A DNA stretch of 62,311 nucleotides, the filler included, from Platydemus manokwari (Eukaryota): the NCBI GenBank assembly GCA_037951405.1. It is 6 parts of 6 records of this genome, joined end to end, with 100 filler letters (N's around TTAATTAATTAA, not from the genome) between each part and the next. Parts side by side here need not be neighbours in the genome. Positions count along the whole stretch, not along the records: positions 1 to 15,270 come from JBBMOY011312538.1; 5 more parts are not named here. The stretch is one strand, 5' to 3'. Shown here one piece after another: positions 1-62,311 of this stretch. Each line of letters starts with the position of its first letter. Within the stretch, counting starts at the first letter, position 1. The translations under genes and the position numbers were made by a program. Below the pieces are notes generated by a model, which saw only the letters and a list, made by a program, of their open reading frames with translations, was not told the DNA's origin and did no database searches.

Positions 1-900
1 CTTCATTTCATTATGATAAGTATTTAACCCCCTTTTCAAACATTACTCCCAGTAATTTCTATTATTATCGAAATAGCTTTTCAAAACCCAATAAGACTTT
101 CTTGTGAATATTTTTCAATTTTTACCAATGTTTTCTGCTCACAAATCTTGACAATCAATACAAAAATAGATATATTCCGCCCCTCAACCTAAACAAACCC
201 ATTTCATATTTTTCCCCAAACAAATTAATGGGTGAAATGGACGTGAATATGCTGTGATGAAAAATCTGTTTTTTGTCTTTTATATTTCTTTCTGCTTTTC
301 TGATGAATTTAAACAAAAAAAAATAATACGAAAACGAACACAAAGGAAACATTTTAAGAAAATTTCAAAGTTAGTTCAGTTATTGAGGCAAAGCTTACAT
401 TCAACATACGTATGAAATGGTTTCTCGTTCATTTGTAAGCTGTTTAGATAATGAATGTTATTTTTCTTATCATTTTCTAAAAACCTATCTATGGGCAATG
501 TAAATTATTATTTAACTGTTGTAGGGATAACTAGAGAATATACATTGGAAAGGTGGCGATAGGCTGAGAGTTCGAGCATCAGAATTGTTCAGATTTTTGA
601 AAATGTAATTCCTGATCGATAAATTTAATTAAAGAAATTAATTTATTAACAAGTCATACCTGCAGTCGAATTTTATTGATTTTTCAAAGTAAAAAATCGA
701 TATTTTTTAACTAATTAAAACAATCATTTTATGGATTTTAGTGAAATAATTGCTGATCGATTCAATCCTTTATGATTTCATAAATTTACATTTTTATGTT
801 TTTTAAAACCAAATATGTAAATAAATAAATTAAATTTTGATTATCAGAAATCAACAATGATCGGAAATAAAAATAAAACACATCAATTATGTCTGCTGGT

Positions 901-925
901 TGTGTGTGTGTGTGTGTGCGCGCGC
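901..925. repeat. (TG)n(CG)n alternating purine-pyrimidine microsatellite
   Basis: TGTGTGTGTGTGTGTGTGCGCGCGC. Confidence 0.9.
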
Positions 926-3859
926 TGTGAAAAATGCCCAGCAATGAGAAAAGCTAACAGAAAATTCGGATTGAAAAAACCCAAACACATGTCAGATAAA
1001 GAATTGAAATTGAAAATGAAATTATAAGAAATCATGACGAATAAATCGTTAACAGCAAAGCTGCAATTCCCTTGATGGAAGGGATAAAAGAGCATTCAAT
1101 TTCAAAGAAACCTACTAATGCTGAACGACAAATTAAATAATGAAACTGAAAACTGAAGATTAAACGATTATTCCTCTTGCTGAAAATGTATTTCATAAAT
1201 TTCCTATCGTGGAATCTCGTGTTTTGAAAATAAATATTATCTCGACAAAAATGCAACGGATTTTCTGTTTGATAAGGATAAAGCCATTTCAATTTTTCAC
1301 TATAATTGCCTTTATTCATTATTTATAATCACTTTATTATTATTATTATTATTTATTTTTACTAATTATTTATTCTCGTTTATTGATTGATTCCTTATAA
1401 TGAAATTAATTATAAAATTATTATTATTTGATTATATTTTGCATTATTTATTATATTCGTTTAACTATTTCGACAAAACGTTTATCAAATTAAGAATTTA
1501 TAATTACAAATATCATAATAAATTTCTATTATTAAAAATAGTAAATTTATATTAATAAATAAATAAAAAAATAAAAATTTTCAAATTCCTTGAAAACATG
1601 AAACGATGAGCTTCAACGAAGAGCAAAATGCAGACAAAGTTGATCAGAAAATGGGTAATGAAATGCCTGATTGAGGAATTGAGAAGTGTGTCAATTCCAT
1701 GACAAAGAACTGACTTACAATGTCTTGGAATCAAATCAATCAATAGTGATATTAATAGTCTATCGAATATTACTAGTTGAACTAATAATTCTGGATCAGT
1801 ATTTTCTAAGCAAGTGATGATGAAATTATTTAATAAATCTATGGAGTTTCAGAATAGGTAAGAAAAAGGTGGAATAAGTATTATTTATGGTGTTATATAT
1901 TTTGTAACTAGTAGTTGAAGAGTATAAAGTACCACATTATATTATGTTTAATGCTTGCCGTACAGATAATGAAAATAGTGTATTGTACAAGCAGAAGTGC
2001 CTGGAAGTGCTACGTAGCTGTGTTATATAACTAGAGAATTTCAGCTGGTGATTCATCAGAATGGTTGAGGATTAATCTTCATTTGTGACTTTCATAACCG
2101 AAATATTATAGGAGTTGTACTTAATCTGTTGTGTATGATAGGAATTGTTCTGTTTACTGTCAAAGTAAACCTAGCTCATTAAAAAAGATAAGAGATAAGA
2201 ACCTGTTATTTTGATAAGTAACAAATTGAAAAATTAATCAAAATATTTTCTAAAATCTCATAGTCAATTGTTTTTCGTTTAATAAGATTATTTGAGCTTA
2301 TTTTGTATAAAATGAATTTTCAATTCAAAATAAGTAGTTCTGAGCTCTGTAAAATTGTACAAGCACAAGAATTATAATTTTTCACAATTATAATTAAACA
2401 ACTTTCATAGAATTATTCTGATTTTAATTGTTGCGCAAGTAAACCAAGAGAAAATCAATAAAAAATTTATGATTGATTTAAACAACTAGTTTAAGAGGTC
2501 AATTTATAGATAATCAAACTTTATTTTACAAAATCTTAGACCTTTAAATCCGTGAGAATTTCAAATCGAATTCAAAACTTTTAAGTTTAATTTTGTAAAA
2601 AATGAAATTAATTTGTTTAAATAAGTGTATTAAAATGTAATTTGATGACGTGTCTTTTCAGTTCGTTTTTAATGTGTGATTTTTAAAATAGTAGCTGCTT
2701 ACAATCACAATGAACATTTTTTCGATTTCTAAGACGAATAATTGAGATGAAAATGTTTCAGCCAGCTGTTGTAAAAGCGGATATTTTGTCAAGGTCGTTA
2801 ATAAGACAAATCTGAATTTTAATACACACAGTTTATTAAAACAAATATGATTTTATCATGAAAAATTGATTATATTTAAAAAATAAAATGACATCCTTAA
2901 AATACATTTGTTCCATTAAATCGAAATTAGATTAAGACTCTATATGACTGGGAACGTTAAGATAATAATTATAATTATAATTATAATAAATAATATTTGG
3001 ATATAGAATAAAATTCCAATTACAACATGGTCTCAATCTCAGGGATATATGATATCTGAATTGATTGGAGCAGACTTAGATTCGTTGGTTTTCTATTTTT
3101 TCAACCAATATATAATTTCCTTCTGGTTTATTGTTTCATTCCTCTTAAAAATAGTTTTCTGGTGAAGATGATGACGTCATAACATGCTACAATCAAACAA
3201 GTTTGATCTTCACCTATTTATATAATAATAATTATTATAAAATATAATTAACATTTTTATTATATGACTTAATAAATAAAGAAGGAAGAAATGGAATCAT
3301 TTTTTATTAATCATTTGCATTAATAATTGATATTGATGTGAGATTATTCTTATTAATCAATGTTGTGTGGAGAACAATGAAATCGAAAGCCCTTTCAGTA
3401 GGACGCAATAAATAATAAAACACAAACACGACTGAATCCGCAGTTTCTTTCATATCTTGCGATATTGGTCCGCATGTATTAATATTCAATTATATTCTGC
3501 TAATTATTATTTTATATATTTTTTTCTTAATTTTTTATATGGAAATCAATTTCTGAGAGTTGTGTTTTTTGGAAGACGAAATGTGTTGAGTGTGGATCGG
3601 ACTTGATGACACTAATATGGAATATTTCGAATTTATTCACAATTATTATTAAAATATCCCATAAATCAAAAGCAAAACGAAATTCCCGACCAATACAAAA
3701 CATTTGTGTTTTTTATAAAACATAGGATATCGATTGAATCATCCTGAAGACAGAATTACTGAAATGAATACGATAAGGTCATCAGATTTAATACTTATAT
3801 AAGTAGCGCTATCATTTCTTATCCATAATTAACTATTTTAAAATCAAGCCTTATATCTT

Positions 3860-3906
3860 TAGCTTCGAAGTCAAAGGCTGGGGAATCGAACCAAACAAAC
3901 CACTGA
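3860..3906 (-). mobile_element. Possible tRNA-derived SINE fragment
   Basis: Minus strand CTCAGTGGT...GGTTCGATTCCC resembles Pol III A and B boxes, but the spacing is collapsed and there is no cloverleaf. Confidence 0.3.
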
Positions 3907-4387
3907 GAATATTAATTTAAGACTAGTAACACCATTTTTAAAAGAGAAAGAGCGCGAATTAAGGTAATGAAACCGGCAATACAAGGCGTGACCAGAACTC
4001 TTTGACTTCAGAATTTTGGTTTACTAAAATTGCATTAAAATCTTAAATATTTCTCGAGTTATGCGTCAGGTTGCATAACAACTACCCTAAGGATGATTCC
4101 ATCAATATTCAAGCAAAATGAGTTGATGCGCATAACACTGAAATGCGACATTGAGTCATTATCATTACCAAGTTTTCAATTTCCATAAATTTCTCCAAGA
4201 ATTCGGCATATTCAAATAAATCCCAACATTACCATAATTTATTTCACCAAAATAAAAGTTATTGTCAATATCAAAATTTATACGAAATAAATTTACGCAT
4301 TAACAATTCGTCTAATAATCCAATATACGACGACAAAGAGGGAAAATCTGATTTCATTCATCACAGCTTGTTCCATGTTCATTGCGA

Positions 4388-4430
4388 CTGCTGCTGCTAC
4401 TGTTGCTGTTGCTGCTGCTGTAAATGCTGC
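4388..4430. repeat. Imperfect (CTG/GCT)n trinucleotide tract
   Basis: CTGCTGCTGCTACTGTTGCTGTTGCTGCTGCTGTAAATGCTGC; no supported coding frame. Confidence 0.7.
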
Positions 4431-5974
4431 AAAACTTTACACAAGTCTCGTCTGATAAGGCACGAATGACCAGTTATGAAATACGATGGGAAAAATTTTA
4501 GATGAATTTATTCTTCACTTATCTCTCATATTTGACACAGCAAACGGCTTCGACGTTACGCTAATTAGATTATCGAGCATTCCAATAATACAACCTTCCG
4601 ACCAACAAAGGTGAGTCCATCTTGTCGACTTATTAGGAAACGACAAATCCATCCCATTCAATGCTGCATATCAACAACGAATAGAAAAATCCCAATAATT
4701 AATTTACGACACAACTCATTGAAAATTTTCGATAATTATCCCCATGATCAGTGATTATTTTAATGAATCCCATTCAAGTGTTAAACGATTTAAGAGCATG
4801 ACAAAATCAAAGTATGTTAAGGATTTTTATTCCTCGTTTTTTGTAGACGAATTATATGTCGGGTATGAAAATTATCGATCGGGATTATGTAAGCATTGAA
4901 AATTTATTTTTCAAGTTGTCTGACATTCTAAAATAATTATCATCAAGAGGGAACTTATCGATTAATGTTGTAAAATGAGAATTTTCTGAGATTGTCTTGA
5001 CTAGGATAATTGTTTTATTATGGAATGAAAGAGAAAGATTTGGTAGAACCAATAGAAAATGACTAATTTTCTTTAATATTTATTATCTTGGTTTAATGGT
5101 TTGTTATTAATTCCCCACAATCATAAACCATACGAACAACAACTAATGTGAAATCAGTGAATTATTTGTTGAAATGAATGATTTCTGATATTTATTACCA
5201 GCATACAATCAAAGAAAATCAAATCTAGAAAGAGAGGGGTGGCGACTCCTCAATTTGTTTTAATGATAAGATCTCAATTATCGAACCATATTCTGATGGG
5301 AATTTTGAATCCCAAGTGAAAAGATTTGATTTGATTTTGTTACTTCATTATTGATAATAAAATTGGGGAGTGTCAGGAAAAATTATTGATTCAGAGACTC
5401 GATCAGTGACCATACTGGTTCACAATTTTTGTGTAGCACAGAGTGTGCACCGATTCCTTTTTTAAGAGGTTCTTCTACAAAAAATCTACCACAATTTCAA
5501 TAATCGATGAACACCAAATAGATTGAAGAAATGATTTTTTTTTATTCGCCCAGACAATCAATTTGTAGTCAACAGAAAAATTCTGTGAAATGAGACAAGG
5601 AAATTATTATTTCCTGCAAATAATTTATCTCTGTCAAACCTTGTATAAATTAATATAGCTCGAGGCATATGTGTATATTCGTTCTTTTATAGAGTTCATT
5701 GAATATGAAAGAGAATTGAGGTCACTGTCAGAATTATCTGATAAACAAATGACAAAAGTTTTTTTACAAGAGAGAAGAAAAAGAAAAAACAGAGAAAAGG
5801 TGAAAGAGGCTATTTTAAAGATAAAGTTTAAAGAAATAAATCAAAGCAACTTGTGAAGGTTTTCTTTAATGATAATAATGAATAACGCGTGAAGAAAAGA
5901 ACTAAAACAAGTATAAAGCAATTTTTAAAAAGCAAGTTAAAGTTAAGAAAAGGATTTCTAAGATAAAATTTTAA

Positions 5975-6400
5975 ATTTTTTGAATGTATTGTAAAAATCT
6001 ATATAGTTTATTTAATTAAATTCCCGAAAAATATTTATGAATTTTATATGAAGCATTTTAGAAGAGTTCGTTTTGAATCTGTTTGAAATCCAATATTGAT
6101 TTGACTAGAACGTAAAAATCTCCTACAATTTGATTATTTGAGAAATGGGTGAAAGTATATAAAATAGCGATTAATTGAAAATTAGCGAGGATTCCTTTTA
6201 AAATTAAAAGCAAATTGAGAGATCATCTCAATTTTAACAATTACTTATATACAAATAACCAATGATATTATTAAATATGTTAACTAACTCTTTAATAATT
6301 TTTAAAAAAAATCATATAGAAGTGTTGTGATTAGAATAGGAACTTGGTTTATCAATTCTATTTAGTTCCTATTCAACATCATAAAATGATAGATATCAAT
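5975..6400. repeat. Dispersed ~450-bp AT-rich repeat family A (other copies ~26240-26690 and, inverted, ~55810-56360)
   Basis: Colinear shared blocks TGTATTG(T/C)AAAAATCTATATAGTTT, GACTAGAAC, AGCAAATTG, TAACTAACTC and GGAACTTGGTTT; the third copy is more diverged. Confidence 0.65.
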
Positions 6401-6617
6401 TGAAGTATGTAAATAAATCCACTTTCACGGAATGATAAAAAGCCTCAAAGATAAATCTAAATATCTATAAAAAATATTACTACACCAATTTTAATGATTT
6501 CTTGATGCCTCCTTTCCATTTGAAAGTCGAGGTATGAAAATCCTAGAGGAAAACAATGCAAACTAAATATAAAAATTAATAATTAAAGTATTACTTTATA
6601 TTTAATTGATGACGGAT

Positions 6618-6758
6618 AAAGCAGGATCAATCACGTTGAGGTTTTTTTTGAGATCTTATAGATGCGTTTCTAACTTAGGTTATAAACATGGTACTGTGAA
6701 TCATTCTAAGTGCTTTGTGAATCCAGATAACCGAGACATTTATACTCAAAAACATTGA
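6618..6758 (+). mobile_element. Merlin / IS1016-type (ISXO2-like) DDE transposase remnant
   Basis: Translation KAGSITLRFFLRSYRCVSNLGYKHGTVNHSKCFVNPDNRDIYTQ, followed by IE after a frameshift, matches the GY.H..VNHS..FVDP.TG.HTQ.IE motif. Confidence 0.75.
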
Positions 6759-8636
6759 ATCAATATTAAATAAGGACTGTTGTTTTACTGATATAATTTC
6801 TCTATTTTTATTCTTTCTCATTTAACATGAAATTGTAAGCCAAAAATATGATTAAAACACCATTATAAATAAATTTTGAAATTAAAAAATAGTTGAAAAA
6901 TCATTACGTTAAAATCAGGTCAAAGGATTCTTTTCTTAATTTAAGCCCAATGTGGTTCTAAAATAAAATTTTTAATTTGTTGCTTGCATTGCAAAAATAC
7001 ACATAGACTTTACGAATTATATCCATTGAAATCATTTCGAATTTTTGGCTTAATTATCTTAAAAACAAATTTTTAGAAGTTTAAAATAAAAAGTTAAAAA
7101 ATAACTAAATCTTTTAAATCTTTTACAAAATGATTAAGGGAAAAGTGGGTCAATGTAGGTCAAAGTGCAAATGAATGAAAATTAGGGATGGCCCATTTAA
7201 ATATTAGAACGAAGATGTAGATATACTCTGAATTTTTAAATTTATTTTTATAAGAACACTTAATATTAGATTATCAAGACATGCCAGGCATCTATAAAAT
7301 CATTATTAGAAATCAAAATTAATAAATTTCTAATTCTCAGTTTTTCAATTTTAAAATTCCTGATTAGTAAACAAATAAAAATAAACAATCTTATTAAAAT
7401 AAATTCTATTTTGAAAGTGTAAACAAAAACTTTCGTAAATGATTTTTAAAGGAAAAACCAACACAAACAGCAACTTTTCCGATAAAGATTATGATATTTT
7501 CTCCTTTGAAACCATCATCGAAAACGGTTTCGAATTGCTGAGTCAACATATTTCGAATTCTAATTTTAAAATCAATCCGAAAATTGGAACATCTGACAGA
7601 AACAAAACGGTAAAATTAATCACTGAGAAAGATTGTTCGGGGAAAATTCATTTCCATTGGTAGAAATGAATTTGATGTAAAAAAACGTTTCACCATAATC
7701 ACGGGGTGACAAAAACAAATTGATGTTGAGTGATTGTAAACGATAGATCATCTACAATATTTACTCATTCGAAGAATTCTAAAAAACAAACAGTCGAAAA
7801 AGAAATTATTAATTTCAAACCAATTATCATTACAAAGTCGTTCGGATTTGTTTGTTGAATTATTGATGATGTCATCTCATAATAATAAATGGAATTAATG
7901 AAATATTATTTATTGAAATATTATTTATAAAAATTATCTAACGAAAATACTAGTAATATCTGACTGAATGGAATTATCAACGAGACTCTTTGTTAATCAA
8001 ATTAAATCTCAACAAATATTAAATTAATTAAAAAATATTATTTAAATAAATAATTTCAACATTTCACTTGACTTTTTACTCTCACCACAATGGAGAGACT
8101 CTCCACGGGGATTACTGTATTTTATATGGGCTATTTATGAAGTTAGCACGATAAGATATTTTTTGCAAATAATATTTATTCTTATTTTTGTTAAATATTT
8201 TTGTTTCAATACAGAGTTGTCGTTTAGTTTTGAAAAAATATTTGTTAAATTGAAGTATTTTTATTTTAGAAGAAATTTGTTTTGAAATTTATGACTTTAA
8301 TATGACTGTATTATTGTGTTTTAAAGTTAGTGTGGACGTTACTAAATTCGAAACACATAGACACATAAACACAGACACACACACACTTATATATAACGGA
8401 CAAATATGAAATACGAATATAAGTACCCAGGTGAATACATCTTCTGAATAAATTGTCCGACTAACAGAATGTAGCACTCAATACATTTATTTCCAGATAT
8501 TTCATAACTAGTATCACTGGTACATTCGCCAGTCGAATTTATTTTGTTATCGTGTTAATATCACATCAAATATTTCTAATCTAATCAAACGAATCTTATC
8601 TATTTGATAATTTTGAATCTATTTTCTCTATTTCAG

Positions 8637-8765
8637 TACGAAAATTATCCTTCAAAAAGAACTTACTACTTAACTGGTGGTCTAAGATATCGTAAAAGAT
8701 ATGGCCCATATAAATCATTGGATTATCTCACCGGTGGACTGCGATACAAGAGAAAAGAACAATGA
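8637..8765 (+). CDS. Neuropeptide prohormone, last coding exon; predicted peptides TYYLTGGLRY and YGPYKSLDYLTGGLRY (1020HH-like YLxGGxR[Y/W] type); upstream signal-peptide exon not located
   Basis: Polypyrimidine tract and TTTCAG acceptor end at 8636. Phase-0 translation is YENYPS-KR-TYYLTGGLRY-RKR-YGPYKSLDYLTGGLRY-KRK-EQ*. Two identical YLTGGLRY octapeptides are flanked by di/tribasic cleavage sites, and 7 of their 8 codons differ synonymously. AATAAA at 8795-8800. Confidence 0.85.
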   Translation, partial: YENYPSKRTYYLTGGLRYRKRYGPYKSLDYLTGGLRYKRKEQ

Positions 8766-11700
8766 AATAATTTTTAAACCCATGTATGGTGAAAAATAAA
8801 TGGTTTTACCAAAGTTATTTTTATTTTTATCCTATCCGTAATGGAACGTTATTCAAATACAGGTCTTGTAGATGAAATCTTTGTAGTGATAAATTTACCA
8901 TTGTAATTCCATCGTATGATGGTTTTCAAAATAAATAACGATAACGATAATTGATAATAAATTCATAATTTCTGACAGAGAACTATAATTATAGGTTATA
9001 ATTTAATTTTGAAAACTCAGAAATTTGGGTTCGACAATAATAATAGATCTGTCAAACTATTTGTCAGCATCTCATTCAATTTTGTCAGAAATTTTTCAAT
9101 CGATCTGGCAGTATTTGAAGCAATAGAAAAGTTAAAATATATTTAAATGATAATGATAATCATGATAATAATAATAGCAAATATAATAATTGTTAGTGAT
9201 AGCTATTTCGTTTAAAGTTGTAGATTCGTTTAGATAATTTTCGAAATTTTATTTTTCCAGTGATCTTCTCTAACTACCCGTCTTAATTAGGCATATAAAT
9301 ATTAATATATCTTTAAATAAATATATTTAAATTATTTAAAAGTCATTTCATATTATGCTTAAAATAAATTAATATTATTATTATTAAATTATTAAAATTA
9401 TTATTCAGTTCTTCTTCCATAATAATAATAGGGGATCTATAATTAATGGTGTTATTAATAATTATTTCANNNNNNNNNNNNNNNNNNNNNNNNNNNNNNN
9501 NNNNNNNNNNNNNNNNNNNNNNNNNNNNNNNNNNNNNNNNNNNNNNNNNNNNNNNNNNNNNNNNNNNNNNNNNNNNNNNNNNNNNNNNNNNNNNNNNNNN
9601 NNNNNNNNNNNNNNNNNNNNNNNNNNNNNNNNNNNNNNNNNNNNGTGTGTGTAGTAATGAACTGTGTTACTGGAGTATCCAGTTTCACTTCTTATAATCG
9701 AAAATAATTGCAAAACAAATGACTTTTTTCAAATTAATGATAAAAATCTAACGAAAGGAATAATTAAAAAGATGTTATTATTTTGATCACAATTCTTGTA
9801 ATAACGTCAAATTGTATCTCGTCAAATTATTCAACAGGAATAAATTTGAATAACACTGGAAACCGATCATTTGTGATAACACATATTTGATAATTTCGAT
9901 TATTTCATGGATTCGATATGTTGATTGATTCGAACTAAATCTATATCAAGAAATTGAACGTGACAAATAAGTATATTCATGTGAAGAAAATTTTATTCAA
10001 AATTAAATGAGAAAAAATAGCAAAAAAGTATCTCATAGCTTCAAGTAAAGACATGTCAAGATAGCAGATTATAGGCAATAAGTCGACAGAAGTTATTAAA
10101 CGTAGACAAAATTGATAGATGCTTTCATCGGAAATATAAAAATGACTCTGCTCCATTGATTAATTTCCATAATATTATGAATTACATATACATACATACA
10201 TAGATTTCACGATGAAACACCTTTGCTCTTTAAGGAAATTCATTGATATCACTCAGTTGTATTAAAATAAGCTTAAAATATTGCTTACCTCTTGTGAGCA
10301 TTTAAAAATGATGATGATTTAAACAAAATGAATTCAGAAGATTTATTGATTCAATTTTATATAAATAAATATTAATTTTTGTTTAAATGATTGTAAGTAA
10401 ATATAATTTTGTGTCTTGATTTTTCAGTTAGTTTTCATTTGAATTTTCGCCAAAATCTAATGAACAATAAATTGAATGAAAAGGTAACACGTAATAGATT
10501 AATAATTTATTAAATTTTGTTTTATGCTAAGCCATTAATTAAAACAAAAACAATGATTTCCCAAAATTTAATCTTCTCTATTTCAATCCTAATATGTTTC
10601 CAACAATCAGTCGGGAACAAGAGAAAATCAAATATTATAAAAACAGGAAAAAGAGAATCTTCTCATTAAACTTTGAAAACAATTAACATTATAAAATAAA
10701 TATTTTCCATAATTTTCTTACCTTAACAAACCTATTGATTATTTCCACAGGCGTATTGATACGATTTTTGTTGTCAAGAGGTTCGTGAAATACATTTGCC
10801 AAGATAAATGCTGTGTATCAATCTTGACATTTATGCCATTTGTTAATTCACGCGAATTAGATGACAGATTATTTTAAATATTACAAATTTCCGCATTGGT
10901 GTTAGAAAAACACAAACGAATGGATAAATCGGCAAAGTATAATCAAAATAATGTTAATAGACACGACTAAAAGTATATCTTTGCATCGAATGAAAGAAAG
11001 CTGCCTACATTGTTGTTTCTAATGTCTTTGACATGATGGAACCGCATATCTATACATACAAATAACTGAGATTCATTTTATTTAACAACATCATCCATTA
11101 GATTAATGGTGAATGCAGTAATTTATTGCAAATTAAAGTGGATAGAGACTAAACAAGTTGATCGAATAATATAAGAAGTTCGCTGAAATTCCACTCTCAA
11201 CGCCATCTAAACTTCCAGACAACTTGAACAAGATTTTCTTTAATAATATATCGAATACAACCCCACAAAATTATCTTTGCAGTTAGTTTTTCATCTTTGA
11301 AGAAATTAAAAGAGCTTAATTGAGACGAGATTGCCTAAAATACCTTTGATATGGAAACAATGATTGATTGAATATAAACATCATCGCTATGCTCGCAACC
11401 TTAGTATTATTAAGCATTTAGTTTATCTAGCTCATAGATCGGCAAACTCTGGCTTAATCGTCCTGGTTAAGGTACTTTCTCTTTCATTGCCATTGCTTAC
11501 AGCGCCACTTGTAAGCTCATCTATTAGCTCCTATTTATTTTAATACAGTGTTGAACAAAAGATGGTACGGCTTCATTTTCAAGGGATTAAACACCTGTAC
11601 TTCTTAAAAAAAAATTATTGGATAGCTCGCTTACAGATGGATTCCATAATCATTTATGTAAGTCGATACTATTTCATAATGCACGCATTGAATACGAACT

Positions 11701-12354
11701 GAAAAGTCGCAGTATATATATAAAATAGTATGTAACCAAATTCATTAAACAAATCGATATTTTATCTATAAACTCTGAATATAAATTTTTTTAATTCTTA
11801 TACATAATAAAATCTTCACAATTACAATAATCCATACAAGAAAGCAAATCGAATTCAGCATTTCGAATTCACAGACTAGTGGATTCGAACTAATAACCAC
11901 TATGTTTTACTTCATAATAACATTATTATCCCTTATCATCATATAACATCATATATATTTGTGAAGCTCTTTTTGAATTTGAGAAATACTTTTTCCAACG
12001 AATGTCGAATATTTTAAAGCTCTACAAATAATACTTCACTGATCTAAATAATTAAAAGAGATTGATATGACACAGTAAAACATGATAAAACAGGATAAAA
12101 ACATTTCAAAAGAAAGTTCAAATATTCCATTACTGAGTAGAAAATATATGAATGAAATCATTAATAAGATCACAATAGGTAATGCAACAGATATGATTTT
12201 GGCCTCAAATATTGGCATATTATATCCGTTTAATGTCATGATTAATGAAGTCACAAATCTCTGACATCCGAGATTAAACAATAATCGATATGACTAACAT
12301 GCTAGATTGGATATGAAATGGATTTATGAATGAAATAATAAACCGAAATCACAC

Positions 12355-12566
12355 CTTTTTTCTGAGAACGTAAATAATTTTTGAATTCATCCCAATAATT
12401 GTGGAAAATGGAGCTATGTAAGTGACAGCCACCGTAAACAATTGATAACTGGCTCGTAAAGCTGGAACGGGAAAGTTATCAGTGCACATGACAACTCTAT
12501 TGGAACCGTTGGTGTATATGGTTAATGTGTAATAAATCGGTATTGGTGTTGCAAATATGAATCCAC
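12355..12566 (-). CDS. Internal exon of a class A (rhodopsin-like) neuropeptide GPCR covering TM4-ECL2-TM5; other exons not found
   Basis: TTTTTCTATCCAG acceptor and AAG|GTGTGA donor. Translation GFIFATPIPIYYTLTIYTNGSNRVVMCTDNFPVPALRASYQLFTVAVTYIAPFSTIIGMNSKIIYVLRKK shows the TM4 Pro, ECL2 Cys with an NGS sequon, and a TM5 Y-x-x-P pattern followed by I...L-R-K-K, typical of peptide receptors. Confidence 0.75.
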
Positions 12567-13023
12567 CTGGATAGAAAAATAAATTAAAATCTATTCATCA
12601 AAAATATAAATGTTATAAATATGAAAAAAAAATCATTCAAGAATTTGACTTTAGAAAATACTGAATAATGTAAAAAATTGAAAGAGAAATAACGAAGAAA
12701 AAATATCCCAAACAGAATTTTAGAAGTATCAAATAACGCTCATTTTAAAATTTTAAAAATATTTTTATAAAGCTTATAATTTATAATTATAAAATTTATT
12801 TAATAATTAATATTAAGAATTAAAATATTAGCGGACATTTGGCGCGGACATAACATTTATTGATCGGATAAATCCAATTATAATATTCATGTTCGTGATT
12901 GAAAAGATATGTACCAACGTATTTCGTACTTTCCGCACGAGCGTCTCAGCACTTAGAACATTTTTAGACTTTAATTTTTGAAATCAAAATTGATAAAAAA
13001 TTTGATAAATAAAATTAGGTTTC

Positions 13024-13066
13024 GATATATATATATATATATGTGTGTGTGTGGGTGTGGGTGGGT
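13024..13066. repeat. Compound (AT)n(GT)n microsatellite
   Basis: Directly visible in the sequence. Confidence 0.9.
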
Positions 13067-15270
13067 TATCTTTACACAATTATAAAAATATTATCAACAT
13101 TCCAAATAAACATTCCATCAAAGGTCATTTATAAAGCCAACGCAAACTGCTTGTACACAATTAAATTCACAAAAAAGGAAAAACTTTTTACTTCAATTTA
13201 TATTATCATATAGGCTTGGGAACCCAATAGACTTTGATCCACCTGAACTGTGATCAGTTATTTTTGTGCATTAGTCGATGTAGATCAAGTTATTGTTATT
13301 GATGTAGAAATTTGTTGCTTTTATATTTAGTTATTAAGGTAAACATATTAAATTTCAAAACCACATTTAATTAAACTTGATAGCATTGGCCTTATTAATT
13401 TGTGCCAACTGTACTACGTTTATCATTAATTTGACTCTTAAATATATTTTAACGTAAATGTCTCATTCCTTTTTTAATACATCAATGAGATAAACTTTCA
13501 TATAATTTGGAGTTCGATAAATAATTTCAATAATTATAATATTGATTATATTATATACTATATTTGATCAATTATATTTTTTAAAATTATGATTTAACAT
13601 GATGAGAGATGAAATTTGATGTAATGAAATGCATTTTCAACTCATAAAACAATTCTATTTTATTTCATCAGCAACGTAAACGATTACAACTAAATCGAGT
13701 TTAGTGGTTTTTGATTTTAGCAAATATCATAATATTAAACGAAGTTACAAAACATTAATTTATCAGTATCATATGAAATATATTTTTAAACTTTCCAATA
13801 ATTTATTCAAATATTATTCCGTAAAAAATTAAATATTTGTTGATCAGATGATGAAATATAGAATTATCTTTATAAAATCTGATATCAATCCTTGTTAGAA
13901 ATGCTATAATCAGACCATGTTTGTTTTATAGACAAATCAGTTCTTGTTAAAATAATCGTAGGAGTGGATAATGTTCTGTTTATAATGAAGTGTTGTCGCC
14001 ATACACAATTCATCAATATTCTGAACAGTTAAACAAAACATTTATTTTACTTACGATATCATATTTTACGAGTTGAGAGAAATTTTATTTCGTTATTGGA
14101 TATTTTTCTCTCGATATAATTGAATCAATGAAATAATTATTGATGAATATTTTACTCAAAATTTAAAAATTTATTGATTTTAGTAAAACATTTTGTGAAG
14201 ATATTTGACCATCATCAGTTGGCTGAGATTTGTTTTTATTATTTTATAAGTTGGCAGTGGATGAATGGAATTAGAATTATGAAAGGGAAATTACACTGCA
14301 ATCGAGTGTAACAATCATTCCTTGTTATCTATGAATTAAAAGAAATACAATTCGGTAATCACCTCTTGATTACATGAAACATCTCAATAAATAGAGGCTA
14401 TCATTAAAAATAAGAGTAATCTTCATGAAAATTTAAAAATCGATATTACTGAAAATAATTATAACTAATAATTATAATAACAGTAATAATATAATCATAA
14501 TCATAACAATTCTGAACAATATAAAATCGAAATTTTATTTTTAAAAACCTCCACGGTCAAGTGGCACGTAATAGCGAAGTTTAAATCAACCAATTCGTCA
14601 AAAATGAGAAGAGAGGACTCCGAAATCGATCACTTTGTCACCTCCAGGAAATCACTTTATTAGTCAATTCAAAGTATCAATGGAATAGATAAAGAAAATT
14701 TGGTTTAATTATAAATACGTTTAGAAACTACTTGAGAATTGTTCGGAGACTAATATATGAAAACGTAGGCATTTTTAATCCAGTAGTATTAATGTAGATG
14801 ATTTTGTTTTTATATTGAATACATATTTTCTGATATTTCAATTGGTCTAGCTTAAAAGAAGGGATATTTTTAAGAACCTTAAATGGTCAGACATGCAATT
14901 GATACTGAATAAGTTATTTATTCCTTTTATCATTATTTATTATTGTTATTTATAATTATTATTACTTTCATATCATCGTTATTAATAACTGTCTTATAAT
15001 GGGTTCAGGAATATTTCCTATGAATCTTAGAGAAACCTCATCTGGAAGTAACTAAACATCCAATAATTATTTATTATTTTAAGTGAAGAATAATAAAACA
15101 ATCCATTATAGTCTCCGAAAGCAAGCAGTGAATAATATTCAATAAAAATGTTCAAAGTTTGTATGGAATAGATTTTCGATAATCCTGTTAGAACTGAAAT
15201 TACTCAGCTAATTGAGTGTCTCTTTTTAGTGCTATTATTAGAAAAATATAAATATTCAGTAAAAGATTAA

Positions 15271-15370
15271 NNNNNNNNNNNNNNNNNNNNNNNNNNNNNN
15301 NNNNNNNNNNNNNNTTAATTAATTAANNNNNNNNNNNNNNNNNNNNNNNNNNNNNNNNNNNNNNNNNNNN
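15271..15370. other. Artificial contig-joining spacer (44 N + TTAATTAATTAA + 44 N); identical spacers at 24637-24736, 34073-34172, 42978-43077 and 53234-53333
   Basis: The same 100-bp structure occurs five times and its 12-mer puts stop codons in all six frames. Plain N gaps of irregular size lie at 9470-9644 and 57379-57516. Confidence 0.95.
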
Positions 15371-18300
15371 TGTTAATTTATATGATTTAACAATTAATTT
15401 TTGCCAAAAAATCTCTCTTCTTCATTCTGCTTATCTTTCCTCCGTCCTCTTCGGATTTTGCTGGCTACTTGCTGAGGCAACGTGCCGGCCATTTAAACTA
15501 CATTTTTCGTGTTAAATTTTTCTTACTGTGTTGATTGTTTTTTATTTCCAAAATACATATTATTCGAAAAACATTATTTTGTTCATGTGATTTAATAATA
15601 TATAATAATTCGTAACCATTAACTTTATTACCGTGTTCATCTGATTTAATAATAACAGACAATAACTAATACTCATCAACGATATAATTGTGTTCGTCCG
15701 GGTTGATAATAATAAATAACAGTTATAATCATTAGCTTTGTAATAGTGAAGCTTGTAATATTATAGATCGATCGATTGCATTGAGGGAAATGGATTGATT
15801 TTATTTTGCAGCGATCAAAAATTAGTGTTGGGTATCATCGCAAAGGACTCAGTCAGCAATTGATTAAGGCCTTTAGATTATACTAACCTTCAATTTTCCA
15901 ATAACGAGGTCTCCATACCCGTTATTGAAACCTCTTAGGACCAGTGAAAATACAGCCACCAATAATTCATTTAATATATATCTTAAGATATTTTCAAAAA
16001 TAATTTTCTGTTATATTTGTTTTGACCAATCTTCTGTATTTCTTATTGTAGACGTTCGGCTTCTCTGAGTATGTCATCTTGTGCTTTTCTTAATTATTTT
16101 TCTTTGGGAAGATCTAATTCTTCTTCTGTATGAAGATTGTCTGTTTTGTTCTGAGGTCTTTGTATGTCTCTGGTGAGAACTGGCTTATGAGTCACCAGAA
16201 TCCAGTTTTTCTTTAATTCAAGCTTGCCTCTTTTAGAAGCTAAGCTTTCCTATTCTATTCTAGCTAAGCCTTCTACTTCTTGTGTAAACTATATATTCTT
16301 TTTCTTTAAATTTCTTCTATTAGAAGTAAGCTCTTTTCTCAAGCAATCTTTCTCTACTCCCTTACAACTAAACTTGCTCCAGCGACAAATATTCTACAAA
16401 CAATTATATTACCTTTTTAGTAGTTTCTTGCCGAATATCGAAAATAAAGAGTTATATCGACCTTTATATACTTATTTTGACCATGCACATCCCTTGTGTG
16501 TCCATCCTGTCATTCAAAATAATTTCAGTATTAACGTATTGTCCATTTATTTCAATTTCCATTGATGTTTGAAAACTGTTATGTTCATCTTTAAATTAGT
16601 AACCTTTATAGTTCATATACCACAATCAAATACCTCATAACGAGAAAAATCACTGTTAATACCGAAAGCCTACAGAAATGACGATGAAGATGATCAAATA
16701 TGATTATCAAATAAATGATACTTTTAACAAGGGTTATTACTTAAATCAATTTTAAACATTAAAATCAACATGAAGATGAGAATTATAAAAATTATATTAT
16801 CAATAAACACAAATAATAAAATAATGATCTACAGCTGATTATACAATTCGATTTCTGACTGATTCAATGTTTTTCTGACATTGTTGAAAATGAATCGAAT
16901 ACCAAGGAGTTGGATAGTTGAAAGGATTTAAAATAACTTGGAATATGCAATAAGGTTTACCAATAATTGATCTATTGGATCTTTCAGTAAATTACTGAGC
17001 ATTCAAGTGTAGAACAGAATATGATTGGATTGTTGTGAGCATGAAATTCGTATCTCTATAGCATCTCAAAATAATGTGCTTCTAATTATATTAGTGCATA
17101 AGCCATATCGGTTTGGGTATCTATACTAACTTCGCTTTCATAATGACAGAAAATAATCCACTGGATTATTAAATTATTCACATTCAATTTCTCTTAATGG
17201 ATATTAATTGTTTGTCTCATTTTTTGAGTGCGATATTTTTCTACTGTTGGGATTATATTTAATCTTAGCTATTAAATTTAATGAATGGGATTCTTTGGCT
17301 CTTTGCTAATTTTATTATATTTCATTTTATTGGAATTTAATGATACTAATGATGATTTTTATTTCCCATTCATGTTCGAAAATCTTTTAATAAATTCTTG
17401 AAACGAACTCAGAAGAAATTGAACTGTGATTCATTTCTCCAATCATTCGTTTTATTTATTTTGTATAGAGAAATAAATAAACCGGAAATTGATCAGTTTG
17501 TTGTCTATAAAGTCTGAAATTCATTATTAATATAATATTAATTTAATGTTAAGAGTCAGAAGACATTTACAGTTATTATATATACAACGACAATCCTATA
17601 TATAATTACCAAATAATAATAATAATTGATGTCAAAATTTGAATCTATCCACTTCCAGGTCCTTGTATCAACTGGACATTGATTTGTCGAGTATTCACGA
17701 GTGAGTTTCTAATAATAGATAATTTATCTATGATTTTTCATGGCATTGAATAGATGATATGATAAAATCATAAATCATTTTAATCTATCCACCAATAAAA
17801 TATTACACCTGGGTTTCATGAAGGATTAACAACAATTGTTCTAAAATTTATTTTTAATTTATCCAAAATAACGATGATAATTGTCAATAAATATAAAACA
17901 ATAATCATCATTTATACAATATTTTTATAATCATGATCATAATCAAAAAATAATAATTGGACCAATGATATTTGATATGTGGAATCAATATGATGAATTA
18001 ATCATAATCATAATCACTAATTCACGTTAATTTAATCTCTAAAGAAAGTTCCTAGTTTATCGTTTTTAAGATTGTGGATTGATCTGAATAAATATTTATT
18101 TCAATGATTCATCCATTTAATTGTAAATCATCTATTATAGTAGTTATCTATTAAAAAATAATAATAATAAAATTTAATGAAAATCTCAATCACAATGTTT
18201 GATAAGATTTCGAATAAAAAATAACACTTAATTGAATAAAAATAATCGTTATGTGCATGTGTGTGTGTCGACTAAACAAACCAATTTCAATTTCTTAAAG

Positions 18301-19651
18301 CAGAAGAAATCATAAAAAAAATCAAATATAATCGATTATAATTAATTGCTGATTCAAATGTGATACATTTAAACAAAACCTTTTATTTCATCGACTCTAA
18401 CATTACCGATTGACCTAAAATATGTTTATTGAAATAATTAATGACACACAAATAGTTATTTTTAGTTACTTAGTAACAATGTAATGATAAAATTTTTAAA
18501 TATTCAATTTGTAGAATATTAAGTTACTAATGATTTTAAAAATATTATTTGGGAAAGATTATTTTAATGATTATTGTGAGAATATTAAACAGAATTGACT
18601 TTTAAAATATTTAATTTTATATCAAAGTATATTAATTTGTTTATATAATTGTATTTAAATACATAATTTGATGTCGTGACTTTTCAGTTCGTTTTCAATA
18701 CTTGCTTTATAAAATAGTAGCGGGTTACATAGCGACCAGGCATCTGGATTCGATTTTAATAAGATCGATGACTAAAACTTATGGAAAAGGAGGGAGATGT
18801 TGAGACTATATATAGAATATATCAAGAAGATGCAGAGAAGATATAAAAATGATAGAGGAATTAGAGGTTTTTATATAGATGAATATGTAGAGTAGTCGAT
18901 ATAAAGCCAATTAAAAATAAAAAGAAATTCGAAGATTTTAAAGAAAGGGCGATATGAGAATATTAAATACATTAGCGTCTTACAATTATTATTATTATCA
19001 TTATTTTTAGGAATAATCATTGCTTCATTATAATTGGTCCTAAATATTTGATTGTAAATGTGTTGTGAGAAAAATTTCTCCTAGAAAAATTACTCAACAC
19101 GGAAAACGTAAAACAAATAAAAAATCCAAATATAGAGCATTTATATTTATTCGAAACATATTTCAATATTGTTTAATGTTTATGTTAGAAAATAAGATTG
19201 AAATATAAAAGATATTTAAATTAATTTTGTCCTTGTATCGAAGACGAGGTCGGAATTGTTCCTGATTAAAGATAAAACTCTTAGCACATTGTTTTACTCT
19301 CAATTATAAAATTTCTGGAACCATTTTATAAATTTACTAAAACGGCAAATGATGTCTATGTTAAGTGGTCAAAATGTAAAAAATAAATAAATAAACTACC
19401 CATTGTCGTAAAATCAGTCCTATTTCGGTCCTATTCCTATTTATACTAGTTGATAACATGTACTTTATATAATAATTATAATTAATTATAATTTTAATTA
19501 TTATTTATAATTAATTATAAGATTGAGTCACGATCATCCATCATACTCGTAGCTCAATCTGTAATCCCAACGAATAGGATTTTCACACTCCAACGGCATT
19601 TAGCCTGTCAGCGCTTTAAAATCCAGTCGGCTTTTGATTGAATTTTTAGCC

Positions 19652-19710
19652 ACAATATAGATAATCCTGTGTTTTGGATTACTTGATGAATTGGTCTCGA
19701 AATTAGAATA
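19652..19710 (+). ncRNA. Degenerate type III hammerhead motif A
   Basis: Perfect stem I UAAUCC/GGAUUA with loop UGUGUUUU, then C(U)UGAUGA...CGAAA. Stems II and III are decayed. Confidence 0.5.
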
Positions 19711-19742
19711 TAAACGGATAGCTATTTTCTAGATTTCTTTTA

Positions 19743-19800
19743 GCCCTATCTGTCTCTGATCCGAGGCATTGATGAAGCCCAATGAAAACCGAAATAGGAC
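19743..19800 (+). ncRNA. Type III hammerhead ribozyme motif B (C3-to-U core variant, weak stem II)
   Basis: Stem III CCUAU/AUAGG; cleavage triplet AUC (19748-19750); stem I UGUCUC/GAGGCA with loop UGAUCC; core UUGAUGA...GAAA. Confidence 0.75.
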
Positions 19801-19873
19801 ACAATCCGTATCATAAAACCACCATCATTATCATCATTATTATGGCTATCGCTCATGTAGGCTCCGAGAGATC

Positions 19874-19931
19874 GTCCTCTATATCTCTGAACCGGGATAC
19901 TGATGAGGCTTATGGAGCACCGAAATAGGTC
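19874..19931 (+). ncRNA. Type III hammerhead ribozyme motif C (intact catalytic core)
   Basis: Stem III CCUCU/AUAGG with one mismatch; triplet CUA (19879-19881); stem I UAUCUC/GGGAUA with loop UGAACC; CUGAUGA at 19900-19906; stem II closed by GG/CC; GAAA at 19922-19925. Confidence 0.8.
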
Positions 19932-21062
19932 TCATTTTTCAACAAAAAAGTAGTTTTTTATATTTTTTATTGTTATATTTTGATCGCTTAACATCTATAA
20001 AGATCCAGTTGTTTCCAGAATATCTTTCGTTTTCAAATTTTTAAGCCAATTTAAAAACTGTCGGATCTACTAAGCATCACATTAAGACAATAAAGTGCCC
20101 ATAATCTTTCTCGCACAATGATTAATAATGAATTTTTATGAAGATTTTATCACTCAAAAACCAATAATATAGAATTGAACCAGTTAAGAATATAAACCAA
20201 CAAAATATTTATTTATATTGCCAAAATTATGTCTTGTCATGCTATGACATCATCAATCGGGTTGTGAATAATAAATAATATGGAATTTACCAATCGGTTA
20301 ACGTTTCGATTAAATTGATTTGTTTATTATTAATTATATTTAATTATTTATTATTCAAATTTTATATATTTCTCAATAACGCATCTGATATTAAATGATA
20401 TAATCAATAATAAATATCCAATAATAAATAAATCAATAATACCAGCTCTACATTTATTGATTATTATTGTTACTATGACCTCTACTATTATTATTTATAC
20501 CATTAATCTGATAGCATAAATTGCATAACAATTTAGTAGATTTGTTTAGAAACCATTCGACAGTCAATATGTTGTGAATACGATCAACTGATCATTCAAT
20601 GCTAAATTAAGCGGTTTTATCATGACCAACACAACACATCACCAACTATCTTCATATATTTATACTTGATACATTATATTTTATAATTGACATTCTTGAC
20701 CACTATGTATTAATCACTTTCGAATAACAAATAAATCGATTTTCATAAATACTCTGGTTGTCTAGCAACGAGTGATTGGTGATTAATTATTTCGGTGATT
20801 AATAATTGGCTGTTTTTGAAATAGCCAATGAAATCGATTATTAATTATATTCCTATCTCAAAGGTTAATCAAATATCGATGGAACCAAAGTCAGCAAATA
20901 TGATTGCTGCGAATATCTCATTCACGGCATGCAAAAAATCGATTACAATGTCATGCAATAACTTTGAGCAAAGACAAATCAACGTAATAAATAAATCAAC
21001 CAATCAGTTCAAACCAACTGATATCAGCCAATCATATTCTTTAGGAAAATCCTATTTAATAT

Positions 21063-22160
21063 CTAACCTGATTGAGATAGGTTTTCGTCGAACAATGCTT
21101 TCAGTCGTCTCTGTTTATAAAGAACTGTTCTCATTTTGTTGTGGAAATATGTTGACACCATGCAGTAAAACAACAGAATAATGACGAACATCGTGGAAAT
21201 TGGAGCAATGAGTGCACCATGAGGTTGGAGTCCATCACACGTGAATTTCTTAGACCACAAATAACGGGTGGAATTCATAATGTCACCCATGTCACCACAC
21301 ACACCTCCCCACAATAATTTCGGCTTCTTTAGTATATGTTCGACGTGATTATAAAATCTATGAAGTCATAATAATATTGCTTTCGATTAATGTATCAACT
21401 TATTCAAATCGTCATAAAATGATTTACACTCCGTACATGCCGAATCATTGAAATACTCTGATTTGAGCCACACAGTTTCAAAATCCTGGCTGGAAAAATT
21501 CATGCTGGCATTTGTGAATAGCTGGAAACAATTCATAACTTTATTCGACTTTAGAATGAAATCTTTGAAATCTCCATTGAAAGTGGTTTCCTACGTAAAT
21601 ATAGTTGTGAATATCATAAATTTATATTTTGATCTCATACATTGAAATAACATAGTTCACAGTTCAAATGGCTCCACTCACTTGCCAATGATTGTGCTAA
21701 ATCAGTAATTGATGACGAGACATCTGAACGCAGAAGGTTATCTGCGCAATTTATATTTCCATCGAATGTAATTTTTCCATTTACCAAAGCGTCGTATTCA
21801 TCCTGATGAATTAGTGAAAGATTCTCTAATTTTAAGTATTTATAAAACTAGTCAAATGAAATAATACGATGAATGATTTTATGATATTAAATGCCTCTTA
21901 AATAGTAACTGAAATAAAATTTTTAATCGATTTGTTTGTAAATATACCTGTAAAACTTGATAATCTTTTCGACAATTTTGACAAATTCTTAAAGGTTGTG
22001 ATGATTTAATAAAGCATGATGTTGCAATTGAAGTTAAATTTGCAAAGTGATATTTAAATTTTGCACATTCTGATCTAGGTAAGGCAAGAGATTCCAACAA
22101 ATAATCACAATAAACCACTGATATAAGCAAAAATATTAACAATGTCTTCCCAATGTACAT
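21063..22160 (-). CDS. OSTM1: Osteopetrosis-associated transmembrane protein 1 homologue (ClC-7 beta subunit); exons 22160-21948, 21802-21641, 21590-21400, 21357-21063
   Basis: GT-AG introns keep the frame. Signal peptide MYIGKTLLIFLLISVVYC; OSTM1 Cys motifs SSQPLRICQNC, CADNLLRSD, WSHLNCELC, ACTECKSFY and VCGDMGDIMNSTRYLWSKKFTC; one C-terminal TM helix followed by a basic tail (KQRRLK). Confidence 0.9.
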
Positions 22161-23164
22161 ATTTCAATCGGAAATTACGATTTATATGAAATTATATCAA
22201 CCTGTGACCTCAATTTGATTTATTGAAACAAATTTAAAGAGATAAATTTATTTATTTATATATTTACTCAAAACAATAATAATTTTAGAAGTAATTTTAT
22301 TCTTTTACTTTAATTAAAATAATAATTCACGAGAAAAATAAATAATTTTATACTCTATGATAAAGTCTATTATTTATATTTAAATCGCTACATCACTGAA
22401 GCAAAAAATTCTAGATTTTTATTTTTTGTAACAAATACTTATTTATCTCTTCGAATTTTTATAAAGTTGTTTTTCAGAAAATGGAAAGTCGATATTTCTT
22501 ATTAAAAATGCATGTTCAGAATTATATCCAATTTTAAATATAGTTATATCAATCTCATAGTATCATTTCAAAATTATTTGATTTTATACAACGAAAATTT
22601 GACTTCATCCAGCTTTATTTGATCAAAGTTCCTTGTTTTGGGTATTTTTTTTACTTATAATAATTAAATCTAATAGCTGATTTCGTAAAATCTTTCATGG
22701 ATTAATAAATAATTTTATCGCTTCAACTACAATTGTATACCAGTTATGATGAAATAGCCTAATTAACAATTAACAAAAGTTCGAAGTTCGGAAAATTTTA
22801 ACTCAAAAATTTCAAAATCATCAATATAATTAGCATAAACACGAACTTACATGCATTTTATTTCCAGATATTCACAAAAAGATTTCATTCAAAATTTTAT
22901 GAAGTGATTTGAGATTATCATATATCATTTAGACTGTTATTAAGGTTCGGTTACGAGTAACAACAAATTTAATGATAAAAATATTTTGTTTGGAATGGAC
23001 AATTGTAAGGATTATTAATTTTAAAATTGAGAGATTTTGAAATTTAGAAAATCGAATAATTAAAAAGATATATAATTTTAAATCAATAAAATTATTGTGA
23101 TGAAGTCCAAGATTGTTTAAACCTCTATAGGATTATTAGTTTTAATGATTAGAAAATTGTGATG

Positions 23165-23340
23165 TGAGATGAAATTCTGCAAAAGAAAACAAAATTGCAC
23201 CTTGAAACCTTATTTAAGCATTTTAAACATTTGCATGCCTACGCAACCATACAGACATAGCAATCACCCAATCATAGTGAAGTTAGAGGGTGAAGTACAA
23301 TTGGAAAAAGGCCATAGCTACACAATAACACACATATAGG
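23165..23340. repeat. Dispersed repeat family B (inverted copy at ~58545-58735)
   Basis: GAGATGAAATTCTGCAAAAGAAAA...CAACCATACAG(A/G)CATAGC...ACACACATATAGGAAT is matched in reverse complement. Confidence 0.7.
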
Positions 23341-26300
23341 AATTGACCAACTCCATTCAAGTAAAAGCTTAAAAACGCAATAAGAACATAGAAAAGCAAA
23401 TATCGAATCAAAATATGATGCAATGTCACAAAAATACACACAGTTCACGAATATAAAAATTTATGTAAAGATGGACAAATATCAGTTGGAAGCCAAGTTT
23501 TGGTTGAGATTTAGAATGGTGTAATTCATGTATTGATTAACACACAAAGAAATATATTATTTGCTTTTGAAATTGGAGTCAAGTTTTATTAATTGTTTGT
23601 AATTACTCAAAAAAATGTTCTAAATATTTGCTTATTAAAATTGTGTTATATAGATTTCTTTTTACATAAGTTAGCAACAATATTATGTTTATGATTTTTT
23701 AATGACTAGAGAAATAATGAAAAAACAGCTCCTGACAAGCAATCGATATCAATTAATTTGTTTTGTGGTTGGATAAGATAAAAAATGGGAAATGATTTAT
23801 TAAGGTGTGATTAGTAATTAGATGTTATCAAAATTCGTCATTGGTTATTGTAAATGTTGTCGATAGCTTCGATAAATTGTATGAAGACAGTCTATAAGAA
23901 ATATTAAGTATATAATTTTGTATAGCGAATAGTGCACTATTGTAAAATTTTACTGATAAGACAATTAAGCTGGTCTAAATAAGAGTTTTTGATAAAAATC
24001 TAAAAAAATTCGGAAATAAAACTAATTTTTTATTCAAAAATTAACACTTCATATTAGCTAACCCAATAAATTCACCATTAAGATTAAATAAAGATGGAAA
24101 ATAAAAATATTGGCTAAAAGACACATAATGTTAAGAGACTTTTACAACAATATACAACCAATACCGAACAATAATTTCGCACAATAATCACAATATTGAA
24201 AACTAATAACATGTGTTAAGTATTTAGATTTTATTTGCAGCAATGTGGACTGAAATTTTTAAAAGCAACCAATGTTCGGAACTAATGTAGCCAAACCATG
24301 AAGGAAAAAGAAAACCTGAGGAGAAGTAATTTCAATGCTGGTTTTGTGTTTCGGCTTCATATAAATTTGTATTAGACTCTTACTAGTGTCAGTTTTCGAA
24401 TTACTATGACAAATCATCAATCACAATACTATTAGTATAAGTTTCTCTTTTGATTGAACAGTCTCAAATTTCATGACTTAGTTTATATTTACTTCGTGAT
24501 TTATCCAATTTATACCGATTTAAATTCAACTAAAAAACTATTCAAATTATTTTTCGAAATAAAATTTTAACTATTTTCTAATAGACTACAAACATACATA
24601 CTCATATAATGGTTGTTATTGTGTAAAATCAGATATNNNNNNNNNNNNNNNNNNNNNNNNNNNNNNNNNNNNNNNNNNNNTTAATTAATTAANNNNNNNN
24701 NNNNNNNNNNNNNNNNNNNNNNNNNNNNNNNNNNNNAAAATTAAATTATTAGTAAGAAAAATAATTATTAAACAAAAATATGAATAAATAAAGAATTTAA
24801 AATTATTATTAGAGCAATATGATTTGTTTTAGTGAATCAATATAAACATTAGGAAGCCAATTTCTCAGAAGCGAAATTATGGATTAATATCTGGTGATAT
24901 TGATCTAAATGTAGGAGTTGACTGAGCATGTCAACTCGGTGGCAGGAAATTTTGCTTCAAGTGTTGCTAGCAAAATGCAACTATAAATTGTGGTGGTAAT
25001 CAGTAGTCGATTACCAGAATTTTAGCAGAAAAAAGTTTGCAGAAACTAGAAATTTTCACAGAAGAAATCGATTTGGGTGCAGAAAGAAAACTTCATAAGA
25101 AGCATAAAATTTGCAGATATTATTGAGACCGGAATTGTTCATAGAAAAGAATCTTTGAACAACTAGAGTAAGAAGATTTTCAGTTATTACAAAAGGAACC
25201 AGGTCGTCCAGTCGAGAAATAATTTTACCGAGTCGCAAAGGAGCCAATACTCAATAAAATGCAATCGAATACACCAAATTCGAAAGATAATTATCGAAAG
25301 GTATTTAATAAAAAATCACGAATTGATATCGAAAACTGTTACTGGTGCCTTAATCAATTGATATGATTATTGTTTATGTTCTACACCTTATGACTTGAGA
25401 ATCAATCATTAAAATCGTAAATTATATAAAACACCGATATACTTTGATAGTCGGATATAGTACCGATATACTTTCCAATCGATAAATAACAAAGATGATT
25501 TACCAAATCAGATAAAGGTGTAGGCTTGAGTAGCATTGCAGATCTCGTTATATCAAATATAAGATTTCTCTTATTCAACTTATTTTAAATTAGTACTAGA
25601 TTACTTCAAATTCAATTACTGATGCAAATTGAACAACTGTACAGAGAAGCGTTCCGGTTCCGTTTTTCACTGCTAGTGTGTAGCAGTATCTAAAGCAATT
25701 TTTATGTGTAAATTTCGATGCTATTTATTCTATTATTTATTCATTTTAGCCATTTAATTAAATGTAATTTTTATAAAATGTTGGACTATTTTTTTAAGCT
25801 TTACATATTTCCATTAAATCCTAGATATTCCTATATTAATCCCGTTAAATTCTTTATTTATTTTTGACTGTTTTGAATTATTTTGATTTATATGTTATTT
25901 TTTTAATTTTGCATTCTTTATAATAGATTCTTTCTTGGTATGGTTTTCATATAAATATTTCATATTAATTTGAACATAAAAATTTATACATTAAAAATAA
26001 ATATAGTAAATTTTTATAATAATTCCTATTTACGACTTACTTTAAATGTTAGAGATATTTTTATGAGTCATATATAATGATGCAAAACTTATTAATAACA
26101 TAATACATTATCAAAAAATCCATTATACTTTTGGGGTCAAGGTACAATAGATACAGGTGTTGCTCCAACCGAAAGACATAAAACATCTAAGGGGGCATAT
26201 GTGCAAATGGGCTAAAGTTAAAGAAAAGGGCCATCAAATAAAATTTTTTGAGTGTATTGCAAAAATCTATATAGTTTGTTTAATTATATTCTTTAAAAAC

Positions 26301-26990
26301 AATTTTAATTTTTTATTTAAGTACTTAAGAAGAATTTTAGTTGTTTGAAAACAAACATTAAATAGACTAGAACTTAAATATCTCTTGAAATTTGATTACT
26401 TGAAAAAATGAAAAAAGTAGGTCGAATTGCAATTTATTGAAAATAAGTGAGGACCCATTCTTTCAACATTAGAAGCAAATTGTGAAATATTCTCAATTTT
26501 TACAATTATTTTATAAAATATATCTGTGATATTATTAAATATATCTGTAATTAACTAACTCGATTTATAATTATAAAAATTTTAATTTAGAAACTCAAAT
26601 TGTCATATAGAAATTTCGTGAATAGAATGGGAACTTGGTTTTGAAACTATGTTTTGTCTCTATTATATAACCTTAAAAATAAGATATTAACTTAATTATT
26701 AAATAAATCAAACATAGAAGTTATATATATATATATATATAATTAAGTTATAAAATTATCTCATGGGCGAAAATTTATTATAACGAAAGTAGGACAAAAT
26801 ACTCTTTTTCTTAACTTAATCCAAAATATGATTTGGTAACGTAACGAAAATGATTTTAGCTAATATTCTTTCAGTTATTGCAAATATACTGACTGACAAG
26901 ACTCAAATGTCTCAAAAAATAATATATATCTTAGTACTTACAATCAACGAGGTCGACAAGCACTATCTTGATTTGATCAACTATATAACG

Positions 26991-27277
26991 CAGTGGTTTT
27001 CAACCTTTTGCTAGAGAGGAACCCCACGGAAACATTACTATGTCTACAGGAACCCCTGTAGAATAATGTAGCGGGTATAATTATGTTAAATTTAGTATAT
27101 TTAAGCTATAACTAATAATAAAATAATACAAATAATAATGAAATAATAATAATAAAATAGATTTTCGAAATTGAATTTAACATTTAGTTTATTTATTTGT
27201 TGTTCTAATTTAGAAATTTAAAAATTAAGGGACCCATGGAATGTACTCGCGAAAACTTAAGGTCCCACGGAACACTG
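26991..27277. mobile_element. Second, 3'-truncated copy of the same hAT-type MITE
   Basis: Starts CAGTGGTTTTCAACCTTTT and shares GGAACCCCTG, GTTGTTCTAATTTAGAAATTTA and CCACGGAACACTG with 57279-57636. Confidence 0.7.
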
Positions 27278-27917
27278 TATAAGCGGTCAATAAAATATCA
27301 ATATGTTTGTCCTGCTTTAAAATCAGAATGATATTGCCACTTCTCCAACACCTGGTTAAGTTTCGAAAAATAATAATTTTCCAACTCGGAAATAAAATCA
27401 ATAAATTGTTTATCTTTATTTTTATTATAATTGAATTATTATGATGATTCCTTTAGTTATTATTATATTATAACAAGCAGTAAAATCTCTTTGTAAATCA
27501 ATGACTATATCAAACTAATTTTTATTATTTCATATCATATTATTCTGAAAATAATAAACAATAAAAATAATTTCATTAACAACGTCACGAAATAAATGAA
27601 AATAATTTTTTCTCCAATTTAATACCAGCGTTTCCATTATAAATCTCAATGTCGGTTGTCTATAATTCCGAAACGTTGAATAACAGTAAGTATCAATGAA
27701 TTTACGGTGCAATGCGAAGTACAGATTATATTTGATTGCAAAACACCAATTGTCGAGAAATATAATTTTATGTACATTCTCAAATTCGATTAGTCATGAC
27801 AATCAGATAATTGTCTCAATGTTGTGTAAATCAACCAATAATGTTTGTGATAACTATGTCATCAACATTATGTGCTGACCTTGGTGTTATTTTTCATAAT
27901 TCCGAGAATTGTTAAAA

Positions 27918-28521
27918 ATGAATTTCGAAAACAGATACAATGAAAAATATGCTCCTCTCGATGTAGAACCTATATTGAATCAGCCACCAGAAGTTATTTT
28001 ATGTCTTGTTTTTTTAATTAATTTTAATATTATTATTACAGTATCCAGATTCTGCGGGTTATTCGCAAACGACGGTAATTGTTCAGCAACCAAAATTAAA
28101 TATGGACGAAGGGGCGAGAATGTTTAGTTCTGGGTTGTGTTCGTGTTTCGATGATATGGTATCGTGTACGCTTATATTTATAATAATGATGCAATCAGCG
28201 AACTTAATTCTTTCGTTTAGGTTGTTGCTTTATGTTTTGTCCGACTTGCTGTGTTGGCAGATTATATTCTAGATATGGTGAATGTTGTTGCTCTAGTTGT
28301 TGTGTTCCTAATGCATTGTTCGCTTTAAGAATTCAACATAGGAATCGTCATAAAATTATGGTAACATTTAAATCTCGAAACGAAACTTTATGGAATTTAT
28401 TTGTAAGGGTTCGATACTGAATGACTGTTGTACGGCAACATTCTGCTATATGTGTGCGGCTTGCCAATTAAAGCGAGATATGGATTACGTGGAGGCTCGT
28501 AAAGGGACTTTAGCAATGTGA
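27918..28521 (+). CDS. PLAC8/cornifelin-family cysteine-rich protein, 150 aa; exons 27918-27992, 28042-28165, 28221-28360, 28408-28521
   Basis: Three 47-55 nt GT-AG introns give an open frame with PLAC8 motifs: TTVIVQQP, FSSGLCSCFDDMVSCCCFMFCPTC, YGECCC, ALRIQHRNRHKIMGSILNDCCTATFCYMCAACQLKRDM. Confidence 0.92.
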
Positions 28522-29582
28522 AAAATGTCATTAGATTACTGTGTTCTTGTTTGTAATGTGACTCAATTAAAAATATATATTGTAGATGTAATAAATTACC
28601 AAAAACTAGATACTAAATACGGTTTAAACAAAAATTGCGGAATTGTACGGATTTGTCTATCATGAGGAAACTACATTGTCAGTATCATCTATATAGGATG
28701 AGATTCTTTACTGATGATGGGCGATTACATATTCCATTAATAAATATATGAATACGTGAACTTGAAGTTATTTTATTATCATTGTTATAAGTTACTTGCG
28801 CTGGGAGATTCAGGACTCAATAATTAATAATTTGAAATATATTTTTTGGTAAGTAAAGCTTTGAGCCGTTATAAAATCACCATCATTTGATAAACAATTT
28901 GAATTGACTTATAAAAAGAAACTTGTGGTTAAAGGTATTATTATTTTATTATCATTGTTAAAGGTAAATATAAAGCATAAAAGATTGCTCGTCATTATCC
29001 AATATGTTCCAATCATTCTAATTTTATTAAATTAAAAGTAAAAACGAACAAAGGAAAAAACAGGTTTCACTTTTACATTACAATTGTTTATCCGCTTAAA
29101 ATTAGGTCCTGCATTCAAAAAATAATTATAAAATATCAGGTACATTAAATTTATGAATTATGAAAATTATAAGCAATTAAAGGGGATAAAACGGAAATGT
29201 TTAAATTAATTTTAGTAAAATTAAATAAGTCGTTTTATCTACATAAACCTATGAAAGACAAAACACTGGAAAATACTTAATTAAGAGAGGAAAAAATAAC
29301 TCAGAATAACATAATCATAAATTTAAAGAAATCAAATGTGGTAAAATATATTTCATCAACAAATGTAATTTAAATGTTAGATAGGATTATCGGATAGAAA
29401 ATAATCGAAAATGTGATATCAAGTTAAATGTTCATTTAATATTATTGTGTTTACGTTAGCTTTGGTGACTTTAGATTAATATGATAGTTCATTATGTATG
29501 ATAACCCCATAGGTTAGTTGTGGTCTCATTATTTTAATATTAGTTAGTTGATTTACAATAAATATATACTGTAAGAAGATAA

Positions 29583-31400
29583 TTGGTTTTCATCAGAATT
29601 TATTGTTTTTTTCGAATATTAAACAAAGCTAAGATTAATCCATCTTTTCTCTCCAGTTGTTTTGAGATCTTTTTAAGCCACTTAATTTTACGACGTTTTA
29701 ACTGTCCTGTAAATCAAGAATCACAGTACATAAAAATTGTAAAATTCTGTGAAGACCTTCATAAGGATCTCCGTTCTTTTTCTGATTTTGTTAGAAATGA
29801 TCTTAACTGTGTGATACAACCATCAATATCCATCAATATCGTATTCATTAGACTATAAAACTTTGCTAGCTCGATACCTAATCCAAAAGGTAATCTGTTA
29901 AAACCGAACTATGCAGCTCTAGTACTGAACGCCGTTTTCAAATTAGAATCTTCTTTAAGTTCGACCTGATGATATGCTTGGCATAAATCTATCGTAAAGA
30001 AAACTGTCGTGACATACAACGAATTCAATAGGTTTTCGATATCAGGTAACGGGAAAAAAACCTCTCGGTATGTTCGTTTAATTTTCTGAAGTCTAAACAC
30101 ACCCAGACCGATTAATTTTTCTTTGGAAGCATGACGAAAGGAGAGTTCTAAGCTCTATTTCAAAGCGTTATGATAATAGTTTCAAGAAGGTTTTCTATCA
30201 ATTCATGAATTTCGGTTTCTATATTTATTATCAGCATTATGAGATTTTGTACATTAGGTTTCCCTTTCGTTCGGAACTCGTGCTTCACCAAATCTGTTAG
30301 TCCGAGATCAAGTCGAAACGCCATAAAATTTGAACCATCTTCCAATGAAATATCATGCTTAATAGCAATACAATTCAGTGCAATTTTGATTCTGTCTTGG
30401 TGGCTGTATATCTTTCCCACGTCATTGGCATCAATTAATTCTATCCCTGCAAGGAATATTCCACAAGTCTTTATTATATCAACTCCTCCGATAAATCCTA
30501 GTGAAATCTCTTTTACTACAATGATCTCTTTTGGTAAAATTTTGTTGTTCCAAACTAATGGGATTCTTATTTTCTCTAGACACAATTTATGTGTATTGCA
30601 GAATTCATCGAACATCAGAATGTTTCATCTGTAGTTGTTCAATGCACTTCTAATTGGTCTCATTCATTACTGCTTTCTGATACATCTGTGAGTGCTTCCT
30701 CTGCTGTATTTATTCTTCACTTCTATTTTATCTCTAGCTGATATCTTTCCTGTTGACCCAACTCCACTGACGAGATAGGCATATAGGATTGATGCCAGTT
30801 TTTTCTCTACGAAGAGTGAACTAATACAATTACTTGCTTCGCTTTCGGTTTGAATATCGGCTTCATCTTCTTCGCCATGGATGCATAGTATTTTACTAGA
30901 AATATTATAACTAGGATTTCTGGCTAAATGAAATATTCTAAACGGATGCTCTTCTTTCCTTCTCATTAAACATTTATTCCCCAGTAGGCATTCGAACTTC
31001 CAGTGTCCAAGCTCGTAACAGCAAAAGCAACTTCCCGGTTTTAAATAATCACCACGCGTTGTGTTGCATGATTGAGATTAAAAGACTCTTTCTATTTTTT
31101 GCTATTTAAACCTTGCATAATTAATAGTCTTGAAATTTCTTCAAAGGTGCTTTTCTTGTCAAGCACCTCTGTCACTAATTTCGTTAACCAAAGTTCATAA
31201 CTTGGGTACTTTTCTTTTGGTATTTGCCGCATTGCTGGCAAATCCTAAACCTTGTCATACACTGTTTTGACATGTGAGAAAGTTTCCAAAAACATTTCTC
31301 TTTCTTTTCATTTAAAACAGCTTCTTTGAAACTGCTGAATTCTTGCCACAGTTTTTGGCGTCATCTATCAACAACATGTCAAATTATGGTTCTATTATTG
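29583..31400 (-). mobile_element. Degenerate Ty3/gypsy LTR retrotransposon (gag zinc knuckle plus partial RT); boundaries approximate
   Basis: CCHC knuckle CFCCYELGHWKFEC at ~30988-31029. RT motifs VCLDFRKLN, FPLPDIENLL, IDLCQAYHQV, KTAFST and LPFGL are broken by frameshifts and stops. No intact YxDD seen. Confidence 0.85.
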
Positions 31401-32536
31401 TTTCAATTCTGGTTGGGTCGTGACATAATTTTGAAATATATATGTAATCACCATTTATTATTATTTATTTATTGTACCGAACAATATCAAGGTAAATATC
31501 AATAAATATTAATAAATGTCTGATCGAATACATAAGGATTGAATTTGATTGGAATTTGAAATTCGAAGATAAAAATTTTATTCCGGCATCTAGGTCTACG
31601 CCAAATGTTCCTACCTGTTCCTTTCTTAGACTTTTTCAGATTAAAAATCATGAATTAATAGATTCAAAGTAAAAAAAATAATACAAAATTATGAGAGTGA
31701 TGGAAAAAATTCTAGGTACAAAATACCGAACTTTAGAAACTATATTAGTAGATAGATTTTCATAACAATTCAGTCTTGTAACTCGGAAACAAACAATTAA
31801 GTGAAGGTTCGAAACTTTGGAAAATATGTCATAATGAGGAAATCTTTAAAATTACAAATAGTAAGGACTTATAAGGGTTGACGGCGAGATTACTGTACCA
31901 ATTTATTGATTGACATTTAGTTTGCACTAATCTGTGTGAAGAGAATTTCATTCAGTATTTTATTTTATTATTTTTCAATATTTTAAATCAAACACAACAA
32001 AAACAAAATCGAACTCACGCTATTGTGTTGCTAGAAACATTTATTAAAAAACATTCAAAACACCCCAATATTATTATTCATTTTATTTCATACATATAAA
32101 CAGGGAGAGCTAAGCTCAACCTGGCAAACGATTTCCCACTAATATCAAGAATGGATTCATGAATTATAACGTTCCAAGAATGTTCTTTGGTTATCGTATC
32201 GATGTATATTAATACACTAAAAAGTTGTTCTGTCCAGATGAAATAAGAACAAACACAATAAAATTAAGAGTTATTACTATCCGATGGTTATCAAAGCTCA
32301 CGATTGATTTACTATAAAATGTTAAATCTGATTCCAATATGTGTAGTTGCTATATAGAAATTATCAATATTCAGATATAAACAAAATAAGGAAACAATAA
32401 TAAAAAGATAAATAATAGAAAAATAATTTATTGAAAACAAATAACTAGAGAATTTAATTGAGAATTGTATTGTTTATTGTACATAATTTCAACGGTGTTT
32501 TCCTATGCTTTCGCCGAAAGGGCACTGTTTACTTTT

Positions 32537-32785
32537 TCAAGCTTTCCTAGTGGTTGACCTGTACGTGCCAACACTTACTCTGACTCATTTGATTTCAACC
32601 TGTATTTTAGAAATTAATTATTGGTTGAACTTGGTCAAAGCCAAGACATCATTAATTTCTGGAAATAATCGACAGAATTAAGGAATGGAAATAAACTATT
32701 TAACTTACTGTTTTCGCAGAATATTGCGCTGGATTAACCAATGGAGTGATGATACTTGTAGGAATTTCCAAATGAAATTAATTTC
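32537..32785 (-). CDS. Possible terminal exons of an unidentified minus-strand gene
   Basis: Strong GTAAGT donors at 32708 and 32578, TACAG acceptors ending at 32600 and 32559, locally higher GC and a downstream AATAAA. Reading frame and product are unresolved. Confidence 0.3.
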
Positions 32786-33439
32786 TAAAGATTTATTTCA
32801 GTTTTAAATAAATTATATTAATTTTTCTAAATCATTCTATATATAGGTTTAAAAGTAATGACTTACTATTTATGGGAATTTTAAATTATAGGTTCTATTT
32901 ATAGATTTTATTTAAACTACTTTTAGCTTAGTCAGTCAAATGTATGAAATTTTTTAAAAATTTGAAAAACATTTATATTATTACTATCGTCCATTTTGGA
33001 CGGCGGCTGTATTAAACATATTTATACAAGAAAATTACAATATATCATTTGATATATTCCGATTATAGCTTTAATACCTTAGATATTGATTTAAGACTCT
33101 ATTCCGGTAGAGTTGTTTGTCAAGTTTTCTGCTCTCTTATGGGTAGTCCTGTAAGAGCATTTATTGGAGGTTAAGCCCTAATGACACTGTAACCCCGTAC
33201 GCTGACTTTGGGCTGATTCAAGCTAGAATCAATATGTAGTGGAACCGGGTGATATGAATATAAGATATTAATAAACTCCTTAATCAAAGATAAATAATTT
33301 GTACAGTAATTTCAATAAATGAACAATACAATGTTAATGTTAACTCATTTTACCAATATAAAACAAATTAAAATGATTATTGGACTACATTACATATTTT
33401 TGTTTAAACATTATGTATCTTTTAAATAGTATTATATTC

Positions 33440-33800
33440 CTACTAATGCTTACGACTTCTAGTGAATGATCCAACAAAATTTAATGACAATGTTAAAGAT
33501 GATCGAAAACAGATACTGCAATGATCGGATCATGAAATTGGATTCTAAATCAAAGGTCGTATCGGCTGGCACATCATCTGACTTGGATTTGTTTCAATTT
33601 AGCTTTTACAATCGAATTAGTCGACCTTCAACTTCTTTGATTTTAATAACGAATGACGATAGCTGTCCTCTCTTATTGTATCGTTCTGCCTTTTATATCA
33701 ATTCGTCTTTTGTTTAGATTCTTGAATGTTGCTAGTTAGGCTTCCTGAATATTGATATTTGCTCTTGTAGTTGTAGTCTATTGCTATCTATTGTTTAAAA
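33440..33800 (-). mobile_element. Degenerate LINE ORF2 fragment (region preceding RT)
   Basis: Minus-strand translation ...EVEGRLIRL*KLN*NKSKSDDVP..., then after a frameshift LQYLFSIIFN, resembles the L..L...KSPGPDGIP...L..IFN motif of non-LTR ORF2. Confidence 0.5.
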
Positions 33801-34573
33801 TTCTCCGTCTCTATATGTGATGATAATCAGATATTTCTTCGTGAATAGTTTTATCGGTACTTTTTAAACGTATTTTAAATTGCGCTTCTTTTTAAATTGT
33901 TTAACCTTATATATTATTATTAATTATATTTCTTTTTATTTTAAGGTTTTATTATATCTATTTTTCCCCTCTTTTTATTTTTGGTTTCTTATTTTAAGCT
34001 ATTTTGAAATTTAATTTTAGGTTATTCCAGTTCCTTTTATATTTTAAGTTTTATTTGTCATTATTTTCTAAANNNNNNNNNNNNNNNNNNNNNNNNNNNN
34101 NNNNNNNNNNNNNNNNTTAATTAATTAANNNNNNNNNNNNNNNNNNNNNNNNNNNNNNNNNNNNNNNNNNNNATAAATCTCAATCAAAATCTTTTTCAAT
34201 TTTATTCTTTTAATAAAAAACGGACATTACTTTTCGGATGACCTAATAATTAAATACACTTTGAAATAAAACACCCAGTGTAAACTCATAATAAACTCTG
34301 TCAAATGAAAGTCATTAATAAAACAAAATTACTTATAAAAAACAGTAGTTATTGCCGATATTAGATTATTTTTATAATGAATACCTATCCACATTATGAA
34401 ACGAATTCCATGAATTAAAAATGCTCTTTAATAATCTATTTGTTTTCATATTTAATTTCAGTAAAATATCAATGATTTTCTTTTAGATTTTTTCTAAAAA
34501 TATCCGTTATCATTTTTAATCATATTTTTAAAAGTTTGTTTTCGTCGTTCTATATAAAATCAAGAAGCATTGA

Positions 34574-37500
34574 ATGGCTGAAGAGGCAGAGAAAAATATT
34601 TTCAAAATGAAATTAAAGATATACATTGATTCAATTCATTTTAAAATGTGTGTGATAGAAGTTTAAAATTCTGCAAGAATGTGATTATCCAGTGTTTTAT
34701 TTACGATTGGATAAATTTTAATAAGGATTAATTTTAAAAGAATCTCGTGTAAAATCGTTTATTAATTTGAAATCCTATTTTTTAATAATTAACTATATAT
34801 TGTGAATATTTTAAATTTTTTTAAAAAGTTTTTAATGAGAATTATTGCATAAAGTTAATGTGCAATATTTTCATCGTTTTTATTCTCACCATAAATTTGT
34901 ATTTTGAAGAAGCAATAATTAGAAAACAATATCTTATGTAACGAGTAAGTCGATTTGATTCACAAATTAGAAGAGTGTCTCTTAATAAGGGATCTACACC
35001 GAGTAAAAGTTTTGAATTTGTTTTTGAAAGTAAAGGCATGAATAATCGGAAGAAATATTAAGTCATAAGAAAGGATAGAATAAAATGGAATTTGGTGATG
35101 CTGAAATTTTGAATATAAATAAGAGAACATGGAAATACGTTTAGGTTTCAAGATTTTATTTAGATGAAATCATTCTTAAATATATTCTTCAAACATGAAT
35201 CCACATGTTAATGATAGAAAAAGTGAAACCATAAGCATGACTGAGTACTATTAAAGAGCAAGTGCAATGAGAGAAATTCAGTTCTATAGGATTTAGTTTA
35301 ATATTTTTTAAAGGAGACCATATTTTTTACAAATCATTATTTGAAAAGCATTGCAAATATATTCGAGATAATCCGACACATTATTTATATGTTATTTTAG
35401 GGACTAATATTCAACGATGCTGTGGTTTATTTAGATGATCTCAAAATGAAATCTGAAGGCTATTATAACAAAATACTTTAGGAAGTCTTTCATCTTATTA
35501 GAATATATAGATTTATTTAGAAAAGATATGAAATGTCCTTCTGTTTTTTCATAAATGAGGTTTTTAAAGACCTAAAAATGTACAAACGAAAACCAGAAAG
35601 ATCCTTGAATGTTAATTGATCCCAATGACTGGTTATTGATCTCCAGAGTCGAGTCTTTTTATAAACCTCATTGAGTGTATCTATTTGCTGATCATAGTTT
35701 TGCTTTTCAAATAAAGGAACTGCTTTCACTAATTAAGCACTTATTGGAACAAAAATATCCTTGTAATATATCCTTATATAGTAACCCTCATTTGTGGTTT
35801 TAATTTTTAGGCTATTTCTGACACATGCCATCAAATCAATTCATATGCTGTACAATGGAGTCTGAATAATAGAATATCAGATCACTAAATGATCATCATT
35901 AAACTTACTACAATGATTTAAATACTCATACTATATGTACGATCAGGAAATTTGATGATAAAATGTACTTAGGGTTTTTAAATTTCGTGAATTTATTAGC
36001 ATAATTGTATTAATTTTCACAACTTATTTTAGTTTATTATATTTATAGATCGAAATATTTGGTCCCATTGTCATTAAATTTAAACATAGCATATCGATTT
36101 TGTATCATTCTGACAACACTGCGAATTCATTAAAATCCAAAAAAATGTTCTGTCGATTTCATGAGGTTTTCTATGAGTTGGGATGGAGTATACTCTGCTC
36201 ATCTACTCTGACTTATGAAAGGTCTCTGTCAACATGGTTCTTTGGTAAGAATTACAATCCTATCGTGGAAATCTTAGATACTCTTCCAAATAAATTCTGT
36301 GTGATTGGGTTGAGTAGGTGGGACAGGTGAATTGATTTTCTGAATTTGTTGTTTATTAATTTGCTATAATACAAGAAATAAGAAATATGTGATTTAATTA
36401 ATTTTGAAAGAGACCCAGTTTTATTAATAATCTATTTATAGTCCATATATAGTCTACCTATAGTTTATATATAGTCCACATACCAAATTTTTGATTAGGA
36501 AATTAAAATTATAGATTCATGATTATTAGAAATATATAACCAATTTTCTTTGGAGAATTATTTAAAATGCTACAACATTTCTATTTTATCATTTTATCAA
36601 ATTAATTTGTCATCAGATGACTTTGAGATGACTTTGTTTATGGAAGACGATTAAAGTGTAAATTTGTTAGAAAACAATGTTATGAATATCGTTATGCAGT
36701 TACAATGAAATGAATTTAACAAATCAATTATAAATTAAAATTATGAAAAACATAGAAAGACAGAATTAACGAGCAAAAGTACCATATGTCAATGACACAC
36801 AGTTTTGTTACACGATTTTAAGCTTAATTACTGGAGAAACGATATTGTTGAATAAAGATGAAATTCCACAAAAAGACAAATGATTTTGACATTGAAATTC
36901 TTATTTTAGCATTTTAAGAAATTGAAAGTCTACACAATCAACCAATCATCGGTAACTTAAATGGAAAATTATGATATGAAAAATAAACAGCCACACAGTA
37001 TCACATATAGTTAATTATCAAAGTCAATAGGTGCTTGAGGAACAAAAGATCAAATCAATATGTGATACAAACACAATGCAAAAATTACACAGAAATCAAA
37101 AGTATAAATACCGATTTACAAATGTCCAACTGAAAGTTGGATTATATTTTGTCCAGTTTTAGAGGTAATTGTATCGTACAGATTAGTAGGTTACCAAAAA
37201 TTCAGATTGCAACATTCGATTCTTTTTGTTGTCAATAATGTAATAAGAAAAAGTAATGTTTTTAAATATAAAATATAAGCTATATTCACTTGACAACAAT
37301 CTAATTAATAAGAAACAGGCATACTTTGAATTCGCTAATATAATTGCAAATGATTATCACAAATCCATTGTATATAATTTTATATGAAAGTATTCAAATT
37401 ATGAAGAATTTCTATAAGTTTTTGAAGATGTATTCGAGTATTAATATAAACTTCATCAAGTCGTTGATAGAGAATCAAGCATTTTCCTCTATGCAGCTCG

Positions 37501-40500
37501 CTCATTTTATAATAAGTAAAATTTTATTTTGTTTGATATAGTTGAAACACCGCAAGGATGTGAGTATTGCGTGTACTTAACTTGTATTTGATATTTTCAC
37601 GGTTCTATTTAAAGTTATCAATCCATAAAACGGTGGTTGGTTAAAACTTGTGTATGGATCGTTATTTAGCCTTATTTCAGACAGCGAAAGGTAGTGTGTA
37701 TTGTTTGATCGTATGTCTAGCTTTATGGACATGAACATTCAAAAACAATAGATGTTCCACACTAACGGGCATTAAATTATTCGAGGAATCTTTATCAATT
37801 GAATAATTCAAGGGACAATAAATAATTCCGATAGCAAATAATTTCGAAAAGCACAGTTAACTATCTAATTGATTATTGTAATCATTTCTTCTTATACATT
37901 GGCTTTAATATTGGTAGTAGGAATACCAATTACCGCATGTTATATCTGGACCACAGTTTTTTTGCGAAAATTGAAGCAAGTAATGCATATCAACACAGAA
38001 ATTATTAAAAAATTCGGAAAACATTAATTTTTTATTTAACTGTTCAATTTTTGCATTGAACGTTTGTAATTTCAATGATGTAGATATAATCAATTTGTTT
38101 TATATTGATAATTAGATTGCAGTTTATCGATTTACCAAATGAGTTGCAAATTCCTATCATCGAATGCATACGTACAAGTTGGAAAAGAGGTATTCAGAAT
38201 ACAGAGATTGAAAATATTGTCAATTGTTGGTCTGTAAAACTGAAGGGAAACCCATGGTCATGTTCTAGTTAAATACTAGTTATACAGATTTAGTTAATAC
38301 TTAAATTCAGATGAAGAGAGTCTGGATGCAAGATATCTTGTTCTATGCCTCATCAGATTCATGAGCAGTAATAATTGGAGATTGGTTAACTCAACTAGTT
38401 TAAAGCTGGACACATCAGATACGATGTTTTTTCGTTATTTTACAAACCCCATTGGTTTTGCATATCCAGATACAATGCCAGAATATTATTTCATGTTGGC
38501 ATTAATGGGAAACAATTATTTTTCGATTTTAGGAGGCGATGATAGTATAATAAATAAAATTTAATATTTTGAATTGACATTATGAATAGTGATAAGGGAT
38601 ACAATTTCAAAATCGTGTGTACAAAATGAAAGAAAAGGTGTGAAGTCAGTCCATCTGAAACACAATTATCCTGCCGTAGAGCTTGTAACCAATATCTGGA
38701 GTCGATCCTTGAAAAACGAAATGGAAACGAGAAAGTTGATGACTTTGATATTCCAAGTTTGTTTTATTTTGAGATTATTTCTTTTATTAACAATTTGTAA
38801 GTGTTTCGTAAAAAAAACATGAAATATTATAGCTAAATATTTACTTGTATTGAGATTACCGGTTTTGGCAATCAGATGTAACAATAATATTTAAGATATT
38901 AATAATATAACAAAATAATAACTATTTAAGATATTCGAATGTTGCTATTTATTCAGACCTGTTTCAAAAACAGATGTCCTGCTATCACTTTAAAGCTTTC
39001 AAATACATAAATATTGTTTGATATTATAACTTTCCCCATCACATGATATATAATAATTTTCTTCTGATTTGAATTCCTTTTCAGAATATTGTTTATTTTA
39101 TAATTTTAACAAATCATTTTTGAACTTCTTCTGACTTAGATAAAACTCATTTATCTTTAAATACGAATGTTTCTATTTAAGTACAATAGTAAAAATATCG
39201 ATAATCAATCAACGGTACAGACTCAGAGTTATCTCATGGCCGTATTATTATTCTCAACAAACACTTCAAGGCCTTACAAATAACGCCCTACTTATAAAAT
39301 AATCTAACTTGCCCACCTGCTTCAAGTAGGTGGACCTTTGGTTAAGCTCTATATTAAAATTAATTGTTACAAATTCTTGAGCTACTGTTTAATGGCATAA
39401 TTAAACAGTATACCTGTATTTTGATTATCTTTAACAGCACATTTAAAAGACTCATCCATAATCTAATATACTCGAAAAGATTTTAATGAGATAGAAAAGA
39501 TATAACGAAGGTAGAATATTTCTATATACATAAATATGCGGAAAGATAGCAAAACAAAGACAATCAAACACTTAAAGGAAAGGAGTCTGTATTTTAAATA
39601 AATTACAATTTTAATAGTTTTATTCAAATTTTATAAAAAATTAATAATTGGTTTATATAATTTTATTTAAATTTATAATTAAAATTTCGGTTAGTTCACA
39701 AAGAGTGCTTCTTGCTTACATTCCTTCTTGGTACTTGAACATAGAAAGGAATTCTAAGAACTTTCCGAATAATAGGTATCATTGGAAAATGCTTGGGTCA
39801 TTTGTCCAATCAAATGCTAGTTCTTATTCAATATCATATTTGTAGATCTTTAACTAATACATGTTAATTTTGAATACACACACTCAATTATTTATCCATT
39901 CCTTTATTCTTACTGAAATTCATTTATGCTAAATTAATAATACAAATTTGAATATTTATGAAATAATTCTTGTCATAAATTACTAATAATAAAAAAAATT
40001 TCGAATGATTTTGATTTGTATAAATCTAGGATTTAGGAACAGCTGGTTGGCAACCGATCCAATCAATCAATTGTTCTCGACATATTAGAGATATGAGCAA
40101 TATTGTTTTTGTTCGAATTCCTCCATCTAGAATAATGTATTTCTGTCTTTGTCCGAGAAAATATCAAAGTATCTGTTTAATCAATGCCACCGAAGAAGTG
40201 ATAAACATTGTTGTGAGAACATTTTCAGAATCTTATGCAATATATGACGAAGCGATAAAGGTATTCACAATATTGATATTGATAAAATAATGATGAGTTT
40301 TTACCTTCAATAATTTGATTGTATTGAAAAAAACCAATGTCAATCTTGTCAATAATTCTTTTATCTTTATTATATTTAATAAGATCTTCATATTCTTGAT
40401 TTTAATAAAGAAATATATAAAAGTAATACAATAATAATTATAGTAATTATAAAAATTTTAATTCTAAAATGATTTTTTAAAGTAAAATATTTTGTTGTAT

Positions 40501-40894
40501 TATTTATTGCAACTATTTAAAGATAAATGTGAGAAACTCAATAATTTTTCTTGATTTATTGCAAACGATAATGGTAGTTCACATAAATTTATTGGTTTTA
40601 TTCAAAATTTATCAAACTATAGATATAAATGTTTTTCAGATGTCTAATTATGGCTTGGCGACTTCGATCGATTTTGGTGGTCATCCATTTTGTTCAAATG
40701 TTGGAGGTAGTCTCGTGTTTCAAGTAGCATTGTCGGCTATTATTAATTCTTTGAGAAATATTGGTTGGAATTTAATCCTGTCTGCGGATACTTCCAATGA
40801 AGTGCGGACACAAAATAGTGGAAACAAAAATTTCCAAACATATGTGAAATGGAGCATATGTGGTTTGTGGTTTTCAAAACTCTTGACAAATTGA
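34574..40894 (+). CDS. Uncharacterised ~480-aa protein of four tandem ~100-aa alpha/beta repeats. Confident exons: 36049-36326, 38116-38267, 38311-38544, 38590-38756, 40030-40260, 40640-40894. Tentative 5' exons: 34574-34660, 35811-35849
   Basis: Six exons join in frame through GT-AG introns. Recurring pattern: F-x-I-x-L...DRLQFIDLP...I...SWKRGIQ...VKLKGNPW...LGW-x-(L/I)...S...(W/M/V)F. The four units carry ELGWSIL, NNWRLV, AGWQPI and IGWNLI. Confidence 0.8.
34900..35760. mobile_element. Rearranged LTR-retrotransposon pol debris inside the putative first intron of the repeat-protein gene
   Basis: Plus-strand GLIFNDAVVYLDDL (RT YxDD) at ~35401-35442. The adjacent minus-strand ORF 35517-35729 (RLWRSITSHWDQL) resembles the gypsy RNaseH-integrase linker. 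Confidence 0.55.
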
Positions 40895-43800
40895 AAAACC
40901 TTGTAATTCATTCAAGAAGCTAAATTTTGATTATTTGTAAATTAGTTTAAGTTGTTTAATGTTTCTAAATCCTGCTTTTTAATAATAAAAAATGAAAAAC
41001 AATGGTAATGAAGTGTTTCTTTGAGAAAACAATGTCATATTTAAGAATCAAAATAAAATTTCTGTTTTTGTCCATGAAATCATCAAATCTCTCGTAATTT
41101 TTATTTTTCAACAATCACCTTTATAAATTTTGTTTTAATTTCAGATTATTTGAATTTCAATTTCTTCAATGATTCATTGTTTTTGAAATTAAGGTTTAAT
41201 ATTTTCAATTATTGCGACATATTATTATTTATTTTCTTTTACAACAAATATTATATTAACCACTGCCTTTAAGAGATGAGTAATTTCTATTGTTGGATTT
41301 CAATGAAGCAAGAAATTTCATCAATTAAGAGTATGTAATATCAATTATAGCTAGTGTCATATACTGACGTAGAAAACAATTGTCACCAACAAAATATACA
41401 GATGGACACATTAAATGAAGTAATTGAGGATATTTAAGGAGAGCTATGGATACTACATAGACAATAAATATTTGATGTAGATAATCTAGAGCTAGATATA
41501 GATGTGGATTGAAAAACTTAACGAGTTAATATCCTTTAACTGAGTTTTATCATTTGTGATTCATTAGATCTCTTTATATATGCGCCTTAGTAAATTGATA
41601 TATAATGCATCATTTATTTTTATGTATTTTCTCGGTAGCAATATTTTAAAAATTAGAACACGAAAAGGCAACATAAATGCACATATAGAAATTAACCAAT
41701 CCTGAGCACACAAAATCAATAAATCTAACTCTTGGCTGTATTATATTTTAAGCAATTATTGTGGTTTAGGACTAAAATTAACTTTGTAAAAATACAATGA
41801 TCCAAAAATAATTGTGTAGCGATGGAAAAAAGTATCATTCGCGAAATAATATTGAATATTTTAATTTAAAATTGCATGAAATAATATTAAATATTTTTGT
41901 GTAAAATTCCAGAAGTTCTGTGGTTGATATGAATAAAATAAAATATAAATTAAATTCAAAATAATATTGCATAACCAGTTTAAAATATCTATTAAAATCG
42001 TAAATTTCAAAAACAAAACAAAAATTTCACCTATAATCAAAAATACCCTTAAATTAATAATAATAATAAATAACACGCTATGTATTTTCGCGCTGTAAAT
42101 TAGCTATTACCAATTATCTCGCACAATATATAAAATATTCAACCAGAATAAATTGAATAGCCATGCATAAATTATAATTTAATAGCTATGTATTTAATCA
42201 CAGTGAATTTCTCTCCGCTCTATTGGAATTAATTGAATAGAGTTTCTTGCTGCCATAATAAATTGCAGTCCAATAAAGATATATGAGTCATCGCGACCTA
42301 TATAAGGCTGTGACCGCAAGTATAAGTCACAATAACACAGTAAAGACTTTGTAAACGCAGTTATGACCCAGTTAGAAAGCGCGATAATACGTATCATCAG
42401 TCCTACAATCTAACAGACCTGAAGAAGCGGTCTGGTATTTGTATGTGCCCAGTACTCGTGCTGGAAGAACATCAACTCCATAAAAAGACCAAGTAAGATC
42501 CAATAATTAAAATCCATTTATAATTTATAAAAAGCACATATCCTTCCTATTTATAGAATATTGATTCTCTCTACAATACTTGGTTTTACTCGTCTTGGAA
42601 GTTTATTAACCGATAGGCGCTACTGAAACATAATTTTTATTGATTGTTTTGTTGAGTGAAGACAAAATCCTGAAAAAGAAAAACGATTTCGTACATTGAA
42701 ACCCTTGTTTTAGCAATTTAAACATTAGCACACCTACATAATCATACAAGCTTGACAACCAACGCATCACAGATGACTTAAACAGAAAAATCATAATTTT
42801 ACGAGAAACATAACTACACGAGGAGACACGCATAGGGACTGACTAATCCCCACATCTTATGATCGATGGATCCAATGAATATACAATAAACAAAACAATT
42901 AATTAAAAGTGAAACACACAAAACATGAATATAAATATTGAGACCGAGATGGTCAAATGCCAGTGTATTGGAGGTCANNNNNNNNNNNNNNNNNNNNNNN
43001 NNNNNNNNNNNNNNNNNNNNNTTAATTAATTAANNNNNNNNNNNNNNNNNNNNNNNNNNNNNNNNNNNNNNNNNNNNGATGACCAAATATGAAAACAATC
43101 ACCCCAATTAAATAAACATAGTCAATTATTATAAACATATCTATATCTGTATCTATTATTGTATCAAATTTAGTTTAAAGACAATAAATTTACTCTAAAA
43201 TATGATTTAACAGTAAAAATACATGTTAGAAATTCTATTTATGAAATTTATAAAAAAGAAAAATAGATACTTGTTTGTTAACGCAGTCCCATTTTATTTA
43301 TTTACAAATGACTAAGCAGGAATTAAAAGCCAATTCATAGGGAAAATTTAAATTAGATGAATTATTGATACATTAGGACGTATGGTGTCAAAGGCATTGT
43401 AATGATGCAGTTTCGGTGAACTACGGATTCAAAAAACTATGTTTTGTTTATTCATTTAGCAAATTTATTATGAAAAAACTAACATTTTTTCGGATAAACC
43501 CACTTTATTGAGAATTTATTGAAAAATGTTCTTTCATTAATCGTTTTGTACCGGATTTACAAGATAAAACTTTTCCATAATATTTTTATCTTTAAACATT
43601 ATATGTTGCTTGGTTGTCATTAAATAATATATTAATAAATGGGGTTTAGTACATGATAATGCTTGTTATTTAATTAATGTTTTCATTGGTGATAATTTTT
43701 ACCGTATGTTTCGATCTAGAATTTTAGCAGACTCGTTTAAGTAATTCATTCTAAAATAACACGAGTTTATCTTCAACATTTTGATTTTTAAACAACTTTA

Positions 43801-44398
43801 GAAAACTTAGTTTTACATAAAAAATTGTGACATCATGGCTCTCTGGTTGTGCTTCATTTATTATTCGTAAATATATAAATGAATCTCTTTTTCACAAATT
43901 AAAATTGTGATATTTGTATTAATTTCTGGAAACATTTGAACGTTTTAATCAGGAATAATATGGATCTAATGGTAATTATTCACCTTTTGGTCCACTTATC
44001 TCTACTGAAATAAGCAAGGAATATTATTATAATAATTCCTTTCATTTTTTTCTAATAAATTTTTATCGATTAAAAAATAATCCATATCGACTTGTGATTT
44101 TTTTGGATTCTGATGCATTTTGATAAATTATTTCTCTTCTATTTTGAATGATTTTATTTATAAGTCAAAATTATAGTAACGTATCACGTGAAACTCGACT
44201 TTCTATTCTATTTACTTTGATGTTAGGATCTTCTGACCAAAGTTCAAAATCGAAACAATCTCCTGTTCATATACATTTCTTCCTTTGTTTTCAAGTTTAG
44301 ACATTGCACAATATTTTTTATTTCATTTTATCGGTTATTAATTATAAAAAAACAATATTTCTATTTATAAACTATTTATTGATTTAATTCACTTTTAG

Positions 44399-52496
<8,098 letters not shown>

Positions 52497-53333
52497 ATTC
52501 AATAACAGTTCATATTGGGATGTTTGACGAGTTTAGAATTTGTTTTTCTTTATCAAATATAACAATGATCTGAATGAGATAAATACCTTTTTAACGAATA
52601 GATATTCCTAATTTTGATGTAGCAACGTGTTTTAAGAATATATAATAGTCTTAAAATTATTTCCATATTGATTATTATTTTTACTACGAAAGCATGTGTG
52701 TAGATATCGAATATTATTTCAGCATTTAAGGTTATAATGTTTTTATAATTGTTAATATTGCTTATTTCAAAGGAAAATTATAGTAAAGTAAAATTTAGAG
52801 ATATTAATAGTGTAACTATTATGGAGTTTTACGTTTAATAGTTTAGTATTAAATCATTTGGTTTGTATATTAGATTGTAATTCACTATAAAAATGTATAA
52901 TGAATTAAAATAATCTTAGTCGTGATCATAAAACAACATAAGTAAAATTACAAATGAGCTTAGGATCCGAAAGCGGAATGCAGAAAAATTATTTGTTACA
53001 GATTACTAAGCTCTGCTTAAAAAATTTTATTTGAGGTTTTTCTTCACTGATAATTTATTCTTTTCTTTTCACACGGCTAGATTAAAAGTGATGTCCAAAC
53101 GGCAAAGCTTCTGATTGGTTAATGTGATTATATATTTCCTGTCGATATGAATACCATTTGTGAGGCTTTAAACTTAAATTAAATAATTTTGAAATTAAAA
53201 TTAAAAAATTAAAAATTAAAATTGAATTATTTTNNNNNNNNNNNNNNNNNNNNNNNNNNNNNNNNNNNNNNNNNNNNTTAATTAATTAANNNNNNNNNNN
53301 NNNNNNNNNNNNNNNNNNNNNNNNNNNNNNNNN

Positions 53334-53405
<72 letters not shown>
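53334..53405. repeat. (ATA)n microsatellite at a contig end
   Basis: About 24 perfect ATA units immediately after a spacer. Confidence 0.95.
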
Positions 53406-53406
<1 letters not shown>

Positions 53407-56400
53407 GAAACGCATTAATAAAGATGTAAATATGATGAACAATAATAACAAACCGGAAAAATATAATTTAATCAGCCGTTGGTAGTCCTTCGAGATTAAT
53501 AGCTTTATTGAACACTAATCAAATGACTTTCGAGTTAATGATCGATTTATTTCAATTGATTTTATCTATTATCAGCCTAGATATTGCTAGAACAAATTAA
53601 TGTTTTCATAAAATATCGCCACTTAACCATGTTTAACTTTGAAATAAATTTATAATCTGAGTTGCCAGATATAATTTTAACTTTTTGCCAAAAGTATTTG
53701 TGTTGCAATTGTAGGTACATTAGGTACTGACAACTCCTGTTCACAAACATAGCCATGGAATCTTTAATTCCGACTGAAACCATGTATAATTATTCTCCAA
53801 TATAAAATTTGAATTAAATAATCATCAAATATATCTGGTTTCAATCTTAGTTTCGTTTTGATCTTATCAAAAATAATATGATAATAGATCATGTCTTCAT
53901 ATTACGATATCAACAATGTTTTCTTGCTGTATTTCAGTATGTTGTTTTAATCGAAATGAATATGTTCAATGCATTTCTATGTTGCCTTTCAAAATATTGT
54001 TTTAAACATTTTCCAATCAATATTAACAAAACAAAGAGATCATTGTTTCCATTTTCATATGCAAGTTCACTGTTTTTTTCATCTACGAACCACATTTTCG
54101 ACGGAACTGTTCACAGATATATAAATGAAAACGACTCAGAATCGAAAAGTATAAAAATATTCCCATTTCTAAAATTTCGATTTATCATGTTCTGGAGTTT
54201 TCATGATGTTAAAATTAGATCAATAAATCACACATCTTATTGTCAGTGATAAAATTATGTTATTATCATATAAACCTTATTATCATCCAAAAAGCAAGGC
54301 ATTGGAAGTGAACCGACATAGTGGTAATTCCTTATCTTAATATGCGGTATTTACTCTGAATGATATCGATTTTAAAGTATTTAAATGTTTTTTTTTTAAA
54401 ATAAATATCCTCGAAATTATCAAGGCTATCGAGCTGGTTCCATTTAAGTGGAATTCGTTATTGTTATTATTATTCTTTCTGGTAAACAAAGTAAAAATAT
54501 CTTATCTGTGATCGATTTGAGTTAACAAGATGGATATTTCTGATATGCTGATTTTTGTTAGTAAAATTATTTTATTCGTGAAACATTGTTTCTGGTGATT
54601 TTCAATACTGGTTTGGAATGATGCTAATGACCAGTTTCGACTTTTATGTCATTTTCAGTATCGTTGCAGTAAGTAAATAAGGGCAATTCAAATAAAATTA
54701 CGTGATTTATAGCTAAAATATAGCAATAAAACAGAAACAATTTATTTTTCCTTTTAATAAAAAATTGATTTCGAGAATCGTTGAAATAACTTATTAAAGT
54801 GAATGTCAGTCAGTAAAAACATTGACAGGGAATTTATAATTTTAATGATTGTAAAAATACCGATCAATTCATTTATTTATTTTCCTATCGATTCGGTTTA
54901 ATTAGAATATCAGAGAAGATTGGAAAATTAACAAAGCACATGATGGGAAAAACAAGTTATTTATCAGCAAGATAAAATGTGTCGGTTATAATCGTAATTT
55001 GCCACGATTGAAACCCAATCCAGAGACAAATGATAAGATGATTAGCATAATTGGCGATAAATTAATTGGTTTAATTCAATTTGGATTACTATCAGCATTT
55101 CTCAGTGGTAGACAGTTGAACCAATATATCATTCATGGAAACTTTCGAATTGATGCCAATTTGAATATGGCTCCGTCGTTAAGGAGTCATAAATTAGCAA
55201 ATTAGTCACACTTCTAGAATTGGAGAAATTTGTTGCCATAGAATTTGGGATTGTTTCAAATATTCGAATTGAATAAATTACTGAATTATAGAAGTTTGAA
55301 ATTATTTCACAAAAAATTGTAATTATAAATCTAATTATGTTGACGATATTAAGATTAAATAAAATAAATAAATGTTATTAAATCATTCGATCACAGCAGA
55401 CTACTTTAATTATTTTGGATTTATTGGTTTGGGCTTGATATTATTACGTAGAAAACTATGTTAAGATTAGAAATATATTTTTATTAACAAATTAGCCTTT
55501 GTACTTTATGTGCTTGGATTATCTAAACTTTATTTGACTTATTATTCATAAAAACCATTACTGTCAAATTATTGGATTTAACTTAATTCAATTTTAAATT
55601 TTTTCTCTTGACTGTTTAAAGCTTTGAATAAACAACTAATTCAATTTTAAATTAAATTTGATTCAAAATTTGGATTAAGCTAAATATTAGTCCTTTGACC
55701 GAATTTCAGGTATAAAATTTTTCTTCTATGATTTCATTTTGTTTAATTTTGTGTATATTTTTCTAAAATTTCAAATTAAAATTTTTTGTGTCAACCCTCT
55801 ACAAGTAAAAATATAATTGTATAGAATACCGAATAGGAACAAAACAGAATTGTTAAACAAAGCTATAATTCTAATCACGACATTTTTTTTACATTTTGAA
55901 CATTGCTAGCTATATTAATCTTTGTATTTGCAAGTAATCTTTAAAGAAATTCATCAACTACATACTTCCTACCTTTATATCTAATCCCTTAATTAAGTAT
56001 TAATATCTTTTTAAAAATTGTAAATCAACTTAATAAACGTGTGAAGTATTGAATAATGTAATAATATTTTATTTTAGAAAATAAATACAAGAATATAAGT
56101 ATCTTTCCATTTGCTTCTAATGTCAGGAGAAGTGGTTCTCGCTATTTTTAGTTTATTTGCAAATTGACTTATTTTGACCTGATTTTCAAATAATCATTTT
56201 CGTTAAAATTTTAGAGTTCCATTTTATTTAAATTTAAATTTCATACAACAAAAATTCTTCTTAAATCAAGAACTTAAAATGTTATAAAGGCATATAATTG
56301 CCGAAAATTAATAGTTTTCTGCAGTTTATTGAACACATTAAAATTTTATTTTAGGACCCCTTTAACATAAAGAATTTAAAATATATTTTTAGAAAATCGA

Positions 56401-57278
56401 TTTATTTCAAAGGACTGTAAATATTTGAAAATAGCTATTGAAAAATAAAATCAAAATATAATCAAATATTATGGTTATTTCTGCGTTATGGTTGTGATAA
56501 CATCAAACATCGTTGACTGAGAATATGAAATTGGTTTATGTTAAAAATTATAATATTAAATAGTTATTAGCATGCCACTCTTACAATTTCATTTTATTCA
56601 AATCTTCAACGTTTTTTTCATCTTAAAAAACAATCGTCTCAATGTCTCATTCTCTCAAATTTATAACAAAATGAAAACCTCACTAAATGCAGCTAAATAA
56701 ACAAAACAACAGAAATGTTTTTTCTGTTTAAAAATAGAAAACCGACACTGATCGGCATAAAAATTCCTCCATAACTGTAAAGTTAATTGAATTTATAAAA
56801 TCTAGTCTAAAAGAAGAAGAAAAAATGAAATCTGACAGATTTCTCAGAACGAACGGTGAGTCATAATGCTTTCAAAGAATCTATTTTCTGATCTGCCTGA
56901 AATGGATAATTCAATGTACAGATCCCTCGCTGGTATTTGTTAGTCATAAAAGTTTTATTTAATTATCAAACTCGTTCAGTACGAATATCTTTCACTGCTG
57001 CTTCCAAAGATAGAAACAAAACAGAAAGAATATTTTAAAAGTAGAAAGTGGTTTTGTTCATAGAAAATTTTTATTGATTTAGTTATTTTGGATCGTCATT
57101 GATAGAAAACAGCAAATATTAATTTTATTAAAGTGATTTTTATCGGTGTTCAGCAAATCACATTGGGTTGAAATGAGCAATTAAATGTATGAAGATAGTT
57201 TCACAAGTTATACAGGCATTGATTTGTGAATCTAATTGATTAAACACAACCCATTAATTAGATATCCCATACGTAGAG

Positions 57279-57636
57279 CAGTGGTTTTCAACCTTTTTAC
57301 AGGAGAGACGGAAACATTCCTCTGGCTCGAGGAACCCCTGTGCAACAATGTAGCGAGTTTATTTATGTTAAGTTTAGTNNNNNNNNNNNNNNNNNNNNNN
57401 NNNNNNNNNNNNNNNNNNNNNNNNNNNNNNNNNNNNNNNNNNNNNNNNNNNNNNNNNNNNNNNNNNNNNNNNNNNNNNNNNNNNNNNNNNNNNNNNNNNN
57501 NNNNNNNNNNNNNNNNNGAATTTAACATGTTGTTTATTTCTTCGTTGTTCTAATTTAGAAATTTAGAAATTACGGAACACCTAGAGTGTACTGGCGGAAC
57601 CCTAAGGTTCCACGAAACACTGGTTAAAAACCATTG
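57279..57636. mobile_element. hAT-type MITE spanning an N gap
   Basis: TIRs CAGTGGTTTTCAACC ... GGTTAAAAACCATTG; near-identical 8-bp flanks ACGTAGAG / CCGTAAAG; internal GGAAC(C/A)C repeats. Confidence 0.75.
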
Positions 57637-60629
57637 CCGTAAAGATAACCTCAATATTTATAAAATTTGTTCTAATTTATTAAAGTATTATCCAAATAAT
57701 AAAGCGAAAGAATTGCATATATAAATTCGAAAGGTACGAAAAACCTCCTTTCTAAGATGCCATTAAAAACTGAATAACTCAGAGTACATTATTGTCCACG
57801 TTGTCAGCTTAACCTCAATTCGATCTGTTCGATAATTCATAAAACATCCAAACTAAATGATAACGACATTGAAAATTTCATTTTCATCGAATTTTGTCGA
57901 TTGTTTTAATGAGAAATCGTAAACATTGTCAGTGTTCAATGATTTTATGAGATTAAAGATAGAAAATATCTGGATAAATTGAAATTGGAAAGGACTAAAT
58001 CGTAGTATTAACACGACCGCAAAATTAGAAATAAAATATCAATACAAGCCATATCAAGCAGTCTGGGAATGGTTTGAGAGAACGAGTACAAACAACATTC
58101 TAACATTGAACTCGTTTTCGGAGCAGATGTCATTATAATGTGGCAAATTTTTGATTCAAGGTTAGAAAAATTAATAGTTAGCTGACAATGATTTCTGTAG
58201 AAGCTTGTGATATCAGCCAAATAAGTTCACTAACAAGATTAGAAACAAAGGTTTTATTTCTTTTTGGTACGAACTGTTGGTTTCTCTTTGATCGATTACC
58301 TAATCTCTGATTCCAAAAATAGAAGGCTAAAACTTTATTTCAATTACGTGCTGCTCAATACGAATTATAAAATAAATAAATACTCAACATACTTCTCAAA
58401 ATATCAACAAAATCTGGCTTCAAATTAGCAGTTGGACATTTCTAAATCGATATTTATCTTCGAGAACTGTGTGCAATTTTTGTGAATACATTTTATTACA
58501 CTTTGATTAGATCTTTGCTTTTCCATGTTCCTATTGGGCTTGAGAGGGATTGGTCGATTCCTATGTGTGTGTTGTTGTGTAGTTGTGCCCACTTTTTCCA
58601 ATCGTAGTTTACCACCTGGCCCCACTGTGATTGGCTATGCCTGTATGGTTGTGTGGGTATGAAAATGTTTCAAATGTTTAAACAAGGGTTCCAATGTTCA
58701 AATCGGCTTTTCTTTTGCAGAATTTCATCTCGCTCAACAGAACTCATATCATTTCAACTTATCTATACGAGAAAAAAATAGAGTTAAATCTTTACAAAAT
58801 GATAGATCGATAAAGTTGGAGTATTTTTGATTTTTAACTATTATATGTGTTGGTTAGTGCGCTTTAAAACCTTCTATTTTTCATCAGTAGAATCCCTTGG
58901 CATGTGAAGTGTTTGAATCTCTGAGAAATAATTATCCTATTTGTAATTATATAATGAAGTACTTTACAATACTAGGTCATAAATTCAAAATCAATACAGA
59001 CAAGTTCTTTGTTGAAATGAGTTGAAAGAAAAAGAAAAAGAAAATTTTTAAGAAATAAAAGTTGGTCAATTTTTGGTGAATTTGAATCAAATATATTTAA
59101 TTGGCACTTGCTCCCCAATGACTATGAATTAATCGTACGATAGTCATTGAGGAATAGATAGAAAAAACCCAATAAATATCACCATGATACATATCTGATT
59201 GAATCCAAATATCAATTAATGATTTTAATTTACAAAAATCAATGATCGAGCTATTAAGAATTTCTGCTTTATTTCAATGGGCGTTGATCATCAGAGAATC
59301 GTAGAAAAACAACGGAAAGTTAGGCATAAAAATTGACAATTACGATTCATTTAAGTGTTACTTAATAATTGATAGATATAATTAAATTCTGTTCCCTTTT
59401 GGTTTGGATGGCAATAAATTATGACTGAATGGTTCATAAAATTTCTCTGAATGGAAAAGAATTTTCGGTCTTTGATCTCGATGATAAAGTGGAGAAATGA
59501 TTAATTGAAAATTAAATAAAAATTCTGATGACATGATACGATAAATTTCACATTCGAGATTGAGTCTGTTAATGGTACCGGAACATTGTCATCAGCGCAT
59601 TGAATTTTATTATCATCAAAACAAAAACCGTTTTAATTTTCAGGTCGAATGAGATCGAATTTTTGTTTTCTTTTCAAGAAAAAATATCCAAAAAAATGCT
59701 TCTTAAAAATGTCGTATATCACATATCGATTGCTCGAAACAAATTGCTCTGGAAATCATCATGTCAATGAACTCGAAGCTTTCAGCACTTCTGGTCATTG
59801 AAATGTATCCCTTATATATATATGAATATCATTCGAATCAAAACTGATTTAGTTTGCTTGCAGAGTGGCTGGCTACGTGCTTTATCAGCTAATTAAAATC
59901 GCAAGCTCTTTCATCAGTTTTAATTCTGATATCATTAGGAAATCTCACTTATGATCTTTTGTATTTTAATAAGTTCAATACTACACAGATCAATATCCAT
60001 ACTGGGAAATTCTTTTGATTCGAATAAACAATAGAGAATTTTTTTTATTCTACAATGGTAGAACAGCAGCTATATTATTATAATTAATAGTAATAGTAAT
60101 ACGAACAATCGTATTGATAATATAATAATCAATGAAAAAACTGATATTTATTGAACATAAAAGTGTTTGTGTCAATGTATACCTGTGTGTTTTTCCAAAT
60201 TGAAGTCTTCATTCTATAATGATTTTGATTGGCCGACACCTGTATGACTTTTTAGGTATCTATATTTGCAGACTATCAAAACTGTCAATCCAAAGTGATC
60301 AGGGTCGTCAGAAACAATTAACGATTTCGTTGGCAAGTACCCCAATAACCTTATTTCAAAATCCTTCACCTGGACTTTAATAATTTTTCATATGCTTTGT
60401 AGAGTTTTGTGTCTTGTTTTGAACTTGTAAAATATTGCCAGTTCTGAGTTACGGGATCATCAAATATTTGTGTTTTCCATAATTTTTTGATTTTTAAATT
60501 TTTGAGTTGAGATTGATTGAGATAGATTTGCCAGATAGATGGTGTTGAGATTGGTCTGAGTAGATTCGTGTGGTATTTTTGTTTGGTAGCTTGGTTAATT
60601 TATCAGAAGTTATGGTCTTGGAGTCATGC

Positions 60630-61160
60630 TTTGTAAACGAACTGAAAAGTCATGCACACACACATATTACACTACAATTGTTTAAATAAATTAATATAGA
60701 AAATCGGATTATAAAATCTTGGAAATTCATTCTTTGAAGATCATCATCCAAATTTTTAAACCCTCACATTCCACTTTCTTTTAAATCATTGATTTTCGAT
60801 TGATTCTTGATTATCTCTGTGTCACATTAGCTAGCAATTTACCGAAATAAAGCTTCCTATTCAGTATACCTCGTTCATATCTTTTCAATATCTTTGTAAC
60901 ACCTTTCATATATATGTCCGATATATCTTCCTTCATTTCTCATATGGTTTCATGTCATATACCTTTTCAGAATCGAATCCATACACCTGGTCGCCATGTA
61001 AGTCACTACTAGTTTATGAGGCACGCATTGAAAACTAACTGAAAAGTCATGGCACAAAATTCTACATAACTACAAGTATTTAAATAAATTAATATATAAA
61101 ATCGTATTATGTAATCTTTTAAATTCATATTTTAAAAATTATCATCATCATATTAAAATT
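60630..61160. repeat. Repeat family C with core AACTGAAAAGTC: two tandem partial copies here; related copies at ~2610-2700 (-), ~11655-11790 (+) and ~18600-18900 (-)
   Basis: Shared GCACGCATTGAA...AACTGAAAAGTC...TTTAAATAAATTAATATA blocks. 18720-18755 is the diverged reverse complement of ~60968-61008. Confidence 0.65.
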
Positions 61161-62184
61161 CTCTGAAAAACCATTATAAAATAATAAATCAATTGCTAAT
61201 AACGATTTCAAAAATACCATAAATAAAAATATTGATAAAATATATCGAATCATTTATAAAACCAATATTCAATGTGTTAAAAATTAATAATTTATAAATC
61301 AAAACAAGCAAAGGAATTATTCAAATTTCGTTGAATATTGGGAAATTATCTCATAGAAATTAACCAGCGAAATCGAAATTGCTTTAAGATTTAACGAAAA
61401 CAAAATCGGAGTCATTCTTAACTGTCAAATATTTAGAAAATCTATCGTTTGGGAGTATATTTTATGCTTCTTCAAGCCAAATAATTATCATTAATCAAAT
61501 ATAATTCTCTCATTTCGTTCTACTGTGCAACGAGTCGTCATTGTATTAGGATGAATTATTTATTTCGAATTTTTGATTTATTATTTTAATGGTTTTTTTT
61601 GCGGTATTTGACGAAAATGATGATCGATATAAATGTGATTTCGTCCGATATTTCTGTTTTGATGAATTATTTTCTTTATCCTATCAACACTGGAATTGCC
61701 AGTTGAATAACTTTATAAATATATCGATTAAATTTTAAAATATAATTATCACAACGAATTGAAAAATTAAAAAAAATACTTTTAAGTTAAATTTAGAAGT
61801 TGTTTATTCTCGATTAATTATAGTAGTTTAAAATATGAAGAAATATTATTATTGATTTTATTATTGGTATTTAAATGATCGTTTTAAATAGAAAATATAA
61901 ATCTTTAATTTATTTTTTTAAATACAGCATTCCTGTTTCTAACCGCCACTCCTTCTAATCGTGAAATTTTTAGGAAGTTTAAAAATGATAATAGAATAAA
62001 CTCCTCCTAATTGCCAATTCTGTTAATCACCACATTTTTAAAACATATTTTAATGATTTATTTTTATTTTTGACATGATAAGGTTATTTTAATATGAATT
62101 GTTCATGAAAAAATTTTCATTGGACCTTATTTATGACTAAACGAAAGTGTCTAAAGTTGCTCTGTTTTGGGGTTGCTTACTAAT

Positions 62185-62311
62185 TTTTTTATCCTACCAA
62201 ATACAGAGTATTACCTTGGCAGCGTGAATATTCGTCTTCGGTGACGATTTGGCTGGTTGGCCTGGTTTCACATACGATTTTTTGCGCTTCGGGTTGTCGT
62301 AATGAATCCAT
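62185..62311 (-). mobile_element. Mariner (Mos1-like) transposase pseudogene fragment, running off the window end
   Basis: Translation WIHYDNPKRKKSYVKPGQPAKSSPKTNIHAAKVILCIW*DKK, with a stop inside the conserved CIWWD motif. Confidence 0.85.

What the first reader, a model, noticed from the sequence alone, without database searches (positions are those of the whole stretch)
8637..8765. Neuropeptide precursor exon missed by the ORF track, encoding two YLTGGLRY peptides
The octapeptide is repeated exactly in protein while 7 of 8 codons differ (TAC TTA ACT GGT GGT CTA AGA TAT versus TAT CTC ACC GGT GGA CTG CGA TAC), a direct sign of purifying selection. KR/RKR/KRK sites flank both peptides, and the lack of a C-terminal Gly donor predicts non-amidated products. 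From memory, they resemble the planarian 1020HH-type YLKGG(I/V)RW peptides; whether this gene is already described cannot be determined here.
Basis: partly seen in the sequence, partly recalled or inferred. Interest (0 to 1): 0.7.

Follow-up and report, generated by a model that had tools for sequence, protein, structure and literature searches.

The report
Planarian 1020HH-type neuropeptide precursor exon
This is the last, peptide-coding exon of a flatworm neuropeptide precursor gene from the already described 1020HH family, so it is a real gene piece but an ordinary new member of a known family.

Summary
After a clean acceptor (..ctattttctctatttcag, AG at 8635-8636), window 8637-8765 (+) encodes 42 residues and a stop. 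Two YLTGGLRY copies (8667-8690, 8724-8747) differ at 8 bases in 7 of 8 codons, all silent. KR, RKR and KRK flank them, and no Gly precedes the basic sites.

A paralogue in the same genome (252-base contig C384301) has its acceptor at the same codon. Across the 30 codons of peptides, cleavage sites and KRKEQ tail it shows 17 base changes, all silent. All 8 amino-acid changes lie in the spacers.

The family is known. Collins et al. 2010 (PMC2953531) sequenced unamidated YLTGGIRY and QSYLTGGIRY by mass spectrometry from the 77-aa Smed-1020HH-2 prohormone. 1020HH-1 carries YLKGGIRW and schistosome npp-27 carries YITGGIRY. The same genome also holds a 1020HH-1-like gene, a three-exon 1020HH-2-like gene and a decayed copy.

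Not shown: splicing and expression, because the only public run is DNA. The signal-peptide exon is also not identified. The best candidate, 4375-4419, is weak.

Verdict: new member of a known kind, low to moderate interest.

The parts
8617..8636 (+). Pyrimidine-rich tract and splice acceptor (AG at 8635-8636); phase-0 intron end
   Evidence: It is the only AG between the upstream in-frame stop (8577-8579) and the first KR. The paralogue L002 has its acceptor (ttcag) at the homologous codon, and similarity drops to 54% upstream of it.
8637..8765 (+). Coding part of the terminal exon: 42 codons plus the TGA stop
   Evidence: The paralogue comparison gives 20 silent-only codons and 8 replaced codons, all of the latter in spacers.
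8655..8660 (+). KR cleavage site before peptide 1
   Evidence: invariant in the paralogue.
8661..8690 (+). Predicted peptide 1, TYYLTGGLRY (monoisotopic mass 1205.608 Da)
   Evidence: Identical in the paralogue L002. The core is 7/8 identical to the MS-confirmed YLTGGIRY.
8691..8699 (+). RKR cleavage site
   Evidence: invariant in the paralogue.
8700..8747 (+). Predicted peptide 2, YGPYKSLDYLTGGLRY (1864.936 Da). The N-terminal extension varies and the YLTGGLRY core is invariant.
8748..8762 (+). KRK cleavage site and short C-terminal tail EQ
   Evidence: KRKEQ is identical in the paralogue despite three silent codon changes.
8795..8800 (+). AATAAA polyadenylation signal 30 bases after the stop
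   Evidence: L002 also has AATAAA at or just after its stop.
4367..4419 (+). Weak candidate for the signal-peptide exon. It could be a first exon from ATG 4375 (MFIATAAATVAVAAA) or an internal exon with a phase-1 acceptor. The phase-0 donor GCT|gtaaat is compatible with 8637.
   Evidence: It has the same phase architecture as exon 2 of the 1020HH-2-like gene on L007. However, the same filter gives about 1.6 chance hits per 8.6 kb. The stretch is also a (GCT)n-like tandem repeat. Confidence is about 0.3.
4569..4610 (+). Speculative small phase-0/phase-0 spacer exon (IIEHSNNTTFRPTK) ending at the only consensus donor in the upstream region, AAG|gtgagt
   Evidence: Inference only. The same donor also fits a phase-2 reading of an unrelated ORF that starts at 4486. 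Confidence is about 0.2.

Best explanation
Window 8637-8765 is the terminal, peptide-bearing exon of a prohormone gene of the flatworm 1020HH neuropeptide family, in a planarian other than Schmidtea mediterranea. It is a paralogue of the 1020HH-2 type. The steps below are inferred from what is established for this family and for prohormones generally. One or two short upstream exons supply the start codon and signal peptide. The precursor enters the secretory pathway. A prohormone convertase (PC2 in planarians) cuts at KR, RKR and KRK, and a carboxypeptidase trims the basic residues. Two unamidated peptides ending in YLTGGLRY are then released from neurons to act on a receptor that is still unknown. 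What is shown here: the exon anatomy, selection on the peptide cores and cleavage sites, and the family resemblance. What is inferred: splicing to a signal-peptide exon, processing, secretion and neural expression.
For: The exon anatomy and the silent-only intragenic repeat come. The paralogue on C384301 has its acceptor at the same codon. Over the 30 codons of peptides, cleavage sites and tail it shows 17 of 17 nucleotide differences silent (crude P about 1e-11), whereas the spacers have dN about 0.64. Collins et al. 2010 report a 77-aa Smed-1020HH-2 with a signal peptide and the layout KR-QSYLTGGIRY-KK-QVPG-KR-YLTGGIRY. Its peptides were sequenced by MS without amidation, and a 1020HH-2 peptide mass fell after pc2 RNAi. 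The same genome holds further family genes with recognisable signal-peptide exons: a 1020HH-1-like gene on C1369981, and a three-exon 1020HH-2-like gene on C1274718 plus C1889555 whose last exon also starts in phase 0 shortly before KR. A poly(A) signal follows the stop closely.
Against: There is no transcript evidence. The only public run holding the stretch behaves as DNA, with colinear contigs at about 7-10x and no joint at 8636. No convincing signal-peptide exon was found in the 8.6 kb upstream, and similarity scans with the exon 1 and exon 2 peptides of the sister genes score no better than controls. Protein libraries, Pfam and the ESM Atlas gave nothing. A decayed family copy exists in this genome (L031), so a dead copy is possible in principle.
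Confidence: 0.8

Rival explanations
1. This is a recently silenced relic. The exon is intact and was under selection for most of its history, but it is no longer joined to a working promoter or signal-peptide exon, for example after the high-copy repeat inserted at about 5900-7100 upstream.
For: No upstream coding exon could be identified. A highly repeated element sits in the presumed intron or upstream region. The genome does carry a decayed family copy, L031, with a lost donor and an in-frame stop.
Against: The exon has no stop, frameshift or replacement in any functional position. The acceptor, the stop codon and AATAAA are all intact. Signal-peptide exons in this family are only 37-59 bases long and diverge fast, so failing to recognise one is expected.
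Confidence: 0.13
2. This is a chance open frame in AT-rich non-coding DNA, or a local duplication that merely looks like a peptide repeat.
For: The stretch is short (42 codons) and has no hit in Pfam or in the protein libraries.
Against: A DNA duplication would not leave 8 of 8 differences silent. The paralogue keeps all 30 functional codons at the protein level while the flanks are unalignable. The peptide matches an MS-confirmed family 7 of 8.
Confidence: 0.02
3. This is an exon of a secreted, processed precursor that is not a neuropeptide, for example a gland or defensive peptide that reuses the same motif.
For: Expression site and receptor are untested here. Some planarian prohormones are expressed outside the nervous system (Collins et al.).
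Against: All described family members are neural. 1020HH-2 is expressed in the lateral cephalic ganglia. 1020HH transcripts are 81-fold enriched in brain libraries. 1020HH-1 marks peptidergic brain neurons.
Confidence: 0.05

Closest known systems
Smed-1020HH-2 prohormone of Schmidtea mediterranea (GenBank BK007025; Collins et al. 2010, PMC2953531)
   Same: A small precursor carrying two copies of an octapeptide Y-L-T-G-G-x-R-Y. Each copy follows a dibasic site, has no Gly amide donor, and has a Tyr-rich or acidic spacer ending in KR before the first copy. The peptides were shown by MS to be unamidated. The core mass is identical (941.50 Da).
   Different: Position 6 is Leu here and Ile in Smed. 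The linker is RKR plus an 8-residue extension instead of KK-QVPG-KR. The first peptide starts TY rather than QS. The second copy is followed by KRKEQ, whereas in Smed it ends the protein. In this genome another locus (L007 with L032) resembles Smed-1020HH-2 more closely in its signal and propeptide region (..TEALPRSGD against ..SEAVPRSAEN, compared by eye). The window gene therefore looks like an additional paralogue rather than the orthologue.
   Same: Same family and same YL-x-GG-x-R-aromatic core, with dibasic flanks and no amidation.
   Different: Lys instead of Thr at position 3 and Trp or Phe instead of Tyr at the end. Its counterpart in this genome is a separate gene on C1369981.
Schistosoma mansoni and S. 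japonicum npp-27 (Collins et al. 2010, Table 2 and Table S7)
   Same: The peptide ends in ..Y-[IL]-T-G-G-I-R-Y after KR and is unamidated. This shows the motif is conserved across flatworms.
   Different: A single copy at the C-terminus of a precursor of similar size, with Ile at positions 2 and 6 and a VPP N-terminal extension.
Dugesia japonica 1020HH (Dj1020HH)
   Same: The founding member of the family name. Collins et al. report that the D. japonica homologues are needed for recovery of visual-system function (the response to light) after amputation.

Membership tests
1020HH neuropeptide prohormone family (Collins et al. 2010) | Peptide core Y-L-[T/K]-G-G-[I/L]-R-[Y/W/F] | tested here: met
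   There are two exact YLTGGLRY copies. They are 7/8 identical to the MS-confirmed YLTGGIRY. Leu at position 6 already occurs in the family, as YLKGGLRF of Smed-1020HH-1.
1020HH neuropeptide prohormone family (Collins et al. 2010) | Basic cleavage sites flank each predicted peptide | tested here: met
   KR, RKR and KRK are at 8655-8660, 8691-8699 and 8748-8756. They are invariant in the paralogue.
1020HH neuropeptide prohormone family (Collins et al. 2010) | No C-terminal Gly before the basic site, giving unamidated peptides | tested here: met
   Tyr directly precedes RKR and KRK. The Smed peptides were found unamidated by MS.
1020HH neuropeptide prohormone family (Collins et al. 2010) | N-terminal signal sequence on the full precursor | tested here: inconclusive
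   The exon has no start codon, so an upstream exon is required. Candidates at 4375-4419 and elsewhere are not distinguishable from chance. Sister genes in the genome do have short hydrophobic first exons.
1020HH neuropeptide prohormone family (Collins et al. 2010) | Precursor shorter than 200 residues | not testable with these tools
   Only the 42-residue last exon is certain. The speculative models give 57-71 residues, and these joined models were not submitted to any tool.
1020HH neuropeptide prohormone family (Collins et al. 2010) | Expressed as a spliced mRNA in neurons, with peptides detectable by MS | not testable with these tools
   No RNA run holds the stretch. The single holder is DNA-like.
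1020HH neuropeptide prohormone family (Collins et al. 2010) | Purifying selection on peptide cores relative to spacers | tested here: met
   Window against L002: 0 replacements and 17 silent changes in the 30 core codons, and 8 replacements in the 12 spacer codons.

The most novel reading that the evidence does not exclude
The window gene and its paralogue on C384301 define a third, undescribed 1020HH subtype. Its features are two YLTGGLRY copies, an RKR linker with an 8-residue extension, and a conserved KRKEQ tail. On this reading the family has expanded to at least four intact loci plus a pseudogene in this planarian, against two genes described for S. mediterranea. A more remote possibility is that the isolated rhodopsin-type GPCR exon 3.6 kb downstream on the other strand belongs to its receptor.
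Probability: 0.35. Interest if true: 0.35.

Novelty: new member of a known kind. Interest (0 to 1): 0.25.

Why it matters
The finding adds a member to a flatworm-specific neuropeptide family. Collins et al. (citing earlier D. japonica work) link that family to recovery of visual-system function, the response to light, after amputation, and the family is used as a marker of brain neuron types. It shows that such 40-codon exons, which ORF-based annotation cannot see, can be recognised from the sequence alone. The signature is repeated peptides with silent codon differences and dibasic flanks. The within-genome comparison also maps which residues are constrained (core, cleavage sites, KRKEQ tail) and which are free (the spacers). 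That is useful for designing synthetic peptides for receptor de-orphanisation. It does not change what is known about how such peptides are made or how they act.

Tried and rejected
- **Protein word searches.** Searches with the window exon and with the L007 exon found no candidate at all. L007 carries the exact YLTGGIRY words, so the library evidently lacks planarian prohormones and the blanks say nothing.
- **Pfam.** Scanning the exon and the paralogue gave nothing.
- **Full profile search.** The search of 1.84 billion representatives with the two-paralogue alignment gave one hit, a low-complexity SYLTNGI repeat protein that is unrelated.
- **ESM Atlas.** Feature scores were all below 0.9.
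- **RNA evidence.** One run was found and it behaves as DNA. It shows no joint at 8636.
- **ATG plus hydrophobic scans.** Several stringencies were tried over the upstream region.
- **Donor-anchored listing.** All phase-0 donors in the upstream region were listed with their open frames.
- **Architecture-based scan.** This scan looked for a phase-1-in, phase-0-out exon. Controls give 1.6 chance hits per 8.6 kb.
- **Sister-gene similarity scans.** The exon 1 and exon 2 peptides of the sister genes scored no better than controls.
- **Paralogous upstream copies.** Own-genome DNA searches for paralogous copies of the upstream candidates found only (GCT)n repeats or the locus itself.
- **The high-copy repeat at 5900-7290.** I considered it as an exon carrier and rejected that.
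- **The isolated GPCR exon.** No DRY, CWxP or NPxxY motif occurs elsewhere on that strand, so no receptor gene model could be built.
- I did not run a computed alignment to Smed-1020HH-2 or -1, because those sequences exist here only as text in a paper and have no reference. The comparison is by eye. Joined multi-exon protein models were not sent to any tool.
- **Earlier findings and species.** The species could not be named.

Full report
**Observation.** The piece is AT-rich, about 26% G+C. At 8617-8636 a pyrimidine tract ends in cag. From 8637 the + strand reads YENYPS, KR, TYYLTGGLRY, RKR, YGPYKSLDYLTGGLRY, KRK, EQ and a stop.

The two YLTGGLRY stretches (8667-8690 and 8724-8747) differ at 8 bases in 7 of 8 codons without changing a residue. 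No other 8-residue repeat occurs in any frame of the piece. The frame is closed by TAA at 8577-8579 and holds no ATG. The only AG before the KR site is the one at 8635-8636, so the stretch can be coding only as a spliced, phase-0 exon. AATAAA follows 30 bases after the stop. The bacterial-style ORF list shows it only as a 53-codon TTG frame, which explains why an ORF track missed it.

**Is it more than chance?** A six-frame search of the window's own 911-Mb, 1.99-million-contig assembly found a second copy on the 252-base contig C384301. Its acceptor (ttcag) sits at the homologous codon. The exon is 72% identical in DNA but 81% in protein. Similarity falls to 54% upstream and 40% downstream.

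Twenty codons differ only silently. The eight replaced codons all lie in the two spacers. In the 30 codons covering peptides, cleavage sites and the KRKEQ tail, 17 of 17 base differences are silent (crude P about 1e-11), silent sites are saturated, and spacer dN is about 0.64. This is strong purifying selection on exactly the parts a prohormone needs.

**What it is.** The exact octapeptide is not in the paper library, but the family is. Collins et al. 2010 (PMC2953531) describe Smed-1020HH-2, a 77-residue prohormone with a signal peptide and the layout KR-QSYLTGGIRY-KK-QVPG-KR-YLTGGIRY. The peptides were sequenced by MS in sexual and asexual animals and carry no amide. Smed-1020HH-1 carries YLKGGIRW and YLKGGLRF, and schistosome npp-27 carries VPPYITGGIRY.

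The window's peptide therefore differs from a confirmed neuropeptide by one isobaric I/L change (941.50 Da). Several papers address function and expression:
- D. japonica homologues are reported to be needed for recovery of visual-system function (the response to light) after amputation.
- 1020HH-2 is expressed in the lateral cephalic ganglia.
- 1020HH is strongly brain-enriched.
- 1020HH-1 marks peptidergic brain neurons.

**Family in the same genome.** A degenerate DNA pattern for the core found 11 sites against 16 for the reversed control, so single sites are mostly chance. Sites with cleavage-site context are real.
- C1369981 carries a complete 1020HH-1-like gene. It has a 13-codon first exon, a 54-base in-frame phase-1 intron, an acidic spacer, then YLKGGLRW and YLKGGLRF.
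- C1274718 (L007) carries a last exon with an acidic spacer, KR, QGHYLTGGIRY and a basic tail. It also carries a 59-base exon 2 whose end (..TEALPRSGD) resembles the Smed-1020HH-2 signal-peptide junction.
- The first exon of that gene (12 codons plus one base, donor gtaagt) lies on the overlapping contig C1889555. It is conserved in a second copy.
- That second copy, C1300574, is decayed. The exon-2 donor is lost, exon 3 has a stop, and the cores are mutated.

Two points follow. Family genes here have one or two tiny signal-peptide exons. And the L007 locus, not the window gene, looks like the 1020HH-2 orthologue. The window gene and C384301 then form an extra subtype.

**What could not be shown.** The one public run holding the exon gives contigs colinear with the genome at 7-10x. 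It shows no joint at 8636, so it is DNA, probably the source of the assembly. No transcript evidence exists here.

The signal-peptide exon was sought in several ways. The only stretch with the same architecture as L007 exon 2 is 4367-4419. It contains ATG 4375 followed by MFIATAAATVAVAAA and a phase-0 gtaaat donor. However, the filter yields 1.6 chance hits per 8.6 kb, and the stretch is a (GCT)n-like repeat common in the genome. A consensus donor AAG|gtgagt at 4611 could close a small phase-0 spacer exon (4569-4610), or it could belong to something else. I rate these upstream exons at 0.2-0.3.

Protein libraries, Pfam and the Atlas were blank or spurious. An exact-word query with the L007 exon was also blank, so the libraries simply lack these precursors.

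**Mechanism.** The exon layout and the selection on it are shown. The following steps are inferred from the family. They are co-translational entry by a signal peptide, cleavage at KR, RKR and KRK by PC2 (a 1020HH-2 peptide mass fell after pc2 RNAi, ratio 0.64, P 0.055), carboxypeptidase trimming, and release of two unamidated peptides. The single Lys inside peptide 2 could give a shorter SLDYLTGGLRY form.

Joined spliced models were not submitted to any tool.

**Verdict.** The nearest relative is corrected to 1020HH-2. This is a new member, possibly a new subtype, of a known flatworm neuropeptide family. Interest is 0.25.

Noticed in passing
L010 (G000:C1369981), locus 1264-1563, + strand: A complete 1020HH-1-like prohormone gene. 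The first exon reads MNLKFLLTFFIGI plus one base. It is followed by a 54-base in-frame intron (gtaag..ttttag), an acidic spacer, then YLKGGLRW, KRRS, YLKGGLRF and a stop. The position of the first Smed peptide copy (YSYLKGGIRW) is degenerate here (YSYSKRGSKE).
   Followed up: partly
L007 (C1274718, minus strand) with L032 (C1889555) 449-485: A three-exon 1020HH-2-like gene. Exon 1 is MYINMNIVITCF plus C, with donor gtaagt. Exon 2 is 59 bases and ends ..TEALPRSGD. An 86-base intron follows. Exon 3 carries a single QGHYLTGGIRY, and a frame-shifted relic of a second copy lies after a poly-A run.
   Followed up: partly
L031 (C1300574), minus strand, about 285-663 on the locus: A decayed copy of the L007 gene. 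The exon-2 donor has changed from gt to at. Exon 3 has an in-frame stop. The relic cores are FLTGELRY and KYLTGAIRY, still in the Smed-like KK..KR arrangement.
   Followed up: partly
window 12355-12566, minus strand: An isolated exon bounded by ccag| and |gtgtga that matches positions 110-183 of Pfam 7tm_1 (rhodopsin-type GPCR, TM4 to TM5; E 6e-5, below the gathering score). The best solved relative is the cholecystokinin A receptor, at a non-significant E of 0.43. No other GPCR motifs were found on that strand of the piece.
   Followed up: partly
window about 5900-7290: A very high-copy repeat. Summed contig depth reaches about 63,000 in the DNA run, against 7-15 elsewhere. Its end at 7100-7290 matches more than 40 other contigs at 71-77% identity. 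It lies between the candidate upstream exons and the peptide exon.
   Followed up: no
window 4387-4430: An imperfect (GCT)n-type tandem repeat (period 12) in otherwise AT-rich DNA. Similar repeats occur on many small contigs. In one frame it encodes an Ala/Thr/Val-rich stretch resembling a signal peptide.
   Followed up: partly
G000 contigs C1274718, C1889555, C1643058, C1861578, C1710066: Neighbouring contigs overlap by exactly 77 bases and fork. The assembly therefore consists of de Bruijn-graph contigs (k = 77) from low coverage, which explains the 1.99 million contigs and why paralogue contigs are only 250-400 bases long.
   Followed up: no
window 9470-9644: An assembly gap of 175 N lies 0.7 kb downstream of the exon. 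It was left untouched.
   Followed up: no
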